DNA from: an uncultured Planctomycetota bacterium
Lineage (GTDB): Bacteria > Planctomycetota > Planctomycetia > Isosphaerales > Isosphaeraceae
DNA length: 64,000 bases
Assembly (NCBI GenBank): GCA_963845755.1
Contig: CAWJTV010000027.1
Span: 1-64,000 of the forward strand
Reading direction: 5' to 3'
Part shown: positions 1-64,000 of the stretch, piece by piece
Numbering within the stretch: position 1 is the stretch's first letter
How the letters are laid out: every line of letters starts with the position of its first letter
Position numbers and translations under genes: made by a program
The notes under the pieces: generated by a model
Database searches by the model: none
Told to the model about the DNA's origin: nothing
What the model saw: the letters and a program-made list of their open reading frames with translations, nothing else

Positions 1-63
1 GAGAAAACGAGAGAATCCGCGTCGGATCTTGCGCCAAGGCGGTTCCTCGCTTCAAAAAATCCA

Positions 64-165
64 GGGTGGTCGGGGTCCGACCAAGCTTGGGTGGTCGGGG
101 TCCGACCAAGTTTCGAGTTTTTCCCCGTCAAATAAATGGAAAACTGGTCTGACCCCGACCCACCC
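64..165. repeat. REP/MITE-like palindromic repeat cluster
   Basis: GGGTGGTCGGGGTCCGACCAAG occurs at 64-85 and 89-110, with an inverted near-copy (CTGGTCTGACCCCGACCCACCC) at 144-165. Confidence 0.6.
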
Positions 166-361
166 GCCCGGCGGCGAGCGGCGTGGCAGAAGGCGCGGCG
201 TGAGCATCGGCGAGCGAAGGCGCGGCCGAGGGCGTGAGGGACGGCGGGCTGAGGGGCGATGTCCGCCGATGAGTCGGCCCGGGCGCGGCGCCGGCCGCGG
301 GTCGGTCCGGCGCCGCGCCGCCGGTGCCCCAGGGCTGGGAGGGGCTGGCGCTTACATTCGT

Positions 362-1633
362 TCAGTCGAGCTTCGGGATCGACTCCCCACGGATCAGATC
401 CTCAAAGGTCTGCCGCCGCCGCACCAGATGCGGATCGCCGTCGAGGATGAGCACCTCGGCCGCCAACGGCTTGGAGTTGTAGTTCGAGCCCATCGCGAAC
501 CCGTAGGCGCCGGCGCATTCGATGATCAGAAGGTCGCCGACGACCGCCTCGGGCAACTCGCGCGTGCAGACGAAGCCCCCCTCGTCCTGGGTGAAGATGT
601 CGCCACTCTCGCAGAGCGGGCCGCCGACCGCGACCGCACGGCGGGGACGGTCCGTCGCGCCATCGGCCGGGGCGACCGACATGGGGTGGTAGGAGCCGTA
701 GAGAATGGGGCGCGCGAGGTTGTTGAACCCGGCGTCGATCAGATAGAAGGTGTTGCCGCCCATGCGCTTGACGGCGCGGACCTCGGCGAGGAGGAAGCCG
801 CTCTCAGCGACAAGGTAGCGGCCCGGCTCGATCTCCAGGCGGATCGGGTGTCCGGCCGCCGCCTCGAGCCGCTTGCGTGTGGAGTCCCAGAGGCGGACGT
901 AGGCGTCGATGTCGACCCGGCCGTCGGTCGGCCGGTACGGCGTCGGCAGGCCGCCGCCGGCGCTGATGGTGTCGAGGGTGGGGGCGGTCGCCCGGGCGAC
1001 GCGCTCCATCGCCCCGCAGACCTGGGAGAGGTGCTCCAGGTCCGTGCCGGAGCCGATGTGCATGTGCAGCCCCGTGATCCTCAGGTCGTGCCGGGCGGCC
1101 CGGGACAGGCAGTCGCCGAGTTGATCGTGCCAGATGCCGTGCTTCGAAGACTCGCCCCCGGTGTTCGTCTTCTGGCTGTGGCCGTGGCCGAAGCCGGGAT
1201 TGATCCGCAGGGTGATCGACCCGCCGGGAATCCGCTCCCCGTACTGGTCGATCATGTCGGGGGAGCCGCAGTTGACGTGGATGCCCTTCTCGGCGACCAG
1301 GTCGAGCGACTCGCGGTCGAAGATGTCGGCCGTGTACACGATCGGATGCGGATCGCCATCGGGCCGGTAGCCCGCGGCCAGGGCGCGGCCGATCTCCCCG
1401 GCACTGACGGCATCGACCAGGACGCCGTGGCGGCGGACCAGGTCGAGGATGGCGAGGTTCGAGTTCGCCTTCTGCGCGTATCGGATCGCGTCGAATGGCT
1501 TGAGGTCCCCGATTCGCTCGAGGATCGTGGCGGCGTCGTAGACGTACGTGGGGGTCCCGAATCGGTCGGCGAGGTCGCGGACGGGGACCCCGGCTATGGT
1601 AGTCCGCAGGTCAAGCGGGGTGGTGGCCTTCAT
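362..1633 (-). CDS. lysA: Diaminopimelate decarboxylase
   Basis: FGTPTYVYD, PLP-lysine motif YAQKANSN, HMHIGS, EPGRYLV, GPLCESGD, GAYGFAMGSNYN; likely start MKATTPLDL at 1633. Confidence 0.95.
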   Translation of the reverse strand: MKATTPLDLRTTIAGVPVRDLADRFGTPTYVYDAATILERIGDLKPFDAIRYAQKANSNLAILDLVRRHGVLVDAVSAGEIGRALAAGYRPDGDPHPIVYTADIFDRESLDLVAEKGIHVNCGSPDMIDQYGERIPGGSITLRINPGFGHGHSQKTNTGGESSKHGIWHDQLGDCLSRAARHDLRITGLHMHIGSGTDLEHLSQVCGAMERVARATAPTLDTISAGGGLPTPYRPTDGRVDIDAYVRLWDSTRKRLEAAAGHPIRLEIEPGRYLVAESGFLLAEVRAVKRMGGNTFYLIDAGFNNLARPILYGSYHPMSVAPADGATDRPRRAVAVGGPLCESGDIFTQDEGGFVCTRELPEAVVGDLLIIECAGAYGFAMGSNYNSKPLAAEVLILDGDPHLVRRRQTFEDLIRGESIPKLD

Positions 1634-1949
1634 TTGTCGAGGTCCGGGTGTAGAGGTCTGGGGTGTTGGATCAAGGGGTCCGGCTGGGGGATCGGCCGGC
1701 AAGTCGCCCAGGCTGCCGGCGCCCCCAGAGGATAGGCTACTGGAGCGAGAGCCCGGCGTGGAATACGGCACTCATGGGCTTCATCAGGATCTTGAAACGG
1801 GCGATGATCCCCTCGCCTGCTCTTCTCTTGCTGTGCCGGCCTGGTCTTCTCGATTTCGCGATGATAGACCTTCCACGCCAGTTCTCGCAGATACTGCGCG
1901 TTGGCCGGTGCGCCGTCAGCGGGCCCGCGCCACCCCCTGGGAGGGCCGT

Positions 1950-2230
1950 GCGCTACGACGATCAGGACGCCGAGCTGCTGTCCCGCAAGGCGGTGGTGCA
2001 TCGGCAGCGGGGCGAGTCGTCCGAGGCCGAAGCGTGCTGGCGGCGAATCCTGGGACTACGGCGTCCCGAACAGTTCGTCAGCCTGGACATGGGTATCTAA
2101 GGCCACCTCACCCGGCGCAATCTCGCCGTGCTGGCCCAGGAACGCAGCGACGCGGTCGAGGCCGCCGAACACTGGCATGCCGTGCTCGCCGAGTGCCCGG
2201 CGACCGCGATGCGCGCGGCATGGTCGAACG
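1950..2230 (+). pseudogene. C-terminal relic of a TPR-containing (GT2-TPR type) protein
   Basis: DAELLSRKAVVHRQRGESSEAEACWRRIL...DMGI*GHLTRRNLAVLAQER..EAAEHWHAVLAECP reads through an in-frame TAA at 2098-2100; no N-terminus or start. Family assignment is from recall. Confidence 0.55.
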
Positions 2231-2495
2231 GTTCGCACAGGCCATCGGCGATCCGCCCAAAAAATGATGGAGCTTGTTGCCATTTGCCTCATTCTGTACG
2301 ACTCTTAATGGTGGATGATTGTCGCATGAGAGATCTTTGACAATTTGAGCGAGGAGTATGTTTCCTCCAGGCGATCGGGGACGGGACGGTCTCCCATCAG
2401 GCCGCTTGACCATCCATCAGGCCGCCACAGATGGTTCCATGCACTGTCCGGCCGATCGCCTGGTGTCGAGGTGACCTGGTGCTGCGGAAGCGCGG

Positions 2496-2735
2496 AAACG
2501 AAGCCACCCGCCAGGTGGCAGGTGGGAGCCGTCGGCGCATAGCCGACGAAACGAAGCCACCGCCGTCGATCCGGCGACGCGACGCACGATCGCCGCGCAA
2601 AACGAAGCCACCGCGGCCGGTCCCAGCCCCAAAAACCGTGAAAACGAAGCCACCGCGGCCGGTCCCAGCCCCGAAACTGTGAAAACGAAGCCACCGCGGC
2701 CGGTCCCAGCCCCGAAACTGTGAAAACGAAGCCAC
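2496..2735 (+). repeat. Tandem 41-42 bp repeats with AAACGAAGCCAC core
   Basis: Core at about 2496, 2549, 2599, 2641, 2682 and 2723; units from 2599 to 2722 are near-identical. Confidence 0.9.
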
Positions 2736-3196
2736 GATTATCGGGGTCGCAGCGAAAGTATGGATTATGCAGATTCTACCGAACGAGCGCGAGATCGGCA
2801 TGGAAGCGATGTGCGGATCATGCGGAATCTGCCTTGCAGGCCGAAAATCAGCAACAAGGCGTGGACACCGATAATTTGGGTTTTATCGCTAATCGGGATT
2901 CGGAAGATTAAATCGATTGCATGAAACAAAGAGGATGTAGCTATTATAAGGAACGGGCCAGCCGGGCGGGTCACGATCGTCGCGAGGGAATCGACCGGTT
3001 CCTCGTGGAAGCTCGCCATCCCCAATCGAGGGCCGAGTTCCCCCGCCGATAGTGCCGGTGGCTGGCACCGACAAGAACGCGACTGCACCCGCCCATGAGC
3101 CTTCATCTTGCCGGGCGCCGGCCGGTTATGTCATGCTGGTTGGGTAGACACCCGTCTTCTTGCATCGCGTGCGGCACGAATCCGGGGGGTTCTCCC

Positions 3197-5494
3197 ATGC
3201 TCCAGGTCTCGAGGCTCTCGGGCCGGTTCTGGATCCCGGCCCTGCTCATCGTCGTCGGGCTGGCCGGCAGTGCACCCTCGCGTGCGGGAGTCACTCGGGA
3301 AGAAGTGGAGCGCGCCATCCATGACGGCGTCAATTATCTGAAGAAACAGCAACGCGCGGATGGTTCCTGGCCCGATGTGGAAGGCGAGGCGAGATCGGGT
3401 ACGACCAGCCTGGTGACCCTCGCGCTATTGACGGCCGGCGAGAAGCCCAACGGGCCCACCATCAGCAAGGCGCTGGCGCTGCTCCGTCAGCTCGGGCCGG
3501 CCGACCTGCGCAGTACCTACGCCATCGGCCTGCAGACGATGGTCTTCGCCGCCGCCGAGCCGGAGCGCGACCAGTTGCGGATCGCCGCCAATGTCGAGTG
3601 GCTCGAGCCGCGCAGATCCGCCCCGGGGATCCGGTCTTCTGGCCCGGATCGTGGAGCTACTCCGATAATAAACGCGGCAAGAACGGCGACAACTCCAACA
3701 CCCAGTACGCCTTGCTGGGGCTGCACGCGGCCAGCGAGGTGGGCGTGCCCGTGAAGCCGGAGGTCTGGGTGCTGGCCCGGGCCTACTGGGAGCGTTGCCA
3801 GAAGAACGATGGGAGTTGGGCCTATACCCCCGATTCCCCGGCCTCGTCGGCGAGCATGACCTGCGCGGGGGTTTCCAGCCTGATCATCTCCGGCCTCCGG
3901 CGGTTCCAGGGGCAGGAATTCCTCCAGGGCGAGGTGATCCAGAATTGCGGCAAGGGCGGGGTCAGCCGGAGCTTGCAGGGCGGCATCGACTGGCTGGCCA
4001 GGAACTTCCAGGTCGGCCAGAACTTCGGCGCCGGCCAGCAGTGGAAGTTCTACTATCTCTACGGGCTGGAGCGTGCCGGCCGCCTCGCGGGCATCCGGTT
4101 CTTCGGGTCCCACGACTGGTATCGCCTGGGGGCCGAGCAGCTCGTGCACGAGCAGGAACGACTCGACGGGTTCTGGCAAGGCGCCCTGATCGAGAACAAT
4201 ACGATCCTCGCGACGAGCTTCGCGATCCTGTTCCTCGCCAAGGGGCGGGCGCCGGTCCTGATCAACAAGCTCCACCACCTCCCGATCAACGACTGGAACC
4301 ACGACCCCGATGACGTCCGCAACATGGTCAACATCGTCTCCCGCGACTGGAAGAGCCTCCTGACGTGGCAGGTCGTCAACCCGACCATCGCGTCGCTGTC
4401 GGAGCTCCTCCAGGCGCCGATCCTGTTCTTCAACGGCCATCGCGCCCGGAGTTCTCCCAGGCGGCCCGGCAGAACATCCGCAACTATGTGGAGCAGGGGG
4501 GCTTCCTGTTCGCCGACGCGTGCTGCGGCGATCGCGAGTTCGACCAGGGCTTCCGGCGGCTGATGCAGGAGATCTTCCCGGAGGACGACTACAAGCTCCG
4601 CCCGCTCCCGCCCGAGCATCCCATCTGGCGGGCCCATCACGAGCTGGATCCCGAGGCCCATCCGCTCTGGGGCATCGAGCACGGCTGCCGCACCGTCGTG
4701 ATCTACTCGCCGATGGACCTCTCCTGCTACTGGAACCAGTCCGAACACAGCTCGAACAATACGGGCGTCATCAAGGCGGTCAAGGTGGGCCAGAACGTCA
4801 TCGATTACGCCACCGGCCGCGAGATGCCCGCCGACAAGCTGACCGTCCGCGAGATCCGCGACCTCAAGCCGGCCCCGCCCAAGCGGGGCGCGTTGCGGAT
4901 CGCCAAGCTCAAGCATGCCGGCGACTGGAACATCGCCCCCCAGGCCATACCCAACCTCATGGACGCGCTCCGCAAGCCGCCATTCAGCTTCGACGTCGTC
5001 ATCACGCAGAAGGACCTCTTTCCCCGCGATCCCAATCTCATCTACTATCCCCTGATCTACATCCACGGCCGCGGATCGATCTCGTTCCCCAGGGAGGACC
5101 TCGAGGCACTGCGGCGGCATATCGAGCCGGGGGGCGGGACGTTGTTTGCCGATGCCGCCTGCGGCAGCGCGGCGTTCGACGCGACCTTCCGGCGGTTCGT
5201 CGCCGAGCTGCTGCCCAACAACAAGCTGGAGCCCATCCCCCGCGAGGACGAACTCTACACCACCAAGGTGGGCCTGGACCTCTCGGACTCGCAGTACACC
5301 AAGGCCGCCGGCGGCGCCAAGGACTTCCCGCAACTGGAAGGGGTGAAGATCAACGGGCACTGGGCGATCATCTACTCGAAGTTCGACATCGGCTGCGCCC
5401 TGGAGCGGCATACCGGGATCGAATGCAAGGGGTACACCTACGAGACGCCCTGAAGATCGCCGGCAATATCGTCATCTACTCCACACTTCCCTGA
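3197..5494 (+). CDS. Secreted protein: prenyltransferase/squalene-oxidase-like repeats plus two DUF4159-like domains (frameshifted near 3605, 4445, 5448)
   Basis: Signal peptide; Q..DGSW repeats; DNSNTQYALLGL; YYLYGLER; two GG.LFADA.CG domains; pieces lie in ORFs 3095-3754, 3598-4563, 4365-5453 and end GNIVIYSTLP* at 5494. Confidence 0.8.
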
Positions 5495-5570
5495 TCGCAT
5501 TGCCGACGAGGAAAGATCCCGGCTAGAATGGAGACTTCCGGAGAACGCCGGGCGCGTAGGAGAGCTTGCG

Positions 5571-6278
5571 GTGTCGCAGGGAGGGACTGTCACGGTGCGC
5601 GTAGACCCTTTCGCAGTGAAGCGTTATCCCCGCTGGCACCCCTTGAGGGTGATGCACAAGTCGATGGCCATGACCCGGGAATGGGAAGCGCGTCGCCGTT
5701 ATGCCCGGTATGCCCTTCCCGAGATCCTGTGGGACCCGTTGCCCGCGGTCCCCGAGGCGGACTGGGAGGCGACCTCAGTCACCCCGGTCCAGATGGGGCA
5801 TCTGCTCCGCGCCGTGGCCGCGACCGAATCCCTGGCGGGCACGGTGATCGTCGAAGTCGGCTGCTTTCGCGGCGTGACCACCCGCTGCCTGGCCGGTGCG
5901 ACCCGCCGCATCGTGGTCGCGGTCGATCCCTATGCGGGCTACGGCGGCGCCGATGAGGACCAGCGTTGCTTCCGGCAGCGCGTCGCGGGGCTCGACAACG
6001 TGATTCACGAGGCCAAGACCTCGGGAAACGCCGCCGCAGACTGGGCTCACGGACCGGCCAGCTTCGTCTTCATCGATGCCGTTCACGACTATGTGAATAC
6101 ATCCTTCGACATCAAGTCGTGGACGCCGAAGATCGTACCCGGCGGCATCCTCGCCCTCCACGACACCGATCAGGCCACGTTCGCCGGCACGCGCCGGGCC
6201 GCGTTCGAATTGCTCGGCGATCGCCGGCTCGAACTCCTGGCGCATCCCGACAACCTCGCGATCTTCCGCGCCCGATGA
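5571..6278 (+). CDS. Class I SAM-dependent methyltransferase (Methyltransf_24-like)
   Basis: VEVGCFRG motif I, AVDPY, FVFIDAVHDY, PGGILALHD. Confidence 0.85.
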   Translation: MSQGGTVTVRVDPFAVKRYPRWHPLRVMHKSMAMTREWEARRRYARYALPEILWDPLPAVPEADWEATSVTPVQMGHLLRAVAATESLAGTVIVEVGCFRGVTTRCLAGATRRIVVAVDPYAGYGGADEDQRCFRQRVAGLDNVIHEAKTSGNAAADWAHGPASFVFIDAVHDYVNTSFDIKSWTPKIVPGGILALHDTDQATFAGTRRAAFELLGDRRLELLAHPDNLAIFRAR

Positions 6279-6526
6279 GACGCCGATCGGCGATGAGCCG
6301 CCCGGAGCAGGTCGCGCCCTAGCATGGCGGGATGGTTGTCGATTCTCGGCGGTGTGGCCAGTTGAATGACGGGCCGCTACGCGACATAATGAATGCTGCG
6401 AAGTCGAGTCCTCCACACCGCTTCTGGCGTGGCACCACCGAAGGAAGCCGCCAGGGGACGCCACCCCGCCCTCTTCCACGCCGATCCGGGCGTGGTCCCA
6501 TTGGAATTATACAGGTTCACTCGCTT

Positions 6527-7744
6527 ATGAGACGTCAACGGGTCGGCCTCTGGTTGGTGGGCGCGTTCGGAGGGGTCGGCACGACGATCACGCTGGGGCT
6601 CCTGGCGATGGCGCGGGGGCTGTCGGATCGCACGGGGCTGGTCAGCGACCTGCCGATGTTCCGGGACCTGCCCTTGCCCGAGCCCGGCGACTTCGTGATC
6701 GGCGGCCACGACATCCGCGAGTCATCGTTCGCGGAATCGGCCGAGGAATTCCGGCAGAACTCGGGTGTCTTCCCGGCCGAATGGCTCGCGGCCTGCGCCG
6801 AGGAGCTGAAAGCGGCGACGTCCCGCGTACGACCGGGGACGAGCTTCGGGGCAGGGCGGGCGGTGGCCCAACTCGGCCGTTGGGGAGAGTCGGAGTCGCC
6901 GCGGACGGCGCAGCAGGCCGTTGACCACATCGCGGCCGACCTCGCGGCGTTCGTCGAGTCCGGATCGATCGACCACCTGATCGTGCTCAACGTCTCCAGC
7001 ACCGAGCCGCCGTTCGCCCTGAGTGAGGCCCACCACCACTGGGACCTGCTCAACGCCGCCATGGTCAACGGCGGTCCCGGACTCCTGCCGGCGAGCGCCC
7101 TCTACGCCGTGGCCGCGCTGCGGGCCGGACACACCTATATCAACTTCACGCCCAGCCTGGGTGCCTCGATGCCGGCCCTCCACGAGCTGGCCGCGGCCAC
7201 CGGCGCACTCCATGCCGGCAAGGACGGCAAGACCGGCGAGACGCTGATGAAGACGGTCCTCGCGCCGATGTTCGCGATGCGGAACCTGAAGGTCATGAGC
7301 TGGGTCGGCCACAACATCTTCGGCAACCGCGACGCGCTGGTCCTCGACGATCCCGCCAACAAGTCGGCGAAAGTCGATACCAAGGATCGCGTCGTGACGC
7401 AGATCCTCGGCTACAAGCCGTCGACGCTCGTCACGATCGAGAACGTGCCCGACATGGGGGACTGGAAGACCGCGTGGGACCATATCCATTTCCAGGGGTT
7501 CCTGGGGACGAAGATGGCCCTCCAGTTCACCTGGCAGGGGTGCGACAGCCTGCTTGCGGCCCCCCTGGCCATCGACCTGGCCCGGCTGGCCGACCTGGAG
7601 AAGCGCCGGGGCGGCCGCGGCCTGATGCGGCATCTCGCTAGCTTCTTCAAGAGCCCCGAGGGCGTCGAAGAGCACGACTTCTTCAAACAGTTCGACCTCC
7701 TGGCCCGGCATATCGCGATCGCCTCGAAATCCGCGAGTCATTGA
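6527..7744 (+). CDS. ino1: myo-inositol-1-phosphate synthase
   Basis: GLWLVGAFGGVGTT Rossmann motif, YINFTPS, GKDGKTGET, NIFGNRD, GDWKTAWD, GCDSLLAAPL, FFKSP. Confidence 0.9.
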   Translation: MRRQRVGLWLVGAFGGVGTTITLGLLAMARGLSDRTGLVSDLPMFRDLPLPEPGDFVIGGHDIRESSFAESAEEFRQNSGVFPAEWLAACAEELKAATSRVRPGTSFGAGRAVAQLGRWGESESPRTAQQAVDHIAADLAAFVESGSIDHLIVLNVSSTEPPFALSEAHHHWDLLNAAMVNGGPGLLPASALYAVAALRAGHTYINFTPSLGASMPALHELAAATGALHAGKDGKTGETLMKTVLAPMFAMRNLKVMSWVGHNIFGNRDALVLDDPANKSAKVDTKDRVVTQILGYKPSTLVTIENVPDMGDWKTAWDHIHFQGFLGTKMALQFTWQGCDSLLAAPLAIDLARLADLEKRRGGRGLMRHLASFFKSPEGVEEHDFFKQFDLLARHIAIASKSASH

Positions 7745-7793
7745 GCCGAGAAGCGCGGGCCTCCGGAGTTTCGCTCGAGGACGAAAGGACCCA

Positions 7794-8648
7794 ATGCGCC
7801 TCGCCTTCAGCACCAATGCCTATTTGCGTTATCCCTTCCCGGAAGCGGCAGCTCGGATCTCCGCGCTCGGCTATCAGGGCCTGGAATTGCTGGCCGACGT
7901 CCCCCACGCGTGGCCGGCCGGGCTGCTCGACGTCCAGAAGCGCGCGATCATCCAGGCCATGGAGCAGACCGGCCTGTCGTTCTCGAACATCAACGCGTTC
8001 ATGATGAACGCGATCAACGACCATCGCCAGCCGTACTGGTATCCGTCGTTTATCGAGCCCGAGCCGAATTACCGTCGGGTGCGAATCGATCACACCCGGC
8101 GGGCCTTGAGCCTGTGTGCCGAGCTGGGTGCCCCTCACATCACGACCGAGCCGGGCGGTCCGCTGGCCCCCGGCCAATCGCGTCAGGAGGCGATCGACCT
8201 GTTCGTCGAGGTGCTCAAGCCGCTGGCGGAGCATGCCGAGAAGGTCGGCGTACTCCTCCTGATCGAGCCCGAGCCCGGCCTGCTGCTGGAGACGACCGAC
8301 CAGTACCTGGAGGTGGCCGAGCGGCTGGACGCTCCCTCGGTCGGCCTGAACTTCGACGTCGGCCATGCGTACTGCGTCAGCGAGGACCTGCCCCGGGCGA
8401 TCGCCAAGCTGGCCCCGCACATCCGCCATTACCATGTGGAAGACATCGCCGCCAGCCGGGTTCATCACCACCTGGTGCCCGGCACGGGGGCCATCGATTT
8501 CGCCGCGGTTGTGCAGGCCATCCGTCGCACGGGCTACGACGGCTGGCTGACGGTCGAGCTCTACCCCTTCCTCGACGATCCCGATGCCGCGGCGCGCGGG
8601 GCGATGGAAGTCCTGCATCCGCTCATTGCCGACACCCCGGGGAACTAG
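7794..8648 (+). CDS. Sugar phosphate isomerase/epimerase (xylose-isomerase-like TIM barrel)
   Basis: LLIEPEPG, NFDVGH, HYHVED, HHHLVPGTGAID, GWLTVELY. Confidence 0.9.
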   Translation: MRLAFSTNAYLRYPFPEAAARISALGYQGLELLADVPHAWPAGLLDVQKRAIIQAMEQTGLSFSNINAFMMNAINDHRQPYWYPSFIEPEPNYRRVRIDHTRRALSLCAELGAPHITTEPGGPLAPGQSRQEAIDLFVEVLKPLAEHAEKVGVLLLIEPEPGLLLETTDQYLEVAERLDAPSVGLNFDVGHAYCVSEDLPRAIAKLAPHIRHYHVEDIAASRVHHHLVPGTGAIDFAAVVQAIRRTGYDGWLTVELYPFLDDPDAAARGAMEVLHPLIADTPGN

Positions 8649-8660
8649 CCTCGCCCAGTC

Positions 8661-9570
8661 ATGCGCTCGAAAACCATCGCCTTCTTGCAACTGATCCGGC
8701 TGCCGAACGTCGTGACCGCGGCGGCGGATAGTCTGGCCGGCTGGCTGCTCGCGACGGGCTCGGTTTCCGAGTCCTGGCGCTGGCTGCCGCTGGCCTTGGC
8801 GTCGATGGTCCTTTACGCCTCGGGCACGGCCCTCAACGACGTGTTCGACCTCGACGTGGATCGGGCCGAGCGCCCGGGACGGCCACTCCCCTCTGGGCGA
8901 TTGAGCGCGGTCGGCCGCCTGGTTCGGCGGCCTCGGCCTTGTGATCGGCCCGTCGCTGGCGATGGCCGGTGGCTCGATGGCCGGCGGGCTCGTGGCCGCG
9001 GTCCTCGCCGCGTGCATCCTGGCTTACGATGCCGGCTTGAAGCACACGCTCCTCGGGCCCGTCGGCATGGGGAGCTGCCGAGGCCTCAACCTCCTGCTCG
9101 GCATGAGCCACGCCCCCGAGCTGGGCGGTCCGGTGGCCTGGCTCGCCGCGGCATCGTATGGCCTGTATGTCGCCGGGATCACCGTGATCAGCCGCTCGGA
9201 GACGCAAGGCGAGGACCGGCGAGGGCTGGTCACCGGCCTGACCTTCGAGAACCTGGCACTCCTCGGGCTGGCGGCCGCCGCGATGGCCCATCACCGCTTC
9301 CCCCAACCCGCGCCCGACCGGCCGCTGATCCCCCTCGAAGGACTCCTCGTCCTCGGCCTGGTCGCCGTGATCGTGAACCAGACCGCCGTCAATGCGATCC
9401 AGCAGCCAACCCCGGCATCCTTCCAGAAAGCCGTCAAGACTGGGATCCTCTCGCTGGTCTGGCTCAATGTCGGCCTGGTCGCCGCGGTGCGCGGTGTCGA
9501 GCCCGCGGCGATCGTCGCGGCGTTCTGGGTCCCGGCTTTTGTCCTAGGTCGCTGGCTATACTCAACATAG
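8661..9570 (+). CDS. UbiA-family prenyltransferase, EboC-like (frameshift near 8905)
   Basis: LIRLPNVVTA, LNDVFDLDVDRAERPGRPLPSG, YD..LKH, MGSCRGLNLLLG; multiple hydrophobic segments. Confidence 0.85.
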
Positions 9571-9690
9571 ACGTTGAGGATCGGCTGCATTTCGACCGCG
9601 ACAGGGCTCGTCTGGCCACGTCCGACATCGTGTGCGATAATCGAATCCGTTCACTATTCCCCGATCGTCCCTAACGAGGCTTCGACGATC

Positions 9691-10472
9691 ATGGCGACCG
9701 CGACTCAACGTCATCCTCACTCGGAAGTTAAATATCCCGACAGCGATGGGAAGCCCATGTCGGAACACGACTTGCAGTACAAGTGGATCGTCGTGATCAA
9801 GGAAGGGGTGGAAGCCCAGTTCCCCGGCGACCCCAACGTCTACGTGGCGGGCGACCACTTATGGTATCCCGTCGAGGGAAACAACAAGATCCGCCAGGGT
9901 CCCGATGTCCTGGTCGCCATCGGCCGACCCAGGCGATTGCGGGGCTCGTACAAGCAATGGGAGGAGGGGGGGATCGCGCCCCAGGTCGTCTTCGAGGTCC
10001 GCTCACCAGGCAACCGCTCCGGGGAATTGAAGCGTAAGTTCGAGTTCTATCAGCAGTACAAGGTCGAGGAGTATTACCTCTACGACCCGTTCCGCGGGAC
10101 TCTCCGCGGCTGGCAACGGGTCGGCCCGTCTCTGGAAGAGATCCCCGTGATGGCGGGCTTCGTGAGTCCCCGGCTGGGGATTCGGTTTGAGCCGGGCGAA
10201 GGTCCGGACAACCTGACCATCATCGGCCGCAATGGCGAGCGATTCCTGACATACCAGGAAATCCTCGAGCAGCGCGATGCCGACGGCGCCGTGCGCACGA
10301 GGAGGCCGAGCGCCGACGTGCCTCCGAGGGTGAACGGGCGCCAAGGCCGAGCAACGCGCCGAGACCGCCGAGCAACGCGCCGAGACCGCCGAGCAACGCG
10401 CCGAGACCGCCGAGCAACGCGCCGAGCGCGTATGCCGCCAGGCTTCGCGAGCTGGGCATCGAGCCCGAATGA
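9691..10472 (+). CDS. Uma2-family (DUF820) PD-(D/E)XK endonuclease with coiled-coil tail (frameshift near 10285-10345)
   Basis: YPDSDGKPMSE, GPDVLVAIG, PQVVFEVRSPGN, VEEYYLYDP; tail AEQRAET repeats then AARLRELGIEPE* ending at TGA 10470-10472. Confidence 0.85.
10346..10429 (+). repeat. 21-bp coding tandem repeat (AEQRAET) x4
   Basis: GCCGAGCAACGCGCCGAGACC at 10346, 10367 and 10388, plus a variant at 10409. Confidence 0.9.
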
Positions 10473-10518
10473 GGTCCGCTCGCCGACAAGCTGGACCAAG
10501 TCCTCAGATGAGAGCACG

Positions 10519-11412
10519 ATGCGACTGGGTTACAACACCAACGGACTGGCCCATCATCGCCTGCTCGACGCCATCGAGCTACTGGCCGACGAGGGCTTTT
10601 CCAGCATCGCCATCACGCTGGACGCCGGGGCACTCGATCCCTACGAGGAGCCGGCGATCCTGGCGCGGCAGGTCGATCAAGTCCGGCAGGCGCTCGATCG
10701 CCGCGGCCTGGCCCGGGTGATCGAGACCGGTGCGCGCTACCTGCTCAACCCGCGGATCAAGCACGACCCGACGTTGATGGACCCCGATCCCGCGCGCCGC
10801 GCCATCCGGCTGGACTTCCTGCGACGATCCATAGACCTGGCCGCCGCGCTCGGGGCCGAAGCGGTCTCGTTCTGGTCCGGATGCTCGCCGGTGCCCGTCG
10901 GCGAGGAGGAGGGGATGGACCGGCTGGCCGAGGCCCTGAAGCCCGTGCTGGCCCACGCCGAGCGGGCCGGTATGCCCCTGGCCTTCGAACCGGAGCCGGG
11001 CATGTTCGTCGATACCCTCGACCGCTTCGCCCGCCTCGATGAGCGGGTCCGGCATCCCCTGTTCGACCTGACGATCGACGTCGGCCACGTCCATTGTTCG
11101 GCCGAGGGGGACATCGCCGGCCTGTTGCGGCGATGGGGGCCGCGCATCAAGAACATCCACATGGAAGACATGGTGCAGGGAATCCACGAACACCTGATGT
11201 TCGGCCAGGGGACGATGGAGTTCCCGGCCATCTTCCAGGCTCTCCACGACATCGGCTATCAAGGGGGCGTCCACGTCGAGCTGAGCCGGCACAGCCATGT
11301 GGCCGTCGAGGCCGTCCGGTCGTCGGCCGCATTCCTGAAGCCGTTGATCGGATCACGAAGCACCGGGATTCCTCCCACAATGAGGGGGATCGCGGAGCGG
11401 CCGGATCCCTGA
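10519..11412 (+). CDS. Sugar phosphate isomerase/epimerase (TIM barrel, ebo-associated type)
   Basis: MRLGYNTNGLAHHRL, VIETGARYLL, AFEPEPG, TIDVGH, HMEDM..GIHEHL.FG.G, VELSRHSH. Confidence 0.88.
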   Translation: MRLGYNTNGLAHHRLLDAIELLADEGFSSIAITLDAGALDPYEEPAILARQVDQVRQALDRRGLARVIETGARYLLNPRIKHDPTLMDPDPARRAIRLDFLRRSIDLAAALGAEAVSFWSGCSPVPVGEEEGMDRLAEALKPVLAHAERAGMPLAFEPEPGMFVDTLDRFARLDERVRHPLFDLTIDVGHVHCSAEGDIAGLLRRWGPRIKNIHMEDMVQGIHEHLMFGQGTMEFPAIFQALHDIGYQGGVHVELSRHSHVAVEAVRSSAAFLKPLIGSRSTGIPPTMRGIAERPDP

Positions 11413-11555
11413 GAGAGGCCGGACCGGATCCTCGCGATTCGGATCGTTTTTCGCGGTGGCCGGTGGTCACGGCGGGGAAACGGGGTATCCTGGAATCCGG
11501 TCATCTTGTTCCGATCGGAGCGAATCCCTGCGTGGAGTATGAGGGGTGTGAAGGC

Positions 11556-13110
11556 ATGAATACGAGCACAAGCGGCGAGGGCCCTTCGCCGGCCGAATCG
11601 GTCCAGGGCCAGACGAACCGGCGCAGTCCGCTGGGGACCGGCGTGCGGGCACTGCTGCTCCTGGCGGTGAGTGTCGGAGCCATCTTGTGGGCGGCCCGGA
11701 CGGCCTGGATGAACAACCATCCGGTGCAGGCCGCGGCCCAAGGGCTCCAGTCGGGGGACTCATCCCGGCGCGTTGCACGCGGTTCGCCAACTCTGGGCGT
11801 TGGGTACCGGAGCGAGCGGAGAGGTGGTCGACTCCCTGATCCCGGCGCTGAAGGACCCGGATGCCGTCGTACGCGGAACGGCGGCCGAGGCCCTGGGCGT
11901 GGTCGGCTCCAACCTGGTGCGTTCGGAGTCGGATCCCGCGCGGCCGCGGGCCGCGGTGGCCGCCCTGACGGGGATCCTGAAGGATCCCGAGGCCCAAGTT
12001 CGGGGCGCGGCGGCCACGGCGCTGGGGATCATCGTCGGGACCGCGGCCAGGCCGGCCTCGGGGCGGGACTCATCCAAGGCGGCCCAGAAGACCGGGACAC
12101 CGGCATCCTCCATCGATCCGGAGCCGGTGACCACCGCGCTCTTCGACCTGGTGGGCGATCCGGACACCACGGTCCGCCAGGCGGCACTCACCGCCATCCG
12201 CCAGGTCGCTTCGAAGCGACAGGGCCAGCCCCCCCCAGCCCTCTTCGCGGCGATCGAGGATGAATCGGCGACCACGCGGGCGACGGCGATCAGCACCCTG
12301 GTCACATTCTCCAGTGGCCTGGATCCGCTCATCCCCGCCTTGCTCCGCCACCTGGAGCACGATGAGCCGCCGGTGCGCGACGCGTGCAGCCAGGCCCTGC
12401 GCGAGATCCGGCCCGCCGCGCTGACCTCGGCGGTCATCCCCGCGCTGATCGGGGGATTGGAGAGCCCCGAGCGGGACGTTCGGCTTTATCTGGCCTCGCT
12501 CCTGGGCCGGATGTCGCCCGACCCGCGCACGGCCGTCCCCGCGTTGATCAAGGTCCTGCGCGAGCCGATCGATTCCGACCAGACCTCGGCGGGAGGCGGT
12601 GCCATGTCCGTCAGCTATGCGGGCCCCGCCCAGGAGGCGGCCGAGACGCTGGGACGGATCGCGCCGAAGACGCCGATCGCCGGCGATGCCATCCGGGCCT
12701 TGACCGAAGTCGTGCGATCCGGGCCCCCGAAGCGGCGTGCCGCCGCCGCCGCGGCCCTGGGCCAGTTCGGTCCCGCGGCGGCTCAGGCCGCCTCCCCCCT
12801 GGTCACGCTCCTGCAAGGCGCCCTCGCCGATAAGGAACCGACCGCCGACGGCCCCGCGGCCGCTTCCACCCTCGGCCGGATCGCGCCGGGGACACCCGCC
12901 GCCGCCGCCGCCGTGACCGCCCTCGTCGGCGCCCTGGATTCCCCGTTCTCTTCCACCCGGCTCGCCGCCCTCCGGGCGCTCGGCGCGTTCGGGCCCGCGG
13001 CCGTCAACACCGTCGCCAAACTCCGCTCGATCCAAGACAAGGATCTCAATCCCAACATGCGTAAGGCTGCGGCTTCCACCCTGAAGGAACTCGAGGACCG
13101 GACGAAATAG
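11556..13110 (+). CDS. Membrane-anchored HEAT/PBS-lyase repeat protein (frameshift near 11780)
   Basis: N-terminal TM segment (ALLLLAVSVGAILWAA) followed by repeated LKDPD..VR..AA.ALG motifs. Confidence 0.8.
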
Positions 13111-13403
13111 CCGGCTTCCACGAGGAGATACCCCTTCCGGCCTCCCGGTCCCGGACGCGCACCGGCGAAGGCCACCAAAATGAGGCTCACCTGCGAGCCA
13201 TTGTCCGCGATTCTCCGGTCCCGCACAGGGTCTCAATCGTGAGTCTTTGTTCGCATATCTGCCTAGTCTTAATTCATTAATGCTGATGAATCGCGCGTAA
13301 CGCTGTCTACGAAAACGGCAGGCATGCGGAATATTCGGGAATCTTCTCCAACTCATGCTGGTTAGAAACCATGATGAATTGGAAAAAAGGGATAGCCGCG
13401 CCC

Positions 13404-13432
13404 TTGACTGTGTATTTCGCCGATTGTAGTTT
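13404..13432 (+). promoter_or_regulatory. sigma70-like promoter, cassette 1
   Basis: TTGACT-N17-TAGTTT; homologous to 18738-18766; TTAATTCATTAA box 135 bp upstream of the -35. Confidence 0.65.
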
Positions 13433-14588
13433 AATATTCTTTGACGCGAGTTCCGAGATTGACCTCGGCGTTATCCTCTCCGCAGTCCAGACCACCGAAC
13501 TAACTACCTCCGAGGTCGATCTTCAACGCCTAACCAGAAGGGGTTGACTGTCACGCTGCTTTGCTTCCGATATCAATTTCGGCCGCTACTGGTTTCTCCA
13601 TGGCCGTCGGATTTCGGGCCGTAACCCAAGGATTGCGACCGGGTTTCAAGGCTGGCTCGGGCAACATCGAGTCGAATTGACAGGTCGGTATCAAGAAGAA
13701 TGGTTCATGTCAGGACGGATTCCGGAACATCCTCTCACCTCCGGAAATCCCCTCTGCGAACCGGGATCATAAACAGGTGTTCAGAATCCGGACGTGTTTC
13801 GGTTGATGGTGTACCTCAACTTCTGGACATGCCATCCAAACCGTCACGGCCGCGCAAACCCCGGACGGAGCGCGGTTGTGCCTGCTGATGTCAACCGCTG
13901 TTCTCTCTTCGATCGTGGCTCGGCTGGTACAGAATCTGCTTATCTCCGACGAACTCTCGCCATGAAGACGAATGATCCATGATACCTCGTTCGCGGCGGC
14001 GAGCGGACGAATCTCGGGCGGGCACTGAAACTCAAGTATTGAATTCACCTTAACCTTCGTCAATGACCGGATGGAGCAGTTGACTCCTGGCGGTCTGGGC
14101 GAATCCGGCCGGCGAGACAAGATTTGCCAGCTTTGCCGGCCTCGATCGATCCCCGGACCGGTCGGATCGATCGTGTTAGAAGATCATGGGTTTTCCGAAG
14201 TGTTGATCGAAACCGGGGATCCATGGGGTAAGAGTAAGAGAGAAACGCGTCTCTGATGGTCTCAGTCACGAATCCCCTGGTCTCCGCGCAGAAAAAAGAT
14301 TGGGACGCCGTGATGTTTCATCGAGGGACGCCCATCTGGTAAGGAGTTCAACTTCTACCAAACGAATCCACGGCCATCCTGGAGTGCAGGCATGGTGATT
14401 CGGCTCCGGTTGGGACGATTCCAGCGAATTGCGATAGGGGCATCCGGTGTGGTGTGCTCCGATTCTGAGTTTCACGGCGGTTTGCTAGTGGGATCGTGGG
14501 ATATCGTCACGGACTGAAATCACTGACAAGGCCGCCTGGCTGCGTGCAGGCAACATGCGATTTTCATCATCATCCCAGGAGAATCTCA

Positions 14589-14834
14589 ATGCGGTTTCGC
14601 GGACTCTCAACGGCGTTGGCCGGCTCGATGATCGTTGGAGCCTCAACCATGATCGGTTGCGACTCCGAAACGCCGGTTGACCCCAAGGCCGCCGCGGCGA
14701 CCCAGGCCGCCTTGGAGCAACAGAATAAAACACTTGCGGAAAGTGTTAAGAATAACCCACGTGTCAAGGGTGCCGTGCCCAAATCGATCAAGGGTGGTCT
14801 TCATATCAATCCCCCGGCTGGGGGCAAGGAATGA
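14589..14834 (+). CDS. Small lipoprotein preceding DUF1559 gene 1
   Basis: AGGAG RBS; signal peptide ending MIGC; Lys/Pro-rich tail with KSIK. Confidence 0.7.
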   Translation: MRFRGLSTALAGSMIVGASTMIGCDSETPVDPKAAAATQAALEQQNKTLAESVKNNPRVKGAVPKSIKGGLHINPPAGGKE

Positions 14835-14894
14835 CATCCTGATCCGGTCCGTCTCTTCCTTCCAAGCTCATCTTTTCTTTCAGGAGACCCATCG

Positions 14895-15957
14895 ATGACG
14901 CAATCAGTCGGTCGCAGGACGACCTCCCGGGGCTTCACGTTGATTGAACTCCTCGTGGTCATCGCCATCATCGCCGTCCTCATCGCCTTGCTCTTGCCGG
15001 CGGTCCAGGCGGCGCGCGAGGCTGCTCGACGGGCCCAATGCACCAACAATCTGAAGCAGTTGGGGTTGGCGATGCACAACTACATCAGCACCAACAATGT
15101 CTTGCCTCAGGGCATCCAGTTCCAGGGGCCATTCGGGGGCTACTGCTGGACCAGCGGTGGCTGGACGCTCCCCGCCCTGCAGTACACCGAGCAACTACCT
15201 CTATTCAACGCGATCAATTTCAACTGGGATATGTACACCGCGCCGAACTCCACGATCAACGGCACGGGCGTGTCCTTGCTGTGGTGCCCGAGCGATCCGG
15301 TGATCACCGGCTTGAACCACTTCTATTCGGGTGGCGGGCTCGACGGGTCGAACTTCACTATGTACTACACCTCCTACGCCGCCAGCACGGGTGAGTTCTT
15401 CACGTTCTCGGCGACCTATGTCGGACCGGGCTGCATCTTCAACGGCGATAGCACGCCGGGCGGTGCGCAAATGAACGGGCTCGTCTATCTGCTCAGCCAC
15501 ATCGGATTGCAGTCCATCACCGATGGTACGAGCAATACGATGCTGGCGTCGGAGCGAGCCTCACGGCAAGTACACCGGAGGGGACGTCTATTGCTGGAAT
15601 TGGTGGACCTCGGGCAACTACGGCGACACCATGTTCTGCACGCTCTACCCGATGAACCCCTTCAACAAGATCGCGAATTATACGGGCATTCTGGACGGTG
15701 GTGCCGATTCCTATGTCGCATCGGCGGGCAGCTTCCACCCCGGTGGCGCGAACTTCGCGTTCTGCGACGGCTCGGTCAAATTCCTCAAGGATTCCATCAG
15801 TAGCTGGCAGATCTTGACCACCGGGTATCCCGTCGGCGTGACCCGGCCGGGCGGTGGTTCCACACCCTACATCGTGGCACCAGGCACGAAGGTCGGGGTT
15901 TACCAGCAGCTCTCGACCCGCAACGGCGGCGAGGTGGTCAGCTCCGACCAGTATTGA
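14895..15957 (+). CDS. DUF1559 / prepilin-type N-terminal / H-X9-DG protein 1 (frameshift near 15560)
   Basis: [66 protein letters not shown]. Confidence 0.92.
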
Positions 15958-16004
15958 TCGGACGATCGGCCCGCTTCCGGGCCTTCGTTGCGAAGCTTCG
16001 CTCA

Positions 16005-16039
16005 AGAGAGCCAGGGCCCTGGGCCCTGGTTCTCTTTTT
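16005..16039 (+). terminator. Hairpin/intrinsic terminator after DUF1559 gene 1
   Basis: AGAGAGCCAGGGCCC-T-GGGCCCTGGTTCTCT followed by TTTT. Confidence 0.7.
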
Positions 16040-16187
16040 GGTTGGCGAAGTGCGTCGAGCATCCGCCGCCGGACGGCGGGCCTCGCCTGGCCCGTCGCCG
16101 GTGGCCGCACGACGCGAATTCCTCCGGGGAATCGCGACCGGGGGCGTGGGAGCGGGGAAACCGTGCGGGGTTGGCCCGTCGCGAGGT

Positions 16188-18185
16188 ATGATCGCTCTGA
16201 TGAGCACATCGAACGCGGCCCCGACGGATCGGACAGTATCCCCACCGGTGCACCCTCCACCGGGGTCCCCACTTCGGCTCAAACCGATGGACGTGCTCTT
16301 GCTCTCGGCCTGGTGCGGCCTGGCGGCCGGGCTGCTCGAGGTGGGGGTGAGGATCCTGGGCAGGGTGCTCGATCCCCGCAACAGTTTATACCTGCGGAGC
16401 CGCCATTTCGTCTGGGTAGTCCCGCTCTCGAATCTCCTGCTCTTCGCCGTCGCGGGCATGGTCCTGGCGGCGGTGACGCGACTCTGGCCTCGGCGTGGAG
16501 GCTGGCTCTGTCCCCGCCTTATCGTTTTCTGGGCCGCGCTGCCGGTGCTCTCGGTATCCAGTACCCGGATCTATCCGATCGCCTGGGCAGTCCTGGCGCT
16601 GGGGATTGCCGTGATACTCGCTCGCGGCCTCGAGCGCCCGGGAACCCGGCTCCGGTGGCGGCTGCTGGCGAGTTTTCCCGGCCTTCTGGCCCTGGTCCTG
16701 ATCTCGGCCGGTTCCGTCTTCGGTGGAGACTGGCTCAAGCAGCGGCGGGAAGCCGGCCATCCTCGGCCCGGACCCGACTCTCCGAACGTGCTCCTGGTCG
16801 TGCTGGACACGGTCCGCGCGGACCATCTGAGCCTTTACGGCTACGAGCGCCCCACCAGCCCGAATCTGGAGCGGCTGGCGGGGCGGGGAATCCCGTTCCA
16901 GGAGGCGCGAGCGACCGCCCCCTGGACGCTCGCCTCGCACGCCAGTTTCCTCACGGGGCGCTGGCCCCATGAGCTCCGGCCGGAATGGATGACTCCCCTG
17001 CATTGGAGCTCCCCCACGCTCGCCGAATTCCTGGGGACGAACGGCTATGCCACCGCGGGATTCGTCGCCAACGTCCTCTACTGTTCCTATGACACGGGGA
17101 TGGATCGGGGCTTCACCGAGTATCAGGATTATGTCCCGACGCGATTGGGGTTACTCCGGACGGCCTGGCTCATGGACCGGGCGCTGCTCACGACCGCCGA
17201 CCTCGGGCTCTGGGCGACCCGGAACCTGGGCCTGGGGGCCTTGCAGGCCCGCTTCGGGGCGATGCTCCAGCCGCTGCTCGAGATGGATCGCAAGAAGGAC
17301 GCCTCCGAGGTGAACCGGGAATTCCTCGGCTGGCTAACCCGGCGCGCGGAACCGGGCCGGCCCTTCTTCGCATTCCTCAATTATTATGATGCTCATGCAC
17401 CGTACGTCTTGCCTCAGGGGGGCGACTACCGCTTCGGGCTGCCGCCCCAGGATCAGGCGGATTTCCGGGTCCTGGTCGAGGAATGGCAGAATATCCACGA
17501 TAAACCGCGGCTCCCGCCCCACTACCGCACCCTGGCTCGAGACTGTTACGACAATTGTCTGGCCTATCTGGATGCGCAGTTGGGTGCGTTGTTTGATGAA
17601 TTGCAACGGCGCGGCGTGCTGGATCGAACCCTGGTGATCGTCGTCGGCGATCACGGGGAAGGATTGGGCGAGCACGAGCTGTTCGACCACGGTGAGAGCC
17701 TTTATCGGACCGAGGTCCGGGTCCCACTCCTGATCGTGCCGCCTTCTCGGAGCCGGCTCCAACGCGTGGTGGCCGAACCGGTCAGCCTTCGCGATTTGCC
17801 GGCGACGATCGTCGACCTGGCCGGCCTGGGGACGGGGTCTCCGTTTCCGGGCCGGTCGTTGGCCAGGCTCTGGCGTGAGCCGCCCGCCGGGGAGACGAGC
17901 TCGAGGGTCCGCGACGGAGCGATCTCCGAGTTGCAGAGCCCGAACCCGTCCGATCCGAATCACGGCCGGTCGCCGGCTTATCGCGGCCCGCTGATCTCCC
18001 TGGCGATGGGCGATTACGTCTACATCCTCAATCAAGGGGATGGGACCGAGGAACTCTTCAACGAGCGCGAGGATCCACGCGAGCTCATCAACCGAGCGGG
18101 GGATCAGGCGGTGCAGCCGCTACTTCGACAGTTCCGCAGCGACCTGGATCAGTGGAAAGCCGGTTCCTCCCATTCCGCGGATTGA
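16188..18185 (+). CDS. Membrane-anchored sulfatase-like hydrolase/transferase (alkaline phosphatase superfamily)
   Basis: About five N-terminal TM segments; PNVLLVVLDTVRADH; APWTLASHAS.LTG; FLNYYDAHAPY; GDHGE..GEH..FDHG. Confidence 0.88.
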   Translation: MIALMSTSNAAPTDRTVSPPVHPPPGSPLRLKPMDVLLLSAWCGLAAGLLEVGVRILGRVLDPRNSLYLRSRHFVWVVPLSNLLLFAVAGMVLAAVTRLWPRRGGWLCPRLIVFWAALPVLSVSSTRIYPIAWAVLALGIAVILARGLERPGTRLRWRLLASFPGLLALVLISAGSVFGGDWLKQRREAGHPRPGPDSPNVLLVVLDTVRADHLSLYGYERPTSPNLERLAGRGIPFQEARATAPWTLASHASFLTGRWPHELRPEWMTPLHWSSPTLAEFLGTNGYATAGFVANVLYCSYDTGMDRGFTEYQDYVPTRLGLLRTAWLMDRALLTTADLGLWATRNLGLGALQARFGAMLQPLLEMDRKKDASEVNREFLGWLTRRAEPGRPFFAFLNYYDAHAPYVLPQGGDYRFGLPPQDQADFRVLVEEWQNIHDKPRLPPHYRTLARDCYDNCLAYLDAQLGALFDELQRRGVLDRTLVIVVGDHGEGLGEHELFDHGESLYRTEVRVPLLIVPPSRSRLQRVVAEPVSLRDLPATIVDLAGLGTGSPFPGRSLARLWREPPAGETSSRVRDGAISELQSPNPSDPNHGRSPAYRGPLISLAMGDYVYILNQGDGTEELFNEREDPRELINRAGDQAVQPLLRQFRSDLDQWKAGSSHSAD

Positions 18186-18298
18186 TCGGGTCATCCGGGT
18201 TCCGTGACAAGGCGTCTCACGGTCGGGCTCGACCGGATCACCCCGCGTCGCCGCCTCCCCGCGACCGGGTCGAGCGTACCTCCTTGCGCGGCTCAAAA

Positions 18299-18430
18299 TA
18301 CGAAGCTCTTCGTAAAAACGCGGGGTTTGAGATTGACGAAGGGGCGGATCCCGCGTCGAAGCGCGAGATTCCCCGTCCGACCGATGCAGAGTTGCTCATT
18401 CTGCGTGTGTTTTGGGAGGAAGTGGAGTGA
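18299..18430 (+). pseudogene. Truncated blaI-like 5' fragment with one operator
   Basis: TACGAAGCTCTTCGTA at 18299-18314; reads (A)SKREIPRPTDAELLILRVFWEE*, matching MSKREIPRPTDAELAILRVLWQE at 23883; start GTG replaced by GCG. Confidence 0.85.
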
Positions 18431-18737
18431 TGGTTCGTCGCTGGAACCATTAGTGCAGGAGAGGGGTTAGGTCTAGAGACACGGTCCGAGCATCGGCGAT
18501 TTGCCACCGCGAGCCTCTCCGCGCAGAGTCGTCGCGGCTAACGATTCTCTGTTCCGGGACAGGCGGCTGAAGGGAGACTCCAATCGTTGCTCTGCCTATT
18601 TTTAATTCATTAATGCTTACCAAACGAGCGATCCCTAGGTCTTCAAAAGGACATGCATTCTGTGAACCAGTGGTCTTCATTAATCGGATTTGGGTAGGAA
18701 ACCACGAATGAATTGAGAATATGGCATTGCTGCGCCC

Positions 18738-18766
18738 TTGACTGTGTGGTTTGTGGGTTGTAATTT
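18738..18766 (+). promoter_or_regulatory. sigma70-like promoter, cassette 2
   Basis: TTGACT-N17-TAATTT; TTAATTCATTAA box at 18602-18613. Confidence 0.65.
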
Positions 18767-19221
18767 TAATTCCTTAGGTAGATTCTCAGAGACGTACTCG
18801 GCGATGCCCTCCTCCAGCGAGTGAACCTCCCTCTGTTTCTTGGTCACGCCTTCCCTGACCATCGCGCCGGAGAAAAAACGGGGCCACGATATCCCATCTG
18901 AGGATCGCATGGTTTGCAGGTGTGTACCTTGCAGAGCAACCGAATCGGGGCGGTTCTTATGAACTTTTGTTCACTTGACGCCTGAGGCGCAACCGACTTC
19001 TCAAGTTCCGTGCATGCGGACGCGTCGGTTGAACCTCCCTGATTCGCCCTCTGGACGCGTACAGTGGACGTTCGTTCCATCCTCTTCGATCATTGGCGGA
19101 GCGTAATCGGAAACATGGCCGGGGTTGAAGGCGGCGCCGACCGTTGACCTTCTCAGATGGGCCTCCGTCGCAATCGGCATGGATTCTATCTTCCAATCAA
19201 ACCAGAGAGGGTTTCTCATCC

Positions 19222-19425
19222 ATGAAGTTTTCCTCTCGAGAACTTCCGGCCTACGCGCGCTGGTCGAAAGTCCTTGTCGTCCCGATGATCCTCGTCCTCC
19301 TTCAAGGCTGTGCGGATACGGGACCGCCGCCGGATGAGAAGTTCAAGAGTACGCCGGTCGCGCCGCCGAAGCCACCCAATATGATGAAGGGGGGGGCGAC
19401 CGTGAAGGTGAAATCGATCAAGTGA
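19222..19425 (+). CDS. Small lipoprotein preceding DUF1559 gene 2
   Basis: Lipobox LQGC; Pro/Lys-rich tail ending KSIK. Confidence 0.7.
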   Translation: MKFSSRELPAYARWSKVLVVPMILVLLQGCADTGPPPDEKFKSTPVAPPKPPNMMKGGATVKVKSIK

Positions 19426-19530
19426 TCGTTCCTGGTGTTCTTCCGGAATCGTTGGCTTCTTCCAGGGCATGCCGGTGGCCGGGGATGACGGTGTTTTCGT
19501 CGTTATTCTTCTTTTGAAGAAAGGTGGTAC

Positions 19531-20621
19531 ATGATGAGTCAAAGACGTGAGCGTTCGATGAGGCATCGTGGCTTCACGCTGATCGAGCTGCTGGTGGTGA
19601 TCGCGATCATCGCCGTGCTGATCGCCTTGCTGCTCCCGGCCGTGCAGGCGGCCCGCGAGGCGGCCCGCCGGGCCCAATGTACCAACAACATGAAGCAGTT
19701 GGCGTTGGCGACCCACAACTACATCGGCTCGAACAACTGCTTGCCGATGGGCTTGATTGACACGATCAACGACCCTTGGTTGCCGGGCTATGAGATCACG
19801 AGCTTCGGTCCGATGATCCCGCTGATGCAGTATACCGAGCAGACGGCCCTGTTCAACGCGATGAATTTCAGCATTTGCATGTGGGACGTGCCGAACACGA
19901 CCGTCGTCGCGACGGGCCTATCCGTCCTCTGGTGCCCCTCGGACCCCGGGGTCGAACAGCCCTACACGGGGAACTACACGGCGTTTGGTGCCACGGCACC
20001 CTCCCCGATGCGGTACAGCAGCTATTCGGGTAACGCCGGGACCTGGTTCAATGACATCTGGGCCAACTTCTACAATCCGCCGACCGGCAATCAGATCATG
20101 AACGGCGTGTTCTACGCGTTCAGCACCACCCAGCTCGCCTCGATCACCGATGGTACGAGCAACACGATCATGATGGGCGAGCACACGCGATTCATCGAGA
20201 ATTCGACCGACCAGGTGTGCTGGCACTGGTGGCCCTCGGGCAACTATGGCGACACGATCTTCACGTCGTTCTGGCCCATCAATCCCCTGAAGAAGCTCCC
20301 CTATAGCTGTACCGGTACGCCGGGCGCCAGTTCGCGGTCCAGGCCGCGTCCAGCATGCACCCCGGCGGAGCCAACTTCGCCTTCATGGACGGCTCGGTTC
20401 GGTTCATCAAGGAAACGATCTCTTGCTGGGCGAACAACGTCAACAATAACCTCGGCACGGGTGCGGCGACCTGCGTGCCCCCAGGCATCACCTCCACGAC
20501 CTCCAGCGCCGGCGACTCCCCGATCTGGAGCGTCACCCAGCAGGGCGGCCAGGTGTTCGGCGTCTACCAGATGCTCTCGACCCGCAACGGCGGCGAGGTC
20601 ATCAGCTCCGATTCCTACTGA
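19531..20621 (+). CDS. DUF1559 / prepilin-type / H-X9-DG protein 2 (frameshift near 20325)
   Basis: [50 protein letters not shown]. Confidence 0.92.
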
Positions 20622-20658
20622 TCGACCGAGACCGGCCACCACCGGCAGAGAACGATCC

Positions 20659-20691
20659 GACGAGAGCCAAGGTCCCGCCTTGGCTCTCGTC
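20659..20691 (+). terminator. Hairpin after DUF1559 gene 2
   Basis: GACGAGAGCCAAGG-TCCCG-CCTTGGCTCTCGTC. Confidence 0.6.
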
Positions 20692-21352
20692 ATTTCTCCA
20701 CCCGATGGATCGCTCCGGGGCCTTGCCCCAGGCATCAGCGAACGACTTGTTCCCACCCTCCCGCCTGGGAACACTCCTCTGCGGACTCTGGCGGGAAAGG
20801 TCGGCGACGGTGCGCGGGAATCGAGGTCTCACTCGTGGACTGACCGCGTCTAGTTCTTGATCGGCCTCGCCTAAATCCTTAGCACATCGGACAGCCATTC
20901 CAACGAAGGAACTCGTCGAATCGAGGGACGACGGGAGCATATCCACGGAAAAACCAGGAAATTGAGATCGTCCCATCCTAATTGTTTAATCGTAATCGTC
21001 CGGCATAGATCTTGCGAACTAAGTGCCGGTCGCATCAGCAAAGATTGGCCGCTGCGGAGACGATGATCGCGTTGCGGAGTGATGCGAGTATCCGGCGGTT
21101 TCCACAACGCAAGTATCTTCTACGTCGGATTTTCGGACAATTCTCGCGTCCTCCGCCAACGAACGAATTCATGGGATTCTGCCAGTGCATACCATCACGA
21201 GTATTGCGATGACAAGACTATCGATAAAAAGTGCAAGCCGTCGAAGTTGGGCCCTGGGCTTTGGCACGGGGCGAGTTGCACGCACCCTGCACCAATGGCT
21301 TCCGACCGGCCTGGAATCGACGCAACAACCAACTTATTAGTAGAGGAGAATC

Positions 21353-21381
21353 TTGACGGCATGGATGCCGATGGGTAATTT
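21353..21381 (+). promoter_or_regulatory. sigma70-like promoter, cassette 3
   Basis: TTGACG-N17-TAATTT, same geometry as the other two cassettes. Confidence 0.55.
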
Positions 21382-21855
21382 GTAACAAGTCATGAGGACC
21401 AAACCGTTCGCGCACGGCGAAGGGGCTGGGCCGTCGGGCTCATCAACTGTGAGAAGGCAGCGAAGGGTTCTTTGCTCCCGGGTCCGGAACGGAAACTGTC
21501 GCTCACTGGAGGCGAGTTTCGAGCCGCTGATGTCACGTTCATTCGCCCGAATGATAAGATTGACGTGGCTGGGTGATCCCGAAATGCTGGCTGCCTGGAG
21601 ATTTCGGTATCCGTCAGTCGAAGGACTGAGCTGGCTTTGATCGGTGGTGCCTATCACATTGATCTGGTCACGCCATCAATATGAGTCGCGCCGGCGCAGT
21701 GTCACGATTCGTCTTTTCCTCGACTGAGATGGCCTCGAACTCTTCCGCCAGGGCCGGATCGGAACACGGACGATGGTCACCCAAGGCCGCTGGACTAATT
21801 TCATAGATCCGAACGCGCGAGTTCGTGCCGCATTCCAGAGGGAGATCCTTATTCC

Positions 21856-22185
21856 ATGTCTCGCCGTATCGGGCTGCCGAAACCTTCGTGTTCCCTCGAG
21901 GGCATTCCCCGGAGAACTTCAGGGATCATCGATTCCCTGGGCTCCCATTCCTCCTGGCGATGGGGCGGATTCAAGCTCTTGACGGGCCTGGCCGTCGCCG
22001 GCGGGTTCCTGATCGCCGGTTGCTCCTCGGAGGTCGGATCGACTCCCTCCGCGAAAGAACAAGTCCGATCGGCGCTGGCGAACGAACTGGAGAAGTCGTC
22101 GCAGCCGCAGCAGAAGGGGAGAGGGAAGGGCCGCCCATCCCCCAAGAGCATCAAAACGAAACTGCTAGATGTAAAGGATGAATGA
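21856..22185 (+). CDS. Small lipoprotein preceding DUF1559 gene 3 (start uncertain)
   Basis: Hydrophobic stretch ending LIAGC; tail with PKSIK. Confidence 0.65.
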   Translation: MSRRIGLPKPSCSLEGIPRRTSGIIDSLGSHSSWRWGGFKLLTGLAVAGGFLIAGCSSEVGSTPSAKEQVRSALANELEKSSQPQQKGRGKGRPSPKSIKTKLLDVKDE

Positions 22186-22446
22186 GGCCAACTAGAGCGC
22201 CTGGCACAGGGTTGCACACCCAATAGACTTCATCAGTAATCAGGATTTCCCTGCGATTCTCCCGGTCTTTATTCGGGACAAATTTCTTAATACTGATCAG
22301 GTCTAATGAGGGCAGTGGGCATCGGGTGAGTATCAGGCGTCTGCAGCCCAAGCGTGAGTCGCGCCAGTGGCCACCTGTCAATCGGTCTTGCAGGATCCGC
22401 TATCGTTGTCGTTTTTTCCGTGCTTCCTTCTACCAAGGAGACCCTC

Positions 22447-23570
22447 ATGAGACGTCGTGGCTATCACCTGAGCGCCCGTCGTGCGTTCACATTGATCGAA
22501 TTGCTGGTCGTCATCGCCATCATCGCCGTGCTCATCGCCCTTCTGTTGCCGGCCGTGCAGGCGGCCCGCGAGGCGGCCCGCCGCGCCCAGTGCACCAACA
22601 ATCTCAAGCAGATCGTCCTGGCGGCCCACAATTACGTGAGCGCCATGAATGTCTTCCCCCAGGGCATCCAGTTCCAGGCCAACCCCGAAGCGGCCGGCAA
22701 TTGTTACACCAGCAACAGCTTCCTCGTTGCCCTGTCGCAGTATTTCGAACAGGGGTCCCTCTTCAACGCGACCAACTTCTCGGTCAACATGTACACCGCG
22801 CAGAATACCACCATCTCGGGAACAGGAATCAGTATGCTCTGGTGCCCGAGTGATTCGGTCATCACGGGGTTGACCTACACGTATCCCGCAGGCACCGTGT
22901 GCTCCACCGCGCTGCCCATGAAGTACAGCTCCTACGCCGGCTGCTCGGGCCAGTTCATGGAGTTTTACGTCCCGGGCAACGCATTCAATGGCAACGCGAG
23001 CCCCTACGTCTGCACGATCACAACCACCCCCCCGAGCAGACGAACAACGGGATCATCTTCGTCTTCAGCAACGTGTCGATCGCGAGCATCACGGACGGGA
23101 CGAGCAATACCATGTTTGCCTCGGAGCGTGCCCACGGCAAGTTCAATTCGGGTGATATCTACTGCTGGAACTGGTGGACATCCGGCAACTACGGCGACAC
23201 CATCTATTCGACGCGTTACCCGATGAACCCCTTCAACAAGGTCCTGCAATGGTGCTGCCAGGACGGTGGTCCTGATGCCTATGTCGCCTCGGCGTCGAGC
23301 TTCCATCCGGCGGGGGCGAATTTCGCGTTCTGCGATGGATCCGTCAAATTCCTCAAGGATTCGATCAGCAGTTGGCAGACCCAATCCGGAGCCCTGACGG
23401 CGATCGATGTGATCAACGGCGGCGCGCTCTCGGGGGCCGGCTGGCCCGTGGGTGTTTCGCGAAACAGCAGCACTCTCCAATTCACCTTCACCCCCGGAAT
23501 GCAGATCGGCGTCTACCAGGCGCTTTCCAGCCGCAATGGTGGTGAGGTGATCAGCTCGGATCAGTATTAA
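22447..23570 (+). CDS. DUF1559 / prepilin-type / H-X9-DG protein 3 (frameshift near 23030)
   Basis: [59 protein letters not shown]. Confidence 0.92.
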
Positions 23571-23628
23571 TCCGGGGCACAAATCCCGCTGGCCATCTCG
23601 CCAGCAGGATCCCGCTGGACAACCGCTG

Positions 23629-23658
23629 CGAGAGCCAAGGCCCCGGTCTTGGCTCTCG
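23629..23658 (+). terminator. Hairpin after DUF1559 gene 3
   Basis: CGAGAGCCAAGG-CCCCGG-TCTTGGCTCTCG, followed by a T-rich tract. Confidence 0.6.
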
Positions 23659-23799
23659 TCGTTTCTTCCCACGTGGAATCCGTCTGCGACCCCTCCCGTC
23701 TCACCCCCGTCTTCGCCCATCGAGCACCACCAACTCTCCCTCTCCCTACACTCATGCCGGGCCGACCGGCTCGATCAAGCCTCGTCGCGCCGCTCAAAA

Positions 23800-23842
23800 T
23801 ACGAAGCTCTTCGTTGACATCTACGAAGTGCTTCGTAATAAT
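23800..23842 (+). promoter_or_regulatory. BlaI-type twin operators overlapping a sigma70 promoter
   Basis: TACGAAGCTCTTCGTT (23800-23815) and TACGAAGTGCTTCGTA (23822-23837); TTGACA at 23814-23819; TAATAAT at 23836-23842. Confidence 0.8.
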
Positions 23843-23882
23843 GCGGGAACCTGGTGATTTCTGAAGAGGGGGGTGGATTGCT

Positions 23883-24285
23883 GTGTCGAAGCGCGAGATT
23901 CCCCGGCCGACTGATGCGGAGCTGGCCATCCTGCGCGTGCTCTGGCAGGAAGGACCGGCGACGGTGCGACAGGTGCGGGACGTGCTGGAGCGGACCCAGC
24001 CGACCGGTTACACGACCGTGCTGAAGCTACTCCAGATCATGACGGAGAAGGGGCTGGTGACTCGGGACGAGTCGCGGCGGACGCACGTCTATCGGGCCAG
24101 CCGGAGCGAGGAACAGACGCAGCGGCACCTGGTCGGCGACCTGGCGCGTGCGCGCCTTCGGCGGCTCGGCATTGAAGCTGGCGATGCAGGCGCTGGCGAG
24201 CCGCAAGGCGACGGCCGGGGAGCTGGCGGAGATCCGGAAGCTGATCGAGACTCTCGAACAGGAACAGGAGGGAGGCGACTCGTGA
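23883..24285 (+). CDS. BlaI/MecI/CopY-family transcriptional repressor (frameshift near 24145)
   Basis: PTDAELAILRVLWQEGPATVRQV...YTTVLKLLQIMTEKGLV; C-terminus ELAEIRKLIE...GGDS*; GTGA overlap with the next gene. Confidence 0.9.
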
Positions 24286-27200
24286 CGGCCCTGACGATCG
24301 GGCTCGGCCGGGAGCTGGTCGAGCGATTGGGGTGGTGTCTGGTCCACTCGGTCTGGCAGTTGGCGGCCGTGGGATCGATCGCGGTCATCGTCCTGCGCGG
24401 GCTGCGCCGAGGATCGGCCGAGGCCCGCTATCTCGCCGGGTGCGCAGGCCATGGCGGCGATGGCGGTGCTGCCCGCGTTGACATTCGCGACGATCCGTGT
24501 TCCCCGCGACGCCCCATCGACGGTTCGCGTGGCGGCGCGCCCGTCGACAACGGACGTTCGGTCGAGCGCCAGGGAGCCGTCTCCGACAGAGGAGGATCCC
24601 CGGCGATCGCCGGGCGACGAAGCCTCCGTCAGAAGACAGACGGATTCCCGGGCGTCATCTCCAATGACCTGGGACGAGACGTTCCGGCCCTGGCTGCCGG
24701 GCCTGGTAATCGGATGGGGCCTGGTGGTGTTCGGGCTGTCGTTGCGTCTGGTTGGCGGCTGGCTCTGTATTCAGTGGTTGGTCCGGCACCGGACGCGCCC
24801 CGCCCCCGAGTGTTGGGTCGAGGTCCTGGATCGGCTCGAGAGGCGGCTGGGGATGAGGGGCGCGGTGAGGCTGGTGGAATCGGCCCGGGTGCACGTGCCG
24901 ATGGCCGTGGGCTGGCTTCGCCCGGCGATCCTGCTGCCGGTCACCGCCGTGACGGGATTATCCTCCGATCAGCTCGAAGCCATCCTGGCTCACGAGCTGG
25001 CGCACATTCGCCGGCACGACTACCTCGTCAACCTGATCCAGAACGTGTTGGAGACGTTGTTATTCTATCACCCGGCGGTCTGGTGGATCTCGGGCCGGAT
25101 CCGGGTGGAGCGCGAGCACTGCTGCGACGACCAGGCGGTCGCGGTCTGCGGCGATCGCGTGTTGTATGCGAAGGCCCTGACGGCGCTGGAAGAGCAGGGG
25201 GGATCGACCTGGCGGCTGGCGGCTTCGGCGCGAGACGGGTCGCTACTGGCTCGGGTGCGTCGGCTACTGGGGGTGCCGGCCCCGGCCGAGCAGCCGGCCG
25301 GCGGCCTGGCCGGTACGCTGGCAATGGCAGCGGTGGTGCTGTTCGGGATCATCTCCTTCCTGGCACCGACGACGAACCGGGTGAATGCCGCCGTCGAGGA
25401 CGCCGAGGCGATTGTCGGCAGCGTGGTCACGACCGACGCCCGGCCCGTGGCCGAGGCCGATGTCTGGCTGGTGGCTCACGATCTGTCCACCAACAAGGCG
25501 ATCATTCTGAGCAAGGCGCGGACGGACGGCGATGGCCGCTTCCGATTAGTCGCGATCGATCCACGATACCCCACGAAGCACCTGAACCGACGAGCGATCT
25601 GGGTTTACAAGACCGGGTTTTCACTGGCGACGATCGTCGCGCACGACAACCACACGCTCCTCGCCTTCGATCCTGGCCAGCCCGTCTCACTGACGTTGTC
25701 AAAGCCCGCCACGGCGTCATTCCGCGTCCGGGATCCCCAGGACAAACCGGTCTCGGGCGCCGAGGTGACCTTGAGGGGGATCGACGGAGGGTTCACCACC
25801 GCGCCTGAAGAACTGGCTGCCCGGTTCATGGTCCAGACCGATCGCGAGGGCCGCGCGACCCTGAACGGTGTCTCGCTCGACCGGATCAATGGAATTCGGG
25901 TCGTCACACCGTCGTTCGGGATCCAGGACTTCCACGCCCCCAACGGACTCAAGGCGGATGCGGCGCTTCGGCTCCGCGCCGCGGTTCCCGTCGAGGGGCG
26001 GGTGACGGCCGATGACCCCGCCGCTACCCGAAATCGGACCGTACATTTCTCGGTCGCTCCCGCTCGAGAATTCGACACCACAAAACTCCTCCCGAGTGGT
26101 GAGGCCCTGGTGGTGACGGACGATCAGGGACGATTCCGGATCCCCGCGCTGGCGATCGGGTCCGCATATGCCCTGGTCTTGATGCCGGAAGATTCGTGGT
26201 ATCGGGCGCCTCGGATCGTGGACCAGGAAATCTCTCAGGGAGGTCGAGTGGATCTCACGATACCACTCAAACGAATGGTTCGCGTCCGGGGTGCGATCCG
26301 GGAGAAAGGGACAGCCAGGCCTGTCGCGGGCCTCGGCATCATGTTCGGCTCGCGGGACGTGTCGGAACTACTGCCGATGGCGATTACCGACGCGGAAGGC
26401 CGCTACGCAGCGATCGCGCCGCCCGGGGAGCACTCCTATTTCTATCTGAGTGATTCGAACGGCTACCTCACGCCACTACGAGGCTATCTCGGACCGGCCG
26501 GGGGCAACCAAGTGGCGATCGGCCCCACCGACGGCCAGACCTTGCCGGTGATCGAGCTCGACCGCGGCGTGACACTCCGGGGCTCCATCGTCGACGAGTC
26601 CGGGCAGCCGGTACGTGGTGCCAAGGTCGAGGGCAAATGGACCCAACTCGGCGAGCCGTTCAAAGCCGCGAACGGCGAGACCGGGCGGTTTGCCTCCAAC
26701 CATACCGTGACCGCGACTTCCAATGATCTGGGCGAATTCCTTCTCCAGGGGATTCATCCCGGTGCCAACATGCTCCTCGAAGCCAGCCTGGAGAATGCCC
26801 GCACCGACCGGCCCCAGCCGGCCGCCGCGGGAGCGGACACCCCGGTCAAGCTGGTCATCAGCGGGGCGAACACGGTCGCCTTGATCGGCCACGTGGTCGA
26901 TTCGGCTGGCAAGCCGGTGGCCGGGGCCCTGGTCCAGGTCCGCTCGCGGCCGTTGAAGGATGACGGCCATCCGGACCCCAACCCGATCCCGTTCGACGGG
27001 GGCGAGGTCCGTACCGGCCGCGACGGCCGGTTCCGGACCCCCCGCGAGCTCAAGCGCGGTTACGGCTATCGGGCGGAGGTCAAGCCCGAGGATTCGTCGC
27101 TGATGCCGGATCACACCCCTTGGCTGGCCTTCAAGGCGGACACCCGGCCGTTCTTCCCGAAGGTGGTCCTGAGGCGGCTGCGGACCGTCCATGGCCGCGT

Positions 27201-28900
27201 GATCGATTCGACGGGCAAGCCCGTCGCCGGTGCGTCGGTGCGGCAGGCCGGCGATGGGCCGGCCTGGACCGAGACCCTCACCGGCGACGACGGCCGCTTC
27301 GCACTGCCCGGCGTCCTGGCCGAGCCGGCGTTCGTCTTCGTGGCGAAGCCGGGCTATCGGTTCCAGGGCCGGGCTATCGGTGCGGACGACACGACGGTGG
27401 AAGTCGCTCTCGCGCGGAATGACGATCCGCTCCCCCAGCCGCTCGCAACGTTGCCTTCGCCGCTCGATCGGGCCGCGGAACGGGTCATCCTCCACAAGGT
27501 CTTCGATGCGTATATCGAACGCACGATCAAGGACGGGACAGCCAACGCGCGGTACGATGTCCTGCGCGTGCTGACCGAGCTCGACCCCGGGCGAGCCATC
27601 GAACTGCTCGGCGACGAGCGGCTCGACGCCTGGCAGCCCGACAGCTTTCGGCTCGACCTGGCGAAGCACCTGATCCGTGAGGATTATGAGGAGGCGCACG
27701 ACTTGATCGCGGCGATCAAGGACACGAACGTGCGATCGCATGCCTATTCCGAGGCCAGCGTCGCCTTGCCCGAATCGGAGCGATCCCGGAAGCTTGCGTT
27801 ACTCAACGAGTCGCTGGTCGCAGGCCGGGCCGTCGCCGATCCGGCCGAGCGCGTCCTCCGGCTGGCCGACATCGGCGAGCGGTTCTTCGACCTCGGGCAG
27901 ACCGAGGAGGCAACCCGGCTTTTCCGCGACGGGCAGGCGATCGCCGCCAAGCTCCCCACCCAGGGCACGACCGCCTGGGCGCGCGGGAAGCTCGCCGAGG
28001 AGATGGCGCCCATCGACATCCCCGCCGCATTGGGCCTGCTCAAAGGCGTCGAGGAAGAACGGGAATACGGGCAGTACCTCGGTCATATCGCTCACGAACT
28101 GGCGGGACGCAATCCCGCCGAGGCCGAGCGCATCCTCATGATGTCGCCCGACGCCTGGCCGAACTTCCGCGACAACTATACCCAGCGCGTCTGCTACCGG
28201 ATGGCGGGCGTCGACCTGGAGCGGGCGCGGAAGCTGGCCTCGGGGATGAAGGACTATCGCCACAAGGCCCGCGCCCTGGGTGCCATGGCCTTGATGCTGG
28301 TGAAAGCCAGGCAGGACCAGGCCGCGCCGAGCCGGCTACTCGACGCGGCGTTCGCGATGCTCGACGAAGCCGTTGCCTCCCACCAGGACGACTGGAACGG
28401 CCTGGGCATGGCCTGCACGGCCGCGGCCGGGCTCTTACCCATCATCGAGCAGGTCGATGCCCGGCGCACTCCCCGAGTTCCTCTGGCGAACCCTGGCGCT
28501 ACGGCCGCCGATCCCCGGCCCGAATGGTCGCGACGGCATCTCGGATCTGGCCGCGACCCAGGTGGCCGCCATGGCCGTACGCTACGACCGGGCAATCGGC
28601 CGCCAGGTGTTCCACAGCTTCGCCGACCGGGCCCTGGCCGACCGGATCGGCCTCGAGGAATGGGGGTCGATGTTCCGGGGCGATTCGCTCTTCGAGGCGG
28701 CGGCCGTCGTCGACCCGGCGCGGGCCGCCGAGATGATCGCGACCCTCCCCGACGCAGCCGACTCTCCGACGGGTCACGGCCTCAAGGACACCGCGCGGTC
28801 GGCCGTTGCCCGGATCCTGACGCCCCAGGGAGACGATCGCTGGCGCGCCGTGGAGTGGTACTTGCTCCACCTCTGGCGCATCGACTCGGAAGACTATTGA
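24282..28900 (+). CDS. BlaR1-like M56 peptidase with carboxypeptidase-regulatory-like repeats and helical C-terminus (frameshifts near 24445 and 28468)
   Basis: LGWCLVHSVWQ, PMAVGWLRPAILLP, AILAHELAHIRRHD, FYHPAVWW, REHCCDD; repeated G.V.D..G.PV.GA.V / TD..GRF motifs. Confidence 0.9.
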
Positions 28901-28942
28901 AGTCTTCCTCCGTAGGATCCCTGCGCCGTGCGCGCATCTGGG

Positions 28943-29021
28943 GATTCCGAATTCCGGACTCGAGATTCCCGATTCTCGAATCCTTCCCCATCTTGAATCG
29001 GGAATCTCGAATCTTGAATCC
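28943..29021. repeat. Inverted short-period (GATTCC / GAATC) repeat between convergent genes
   Basis: GATTCCGAATTCCGGACTCGAGATTCCCGATTC ... GAATCGGGAATCTCGAATCTTGAATC; can form a hairpin. Confidence 0.6.
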
Positions 29022-29113
29022 CTCTTGAGTTGCGGCCGAAGGCCGCGTTGGGAGATGACGGAGCCGGCGATCAAAGCGGCTGGATTCCAGCAAGGCCAAC
29101 CCGTGATCGCCGA

Positions 29114-32100
29114 CTATTCTGCGAATGGCTCGGCCGGGAACGCCAGGTCCATCATCAACGGCCGGAAGTCGGGCCGGTCGCGGAGCGAGTCGAGGGCCGA
29201 TTCGGTCCGGTAAGCGTTGAGGTTGCGGTAGCCCATCGCGACCGCCTGGCGCAATACGGCCATCGCCTTTTCGGATTGGTCCGCCCCCTCCGCGGCGGAC
29301 TCCCCCGAGCCCGGTCGGCCCGCCAGGCCCGCCAGGGCCGCGTGGCAACAGGCCCAGAGAAACGTCAGCTCGGGACCGTGGGGCTTGGTCCCGTCGAAGT
29401 GCGCGCACGCCCGTTTCCACGCGTCGGCGGCGCCGGCCGGGTCTTTCATGTCGCATCGCACCTGCCCGAGTCGCAGGTACGTCTCGCCGAGCGTCGCACG
29501 GTACAGCGGAAGCTCCGGATGCGCCTCGACCAGAGGCGCACGCAACGCCAGGGCGCGCTCGCATGCGGCGAGCGCCTCGTCGAGCCTCCCCGATCGACGG
29601 AGCACATCCGCCGTCATGGTCTGGCAGTTCGCCAGTGAATTCCTGGCATCGGGAGTTGACGAGCTGGACTCGGCGAGCTTCTGACGGATGGCCTCTTCTC
29701 GCGCGTAGGCGCCGATCGCCTCGTCCATCTTCCCGGCCTGCGCGAGCTGCGAACCGAGATTGAGCAGGCTGTCCGCCAGTTCCCCCTGAAATCGAGGGAT
29801 GGCGGGGTAGTCGTCGGTCAAACTCTGCCGGAGCACCAGGGCCCTGCCGTACTCGGCCGCCGCTTCCGATGACTCGCCCGTATCCCACAGCAGGTAGCCG
29901 ACGTTGAAGTGGCTGTACGCCAGGAAGCTGCGGAATTCGGGGACAGCGGGGTTGGCGTCGACCAGCTCCTGATAGAGTGCGAGCGCCTTGCGGAACTCGG
30001 CCTTCGCCTCCGCCACCTTGCCCGTCTGATGCAACAGCCGGCCGAAGCCGTTGAAGCTGAGTCCCAGGCGGTGGCGGAAGTCGGTGAGGGTGGGATTGTC
30101 GTCGGCCAGCTTCTGGAGGATCGCCTGCGCCTTGCGGTACTCGGCCGTCGCTTCCGATGACTCGCCCATGTGCGACAGCAGGAAGGCGAGGTTGTTGTGG
30201 CTGAGCGCCAGGCGGCTGTGGAGATCGGTGACCGCAGGGTAGTCGTCGGTCAGCTTCTGGAGGATCGCCAGCGCCTTGCGATACTCGGCCGCCGCTTCCG
30301 ACGACTCGCCTGTATTCGACAACAGCCAGCCGAGGTTGTGGTGGGTGCTCGACAGGACACTGCGAAAGTCGATGACGCCCGGGTTGTCGTCGGCCAGCTC
30401 TTGCTGGATCGCCATCGCCTTGCGGTACTCGGTTTCCGCCGCCGCCGACCGGCCCGTATTCGACAGCAGGACGCCGAGGTTGTTGTGACTGATCGCCAGG
30501 GCGGCGCGGAATTCGGTGACGGCTAGGTTGTCGTCGGCCAGCTTTTGTTGGATCGCCACCGCCTCGTGGTACTCGGCCTCCGCCGCCGAGGTTTGGCCCG
30601 TGAGCGACAGCAGATCGGCAACCCCCATGATCGTGGCCGCCAGGTCCCGCCGGGACTCGGCCGTCGCCCCGGAGGCGCCGGCCAGCGCCTCCTGGTCCGC
30701 ACGCACCTGGCGAAAGACCGAGAGCGCTTCATCGTTGCGGCCTGTCCTGCGGAGGAGAAAGCCGAGATGTCTCCGGCAGTCAGCCAGGACGGCCCGCGCC
30801 GCGGCCCCCGCGATCGTCGGGGTCGGCTCGTCCAGCAGGGTCTCGGCCTTGCGGAAGGTCTCCTCCGCCTCCTTGGTCTGGCCGGTCGTCTCGAGCAAAT
30901 GGCCGACGGCGATCAGGCTGCGAGCCAGGTCGGCCTTGAGGTCCGGGTCGCCCGGGGTTTCGGCCGTCAATGCCTCGCGGGCGGCGAGGACCTGCCGGTG
31001 GGCCACCAGCGCGTCCTCCGGCTTGCCGACCTTGCCCGTCAGCTCGGCCACCTCGTAATTCGCCCGCCACAAGGCGCGTCGCGACGCCAGGTCCGACTCC
31101 TTGCCCAGCAGACGACCCAGCTTGCCGTAGAAGTCGCTGGCCGACGTCAGCAGCCGGTCGCGGGCGTCCTTGAACTGGTCCTGCTTGAGGAGAAAGTCTT
31201 CGCTGACGCCCGTGTGAAACGTCCGGATCGCCTCGACGGCCAGATCGTACCGGGCCTGGACAGCGGCCCGGGATCGGGTCAGGTCGGCCTTGGCTTGGGT
31301 CTGCACGACCAGCACGGCCGAGAGCCCGACCACCCCGGCCACCAGGGCCACGGCCGCGGCCGCCATCGCGGTACGATTCTTCCGCGCCCATCGGCGCGCC
31401 CGACGTGTCGGCGGCTCGCGCCAGGCCGTGACCGGCTCGTCGGCCATCCACCGCTCCAGGTCGTCGGCCAGCGCCTGGCAGCAGGCATAGCGGTCGTCGG
31501 GCCGGTGGGCCATGGCTCGCAGGCAGATCGCCTCCAGCGCCGGGTCGATGCTCGGCTCGAGCTGGCGCGGCGGGCGGAACTCGCCCCGCCGCACGGCGTC
31601 GATGACCTCGGTCGGCTTGCCTGCGAACGGCGGCGTGCCGGTCAGTAGACAGTAGAGCGTCGCACCCAGGCTGTACACATCCGACCTGGGACCCAGGAGG
31701 TCCAGTTCGCCGCGCGCCTGTTCCGGGCTCATATAGGCCGGCGTGCCCATCGTACTGCCCGGCAGCGTCTCGGCCGAACCGCTCGACGAGGAAAGGGTGA
31801 GGATATGCTCGCCGTCCTCTCGGCCCGGCTCGACCCGGCCCAAAGACTTGGCCAGGCCCCAGTCGACCACCAGGGTCTCACCGTACTTGCCGACGATGAT
31901 GTTCCCCGGCTTGACGTCCCGATGCAGCACGCCGCGGCTGTGCGCATATTCGATGGTGTTGCAGACGTCGAGGAACCGCCGCAACAACCGGCGCAGTTCC
32001 AGTTCCCGGTTCTGGCGGTCGGAAGTCACATCCGCGTGGTCCTGGTCCGGCGTGGCGTCGGAAGACAGGACCGTCGCCGCGTCGGAACCGGCCACGCGGT

Positions 32101-32809
32101 CGCCCCCCACGACCGGCGCGTGGAACCGATCGATCGCCTCCCTGAGGCTGCCCCCCTTGATGAACCGCATCGCGTAGTACGGCCGACCCCCGTCGTAGGT
32201 CCCCAGCCCGTAGACGGGGACGATCCCCGGATGCTCCAGCCCGCCGGTGATCTCGGCTTCGGCCAGGAACCGCCTGCGACTCACCGGGTCGGCGGCGTAG
32301 TGGTCCTGCATCTGCTTGAGGGCCACCTCGCGATTCAGCTCGGCATCGAGCGCCACGAAGACTTCGCCGATGCCGCCCCTGGCGTGGCGCCGCAGGACGC
32401 GGAATCGCGGCCCGTCCTGGCAGGAGGCGGTGTTATCGCCGCCATCAAGGCCTCCCTCGCCAGGGACGGTCGATCCGATCGTAACGACCGAAGCGAAGGC
32501 GTCGGTCACTTCGGGGTCGCCGAGCCGATCGATCCGCTCACGGGCCGTGGGGGTCTCGATCAGCATGGCCAGGCACTTCTCGGCGTCGCCGCCGTGCCGG
32601 TTGATGTACTCGCCGGAAAGCGACTCGACCAGCTCGCGCTGCGCGGCGGTCAGGGCACCTTGAGCGACGAGGTGTTGGGCCAGGGTTCGGCCCGGTTCGC
32701 GGGCCTGGGCCCGCAGCGCGGCGGGGATGACCGTCGGCGCGACCAGGTCGTTGTGGAGGGCGATCAGGCCGAAGAGCAAGTCGGTGGGGGCATCGCCGAG
32801 TCGATTCAT
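29114..32809 (-). CDS. Hanks-type Ser/Thr protein kinase with TPR repeats
   Basis: HARGGIGEV, VALK, HRDVKPGN, DWGLAK, GTPAYMSPEQ, SDVYSLG; TM segment; long TPR array; start MNRLGDAPTDLLFG. Confidence 0.95.
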   Translation of the reverse strand: MNRLGDAPTDLLFGLIALHNDLVAPTVIPAALRAQAREPGRTLAQHLVAQGALTAAQRELVESLSGEYINRHGGDAEKCLAMLIETPTARERIDRLGDPEVTDAFASVVTIGSTVPGEGGLDGGDNTASCQDGPRFRVLRRHARGGIGEVFVALDAELNREVALKQMQDHYAADPVSRRRFLAEAEITGGLEHPGIVPVYGLGTYDGGRPYYAMRFIKGGSLREAIDRFHAPVVGGDRVAGSDAATVLSSDATPDQDHADVTSDRQNRELELRRLLRRFLDVCNTIEYAHSRGVLHRDVKPGNIIVGKYGETLVVDWGLAKSLGRVEPGREDGEHILTLSSSSGSAETLPGSTMGTPAYMSPEQARGELDLLGPRSDVYSLGATLYCLLTGTPPFAGKPTEVIDAVRRGEFRPPRQLEPSIDPALEAICLRAMAHRPDDRYACCQALADDLERWMADEPVTAWREPPTRRARRWARKNRTAMAAAAVALVAGVVGLSAVLVVQTQAKADLTRSRAAVQARYDLAVEAIRTFHTGVSEDFLLKQDQFKDARDRLLTSASDFYGKLGRLLGKESDLASRRALWRANYEVAELTGKVGKPEDALVAHRQVLAAREALTAETPGDPDLKADLARSLIAVGHLLETTGQTKEAEETFRKAETLLDEPTPTIAGAAARAVLADCRRHLGFLLRRTGRNDEALSVFRQVRADQEALAGASGATAESRRDLAATIMGVADLLSLTGQTSAAEAEYHEAVAIQQKLADDNLAVTEFRAALAISHNNLGVLLSNTGRSAAAETEYRKAMAIQQELADDNPGVIDFRSVLSSTHHNLGWLLSNTGESSEAAAEYRKALAILQKLTDDYPAVTDLHSRLALSHNNLAFLLSHMGESSEATAEYRKAQAILQKLADDNPTLTDFRHRLGLSFNGFGRLLHQTGKVAEAKAEFRKALALYQELVDANPAVPEFRSFLAYSHFNVGYLLWDTGESSEAAAEYGRALVLRQSLTDDYPAIPRFQGELADSLLNLGSQLAQAGKMDEAIGAYAREEAIRQKLAESSSSTPDARNSLANCQTMTADVLRRSGRLDEALAACERALALRAPLVEAHPELPLYRATLGETYLRLGQVRCDMKDPAGAADAWKRACAHFDGTKPHGPELTFLWACCHAALAGLAGRPGSGESAAEGADQSEKAMAVLRQAVAMGYRNLNAYRTESALDSLRDRPDFRPLMMDLAFPAEPFAE

Positions 32810-32861
32810 GGTCTCTCCCGATCCGGTCCCGACGCGCGGCCGCCGGGCGCCCGGGCGACAT

Positions 32862-33031
32862 TCAAGGCCCGTCGAGTCGCTTGATCTCTTCGCGAACGAA
32901 TTCCAGGACGCGGCTCTTGGCCTTGAAGACGGTCGCACGGCTCATCCCGAGCCGCTCCGCCACGACATCCCCGGAGAGCCCCTCGTCGGCCGTCAGCATA
33001 CCGTGGTAGAAGGATCGTCTCCGCCTTCCAT
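32862..33031 (-). pseudogene. Internally deleted ECF sigma factor
   Basis: MEGGDDPSTT joined out of frame to LTADEGLSGDVVAERLGMSRATVFKAKSRVLEFVREEIKRLDGP* (sigma region-4 HTH); directly upstream of the kinase. Confidence 0.75.
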
Positions 33032-33247
33032 GATAATCAGGATCCCTCGGTCACGGCTACGACCTCGTTGTACGAGCACGCATGGACTCCGGTCGGCCGT
33101 GGAGCGACGGCCCGAGGGGATCCGCCCTCGGCCGTGAAATCCCCATAGTTAATCTGCTTGACTTGACTCCCTCCGAAAAATTTTCCGAAGGTCGAGTCAG
33201 ATCTGCCTTCCGGGACCCGTAGCATCTGATGAGCCGAGCGGCTCGGG

Positions 33248-33307
33248 GATGAGCAAGTTTCAGGACCACACATTGTGGATGAGCAAGTTTCAGGACCACA
33301 CATTGTG
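33248..33307. repeat. Perfect 30-bp tandem duplication
   Basis: GATGAGCAAGTTTCAGGACCACACATTGTG at 33248-33277 and 33278-33307. Confidence 0.9.
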
Positions 33308-33566
33308 AAGGATCGGATCATGACACGCCATTGGACCGCCGCCGTGTCGCGTACCCTCGGGATGATTCGCTCCGGACCGGCCCGCCGCCGCCGCACGAGC
33401 CCCTGCATCGAGAACCGGGAACATCGACTGTCAATGTCATCCTACTCGGCGGGCGGATTGGTCGTTGCGGATCTCGACCCGCAGCCCCTACCGCCCCGTG
33501 CCCCCGTTGATCATTGAGAGGCCGAGGGCGGCCGAAAGGATGTGCACGAGGCGCAGTGGCGTGCGC

Positions 33567-34833
33567 TCAGTCGCGCCCGCCACGCTCGGCGATCATCCGC
33601 ATCGCCGGCGGGCTCACGAACCGCTTGTCATGGAACCGCTCGCCCCAGGAAAGCGGGGTGACGTCGCGATACTCGTGCATCGCGTCCGCTCCGTATCCCG
33701 GGTGCAGTTGCTTACGGAGCGAGGCCCGCGCATTCGGATCGGCGCCGTGGTCCAGCAACATCTGGGCAAACGGTGCCACCTGCGGCTTTCCACCATGGTT
33801 CATCCAGAAGTTTGGCTGTGACACCACGGTTGAAAAGAGCGCGGTATGGCCGCCGAAGCCGTCCGGGGCGACGGCGGCCTTCGCGTTAACTTCCATCCCG
33901 CGATCGAGCAGCCAGCGCGCGATCTCCATCTCATCGTAATCGACGCACATGTGCAGGAGCGTGGCCCCGGCCAGCGGCGTCCCATGGGTCGCGAGGATCT
34001 CGTCGTGGCAGCCCAGCTCCGGTGGGTAGATCTCCTCGTGCGAAAACGTCCGCCGGAGGAGTCCCGGATCGCGCCTCAGATGGTCCTCGAGCCGGTCGAT
34101 GCGCCCCCGGTGGAGGGCCATCGGCGGCGTATCCGGCAGCACGAGACCGTGCTGGACATACAGCTCGAGGATCCGGTGCTTCGCCGAGGGATTGCGGCTA
34201 TCGGTCTCGAGCACCACGTCCGCCGGCGCCCGGCACACGCCATCGGCGTCACGGAGCTGCACCCCGAGCTCGAACAGGAGCTCCGTCCCGGCGACGCTGA
34301 GGGTGTAAGCGGGGTTGTTCAAGGCGTCGAGGGTGGGCGCGGGCGCCCATCATGGCGTGCAGCATCCGGGCGGTGCCGATCTGGCTCTGGAGCGTCGCCC
34401 GGTCGAGTGCCGACGCGAGATCGCGGGCACCGAGTTCGTGCAGGGCCAGGATGATCCGATCACGACCGAGGTTGGCCGCGTACGTCATCGGCGGGCCCCA
34501 GTTGGAATGTTCCGTCCCGCGCGCCGTCTCGTGGAGCAGCCGGGGATGCTTCAACACCAGCGCGCGGAGCGCGTCCAGATCATCGCGCCAGATCGCATCG
34601 GTCACCCGGCAGGCGAGCACGAGTCGCGGCCAGCTCGCGACGCTGTAGCTCCGGGCGAGGACGAGCTGCGCGTCGGCGAGCCGGGCATCGCGGGGCTCGA
34701 CGCTTTTGGGATGGTGTTTGCTCAGCTCCGCGATCGCGGCCAGATCGCCGCGCCGGATCTGGCGCAACAGGTCCTTCGCCTGATGCCTGAGCTGATCGAG
34801 GTCGGGGCGGACGGGGAGATGGCGGTCGGCCAT
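33567..34833 (-). CDS. Ankyrin-repeat protein with N-terminal LPxRPxLxQLRxQAKDLL domain (frameshift near 34335)
   Basis: MADRHLPVRPDLDQLRHQAKDLL, LADAQLVLARSYSVASWPRL, GATLLH..VDY, LLDHGADPN; AGGAGG RBS. Confidence 0.85.
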
Positions 34834-34837
34834 GGAC

Positions 34838-34960
34838 AAACCTCCTACAGAATGGCCCGTTGTCCGCTGCGTCGGGCGAGAAGGAGGTTCGTGAGAACCG
34901 TGTTCTTGTGCAAGTCAGACAGGTGGACTCGGTCCTGCCCGCGGACGGGGTGCGTCCTGT
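34838..34960 (-). promoter_or_regulatory. Putative structured 5' leader RNA of the ankyrin gene
   Basis: CCCGTCCGC (34949-34941) can pair with GCGGACAACGGG (34867-34856), closing just before the AGGAGG RBS. Confidence 0.45.
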
Positions 34961-35161
34961 CACGCAGGGCGAAGGATACCTTGTGGTCGCGCACGCGTCA
35001 ACGTCGCGCGGCAGCGGGCCGGTCCCGAGGCCACGGAGGGTCTGTTCGAACGATCCGCAATCACTTCGCTCAGGAGTACAGACCTGAGTGGGTCACTCCC
35101 GATCGCTCCGGCATCATCGTCGTTAACACGCTCAGGTCTTATACCGACGATTCCATTCATG

Positions 35162-35614
35162 TCATGAAGAATTTTTGGACCCACGCAGCTCCTCGCGCAC
35201 TCTCATGAGGATCTTGCCCAGCCTGTTCTTGCCGCGGCCGTCGCCGCCGTCGCCCCAGTAGTCGTCGTTCTCGGTGTGCTCGACGATCTCGGCATCGCCC
35301 GTGCCCAGGAGGATCTCTCGCAGATCGTCGTGCTGCGTGAACTTGGCCAGGACGGCCTCGTGCATGATCGCGTCCTTGGCCGACTCCCAATCCTTGCGGA
35401 GCGGGCGCTTCCGGCTGCGGCCCATCCGCGCGGCAATCATCGGCGACCTGGCCTGGCGCACCGCTTCCTCATCGGCCGTCCCGGCGAACTTCTGGGCCTG
35501 GAAGTAATGCTCGCTCGTCGGCCAGGTCTTGCCCTTGAGCCGGATCGGGTGCGGCGAGAAGTTCGAGAAGCCCCCGTACGCGCCGCTGACGCTGTAAAAA
35601 TGGATGACGTCCAT
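35162..35614 (-). CDS. ybiA: NADAR-family (YbiA-like) protein
   Basis: FSNFSPH, WPTSEHYFQAQKF, LRKDWE, KFTQH, LLGTG, D.YWGDGGDGRGKNRLGKILM. Confidence 0.9.
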   Translation of the reverse strand: MDVIHFYSVSGAYGGFSNFSPHPIRLKGKTWPTSEHYFQAQKFAGTADEEAVRQARSPMIAARMGRSRKRPLRKDWESAKDAIMHEAVLAKFTQHDDLREILLGTGDAEIVEHTENDDYWGDGGDGRGKNRLGKILMRVREELRGSKNSS

Positions 35615-35648
35615 GACTCTTCCGCCTTTCGGTCTCATGATCGGCCGC

Positions 35649-38252
35649 TCACAACCGCGGATCCACCGGCTCGCTCTCGAGCGCCAGCACGCCGAAGACG
35701 CACTCGTGGACCCGCCGCAACGGCTCCCTTCGGACGAACCGCTCCAGGCCCTCGACGCCGAGCGCGAACTCGCCCAGGGCCAGCGAACGCTTCCGGCCCA
35801 GTCCTCGCGAGCGCAGCCGTTCGAGGTTCGCCTCCGTGGTGTACTCGGGCCCGTAGATGATCCGCAGATATTCTCGACCGCGGCATTTCACTGCGGGCTG
35901 GGACAGGCCGCGGCCGCCCCGATGGATGAAGTCCCAGGGCTTGACGACCATCCCTTCACCGCCCCGGCCGGTCAACTCGGTCCACCACGCGATTCCGTCG
36001 GACTGGCTGGCGGAGTCGGTCACCTCCACGACCTTGTACGGAGTGGCCAGCATGACTTCCGGATCGGCCCGGCAGAGTTCGGCCAGCGCGTCCATGTGCC
36101 AGGCGTGGTCCTGGTCGACGTGGACGCGTCCCTCCGAGGCCAGCAGGTGGAACGGGGCCAGTTTCCAATCGGTGAGGGCGGCCACCGGCCAGCAGTATCG
36201 GCGATAGGCCGCGACGAACCGGGCGACGTCCTGCTCCCGGCGCCGGTATTCGGCTTCGACCTGAAGGACCTGGTCTCGCTCGGAGCCCTCCAGCCGCGCA
36301 GCGGACCGCTCGAGGGACGCGACGACCCGGGGCAACGCCGCCAGGCCCGCGGACCCGACCGCCGCGTACTGGGTCTTCAACAGCTCCTGCGCCTTGGCCG
36401 ACCACGGCATCAATTCGCAGTCGAGGCAGACCCAGGTTGTCTCCAGCCGTGCCCAGAGGTCAACCCGGGTAATCGCCGCACGCACCCGATCGAGGAACTG
36501 TCGTTCCAGCTCGGGGTCGTTGATGAACCGGCGGCCGGTGCGGGTGTAGACGATGCCGATTTCACCCGTGGTAACGCCGAACCACTCCCGCGCCGCGGCC
36601 TCGTCGCGACAGATGATCGCGACGGCCCGCGATCCCATGTGCTTCTCCTCGCAGACGACCCGAGAGACACCCTCGTTGCGATAGTAGGCGAACGCCTCGG
36701 CTGGATGCTCCAGCAATCCCGGCTGGCCCGAGGTCGCGCACGGCGACATCGTCGGTGGCAGATAGATCAGCCACCGAGGATCGGCCGCGAACCGGCTCAT
36801 GACTTCCAGGGCCGCCGCGGCGTTCTCCTCCCGGATCGTCACATTCCCGCGCAAACGTGTGGGGATGATTCGCTTGCCCAGCACGTCCTCGGTGTCGAGC
36901 AATTCGTCGTGGACCTGCTGCGCCGTGAGGGATGTTCCCTGTCTCTCTTCGGGGAGGAACGGCCGCGCCGGCTTGCTGTAGGTCCGCGCGGCGGGCACCG
37001 AGACGAACTCCTTCTCGGGGTAGCGCATGGCCGTGAGCTTGCCGCCGAATACGCAGCCGGTGTCGATGTTGACCGTCCGGTTGAGCCAGTCCGGCTCGGG
37101 GACGGGCGTGTGGCCGTAGACGACCATCGCCGGACCGCGATACTCGGCCGCCCAGTTGAAGCGGACGGGCAGACCGAACTCATCGGTCTCGCCGGTAGTC
37201 TCGCCATAGAGGGCGAATTCCCGCACGCCGCCCGATCCACGCCCCTGCATCTCTTGCTTCATCCCGGCGTGGGCGACGACCAGCCGGCCATCGTCGAGGA
37301 CGTAGTGGCTGACCAGGCCGTCGAGGAAGTCGATCAGCTCGCCCTGAAAGAGGGTCTTCTCCATGCTCGGCAGGGCGTCGAACTCGGCCATCGTCTCCGC
37401 CAACCCGTGCGTCCTCTGGACATTCTTGCCCCTCAGCGCCTTCAAGAACTTCATGTCGTGGTTGCCGGGGACGCAGAGGGCCGAACCGAGGTAGGCCATG
37501 TTCCGCACCAGCCGCACCGTGTCGAGGCTGCGCGGGCCGCGGTCGACCAGGTCGCCGAGGAAGACGGCCTTGCGGCCGTCGGGGTGGACGAATGCCCGAT
37601 TGCCCCACTGGGGATCGTCGTAGTCCAGCGAGGACTCGACATAGCCGAGGCGCCCGAGCAGTTCCTCCAGCTCGCCGCAACAGCCGTGAACATCGCCGAT
37701 GATGTCGAACGGGCCATGCTCGGCGCGCTTATCGGTCCAGAGGGGGATGCGCTCGACGGTGGCGGCCTCGGCCTCCTCGGGCGTCTCGATCGTGAAGATA
37801 TGCCGGAAGCCTTCCTTGCGGAGCGCCCCGAGCGATCGGCGCAGTTGCGACTTCTGGTTGCGGACGACGTGCGGTCCGAAGTTCCGATCGCTCCGAAGAC
37901 CGTTTCGCTCCAGGCAGACCGACTCGGGCAGGTCGAGCACGATTGCCACCGGCAGGCAGTGGTACTGCCGGGCCAGTTCGACGTACGGCTTGCGGGCCTC
38001 GGGCTGGACGTTGGTGGCGTCAACGACCGTCAGCCGGCCCAGTGCCAGCCGCTTGCCGGCGATGAAACGGAGTACCTCGAACGCGTCCTTGGTGACGGCC
38101 TGGTCGTTCTGGTCGTCGCTCACCATGGCGCGGCAGGCGTCCGATGAGAGGATCTCGGTAGGGCGAAAGTGCCTGCGCGCGAACGTGCTCTTGCCCGAGC
38201 CGCTGGGGCCGATCAGGACGACGAGGCTGAGGTTGGGGATCTTGATGTTCAT
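35649..38252 (-). CDS. pnkp: Polynucleotide kinase-phosphatase-ligase (bacterial Pnkp)
   Basis: P-loop GPSGSGKST; metallophosphatase GDVHG/GDLVDRG/GNHD; ligase CEEKHMGSR, GEGMVVKP, KCRGREYLRIIYG; ends EPVDPRL. Confidence 0.95.
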   Translation of the reverse strand: MNIKIPNLSLVVLIGPSGSGKSTFARRHFRPTEILSSDACRAMVSDDQNDQAVTKDAFEVLRFIAGKRLALGRLTVVDATNVQPEARKPYVELARQYHCLPVAIVLDLPESVCLERNGLRSDRNFGPHVVRNQKSQLRRSLGALRKEGFRHIFTIETPEEAEAATVERIPLWTDKRAEHGPFDIIGDVHGCCGELEELLGRLGYVESSLDYDDPQWGNRAFVHPDGRKAVFLGDLVDRGPRSLDTVRLVRNMAYLGSALCVPGNHDMKFLKALRGKNVQRTHGLAETMAEFDALPSMEKTLFQGELIDFLDGLVSHYVLDDGRLVVAHAGMKQEMQGRGSGGVREFALYGETTGETDEFGLPVRFNWAAEYRGPAMVVYGHTPVPEPDWLNRTVNIDTGCVFGGKLTAMRYPEKEFVSVPAARTYSKPARPFLPEERQGTSLTAQQVHDELLDTEDVLGKRIIPTRLRGNVTIREENAAAALEVMSRFAADPRWLIYLPPTMSPCATSGQPGLLEHPAEAFAYYRNEGVSRVVCEEKHMGSRAVAIICRDEAAAREWFGVTTGEIGIVYTRTGRRFINDPELERQFLDRVRAAITRVDLWARLETTWVCLDCELMPWSAKAQELLKTQYAAVGSAGLAALPRVVASLERSAARLEGSERDQVLQVEAEYRRREQDVARFVAAYRRYCWPVAALTDWKLAPFHLLASEGRVHVDQDHAWHMDALAELCRADPEVMLATPYKVVEVTDSASQSDGIAWWTELTGRGGEGMVVKPWDFIHRGGRGLSQPAVKCRGREYLRIIYGPEYTTEANLERLRSRGLGRKRSLALGEFALGVEGLERFVRREPLRRVHECVFGVLALESEPVDPRL

Positions 38253-38275
38253 GCTCGTGGAAACGGTAGAGAGAT

Positions 38276-39331
38276 TCACAGCGGCCAATCGGTCTGGAAC
38301 CGATGTTGCAGGACCGGATTCGAGAGACTCACCCTCTCGATCGCGATCTCGAACAGGGACGTGACGAGTTTCCGGTCGGGTACGCGCTTTCCTTCCATGG
38401 CTCCCGATTGTCCCTGTCGTCGCAGGTAGAGCACGGCATACCGATTGTGGTGGCCTTCCTCCGACGCAGACGCCGACGCAGAGAGGGCTTGCAGGACATC
38501 CGGAAAATCGAAGGTCCCGGCGGGTAGTTCGGTATTCTCGGAGCTCTCTCCCTTCGGATACTGGACGCGGGCCGAACCGTCCGATCGAATATCCAGCTCC
38601 CATGGTTGAAAGATCATCAGACGGATTCTCAAATGGATTTCCAGGACAGGCCCTTGGTTGACCGTCAGGAACTCGACGCCCTCGGGGTGGTTCGCGGCAA
38701 AGTAGTAACCCCAGATCTCCGCGACAATAACGTCTTCCCAGAGATCGTAGTTTTGGACGCTGTCATCGACGTAGGGGCCGTCAGTCCAGACAGGAATCGC
38801 CCGATCTCGCTCCGACTCGAAGCGCACGTTCAATCCTTCATCGCGGAGGCAAAAGCGAGAGCCGAACGTAAGCTCTTGCAAGACGAAGGTCACCAGAAAC
38901 CGGGAGAGCGAGTCGCAAACGCGCATCTCGCCCATGCCCCCTTGCTCATCTTCACCCGGCAATTCGCCGTAACACCAGACCGGCGGGTCGTCGCCCTCGG
39001 GGAGAGTCCGGCAGCTCCAATTTCCCTGGTTCTCCCAGAGGAACACGATCTTGCCGTCGTCTTCGGATTTCAGGTCCTCCATCGCCACCAAACCATCCTG
39101 ATGTGAAAAAGCCGGCATGGCCGACTCGGAATTCCCCCAGTGTGGCCACCGCCCGGCGAACTCGTAGAGCCGCTTCAATGGCATGGGCAAAGATCGCTCG
39201 CTCAACGCCTGGGCCGACTCGCCGTATGACGCCTGGCGTGGCCCGAGCCAGAACTCGATGAACGTGCACAGGGCATTCATTCGATCGCTAGCGGTCACGG
39301 CTTCCATCAGCTTCGGTCGGTACGTGCCCAT
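38276..39331 (-). CDS. Hypothetical protein with SMI1/KNR4 (SUKH)-like N-terminal region
   Basis: LPMPLKRLYEFAG...HQDGL...VFLWENQG...DDPPVW...SLSRFL; own start MGTYRPKL just after the hen1 stop. Confidence 0.55.
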   Translation of the reverse strand: MGTYRPKLMEAVTASDRMNALCTFIEFWLGPRQASYGESAQALSERSLPMPLKRLYEFAGRWPHWGNSESAMPAFSHQDGLVAMEDLKSEDDGKIVFLWENQGNWSCRTLPEGDDPPVWCYGELPGEDEQGGMGEMRVCDSLSRFLVTFVLQELTFGSRFCLRDEGLNVRFESERDRAIPVWTDGPYVDDSVQNYDLWEDVIVAEIWGYYFAANHPEGVEFLTVNQGPVLEIHLRIRLMIFQPWELDIRSDGSARVQYPKGESSENTELPAGTFDFPDVLQALSASASASEEGHHNRYAVLYLRRQGQSGAMEGKRVPDRKLVTSLFEIAIERVSLSNPVLQHRFQTDWPL

Positions 39332-39347
39332 CCCGTTCCCTGCCTTT

Positions 39348-40759
39348 TCAGACGGACTGGTGATCGACCCGTTCAAAGATCCCCATCTGTGTCGGCGGCC
39401 CGAGGACCGCATCTTCCGGCCCGACCGGGAGGAATCGGACGTCATAACCGAACCGATCGGCGACGCCCCGTGCCCAATCCTGGAACTCCGGGCGCGTCCA
39501 TTCGAAGCGATGATCGGGATGGCGGAACCGCTCCGAGCCCACTGCCTCCCAGCACACGTTATATTCGCGGTTCGGCGTCGTGAGAGCGATCGATCTCGGG
39601 CGAGCACACCCGAACAAGACCCTCTCAAACGCCGACAGCCGGGGCGGGTCGAGATGCTCGACCACCTCGACAACCGCCGCGGCGTCGAAGCCCTCGAGCC
39701 GCTTGTCCCGATAGGTGAGCGACCCGTGCAGCAGCCGGATGCGCCAGCCTGCTTCTCGGGCAGCCGGTCGAGCTTGAGCCGTTCACGGGCTGTTTCGAGC
39801 GAGCGAATGGATACGTCCAGGCCGACGATTTCCTCGAATTGCGGGTCCTCGAGCAGCGCGCGGAGCAGCTTCCCCTCGCCGCAGCCCAGGTCGAGCACAC
39901 GTCTGGCCCCGCTCGACCGGAGTGCCGCCACGACCGCGCCGAGTCGCTGCTCGTGCAAGCTCAGGGGTGTTTCCAGGAGGCTCTCGGCCACGTCAGCCGG
40001 CCGCTCATCCCTCTCCGCATCGACCGGCTGTTCCTCGGAGACCAGCCGGGCGAGCGCCTCTCGGTACAGGCTCGGGCGGAACTTCAGATAACGTCGGGTG
40101 ATCTCCTCCTTCTCGGGGTGACCGGCCAGCCAGCCACTCCCCTTGGCCAGCAGCTTCTCCAGTTCCTCCGGGCCCACGAAATAGTGTTTCTGATTGTCGA
40201 AGACCGGGATGAGGACGTAGAGATGCGTTAAAAGGTCCGCGAGTCGCGTCGTTTTCGAGACCGTGACGGACCAGTACGGACTCTCACCCCACTCGGGGAA
40301 CCGATCGTCGAGGGGGTGCCGCTCGGCCGCAACGGCGTATCCCAGCGGCTCGAACACGGCACGGAGGAACCGCTCGCCACCGCGAACGGGGAGGACATCG
40401 ATCCGGGCCGACAGCGGCATGGTGAGCGTCGTCAGCTCGGGACGGTCCCGGCAACGTCCCTGGAGGGCCGAGCCATAAACCTGCGCGATCGCCACGCTGA
40501 GAAACGACGAGGCCGCGTATGGCCGGTCGTTTACGTACTGCGCCAGCAGCCCCTCGCCCGACCCTCGGCCCCGGACGATCCCTACCGGATCGATGTCGAG
40601 CAGCAGGCAGGCGGTGCAGCGCTCGTCGGACACCTCGGGATAGAAGACGTGCACCCGGCCGAAGCTGAGGTCGTAGCCCTGGCAGCGTCCCGGATGCTTG
40701 TGCAGCAAAAAGCCGAGCTCACCCGCCGGCCGGTGCGTCGTCGTGATGGTCAGCAGCAT
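39348..40759 (-). CDS. hen1: 3' terminal RNA ribose 2'-O-methyltransferase Hen1 (frameshift near 39745)
   Basis: MLLTITTTH, LGFLLHKHP, YVNDRPYAASS, LYVLIPVFD..KHY, VLDLGCGEG, EHLD, TTPNREYN, FRHPDHRFEWTR. Confidence 0.95.
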
Positions 40760-41482
40760 CCGCCTGAGTTCCTCATCCACACGGATCAACGGACAGCGGC
40801 CGGGACCCGGCACCATGCGCAAAAGCCCCACGGTCAACACCGTACCGCTGCAGTCAGTTCGCATGCCAGACTTGAGGCGTGGTCTTGTCTTCTCCCTCGC
40901 CCCGCCCGGACGAATACCGAATCGGCCGCCGCCGGTGTTCGAGCGCCTCACACGTGCGTGGCACGCGCCCCGCGCTGCGGAACGGACTCCCGACCTGGCC
41001 ACCCGGCCGACCGCAGGTCTTCTCCGGGACTCACCGACCGATGCGGGTGTCATCACGTGGCACAATGGGACATCTTTTTCCCAGGTCGCTATCCCCGATC
41101 CCTTTGGCTGATATCCGGTTGCGACGACAACCTGGACCGGGAGGCGCGGTCCAGGCGCCCGTCTCGAGAGTGATCGCACGTGGGCCATACTCTCAGGATG
41201 CCGCAACTTTGGGAAACCGTTAATGCACCTAGTGGGGATTTCGGCCGAGAGCCGCCCCAACTCTCAGCCCCAGCAGCAGATAAAAAATCCGAAATAATTT
41301 TCAGCCTGTGGTTTAGCGGGGGGTCTTCGCGTCGCCCTGGGGGATGCGCGACACCGCGGTTAAGCGCTCTAAACTCGGCCGCTCCTCTCTTGACGATCCT
41401 TTGACAATTGTCGTATAGTCCAGCAGGTGGCAGTCCCACGAAACCGGCGTGCGCCGCGTCCCCTGGCACGGGTTCCCTTTCG

Positions 41483-42217
41483 ATGTCGGCCCCGACCCGT
41501 TGGATCCTTCTGGGATTGGTGCTGATCCTGATGCTGGCCCATCCCGGCATCGTCGCGGCCGGGATGGCCTCGCCGACTCTGGCCGATGTGAAGCGAGCCC
41601 TTGGGCTCTCGGACATGTCCCGGATGCGGCTGGAGGTGATCTCCGCCGCGCTGCTGGTGATCCTGCTCGGTGCCGGGGCGATCCAGTGGATCTGGAACGC
41701 CTTGCGCCGGGACTTCCCGCGGCTGCCCCGGCTCAGCTATGGGAAGGCGATGGGGATCGTCGTCCTGTGGGGGCTGCTCTTCGTCCTGGTGCTCACGATG
41801 ATCTCGGGCGCGCGGGAGCTGATGACGCCGGGGGCCTGGAAGAAGAAGGGGTTGACCTACCAGCTCGCCGCGGAGCCGCCCCCGGACGCGGAGCGCCTGA
41901 TCGCCGCCCGGGTCCAGGCGATCGAACGCCTGGGCGGCGCATTCCGCGACTATGCCAAGACCCACGGCCGCAACATCCCCACGGCTGAGGACGCGACCGC
42001 CCCGATCCCGGAGATCCTCTGGCAGGTCCCGGGTTTCCCCGGAGCGCGTTATGTCTATGTCGGCGACCGGATGGTCTCGGCAATGTTCTTGGGGACGCTG
42101 CTGGCCTACGAGCCCGACGCGGTCGGCCCCGACCGGCTGGTCATCGGGGCCAGCGGAGTGGCCATCTGGCTGCCCGCCGCCGAGATCGAACGCCTCTTGA
42201 GCCAGGGGGGGCGGTGA
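41483..42217 (+). CDS. Conserved hypothetical membrane protein
   Basis: Signal/TM segments; WNALRRDFPRLPRLSY...LTMISGARELMTPGAW; TTGACG-N18-TATAGT upstream. Confidence 0.7.
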   Translation: MSAPTRWILLGLVLILMLAHPGIVAAGMASPTLADVKRALGLSDMSRMRLEVISAALLVILLGAGAIQWIWNALRRDFPRLPRLSYGKAMGIVVLWGLLFVLVLTMISGARELMTPGAWKKKGLTYQLAAEPPPDAERLIAARVQAIERLGGAFRDYAKTHGRNIPTAEDATAPIPEILWQVPGFPGARYVYVGDRMVSAMFLGTLLAYEPDAVGPDRLVIGASGVAIWLPAAEIERLLSQGGR

Positions 42218-43284
42218 TGCGGAAGTACATCCTGGATCTCGTCCTGCTCGTGGCCGTGGTCGCGCTGATCGCCCAGTTCGGGGGTGTTGTCCGCGAAACC
42301 CTGCTGTATCTCGTGTTCGGCTGGTGGTGGTACGCGGAGCGGGTCATCCCCAAGGTGACCGTCTCGCGCGATGGCCTTAGCATGGGCATCGTCTGCCTGG
42401 TCCTGTTCGCGATCGGCTTTCACGCCTTGCTCCGCGGGTTCTACCGGGAGATCCAGCAGCCGGGCGAGCGTCCGGACACCGGCGCCCGCCGCTGGTCGTC
42501 GCGGTGGACGACCTCCATTATCGCGATCGTCCTCCTGATGTTCGTGATCGGACTCGCGGCCAGCGCGCTGGTGCATCAGGCCGGCTGGCTCATGAGATCC
42601 CCGGAACCGCTAATGGTTTCGAAGCCGGTGGTCCTTGGGAGTTCGCTCTGGAACCTCCGGCTCATCGGCGATGCAGCATTAGGATTTGAGACGTTACCCG
42701 CGGTCCGGGCCGATTCTCAGGAACCTGGATACCGGGCTCGTCTGGCGCCAACTCCAAAAGAGACGTTACCCGCGGCCCGGGTCGATTCTCAGGGACGGCT
42801 GCTGCATAGCTGGCAGACGGAGATCCTGTCGGGCCTGTGGATGCCCTTCTACGGCCAGTTCGACCCGGCCCGGCCCTGGAACGATCCGGTGAACTCCGCC
42901 TATTTCCGGGGAATCGTCCCCGTGTATCTCAACCCGGAGATCGGGGTCATCCGCAGCCCGGAAGGCTATGCGCTGAGCCACTATGCCGGCAACGTGAACG
43001 TCCTGGGGCGGGCCAAGCCCCTGGCGCTCAAGGAGATCGAGGGAAGCCTGGCCCAGACCGTCCTGGCGGGCGAGGTCTCGGTCAAGTTCAAGCCCTGGGG
43101 CGACCCGACCAACCTGCGCGACCCAATTCTTGGCATCAACACGATGCCCGATGCGTTCGGCAGCACGTCGCCGGGCGGAGCCCACTTCCTCTTCCTCGAC
43201 GGCTCCGTCCGGTTCGTGCGAGAGACCGCCGACCCGGCCGTCCTGCGGGCGATGAGCCGCACGAGTCCGCCAGCCGGCCACTGA
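42217..43284 (+). CDS. Membrane protein with DUF1559-like C-terminal domain (no prepilin leader)
   Basis: Three TM segments; LHSW...IL; W..P.N; GGAHFLFLDGSVRFV; TGATG coupling to the upstream gene. Confidence 0.75.
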   Translation: MRKYILDLVLLVAVVALIAQFGGVVRETLLYLVFGWWWYAERVIPKVTVSRDGLSMGIVCLVLFAIGFHALLRGFYREIQQPGERPDTGARRWSSRWTTSIIAIVLLMFVIGLAASALVHQAGWLMRSPEPLMVSKPVVLGSSLWNLRLIGDAALGFETLPAVRADSQEPGYRARLAPTPKETLPAARVDSQGRLLHSWQTEILSGLWMPFYGQFDPARPWNDPVNSAYFRGIVPVYLNPEIGVIRSPEGYALSHYAGNVNVLGRAKPLALKEIEGSLAQTVLAGEVSVKFKPWGDPTNLRDPILGINTMPDAFGSTSPGGAHFLFLDGSVRFVRETADPAVLRAMSRTSPPAGH

Positions 43285-43350
43285 TCGTCTTCGTGGACCT
43301 CACGAACCTCACCTCGATATCCGGCCGGTCCGTTTGTTACGCTGGACAAC

Positions 43351-43408
43351 GTAGGTCAGGCGTTCCAGCCTGACAGGACCGGACGTCAGGCTGGAACGCC
43401 TGACCTAC
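43351..43408. repeat. GTAG-type REP doublet (REPIN-like)
   Basis: GTAGGTCAGGCGTTCCAGCCTGAC (43351-43374) and its exact reverse complement (43385-43408) with a 10-bp spacer. Confidence 0.85.
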
Positions 43409-43427
43409 CCCCTTGCCGGCGTATTCC

Positions 43428-45228
<1,801 letters not shown>

Positions 45229-45300
45229 ATCGGACGTTCGCTGTGCTCGCGGAGTATTTGGTGTCAATCGCCCTTGGCCGTTGTCGTGGGCTCGCGGCGA

Positions 45301-46317
45301 TCAAGACGGCTTCCCTTTCTTCGACCGGCGTTTCCGTGTCCAGACCCGGCGCAGATCATCCGGGCTGGCCGCTGTCTCGATCGCATTGAGAAGCTTACGA
45401 AGCAACTTGTGGTCTTGAATCTCACGGAGATCCGGCATCAAATCCAGACCCTCGGCGCCGAACTTCATTCTCAGGCATGTCTCAATGCCTTGGAGAATAC
45501 CTTCAAGCAAACCCTCCTCCTTAGCCATCCGCTCCGTAATCGTGATAAATGGCATAGACTTCTCCTGCTGATAAACGCGGAGTTCTTGCCCAAACCGCTG
45601 TTCCAGTTCCGCCGGTAGCTCCATGATCCAGTCGATGAACCGATAGAGCTGTCGGATATCTTCCGCATCCATCCCCCGCTCGTACAGCCCCTTGACCAAC
45701 CGCAGCTTCCAGGCATGCCGATCGTCTGGCGACCGACGGGTCTCCAGGGTCTTGAGGTGCGCCAACACCACCATGGCGAACGGATTCGGATCGGCCTCCA
45801 ACTCCTGAACACGAGGCGCGTAGTCCAGCAGCTTGACAAAAGGAAACTCCGTGCCGGTGCGGAAGCCCCAGCGGCTGTATCCGAACTGGCTGGGCCGCCA
45901 GTCAGGATCGTCGTCGGCCAGGATCGCCAGGCTAATCACCTCACGATCATAACGGTCGAAGATCCGATGGTTGTAGACGTACATCCGCTTGGGAAAGTCG
46001 CGCTCCTTCCCGGCCTGCACCTCGACATGGATCAGGATCCACCGCTCTTCGCCGCTCTTGAGCCACACCTTGACCAACTTGTCCACGTAACGCCGGCCCC
46101 GTTTGGCCTGGCGGACGATCGGTTGCAGCTCTTTGTCCAGCATCTCATATCCGCGCGCCCAGTCGATCTCGGCATAAGCCTGCGGGAAGAAGAAGGCCAG
46201 GCAATGCTGGAAATAACGATCCAGCGCCTCTTTCCACGGACTATCATAGTCGATCCTGGGTCGTCTCGGCGCGCTTCGCCCGCCGGTCTTTCCCGACATC
46301 GATTTCCGTTTCGCCAT
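45301..46317 (-). CDS. Rpn-like PD-(D/E)XK nuclease / putative transposase (DYDSPWK type)
   Basis: DYDSPWKEAL, LDKELQ, VDKLVKV...IHVEVQ, RMYVYNHRIFDRY, NPFA, FIDW; C-terminal helical domain. Confidence 0.8.
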   Translation of the reverse strand: MAKRKSMSGKTGGRSAPRRPRIDYDSPWKEALDRYFQHCLAFFFPQAYAEIDWARGYEMLDKELQPIVRQAKRGRRYVDKLVKVWLKSGEERWILIHVEVQAGKERDFPKRMYVYNHRIFDRYDREVISLAILADDDPDWRPSQFGYSRWGFRTGTEFPFVKLLDYAPRVQELEADPNPFAMVVLAHLKTLETRRSPDDRHAWKLRLVKGLYERGMDAEDIRQLYRFIDWIMELPAELEQRFGQELRVYQQEKSMPFITITERMAKEEGLLEGILQGIETCLRMKFGAEGLDLMPDLREIQDHKLLRKLLNAIETAASPDDLRRVWTRKRRSKKGKPS

Positions 46318-46457
46318 GGCGCGTGTCCGAAGATCTTTTCCATTTCACGTCCGGCGTCGGCGCAGACCCGCTTCTTGGCGGCCTGGACATCACGGCCACT
46401 CTCGGGGTCCGGTCCGGCCGGGGCGCGGCGCCGGGCACGCTCCGGCCCCGTCCGGTT

Positions 46458-46483
46458 GGGCTCCGCCCTGCGGCTCCGCCGCA
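46458..46483 (-). promoter_or_regulatory. Tandem GGA-triloop hairpins downstream of TIR-FGE gene 1 (putative DGR target-recognition element)
   Basis: Coding strand TGCGGC-GGA-GCCGCA then GGGC-GGA-GCCC; identical at 49866-49891. Confidence 0.65.
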
Positions 46484-46531
46484 CCACCGCCCAGGCCTCC
46501 GCGAGCCCGGCGTCGTTTCCCTCGCTTGAGC

Positions 46532-47899
46532 TCAGCGACCAGACTCTTCTAGGGCCACGCGGAACCCCAGGTAGCTGCCCCGGTTCCCCGGCACGTTCCT
46601 GATGCGGTACGCCGACCGGGCGAAGCGGGGGTTGTTGATCCAGCTCCCGCCGCGGACGACCCGGCACGCGGCCTGCGTGGCACCCGGCGGATCGTCCACC
46701 GGCGACTCCTTGTAATAATCGGCCGCATACCCATCCGAACACCACTCGTAGACATTTCCGTGCATGTCAAACAGGCCCCATTTGTTCGACTTGTAGCGGC
46801 CTACCGGGGCCGTGTAGACGTAGCCGTCCCGCGCCGCGATCGTCGCCCACTGCCAGTTCGGATACTTCTCCTTCAACGTCCCATCGGCAATGTTCCCGAA
46901 CGCCGCCATGCCCTCGGGGTCGTCGCCGAAGACGTAGCGGGTCGTCGTCCCCGCTCGGCAGGCATATTCCCATTCCGCCTCCGTCGGCAGCCGGTAGGTC
47001 TTCCCCTCCTTCCGGCTCAGCCAGGCAACGAATGCCTGCGCGTCGTTCCAGCTCACGTTGACCACCGGATGGTCGTCGGTCTGCTCGAATCCTGCGTTTT
47101 GCCAGGTAAACTTCGGATCCTGCTCGAACTGCTTCGTCGCCTCATTCCAACCATACCCCCCCTTGCTATCTTTCTTCTCCGCCTCGGTCTGGTAGCCGGC
47201 CTCGTCCACGAACCGGCGGAACTGGCCGCGGGTCACCTCGGTCACGCCCAGGTAGAACGGCCGGGTGATCCGCACCCGATGCTTCTGCATCTTGCCGGCG
47301 GCCTTGTCTACAAACTCATCGTCGTACGCGTCTGGGTCGCTTTCATCCGAGCCCATCAGGAACTCACCGGCCGGGATCAAGGCCAGCTTCATCCCGATCG
47401 AGTTCGTCCACTCCTTCGGCTGTGGCGCACGTGGCTGGTGTGGCTGGAACAGGCGCTCAATCCCTTTGATGAGCCGGTTGATGTTGTTATCGAAGTCCCG
47501 TCCCGGATCCAGATTGAGTGCGTTGCGGTAGGCTAGCCCGGCCAGCGAGGGCGGCAGCTCCGCCTCGCCCGGCATCCGGGCGTGGTCGATCAGGATCGGC
47601 ACCACGGGCAGGTTCCGTTCCAGCGCCGATTCGATCTCGATCCGGACGAAGTCGCGCGGATCGTCGATCCGACGGGCAGCACCGGCCTCGCCGGCCCAGT
47701 GGCGGCCGATCACGGCCAGCAGGATGCCGCACTCGTCGACCGCCGCCTTGATGTGCTCGCGAAAGTCGACACCGAAGGGAATGGCATCGATGTCCATGAA
47801 GATGGCGTCGGGGCCGAAATGAGCGCGCAGGCGATCGTAGAGGAATTGGGCCACGTAGGCCGAATCCTGGCGCCGGTAGGAGAGGAAGATCCTGGCCAT
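46532..47899 (-). CDS. TIR domain + FGE-sulfatase (SUMF1/C-type lectin fold) protein 1; probable DGR target
   Basis: IFLSYRRQD...IFMDID...DFVRIEIE (TIR_2); NSIGMKL, RLPTEAEWEYACRAG, GLFDMHGNVYEW, RGGSW...GFRVA. Confidence 0.92.
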   Translation of the reverse strand: MARIFLSYRRQDSAYVAQFLYDRLRAHFGPDAIFMDIDAIPFGVDFREHIKAAVDECGILLAVIGRHWAGEAGAARRIDDPRDFVRIEIESALERNLPVVPILIDHARMPGEAELPPSLAGLAYRNALNLDPGRDFDNNINRLIKGIERLFQPHQPRAPQPKEWTNSIGMKLALIPAGEFLMGSDESDPDAYDDEFVDKAAGKMQKHRVRITRPFYLGVTEVTRGQFRRFVDEAGYQTEAEKKDSKGGYGWNEATKQFEQDPKFTWQNAGFEQTDDHPVVNVSWNDAQAFVAWLSRKEGKTYRLPTEAEWEYACRAGTTTRYVFGDDPEGMAAFGNIADGTLKEKYPNWQWATIAARDGYVYTAPVGRYKSNKWGLFDMHGNVYEWCSDGYAADYYKESPVDDPPGATQAACRVVRGGSWINNPRFARSAYRIRNVPGNRGSYLGFRVALEESGR

Positions 47900-48026
47900 C
47901 GATCCCTCACCGCATCGTTTCTTCGGTCTTCACTCCCTGATGGATGATACGCGACGACGTCTCGGGGCGTCCAGCACCTGGGGAAGTTGTTCGATTGTCC
48001 ATATTGGCTCGACCCGATCGCATCGC

Positions 48027-48832
48027 TCAGCCCTGTGCTGCGGCCACGATCGTCTCGGCCCAGGCGGCCTGATCGGGTCGGAGCGGAGGGATCATGGCGT
48101 CCTCGCCGTAACGGATCTCGCGCGCGTACGGTCCGGCATCGTAGCAGCGGTCGAAGACGGACTGGAGGTCGAGCGTCACCGAAGGGTCGCCGGGCAAGAG
48201 TGGGATCTCGACCGCCGGCAGGCGATCCTCCAGTCGGATCGGGTAGACGAAGACCGTTTCGAGGTCGTCGAAAGGCCGGACGGAAATGTGATAATCGAAC
48301 GGGCCGCACGCCTCGCGTGCCGCGTCGAGCGGGACGGCCGTCGTGTGCTCGCCGCTGCGCAGGAAGTCGAACTCGATCAGGTGGACCTGGCTCGCGAGGA
48401 TCTCGTTCTGCTTGCGCTTGTAGAGGTCGCGCCCCTGTTCGCCGGGCGTCTTGTTCGAGAGGCTGAGGACCTCGATGGAGGTGACCAGTCGCTTGCCTTC
48501 GCCGCTCCGCGTAGATCTCGACGAAGGGCTCGCGGATCTCGTCGTGAGCGACCTTGATCGCGACAGGCTGGGCCGCGGGTGCATTGGCGACGGCCACCGA
48601 CCGACGACCTCCGGCTTGCGATGTGGTGGACCGCGCGCACCGCACCTCCACGTCGGGGCCAATCGAGCGCCTGAGAGCTCGATCCAGATCCGACGGCCCA
48701 GCGCCGCGAAGTAGGGGCTGGTAGACTCGCCTGAATCGCTTCCCGCAAGTAGGTGATGAAACTGTCGTGGAAGTCCGGAAAGATCTCCGGGTTCTCCAGG
48801 TAGGGGTCCATGCCTGGGAAGGGCGAGGGCAT
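48027..48832 (-). CDS. DUF4058-family protein (several frameshifts)
   Basis: MPSPFPGMDPYLE, VTSIEVLS..NK, YK.KQ.E, HLIEFDFLR.G, LP...IPL, LDLQ. Confidence 0.85.
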
Positions 48833-48899
48833 CGCAATCCTCGAAGTGAACCGGGGCACCGATTAAGGAACGCCCCGAGCGTTCGCCAAGTGAACGGAC

Positions 48900-49798
48900 T
48901 CAGCCCTTGAGCGAACCCAGCAGGTCGGCCCAGGTCGAGACATCCTCGATGCGGTCCTGGAGGTCATGCAGGGTCCCGAGATCGGCGATGGACGCGATCT
49001 GGGCCTGGACCCCTTCTTCAGGGGGACCCAGCTTCCGGCGGCCCTGACGCAAAAGAGTCGCTCTCGCCTCCTCGGCAAGGCCCTCAGCGCAACCCTTGGC
49101 CTCGCCCTTGCGGAGGATACCCTGATAGACCGACGATTCCTCGATCCCTTCAATTCCGAACAACATGGCGGACATCCCCTCGATGATCGCGTCGACCTGC
49201 TTTTCCTCGTAGCGCAAGCCCATCAGGATCTTGGTCGCGTTCCACAACGTCGCCGCCTGCTCCCGGTTGGTTTCCCGCGCCATCCGATCCGACATGGCCA
49301 GGAGTACGCTGGGAACTCGCTCGACCGCGACATTCGACACCGGCGCCAGCGGCAAGACCGGCAAGCCCGCCACCAGGACCTCCTCCACCGGCTGCTGCCA
49401 GACCCTCACGACATTGTAGCGGAATGTGTCGTAAATGTCCCCGTGGCGATCTTGCTGCTCGAAGACCCCCGTCAACTCCGGACCATCGACCACGGGTCGC
49501 AACAAAATGACCGACGAATGCACGGGGACCTGGAAACTGTGTCGGATGATGGTGCTGTACCAGTGCACGCCCTCCGGCAAGTCGGGGTTGCGGCCTGCCT
49601 GGAGCTCGAGGTGCTCGATCCAGGGCTGGGGATCGTCCACCCAGAGGACCTTGTCGGCCTCGGCGGTAACGGTCGAGAGGTTCGAGTCGATCACCTTGAC
49701 CGCGCGGGATCAGCAACCGGGATGTGCAGAAAGCGAAGCCACGCCGCCGGCTCCATCTCGATCAGCTTCCGCAGCGTCGCGTCAAATGGCCTGGACAT
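48900..49798 (-). CDS. Rpn-like PD-(D/E)XK protein (KPFDAT type; frameshifts near 49700-49740)
   Basis: MSRPFDATLRKLIE..P..W, DSNLSTVTAEADKVL, HLELQ, Y.VVRVWQ, LPLAP, ILMGLRY, EESSVYQ. Confidence 0.8.
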
Positions 49799-49865
49799 CA
49801 CCACCCCTATCTGGACCCGGTCCGGCTCGGGCGCGACATCGGGCACGCTCCGGCCCCGGCCGGTT

Positions 49866-49891
49866 GGGCTCCGCCCTGCGGCTCCGCCGCA
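49866..49891 (-). promoter_or_regulatory. Tandem GGA-triloop hairpins downstream of TIR-FGE gene 2
   Basis: Identical to 46458-46483. Confidence 0.65.
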
Positions 49892-49938
49892 CCACCGGCC
49901 AGGCCTCCGCGAGCCCGCCGGCGTTTCCTCGCTTGAGC

Positions 49939-51206
49939 TCAGCGGCCAGACTCCTCTAGGGCCACGCGGAACCCCAGGTCGTTGAACCGGTTCACCGGCA
50001 CGTGCCCGCAGCGGTTCGCCGACCGGGCGCGGCGGGGGCGTAGAACCAGCTCCCGCCGCGGATCACCCGGAGCGCGGCCTGCGCGGCGCCCGGCGGATCG
50101 TCCACCGGCGACTGTTTGTAATAATCGGCCGTATACCCGTCCCAACACCACTCCCAAACGTTCCCCAACATGTCGTAGAGTCCCCACTCGTTTCGTTTCT
50201 TCTGACCGACCGGGTGGGTCTTACTATCGGAGTTCTTTTCGTACCACGCGTACTCTCCCAGCCCGTTCTCATCGTCACCGGAGGGATACCGCGTCGAGCG
50301 GCCGGCTCGGCAGGCATATTCCCATTCCGCCTCGGTGGGCAGACGGTAACCGTTGCCACCAGCAATGGTGACCGTGTCGCCCGCGATTCGATAGTAAGGT
50401 TTCCGACCTTCCCGCTCGCTCAGCTTGTTGCAGAACTTGACCGCGTCCAGCCAGGAGACCTTTTCAACCGGCAGGTCATCCGACCCCTTGAATGTGCTCG
50501 GGTTCTCGCCCATCACGGCCTGGTATTGGCCCTGAGTCACCTCGGTCACGCCCAGGTAGAACGGCCGGCTGATCCGCACCCGATGCTTCTGCTTCTTGCC
50601 GGCGGCCTTGTCCAGAAATTCATTGTCGAACGCATCCGGATCGCTTTCATCCGAGCCCATCAGGAACTCGCCGGACAGGATCAGCGTCAGCGTCATCCCG
50701 ATCGAGTTGGTCAACTCCTTCTGCGGCTGTGACGGAGGCGGCTGAGCTGGCTGGATCAGGCGTTCGATCCCTTGGATGAGCCGGTTGACGTTGTGGTCGA
50801 AGTCCCGTCCCGGATCCAGATCGAGCGCGTTGCGGTAGGCCAGCCGGGCCAGCGAGGGCGGCAGGTCCACCTCGCCCGGCATCCGGGCGTGGTCGATCAG
50901 GATCGGCACCACGGGGAGGTTCCGCTCCAGCGCGGATTCGATCTCGATCCGAACGAAGTCGCGCGGATCGTCGATCCGACGGGCAGCACCGGCCTCGCCC
51001 GCCCAGTGGCGGCCGATCACGGCCAGCAGGATGCCGCACTCGTCGACCGCCGCCTTGATGTGCTCGCGAAAGTCGACACCGAAGGGAATGGCATCGATGT
51101 CCATGAAGATGGCGTCGGGGCCGAAATGAGCGCGAAGCCGATCGTAGAGGAATTGGGCCACGTAGGCCGCGTCCTGGCGCCGGTAGGAGAGGAAGATCTT
51201 GGCCAT
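49939..51206 (-). CDS. TIR domain + FGE-sulfatase protein 2; probable DGR target (1-nt loss in the G run at 50034-50038)
   Basis: TIR nearly identical to gene 1; RLPTEAEWEYACRAG; true end RSANRCGHVPVNRFNDLGFRVALEESGR* at 49939. Confidence 0.9.
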
Positions 51207-51441
51207 CGATCCCTCGCCGCGTCGGTCGGTTCTTCGGTCTTCACTCCCTGATGGATGAGATGATACGCGACGAGGTCACGGGCCGTCCATCCTCTGGGGG
51301 TGCCATCGATTTCGGAAGATGGGTCAATCGAGGCCCGAATTCCCTCTTCAGGTCACCGTGGCTGACGGTCTCTCCCTGTTCGACCAGTCGGCGTGCTGGC
51401 TACAGTGAGAGTCCCTGGCCGATCGAGCGTCCGAGCGACCC

Positions 51442-52050
51442 TCAAGCCGGTCTCTCTCGCTTCGAACGGCGGCTTTCGCGTCCAGACCCGGCGCAGATCG
51501 TCCGGGCTGGCCGCTGTCTCAATCGCATTCAGAATCCGACTCAGCAATTCATGGTCGTGAAGCTCACGAAGGTCTGGCATCAGCTCTAGACCTTCCTCGC
51601 CAAATTTCATTCGTAGGCATGCCTCGATGCCTTCAAGCAGGCCCTTCTCCATGCCGACCCGCTCAAAAATTGTGATGAATGGCATGTGCTTCTCCTGCTG
51701 ATAAGCGGTGAGCTCTTGCTGGAAACGCTGTTCCAGTTCCTGGGGCAGATCCATGATCCAGTCAATGAATCGTAACAACTGCCGCACGTCCTCCGCATCC
51801 ATCCCGCGCTCGTAGAGCCCCTTGACTAGCCGCAGTTTCCAGGACTTCCGGTCAGCTGGCGACCGAGTCTCAGGGTCGTCCACGTGGATCAGGAGCCACC
51901 GCTCTTCACCGCCCTTGAGCCAGACCTTGACCAGCTTGTCGAACGTAACGCCGGCCCTGCTTGGCCTGGCGGACGATCGGCTGGAGCTCCTTGTCCAGCA
52001 TGTCCTAGCCGCGCGTCCAGTCGATCTCGGCGTGGGCGCGCGGAAAGAAG
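51442..52050 (-). pseudogene. Deleted paralog of the 45301-46317 Rpn-like gene
   Basis: DKLVKVWLKGGEERWLLIHV joined directly to DDPETR..DRKSWKLRLVKGLYERG (about 100 codons lost); C-terminal domain retained. Confidence 0.8.
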
Positions 52051-52155
52051 CGGGCTTGACGGCTCGCCTGAACTGGACTGGCGTGAAAGATTCCGGATAG
52101 GATGAGCAGGGCGTCAAGAGGTGTGAGACGAGATGCCAGAGGTGGACGCGTTCCC

Positions 52156-52400
52156 ATGATTCGTGCCATCGTTCAAAATGGGCTCCTGCACCGCTCGATC
52201 CCTTGCCACGCGACTGGGCCGAGGGTCGCATCGTCGTCGTCGAAGACGCCGAGTCTGCCATTTCCGATGATCTCGACGAGTGGTATGAGGAACTCAATCG
52301 CCTGGGACCGGCTCAATATGAGCCGGGTGAGCGCGAACAGATTCGGGCCATCTTGGCGGAAGCCGATGCACTCGTCCGTCGCGAGATGGGATCTCTGTGA
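52156..52400 (+). CDS. Small putative antitoxin (frameshift near 52190)
   Basis: MIRAIVQNG...PLPRDWAEG..V.VE; TGATG-coupled to a PIN fragment. Confidence 0.5.
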
Positions 52401-52504
52401 TGGCCCGATACCTCTTCGACACCAACCATCTCAGCGCCGCTATGGACGATGAAGCCGGTTTCCGCGAACACATCTTCCCGTTGCGTCGGGCTGACGATCG
52501 ATAG
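52400..52504 (+). pseudogene. Truncated PIN/VapC toxin
   Basis: MARYLFDTNHLSAA (YLxDTN PIN motif) stops after 34 aa. Confidence 0.65.
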
Positions 52505-52519
52505 ACGACTCAGGGTGTG

Positions 52520-52756
52520 TCAACCGCTCAGCCTCCGCTCGAGCTCTTCGCGACTGATGGTTTTCTGTCGTCGGCGTTCCTCCATCAGCTTCCAGAATTC
52601 GGGGTCGCTGGAGAGGCGAATTTGCTCTTCATCCATCCCATCGACGCTCACAACCAGCGCGATGGGATGGCCACCGCGCGTGAGGATCACCCGCTCTTGC
52701 TGCGCCTCGGTGACACAGCGATCAAGCGTGGCATCTTCCATGGCAACCGTTTTCAT
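52520..52756 (-). CDS. Phd/YefM-like antitoxin
   Basis: 78 aa; ERVILTRGGHPIALVVSV; overlaps the toxin stop (ATGA). Confidence 0.7.
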   Translation of the reverse strand: MKTVAMEDATLDRCVTEAQQERVILTRGGHPIALVVSVDGMDEEQIRLSSDPEFWKLMEERRRQKTISREELERRLSG

Positions 52757-53052
52757 AGGATCTCCTCCGTCGTCTTGTGCGGCGGTTTGTGCCGGATTGC
52801 CCGAACCACCACGCGCTGTTCCTCTTCATCCACCGCGTAGAACACTCGAAATTCGCCAATACGAAGTTCCCAAACAGGTCCCGCATGCTCCCAAGGAGGA
52901 TCCAATCCGACGAGTTCTTTCTTGTTTCGAGTCTCCGCCGTGGGCTGATGGATAAGCTGCTGGTCAATCTGATCCAGAATCCGCTTGCGATCGAAAGCAC
53001 GGAGATCCGCCAAGTCCTCAGCGACCGCTTCGCTAAACTCAATAGTGAACAT
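52753..53052 (-). CDS. RelE/ParE-family toxin
   Basis: MFTIEFSEAVAEDL..L, WELRIGEFRVFY, V.V.AI.HK. Confidence 0.85.
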   Translation of the reverse strand: MFTIEFSEAVAEDLADLRAFDRKRILDQIDQQLIHQPTAETRNKKELVGLDPPWEHAGPVWELRIGEFRVFYAVDEEEQRVVVRAIRHKPPHKTTEEIL

Positions 53053-53140
53053 GTCTCGCATTTTCGATTCCGGCTGCCTATTCCGGTCAGTCTATCCTCT
53101 CCGCTATTGTAACCGAATCACGCACCGGAACATCCCTCCG

Positions 53141-53183
53141 GAAAACAAAACCGCCCCGGGTCGAGGATCTCGACCCGGGGCGG
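53141..53183 (-). terminator. Intrinsic terminator of the rRNA operon
   Basis: 15-bp stem CCGCCCCGGGTCGAG/CTCGACCCGGGGCGG plus TTTTGTTTT on the minus strand, just after 5S. Confidence 0.85.
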
Positions 53184-53196
53184 CTCTGTGAGATGA

Positions 53197-53306
53197 TTCC
53201 GGCGATAACCGACTTTCGCGCCAAAGGCACTATCATGGGCCTGGCGGGCTTAACGGCCGTGTTCGGAATGGGAACGGGTGTGACCCCGCCAGTATAGTCG
53301 CCGGAA
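53197..53306 (-). rRNA. rrf: 5S rRNA
   Basis: Minus strand contains CCCGTTCCCATTCCGAACACGG; complementary termini TTCCGGCG/CGCCGGAA. Confidence 0.92.
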
Positions 53307-53463
53307 AAGCGGCCGGCCGGCGATCAAGCCAGGCCGGACGCATTTTCGGTGAGTCAGCCACACACTGCAATCACGGTGGCAATCTTCCGCTACAGTTCAA
53401 AACAAATCTTACGCAATCACTGTCCGATCGCCCGTGCCTTGGAGGCAGCGAGCCGATCGGGGT

Positions 53464-56262
<2,799 letters not shown>

Positions 56263-56899
56263 ACGCCGATCGGGCCGCCGCGAAAATCCCGCAAAGGACC
56301 ATCGGACTGCACGAGCGACGGGTTGCCGGAAGCTCGATCCCCGTTGCGGCGTCTCGCGACGCGGCGCCGGATGGGCTTCCGCATAGATTGTGATCCGTAA
56401 GGGTTCGTTTTTCCTCAGTTGCAAGTCACAGATCGCAAGTGGCAAGGGAAGAAACGTGAATTCCTTCGCACTTGCAGCTCACAACCCGAAACCTGCACCT
56501 TGAAACTGTATGTGGCCTGTGCCATGTGGATTGTGCCGAGTGAATTGCTTCACCGAGCACTGGCCACCTGTCACGAGCCACTGTGAAGAGTGCCACTCAC
56601 CTCTCGCGAGATCGTGCGGCCTTGCGGCCACGGATCGCACGAAGGTGTGTGATATTCGTGTGTGACTAACCACCAAATTGACAAAGAACTCGAACTGCTG
56701 GGCGGTCCGCGATGAAGCGGCCCGACGAAACAGTCGTTCCCTGGACTGGCCAGGGGGCGAGGCCGTGAAAAACACGGCCCCGTCCCGCGGCCAGCGCTGG
56801 GCGGTTGATGGCACTAGGCGAAGCCATTCGCACTGATTGACGAGTCTTTACTCTTTTCCCCGTCGGTGGCAGGGTGCCAGGGATAGTGTTGATCGATTC

Positions 56900-57141
56900 C
56901 GCAGTCGTACAGAGGATACAGACCAAGTTGGTCCCGCATTCCAGGAAACCGACGAGCAACAATCGGTCAGAGTTTGAATGGCCAACGAGAATTTCACAAA
57001 CCTCGTCTTACGAGTGTTCGTGATCGACAAAGATCGTGGCGAGCGGGTCGCTGAAACGGTGCTCGCCTCATCGAAACTGACTCGATGTTTCTTGAGATTC
57101 GCCCTGGCTTTGTCTTCATCCTCATCGAATGAGACAGCCAG
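56900..57141 (-). pseudogene. BrnT-family toxin relic in the 16S-23S spacer
   Basis: FDEDEDKARANLKKHRVSFDEASTV/[fs]SDPLATIFVDHEHS*DEVCEILVGHSNSDRLLLVGF; frameshift near 57055 and TAA at 57010-57008. Confidence 0.8.
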
Positions 57142-57276
57142 GGACGAGATGTCGCGTCTGTTAAACCCCCGGGGGAAGCCGGCGTGGAAGTCTCGAACAG
57201 AACAGGGGGATGGTGCCGACGCGGCCTTATTGACGTTTTTGAGGCGTCTCAGGCCGGGTTTTCCAAGGAAATCCTT

Positions 57277-58798
<1,522 letters not shown>

Positions 58799-59167
58799 TG
58801 AGTCGGTCTCCGGTTGGACTGGTCGGCCCGATTTCTCGGGCCTGGTCCATCCGTTGGCCGGTCCCCACCCCAAGGGTTGAGGAAAAAAACTGGTCGCACT
58901 TCGCTCCTCGTAACGGTGGCCAGGCCGACGACCTATCACCGGGCCGCTCGCGAGAGCCATCCCGATTCCTAGCCATCCACCTCGCCGCCAACGAAGAACG
59001 TGTGCCGGTCCTTGCGAGCCATCCCGACGCCTGCTAACCTGGGGACCACCCAGGCCGGGCGTTTCCGGACGAGTCCTCGCACGCCGGCTTCCCTCAAGGG
59101 TTCATGACGCGACGAATTCTTATCTTCGTCTCGTTCTCTTTTGGCTGACTAAATGCCATCAACCGAA

Positions 59168-59179
59168 TTGTCAAAGAAT
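59168..59179 (-). promoter_or_regulatory. BoxA-like antitermination site in the rrn leader (second copy at 56678-56689 in the spacer)
   Basis: ATTCTTTGACAA and GTTCTTTGTCAA on the minus strand. Confidence 0.6.
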
Positions 59180-59361
59180 CGAATCGAACGATCGGTCTGC
59201 TGATAGACGTCCGACCTCGTGAAAAGGTTCGAAGGTCTCTTCAACTGCGATCGTCTTGCCTCATCAACTTCCACCGACGCCATCGGCCGGTGCAAGGTTG
59301 CTTTTGAGCAACCCACCCCGGCCGTCGTTCGACCTACGGTTTTGGTCGTGAGGCAAGAGCA

Positions 59362-59389
59362 ATACTACCTCAAGAATCGCGGCAGTCAA
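59362..59389 (-). promoter_or_regulatory. Putative rRNA promoter
   Basis: TTGACT-N16-TAGTAT on the minus strand, upstream of BoxA. Confidence 0.55.
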
Positions 59390-59719
59390 CTCCCTGCCCC
59401 GAAGAATTAGCGAAAATCGGGACGCCGGCCGATGGGCCTGCGGATTTTGTCGGTCTGAACTGATGGTATGACAAGGATTTCCGCCACCTTCCCTTTGCAT
59501 GAAGTTCGTGCCATCAAACGTCGATGAAATCGGGAAAAGGGCATTAGGTCGGCCAATCCCAGCCACGGTGAGACCCGGTCCCGCCCCGACGAAGACCCGA
59601 CCGAACCGGATTGGTGGATGTTCGGGTCGCGAGGCATTCGGGCCTCGGCGGGCCAGCGCCCGTTCCTGAACTGGGATTCCCTCTCGTCCCCAAGGCACCT
59701 CCTGGGAGTGCACCCCAAT

Positions 59720-60022
59720 ATGACCGCCACCCTCCCAAAAACCATGCAGAACGATTGGGTCAAGACGGTCCTTTTCGACCGGGGCTATCTGGCTCGAATC
59801 CGTGGCGAGGCCATCAAGGTCTATCTGGCCATCATCGAGGCGTGCGGCGGCCTCCCCGACCAGAGCGTATCGATCAGCCTCAACGGCCTCATGCGGCGCA
59901 CCCAGTTGTCCTGCCCGACCATCATCGACTCGCTGGCTCGACTCGAGGACCTCGGCCTGGTCGTCTCGACCACTCATCAGCCCGGCAAGGTGAAGACCTA
60001 TTACCTTCCCAGTAGGCAGTAG
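59720..60022 (+). CDS. Small winged-helix DNA-binding protein
   Basis: AIKVYLAI...SISLNGLMRRTQLSCPTIIDSLARLEDLGLV. Confidence 0.7.
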   Translation: MTATLPKTMQNDWVKTVLFDRGYLARIRGEAIKVYLAIIEACGGLPDQSVSISLNGLMRRTQLSCPTIIDSLARLEDLGLVVSTTHQPGKVKTYYLPSRQ

Positions 60023-60155
60023 GCAGCGATGACAGTGAACCCCCATTCGTTCGTGCGGACATCGAAGGCGAACAAGCACAGAGGGTCGGCAACCGTCAAC
60101 AGTGGTCCGTGGCCAGTGCTCTTCACTGCCCACGGCCTACTGCCTACTGCCTACT
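60010..60155. repeat. Inverted heptamer repeats (CAGTAGG / CTGCCTA)
   Basis: CAGTAGGCAGTAGGCAG at 60010-60026; (CTGCCTA)n at 60126-60155. Confidence 0.7.
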
Positions 60156-60161
60156 AAAGCA

Positions 60162-61193
60162 ATGAACTACTTCTTCCGAGTCGAGCACGACTTGCTTCGC
60201 TCCGAGGCGTTCAAGACGTTGGGGGGCTCGGCGATCAAGGTCTACCTGGTGATCGGGCTGTATTCCGACTTCGGGACCGACTGGGCTTATCCCAGCATCC
60301 GGACGATCGCCCGGCAGGCCGGCCTGAGCCGGCAGACGGTGCTGGCAGCCATCGAGCACCTGACCGGTGTGGGGCTGCTGGCCACCAGCAAGGCGAAGGG
60401 TCGGTCAACTGCATACAAGATCCTCCGTGGCGAGGCGCCCCAACGCCCCACACGCTCCAAGTCGCCGCCGGCCGAACCGAGGTCTGAAAAACAGGCGGGC
60501 ACTGGTCCAAAGATTTTAGACCTACCCCCAGAAACTGTCCCAAAATCTTTAGAGGTGTTCCCTTCAAGTGGTCCAGAATCTGGACCAGTCGCGGCCCAAT
60601 CGCTCGGCCCCGCAGGCCCCACGAGTAGGCCCGAACAAGACTTTCTATCAAAAGAGAGCCAGACAGCATCGATCCCGATTCCGGGAACTCCGTTCCGGCT
60701 GACCGCCGAGGGTCGTCTTCTTGTTGCTGTAGATCTGCAAGAACTGCTGACGAACCAGGGAATCCCCGGCCAGTTGGCGCAGCGGCTTGTCGCCCAGAAA
60801 GATCCGGAGGCCGTGGCCAAGGTGCTGCTGAACGCGTTGTATCTTCAAAGTCAGGGCAAACTTCAGAACGGGCCCGGCTACATCCGAACGGGCATCGAGG
60901 ACGGATACGACCTCTTGCCTCAGGTCGCCAGCCGGCTGGAAAACCGCCGGCGTGAGCTGGAAGTTCAGCTCCAGAAGGTCTCCAACCGGGAGCAACAATC
61001 CCGCGAGGCGGCCGAACAAGCTGCCGAGGAAGCCGCCATCTCCTACATGATCGAGCAACTCACCTCCGCGCAGGTCGACGATCTGGTCGAGCGAGCCGTC
61101 CGACTGCTCCCCGAACCGCTCGTCCGGCGCAACCCCACACTCTCCAATCCCTTTGTGCGCGCCAAGGTCTATGAGTTGGCCTGTGGCCCTTGA
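60162..61193 (+). CDS. HTH_36-type winged-helix protein resembling phage/plasmid replication initiators
   Basis: AIKVYLVI...AYPSIRTIARQAGLSRQTVLAAIEHL..VGLL; Pro-rich linker; C-terminal KLQNGPGYIRTGIEDGY. Confidence 0.7.
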   Translation: MNYFFRVEHDLLRSEAFKTLGGSAIKVYLVIGLYSDFGTDWAYPSIRTIARQAGLSRQTVLAAIEHLTGVGLLATSKAKGRSTAYKILRGEAPQRPTRSKSPPAEPRSEKQAGTGPKILDLPPETVPKSLEVFPSSGPESGPVAAQSLGPAGPTSRPEQDFLSKESQTASIPIPGTPFRLTAEGRLLVAVDLQELLTNQGIPGQLAQRLVAQKDPEAVAKVLLNALYLQSQGKLQNGPGYIRTGIEDGYDLLPQVASRLENRRRELEVQLQKVSNREQQSREAAEQAAEEAAISYMIEQLTSAQVDDLVERAVRLLPEPLVRRNPTLSNPFVRAKVYELACGP

Positions 61194-61233
61194 GTTCTTG
61201 GAACGGGCCGAGACCGGCATCGGGGCGTTGTAA

Positions 61234-61416
61234 GAGTCGGTTCCAAAAGCCTCAGAGGGGCGACCGGACGTAGCCAGGGGCCTAAGCCCCTGGACGATCT
61301 GTCGCCCCTCCGGGGCTTCCCGGATCGGAGGACCTTCCCTCGTCCAGGGGCTCACGCCCCTGGCTACGTACTTCCGCCCCATCCGGGGCTCAGGAGGGGA
61401 CTTATGGAACAAACTC
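61234..61416. mobile_element. MITE-like element with imperfect TIRs, TAA flanks and an internal REP pair
   Basis: TAA|GAGTCGGTTCCAAAAG ... CTTATGGAACAAACTC|TAA; internal GTAGCCAGGGGC..GCCCCTGG and CCAGGGGC..GCCCCTGGCTAC. Confidence 0.7.
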
Positions 61417-61718
61417 TAAGGTTGGGCGAAAACCGGCGTGGTTCAGATCGCTCGGCTCCAGGGTAACACTTTTTGCGAAGTGTGGCCGGGTTTGCGCACT
61501 ACAAGCCATTTCAGAGCAGGCTTTTACGGCGAGAGGCCTGCGGCCTTTGCGCCGCCAAGTGTTACCCAGGTTTGAACCAGGCCCGAAAACCCACCGGGAC
61601 CAGCCGGTCCTTGGTGGGTTTCACCGACTCTACCGGGTCATTGGGCAATGGGTTCGACGGCCAGCGCCAAAATGGCAGATGTCAATATGGCAGCCTCTGG
61701 CAAGGCTCAAGGCGCGAT

Positions 61719-63207
61719 TCATCCCGGATACGCAATATCGAACGGGGCGATTTCCCCCGACAACCAGGCCGCCCCAAGGTTAACATCCCTTATGCGGGAT
61801 GGTTTGCGCATGATGAGCAGGTCGCGGACCTGGCCGAGCAACCGTCCTTCGCTCCGGGCTCGGCGGACATGCTGGGGGAGATAGGCACCGTCCATCGGGC
61901 AACTGATCCGCCGCTCCGGGAGAAAACCGGCCCGGGTCGCCGCAGTGTAGCCAAAAAAGGCGTGATCGAGGTAGCCGAAGCCGGCGGGGAGGTCCTTCTC
62001 GGTCTGGGGTGCGAGGAGGAGCGCGAGGTAGCCGCCGGGTTGGAGGGCGGTGAAGGCATGGCGGGCCAGGTCATGGAGGAAGGCCATCCAATCGGAGAGG
62101 GGGGCGGTGGCGATGCCGTCGCGGGGGTATTGTCGGGCGAGCATGGTGTGGTAGGGGGGGTCGCAGAAGATGAGGTTGCAGCCGGTCGCCTCGGGAGGCA
62201 GGCCGCGGCGGACGTCGTGGGGGTGGATTTCGGGTCGGGTTGGATGGAGGTCATAAGCCAGGCAGCGTCGGCCCATCGATGCGCAGACATCGAGCGTGGT
62301 TCCACCGCCGGCCATCGGGTCGACGACCAGGGCGCCGGGGGACGTGTAGTAGTGGAGCGTGTGCGCCACAAGGGCCGGCGGGATCGAGCCGGGATGGGGG
62401 ATGCCGAAGGCCCGGTCGTGGCGGAACGACCAGACGTCGTACGGCGTGGGTCGGAAATCGGCGCTGAAGCGGTCGCGGCGGCGTAAGTCCTTGTGCGCGG
62501 CGTGAATCGTCTTGGTCCCGGCGTCGAGCTGGGCGACGCCGCTCCGGGCCCGGGCGTCGCCCGTGCGGGCCAGCCGCCAGATGGCTCGGGCCTGCCGGTA
62601 GAGGTCCTTTCCTCCCATCCCGAGGTGGCGCGCGATCGCCACATCGGTCCGCCCCCGGCCGACGCCGCGGGTTGGCCCGTCGCGATCGGCCGTGTCAACG
62701 GCATCGCGATCGTCGGAATTCCGACATTCGGCGCTGTCGGACGAGTCGGTGGATTCGACCGGACGGCTGCGCAGGTTCGCCAGACGTCGGGCACCGGCCT
62801 CCGAGCCCCAGAGGTCCTCGAGGGCGTCCGCTTCGCGCATCAATTGACTGAAGGTCTTGCGGCGCTGTCGGTTGTATTCCAGGATCGCGCATCGTCGCGC
62901 ATCACCTCGCGACAGCCGACGGACCTCGCAAGGGACTGCGGTCAGAGCCAGGGCCCGCGCAAGGCCAGTCGCCGGTGTCCGGAAAGGACCTCCCAGGCGC
63001 AGGCTTCGGGCCGGGCGCCACGACCAGCGGGACGAGGATTCCGTGCTCGCGGATGCTCGGCAGCAGGTCGTCGATCTCGGCGGACGGGTCGCCGTAGAGC
63101 GAAAGGCTGAACGGATTGGGATTGAGACGGCTCGGGTCGAGCGGAAGGATTTGGGTTGGCTTCCCGATTGCGCTCGGGCGATTTGCGGTGGCGGGCATGG
63201 CGAGCAT
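61719..63207 (-). CDS. ParB-like N-terminal domain fused to an amino-DNA methyltransferase domain (frameshifts near 62960-63010)
   Basis: L.PNP...LYG...IDDLLPSIREHGILVPLVV, WEVLSGHRR, EYNRQRRK; YDVW, HPG, VVDPMAGGGTT, IFCDPPY. Confidence 0.75.
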
Positions 63208-63590
63208 CCTTGAGGTGACGCGCGGCTTGCGGGCGGGGCATGGCCGGTGATGGCTGGCCGACGCACACGCGGAGGGTTTCCCTTTCCCACTCCGCGCCGT
63301 GGCCCACCCCCGGAGCCGGCTCCGTCCGGCGATCTCCGGCCCATCGAGGAACGGCTCTAGCACAGACGTCGGGGATTGTCCAGAACGATTTCGATGTCGC
63401 GAGAGAGCAAGCGATCGTGCAAACAGCGATTCCCCGTCGAACGGAACGATTTTGGGATGGACGGCGCCGGCGATCCGGGGAGAATGCTCGTTCCATTTCT
63501 CTGTTCGCGAACGCCATTATGGAGACCCTCGGTCGGCGGACCGGCAGGGTCGAGAGACCCGCGCGAACCTGCGCGGCAAGGAGGCCGGGC

Positions 63591-64000
63591 ATGTCCACGC
63601 TGCGCTACGACCCGGCCCACCAGCGAGGACCCATGGGTCAGGGTCATGCGATTCGGGCGGGGTCGGGAGCCGAATCGGATCGGGTCGAGGCCGCCTGGGA
63701 GATCGCGCGGGCAGGTCCGGAGACCGCGCCGTCGTTCCTGACGGTCGTGGTGCCGGCGAAGAACGAGGCGGCGAGCCTGCCGCAACTGGTCAAGGAGATC
63801 GCCCGGGCACTGCGGTGCTCGGGCGAGGGTCCACATGGGTTGGCCGGGTTCGAGATCATCATCGTCAACGACGCGTCAACCGACCGGACTCCGGAGGTCT
63901 TGAGGGCCCTGGCTCTCGATTATCGCGAGCTGAGGGTTCTGGTGCTGGCGGACGGAGTCGGCCAGTCCTCGGCGACATTCGCCGGGATTCGGGCGGCGCG
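63591..64000 (+). CDS. Glycosyltransferase family 2 (partial, runs off the window)
   Basis: AAGGAGG RBS; LTVVVPAKNEAASL, FEIIIVNDASTDRT, GQSSATFAGIRAA. Confidence 0.88.
   Translation, partial: MSTLRYDPAHQRGPMGQGHAIRAGSGAESDRVEAAWEIARAGPETAPSFLTVVVPAKNEAASLPQLVKEIARALRCSGEGPHGLAGFEIIIVNDASTDRTPEVLRALALDYRELRVLVLADGVGQSSATFAGIRAA

What the first reader, a model, noticed from the sequence alone, without database searches (positions are those of the whole stretch)
46571..50072. Two TIR-lectin genes carry the adenine-mutagenesis fingerprint of DGR variable regions
Seen: I aligned the 3' ends of the two TIR-FGE genes (46571-46666 vs 49978-50072, restoring one G). By hand count, 15 of 32 codons differ through 20 substitutions, 19 of them at codon positions 1-2. 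Twelve differing pairs are NNC/NNC (TGC/CTC, GTC/ATC, ATC/TTC, AAC/TAC, AAC/GCC, TTC/CGC, TAC/AAC, ATC/TGC, AAC/CAC, GGC/TTC, AGC/AAC, TAC/GAC), plus AGG/GGG and GGG/GTG; one silent GTC/GTG is the exception. The scaffold codons CGCGGCGGGAGCTGG, GCCCGGTCGGCG and CTGGGGTTCCGCGTGGCCCTA are identical. Ordinary drift would favour third positions. Known: DGRs mutate template adenines (AAC codons) in C-type-lectin/FGE C-termini. Inference: both genes are hypervariable sensors coupled to a TIR effector, targeted in trans. Predicted template, roughly: AAC CGG GTN AAC CGC GGC GGG AGC TGG AAC AAC AAC CCC CGC AAC GCC CGG TCG GCG AAC CGC AAC AGG AAC NNG CCG GAG AAC CGG AAC AAC AAC CTG GGG TTC CGC GTG GCC.
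Basis: partly seen in the sequence, partly recalled or inferred. Interest (0 to 1): 0.92.

Follow-up and report, generated by a model that had tools for sequence, protein, structure and literature searches.

The report
Orphaned retroelement-written tips on TIR sensor genes
Two neighbouring bacterial immune-type genes end in a short binding-site segment that carries the mark of a mutation-writing retroelement, but that retroelement, still present in a sister species, is missing from this genome, so the segments look like frozen leftovers of a known system.

Summary
In the last 80 codons of the two minus-strand TIR_2 + FGE-sulfatase genes, codons 36-67 differ at 15 of 32 codons by 20 substitutions, 19 at codon positions 1-2. 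The flanks have 11 of 20 substitutions at position 3.

The DGR reading of the pattern is supported independently. Real template repeats (TRs) exist in a same-genus genome (G001) and a same-family genome (G015). Thirteen of 17 A/B differences fall on positions homologous to TR adenines (Fisher 1.6e-7). In G001 the orthologous TIR-FGE gene mismatches a TR about 615 kb away at 11 adenines against 2 other bases.

This 14.27 Mb assembly holds no matching TR and no DGR-type reverse transcriptase. At three loci syntenic with G001's DGR parts, the RT/TR segments are missing while the target genes remain.

Gene B, C20, C8, C7a and C7b are frameshifted and C26 is a fragment. Only gene A and C48 are intact.

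Verdict: genuine DGR-written variable regions, now orphaned and probably frozen. TIR-lectin DGR targets, remote targets and degraded DGR loci are already published. This scan has reported orphan DGR variable regions in other genomes before. It is a new member of a known kind.

The parts
46532..47899 (-). Gene A: intact 455-aa TIR_2 + FGE-sulfatase protein with no TM segment
   Evidence: ORF. Pfam TIR_2 at aa 4-143 (E 2.8e-12) and FGE-sulfatase at aa 174-449 (E 3e-61). Maximum KD19 hydropathy 0.98.
46571..46666 (-). VR-A: variable region, codons 36-67 of the last 80
   Evidence: differences from B lie at codon positions 1-2 and at TR-adenine-homologous positions.
46380..46531 (-). Conserved ~150-nt spacer downstream of gene A's stop
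   Evidence: Shared only with the other VR-bearing paralogues: B 89%, C26 80%, and parts in C7a, C7b and C8. Also shared with the VR-to-TR spacer of G001. The fold is not better than shuffles, z = -0.36.
49939..51206 (-). Gene B: TIR_2 + FGE-sulfatase, frameshifted inside its VR (frames 49992..51206 and 49939..50187)
   Evidence: Its FGE core resembles that of G001's TIR-FGE gene (read by eye).
49978..50072 (-). VR-B, with a 1-nt deletion in the run at 50034-50038
49788..49938 (-). Conserved spacer downstream of gene B
   Evidence: 89% identity to A's spacer over 155 nt.
45301..46317 (-). 338-aa ORF downstream of A, with only weak similarity to Rpn/PD-(D/E)XK nucleases
   Evidence: NCBIfam TIGR01784 E 0.0085 (below cut-off). 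Pfam PDDEXK_2 E 0.22. A homologue sits upstream of G001's TIR-FGE gene.
48900..49694 (-). 264-aa ORF downstream of B; faint DUF4351 match at its C-terminus
   Evidence: E 0.076, below threshold.
48027..48859 (-). Frameshifted DUF4058 gene between the two units
   Evidence: profile positions 1-38 in one frame and 112-253 in another.
51353..52297 (-). Degenerate ORF upstream of B. By eye its C-terminal half resembles the 338-aa ORF
   Evidence: Translation only. No family hit.

Best explanation
The two genes encode soluble proteins with an N-terminal TIR domain, the effector type used in bacterial anti-phage systems. The C-terminus is an FGE-sulfatase, C-type-lectin-fold domain. Its last ~32 codons form a variable region (VR) that was written by a diversity-generating retroelement (DGR).

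In a DGR, a reverse transcriptase copies a template repeat (TR), misreads its adenines and overwrites the VR. This randomises positions 1-2 of AAC-type codons and leaves the scaffold intact. Both VRs were written from one TR with the same scaffold. That TR is a relative of those still present in the sister species, but not identical to them.

In this genome the retroelement is gone, both RT and TR, so the VRs are frozen. Most family members are decaying. Gene A may persist as a fixed-specificity sensor.

Shown: the signature, its match to real TR adenines, the live-looking DGRs and trans target in the congener, and the missing RT/TR here.

Inferred: loss in this lineage rather than gain in the congener, the single shared TR, and the sensor-to-TIR signalling function.
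For: Signature:
- 19 of 20 VR substitutions are at codon positions 1-2, against 9 of 20 in the flanks.
- 12 of 15 differing codon pairs are NNC/NNC.
- 13 of 17 A/B differences lie at TR-adenine-homologous columns, p=1.6e-7. The positive control, G001's VR against its own TR, gives 17 of 19.

Relatives hold real DGRs of this type:
- G001 C12 has a kinase-FGE target, HRDC, RT and TR.
- G001 C13 has an RT with a TR, and VRs in genes that begin with TIR.
- G001 C2 has a TR 170 nt downstream of a kinase-FGE VR.
- G015 has a TR.
- G001's TIR-FGE orthologue mismatches TR_C2 at 11 A and 2 non-A positions.

Absence in G000:
- BLAST with the VRs and with G001's TR finds only gene 3' ends.
- No AAC-rich window carries the FGE scaffold.
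- No A-biased repeat pair lies within 5 kb of any of the 36 RT regions I listed from the 42 RVT_1 matches. The same approach recovers the G001 pairs.
- tblastn with 5 DGR RTs gives at best 27-28% identity over ~230 aa, to a group-II-like RT.
- 0 of 31 candidates pass at E<=1e-20.
- The RT motif regex hits 5 of 5 DGR RTs of relatives and no RT in G000.

Synteny:
- G001 C13:407470-412007 matches G000 C11:829892-834414 at 88%. The next 2,078 nt, holding RT and TR, are replaced by 144 nt.
- G001's 7.2-kb C12 cassette has no counterpart between flanks that map to G000 C38.
- G001's TR-bearing 975 nt on C2 are replaced by 164 nt at G000 C20.

Decay:
- B has a -1 and C20 a +1 shift in the VR.
- C8 is split across frames.
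- C7a and C7b share a +1 shift in the TIR domain.
- C26 is a fragment with a stop.

Scaffold: non-A VR columns differ at 4 of 85 positions against 37 of 299 in the flanks (p=0.046). This fits overwriting by one TR.
Against: - The assembly has 49 contigs and is rated 87.9% complete. A DGR on an unassembled piece or plasmid cannot be excluded.
- Several RT hits sit at contig ends.
- The actual template of A and B was found nowhere. Two metagenome scans and two genome scans with the scaffold pattern gave 0, 0, 5 and 1 loci, and all six were VRs.
- Loss here is inferred from one congener. Gain in the congener would give the same picture.
- TR-adenine positions coincide with ligand-contact codons, which could also vary fastest under ordinary diversifying selection.
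- B's frameshift lies in a homopolymer and could be an assembly error.
- No reads covering the VRs were available, so present-day invariance is not shown.
- The scaffold-versus-flank contrast is only p=0.046.
Confidence: 0.66

Rival explanations
1. The DGR is alive. An RT and TR sit on DNA missing from this assembly (a gap, plasmid or prophage) and still rewrite gene A, and perhaps C48, in trans.
For: - Completeness is 87.9% in 49 contigs.
- Trans targeting over about 615 kb is seen in G001.
- Trans activity is reported in print (PMC10907252 and PMC7517822, passages read).
- Gene A is intact.
- A and B share one scaffold.
Against: - All three DGR component loci of the congener have syntenic counterparts here that lack the RT/TR.
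- No DGR-type RT fragment was found anywhere in 14.27 Mb.
- Six of eight family members are broken.
- The completeness figure is a poor guide in this family: a one-contig relative scores 58%.
Confidence: 0.22
2. No retroelement was ever involved. The paralogues diverged under diversifying selection on ligand-contact residues, and strong GC3 codon bias keeps the third positions at C.
For: - The genome is GC-rich and 40.7% of gene A's codons outside the VR are NNC.
- Contact residues of the lectin fold are expected to vary most.
- The 3' segments of A and B are not very young: the pre-VR stretch shows 18 differences in 105 nt.
Against: - 12 of 15 NNC/NNC pairs is unlikely under the gene's own codon usage (p=0.0023).
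- Differences fall on adenines of real TRs (p=1.6e-7).
- The orthologue in G001 is an almost pure adenine-mismatch copy of a TR (11 against 2).
- The scaffold is better conserved than the flanks.
Confidence: 0.07
3. The pattern is an assembly or collapse artefact of repeated gene ends.
For: - The family has at least 8 similar 3' ends.
- B's indel lies in a homopolymer.
Against: - Both copies sit inside a 327-kb contig with distinct flanks.
- Three contigs of an independent soil metagenome match parts of the region without a difference, though not the VRs.
- C7a and C7b share an inherited frameshift, so at least some of the lesions are real.
Confidence: 0.02

Closest known systems
DGR targets that fuse a C-terminal CLec/FGE VR to conflict-system domains (TIR, CHAT, kinase, STAND) in multicellular bacteria: Thiohalocapsa PB-PSB1 and relatives (PMC10907252, passages read); cyanobacterial variable proteins with kinase, caspase-like and TIR-like domains and remote targets (PMC7517822, passages read)
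   Same: - C-terminal FGE-type VR with an N-terminal TIR effector.
- Paralogue families with kinase and caspase partners.
- Remote (trans) targets.
- Mobile-element genes and degraded components at the loci.
- New targets made by grafting CLec ends onto other domains, as in the mosaic A versus B.
   Different: - Here the genome has neither RT nor TR, so the targets are orphans.
- The host is a planctomycete, judged from the source names of homologues.
- A and B are plain two-domain soluble proteins without NTPase or vWA parts.
Treponema denticola TvpA (PDB 2Y3C), the prototype FGE-type DGR variable protein
   Same: FGE-sulfatase fold with the VR at the C-terminus. Sequence match E 4.3e-15 over aa 299-450.
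   Different: - Gene A's domain is closer in sequence to true FGE enzymes (2Q17, E 2.7e-36).
- TvpA has no TIR domain. This, and its being a lipoprotein, are recalled and come from no call.
Thoeris ThsB-type TIR defence proteins
   Same: TIR domain with weak matches to ThsB models (PADLOC E 1.2e-6) and to ThcB4 (NCBIfam E 9.3e-9).
   Different: - No ThsA partner was identified near the genes; only five neighbouring ORFs were scanned against PADLOC.
- The sensor is a fused lectin-fold domain.
- Scores lie far below family cut-offs.
Orphan or frozen DGR variable regions reported earlier by this scan in other genomes (e1-5069696, e1-4681255, e1-981665)
   Same: A VR signature without RT or TR, frameshifted VRs, and decayed cassettes beside sensor proteins.
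   Different: Here the loss is documented by synteny with a congener that still carries three DGR component loci, and the targets carry TIR domains.

Membership tests
DGR variable protein (target gene) | VR at the 3' end of a gene encoding a C-type-lectin/FGE-fold domain | tested here: met
   FGE-sulfatase at aa 174-449 of 455. The VR is codons 36-67 of the last 80.
DGR variable protein (target gene) | A cognate TR in the same genome whose mismatches to the VR are nearly all at TR adenines | tested here: not met
   No TR in G000. The TRs of G001 and G015 differ from A and B at 11-14 non-A positions. The feature is met for the orthologue in G001, with 11 A against 2 non-A mismatches.
DGR variable protein (target gene) | Substitutions confined to codon positions 1-2 of AAC-type codons, with an invariant scaffold | tested here: met
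   19 of 20 substitutions at positions 1-2, 12 of 15 NNC/NNC pairs, and 13 of 17 differences at TR-adenine-homologous columns.
Complete DGR system | DGR-clade reverse transcriptase (IGxxxSQ ... YxDD motifs; the motif is recalled and was validated on 5 of 5 RTs of relatives) | tested here: not met
   42 RVT_1 matches, and those I scored look group-II-like. There was no motif hit in an RT, tblastn gave at most 28% identity over ~230 aa, and 0 matches passed at 1e-20.
Complete DGR system | Accessory gene (Avd or HRDC) next to the RT/TR | tested here: not met
   Five PF05635 (Avd-like) genes exist, none near an RT hit. G001's C12 DGR has an HRDC domain. HRDC was not searched for in G000.
Complete DGR system | IMH and hairpin/cruciform just downstream of the VR | tested here: inconclusive
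   A conserved 150-nt spacer contains a 6-bp hairpin, but the fold z-score is -0.36. No TR is available to define IMH against IMH*.
Complete DGR system | Ongoing VR diversification in the population | not testable with these tools
   The only run found holds 9% of the words and its contigs do not cover the VRs.
TIR-domain immune effector | TIR fold with a conserved catalytic glutamate | tested here: inconclusive
   TIR_2 hit at E 2.8e-12. E88 and E90 are invariant in 22 family members. Which of them is catalytic is recalled, not tested, and NADase activity cannot be tested here.
Formylglycine-generating enzyme (true FGE) | Paired catalytic cysteines in the C-terminal segment (positions recalled) | tested here: not met
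   Between GGSW and GFRVA, gene A reads INNPRFARSAYRIRNVPGNRGSYL with no cysteine. It is a binding-type domain, not an enzyme-type one. All NCBIfam enzyme models score far below their cut-offs.

The most novel reading that the evidence does not exclude
DGR cassettes in this planctomycete genus may behave as transient writers. They are present in one species and cleanly missing at the same loci in its sister, so a whole repertoire of TIR, kinase and other lectin-tipped sensors is written during a window of DGR presence. The repertoire is then frozen. Intact copies such as gene A are kept as hard-wired specificities and the rest decay. The mosaic FGE cores and the weakly Rpn-like ORF beside each TIR-FGE unit, syntenic in both species, could be the machinery that shuffles VR-bearing ends onto new effector domains.
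Probability: 0.2. Interest if true: 0.55.

Novelty: new member of a known kind. Interest (0 to 1): 0.4.

Why it matters
This is a clean, checkable case of what remains after a hypermutation system is lost. A family of immune-type sensors keeps binding tips that still carry the retroelement's signature, while a sister species keeps the writer.

It also shows that a DGR template can be predicted from two variable regions alone and then recognised in relatives.

For planctomycetes it adds TIR-lectin proteins to the set of DGR-diversified putative antigen sensors. These come in soluble forms and in forms with a strongly hydrophobic stretch that looks like one membrane pass.

It does not reveal a new mechanism. 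TIR-CLec targets, remote targets and degraded DGR loci are all in print.

Tried and rejected
- **Own-genome TR searches.** BLAST with both VRs, with 36 FGE 3' ends and with G001's TR found only gene ends. An in-frame AAC-density scan did the same. C11:834196-834318 looked TR-like (AAC-rich, 92% identical to G001's C13 TR). It proved to be the VR of the orthologous target gene, followed by its own downstream flank.\n- **C43:45189-45398.** A weak FGE-like hit with no A bias.\n- **RTs next to FGE genes.** C36:45437 and C7:44181 are copies of a five-copy group-II-type RT (TIGR04416, 243 bits), not DGR RTs.\n- **Avd-like genes.** Five found, none beside an RT.\n- **Collection scans.** Using the A/B scaffold with N at the differing positions, the long pattern gave 0 loci in metagenome contigs and 0 in genome contigs. 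The shorter pattern gave 5 and 1 loci, all VRs and none a TR.\n- **Sequencing runs.** One coded soil-metagenome run held 9% of the words, and no RNA holder was listed. Its contigs match three short parts of the region perfectly but leave both VRs uncovered. This says nothing about VR polymorphism or B's frameshift.\n- **Spacer fold.** Folding the post-stop spacer as DNA gave a result no better than shuffles.\n- **Neighbour ORFs.** Pfam, NCBIfam and PADLOC gave only sub-threshold hints of Rpn, PDDEXK_2 and DUF4351.\n- **Earlier notes.** None exist for this genome.\n- **Structure prediction.** Not run: it would not discriminate between the explanations.

Full report
**What is there.** The window is G000:C27:1-64000 of a 14.27-Mb, 49-contig assembly rated 87.9% complete. 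Source names of homologues point to a planctomycete: Pirellulales and Planctomycetota MAGs and a Thermoguttaceae MAG.

On the minus strand lie two genes:
- Gene A, 46532..47899, 455 aa.
- Gene B, 49939..51206, read in two frames: 49992..51206 and 49939..50187.

Both have Pfam TIR_2 at the N-terminus and FGE-sulfatase over the rest. Neither has a hydrophobic stretch; maximum KD19 is 0.98 and 1.22.

**The observation.** Codons 36-67 correspond to 46571-46666 in A and 49978-50072 in B.
- 15 of 32 codons differ by 20 substitutions.
- 19 are at positions 1-2 and one is a silent GTC/GTG.
- 12 of the 15 differing pairs are NNC/NNC.
- The three scaffold blocks are identical.

In the 48 flanking codons, 11 of 20 substitutions are at position 3 (Fisher p=0.0012). 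NNC codons are 40.7% of gene A outside the VR, so 12 or more of 15 has p=0.0023. B lacks one base in a five-base homopolymer at 50034-50038.

A and B are mosaics, not simple duplicates:
- about 97% identical over the first ~680 nt;
- essentially unrelated over ~680-1140;
- 86-90% identical from there through about 155 nt past the stop.

By eye, B's FGE core resembles that of G001's TIR-FGE gene and A's resembles that of G001's kinase-FGE gene.

**Independent test of the DGR reading.** A DNA search of 40 relatives with A's 3' end gave matches in 12 of 41 genomes, G000 included. Some matches covered only the VR part, and these proved to be real template repeats.

In the same-genus genome G001:
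- A TR lies 170 nt downstream of a kinase-FGE gene on C2. It differs from that gene's VR at 17 adenines and 2 other bases.
- A full DGR on C12 has a kinase-FGE target, an HRDC domain, a 325-aa RT with IGSLTSQ...YMDD, and a TR right after the RT.
- A third DGR on C13 has its TR at the end of the RT frame. Its VRs lie in genes that begin with TIR domains. The TR/VR mismatches are 12 of 15 and 7 of 9 at A.

By my hand count, 29 of 38 codons are identical and 11 of 13 predicted AAC codons are AAC.

Thirteen of the 17 A/B differences fall on columns where G001's C2 TR has adenine (24 A in 109 columns; Fisher 1.6e-7). Against the C12 TR the count is 12 of 17 (9.2e-6).

Most telling, G001's orthologue of the TIR-FGE gene (C2:231932-233946) has a VR that mismatches the C2 TR at 11 adenines and 2 other bases, plus three indels. 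That TR lies about 615 kb away on the same contig. TIR-FGE genes of this family are therefore DGR targets in trans in the sister species.

**Is the retroelement in this genome?** I found none.
- BLAST with both VRs, with 36 FGE 3' ends and with G001's TR returned only gene 3' ends.
- An in-frame AAC-density scan returned no window with the FGE scaffold.
- The genome has 42 RVT_1 matches. The six RT frames I scored included five from G000, and these best fit the group II intron maturase model at 155-243 bits. G001's DGR RT scored 103 bits.
- No A-biased repeat pair lies within 5 kb of the 36 RT regions I listed from the 42 matches. The same kind of comparison recovers G001's pairs.
- tblastn with five DGR RTs of relatives gave at best 27-28% identity over ~230 aa, to the C19 group-II-like RT.
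- The genome search scored 0 of 31 candidates at E<=1e-20. G001, G005, G040 and G012 have matches at 38-100% identity.
- A regex for the recalled DGR RT motifs hits 5 of 5 RTs of relatives and no RT in G000.
- Five Avd-like genes exist, none beside an RT.

**Synteny makes the absence specific.**
- G001 C13:407470-412007 is the TIR-headed target. It matches G000 C11:829892-834414 at 88%. G001's next 2,078 nt, holding RT and TR, are replaced by 144 nt before homology resumes.
- G001's C12 cassette (about 7.2 kb, L038 2316-9525) has no counterpart, although both flanks map to G000 C38.
- G001's TR-bearing 975 nt on C2 correspond to 164 nt at G000 C20:603554-603718, next to the orthologous kinase-FGE gene.

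The completeness score is a weak guide here, since a one-contig relative scores 58%.

**State of the family in G000.** Eight 3' ends of this VR type exist.

| Copy | State |
|---|---|
| Gene A | intact |
| C48 | intact |
| Gene B | -1 frameshift in the VR |
| C20 | +1 in the VR, leading to a stop |
| C8 | split across frames |
| C7a, C7b | share a +1 in the TIR domain, so that lesion is inherited and not a read error |
| C26 | fragment with a stop |

A and B share a scaffold. Non-A VR columns differ at 4 of 85 positions against 37 of 299 in the flanks (p=0.046). This fits overwriting of both by one TR after their flanks had diverged.

That TR was neither of the two compared. A and B differ from G001's TR at 13 non-A positions, and from G015's at 14 (A) and 11 (B). 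Pattern scans of the metagenome and genome collections found only six further VRs.

**Mechanism.**
- Shown: domain make-up, the VR signature, and the DGR link in the congener.
- Established knowledge: DGR RTs copy the TR with adenine-specific errors and replace the VR. This is as recounted in PMC7159879 and PMC10907252 (passages read).
- Inferred: the lectin-fold tip binds a ligand and the TIR domain is the output.

The TIR domain has weak ThsB and ThcB4 matches and invariant glutamates E88 and E90 in 22 homologues. The domain is not a true FGE. No cysteine lies between GGSW and GFRVA, and enzyme models score far below their cut-offs. The catalytic-cysteine positions are recalled.

**Comparison with what is known.** The following rests on passages read, not on whole papers.
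- PMC10907252 describes TIR-, CHAT-, kinase- and STAND-fused CLec DGR targets, trans-diversified remote loci, and DGR loci degraded by transposons.
- PMC7517822 describes TIR-like domains among cyanobacterial variable proteins, and remote targets.
- PMC7159879 describes FGS domains in conflict systems, including planctomycetes.

TIR_2 + FGE proteins are common. By hand count, 44 of the 120 best hits carry both domains, the window's own two included. The closest, P0002 (85% identical), differs from A at the same variable positions.

This scan has reported orphan or frozen DGR VRs in other genomes before. I did not re-test those notes.

**Verdict.** The claim that these are presently hypervariable, trans-targeted sensors is not supported for this genome. 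The best reading is relic VRs after loss of the retroelement (0.66), with a live DGR on unassembled DNA as the main rival (0.22). This is a new member of a known kind and of moderate interest.

Noticed in passing
window 46532-51206 (A versus B): A and B are mosaics. The TIR domain and linker are about 97% identical, the FGE core (~680-1140 nt) is unrelated, and the 3' end is 86-90% identical. By eye, A's core resembles G001's kinase-FGE gene and B's resembles G001's TIR-FGE gene, which suggests grafting of lectin cores between effector classes.
   Followed up: partly
window 45301-46317, 48900-49694, 51353-52297; G001:C2:230740-231651: An ORF with only sub-threshold similarity to Rpn, PD-(D/E)XK and DUF4351 families flanks each TIR-FGE unit. 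A homologue sits upstream of the orthologous gene in G001, so this is a conserved two-gene module of unknown meaning.
   Followed up: partly
window 48027-48859: A DUF4058 gene split over two frames lies between the two TIR-FGE units.
   Followed up: no
G000:C11:829892-834414 (outside the window): A long TIR-headed target gene has a VR (834196-834318) that is 92% identical to G001's C13 TR, so it is barely mutated. The RT+TR cassette present in G001 is missing here.
   Followed up: yes
Homologues P0005-P0034: Eleven of 32 TIR-FGE homologues examined have a strongly hydrophobic 19-residue stretch (KD19 > 2.3). In the two of these that were aligned (P0014, P0034) and in G001's orthologue it lies between the TIR and FGE domains, which would give a Toll-like-receptor-like topology. 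A and B are soluble forms.
   Followed up: partly
G000 genome-wide; L043-L045: There are 42 RVT_1 matches. They include a five-copy identical group-II-type RT (C7, C34 twice, C36, C42) and several RT genes split by 2-3.5-kb insertions. Some sit at contig ends.
   Followed up: partly
G001:C2:849000-849700 (L020 1796-2659): Just past the stand-alone TR on G001 C2, an open frame ends in a stretch reading HAE...PCPDC. From memory this resembles a deaminase zinc motif. It was not checked against any library.
   Followed up: no
window 43413-45134: The C-terminal ~50 residues of the ABC-F-type ATPase ORF look unlike the usual family tail, so a frameshift is possible. This was judged by eye only.
   Followed up: no
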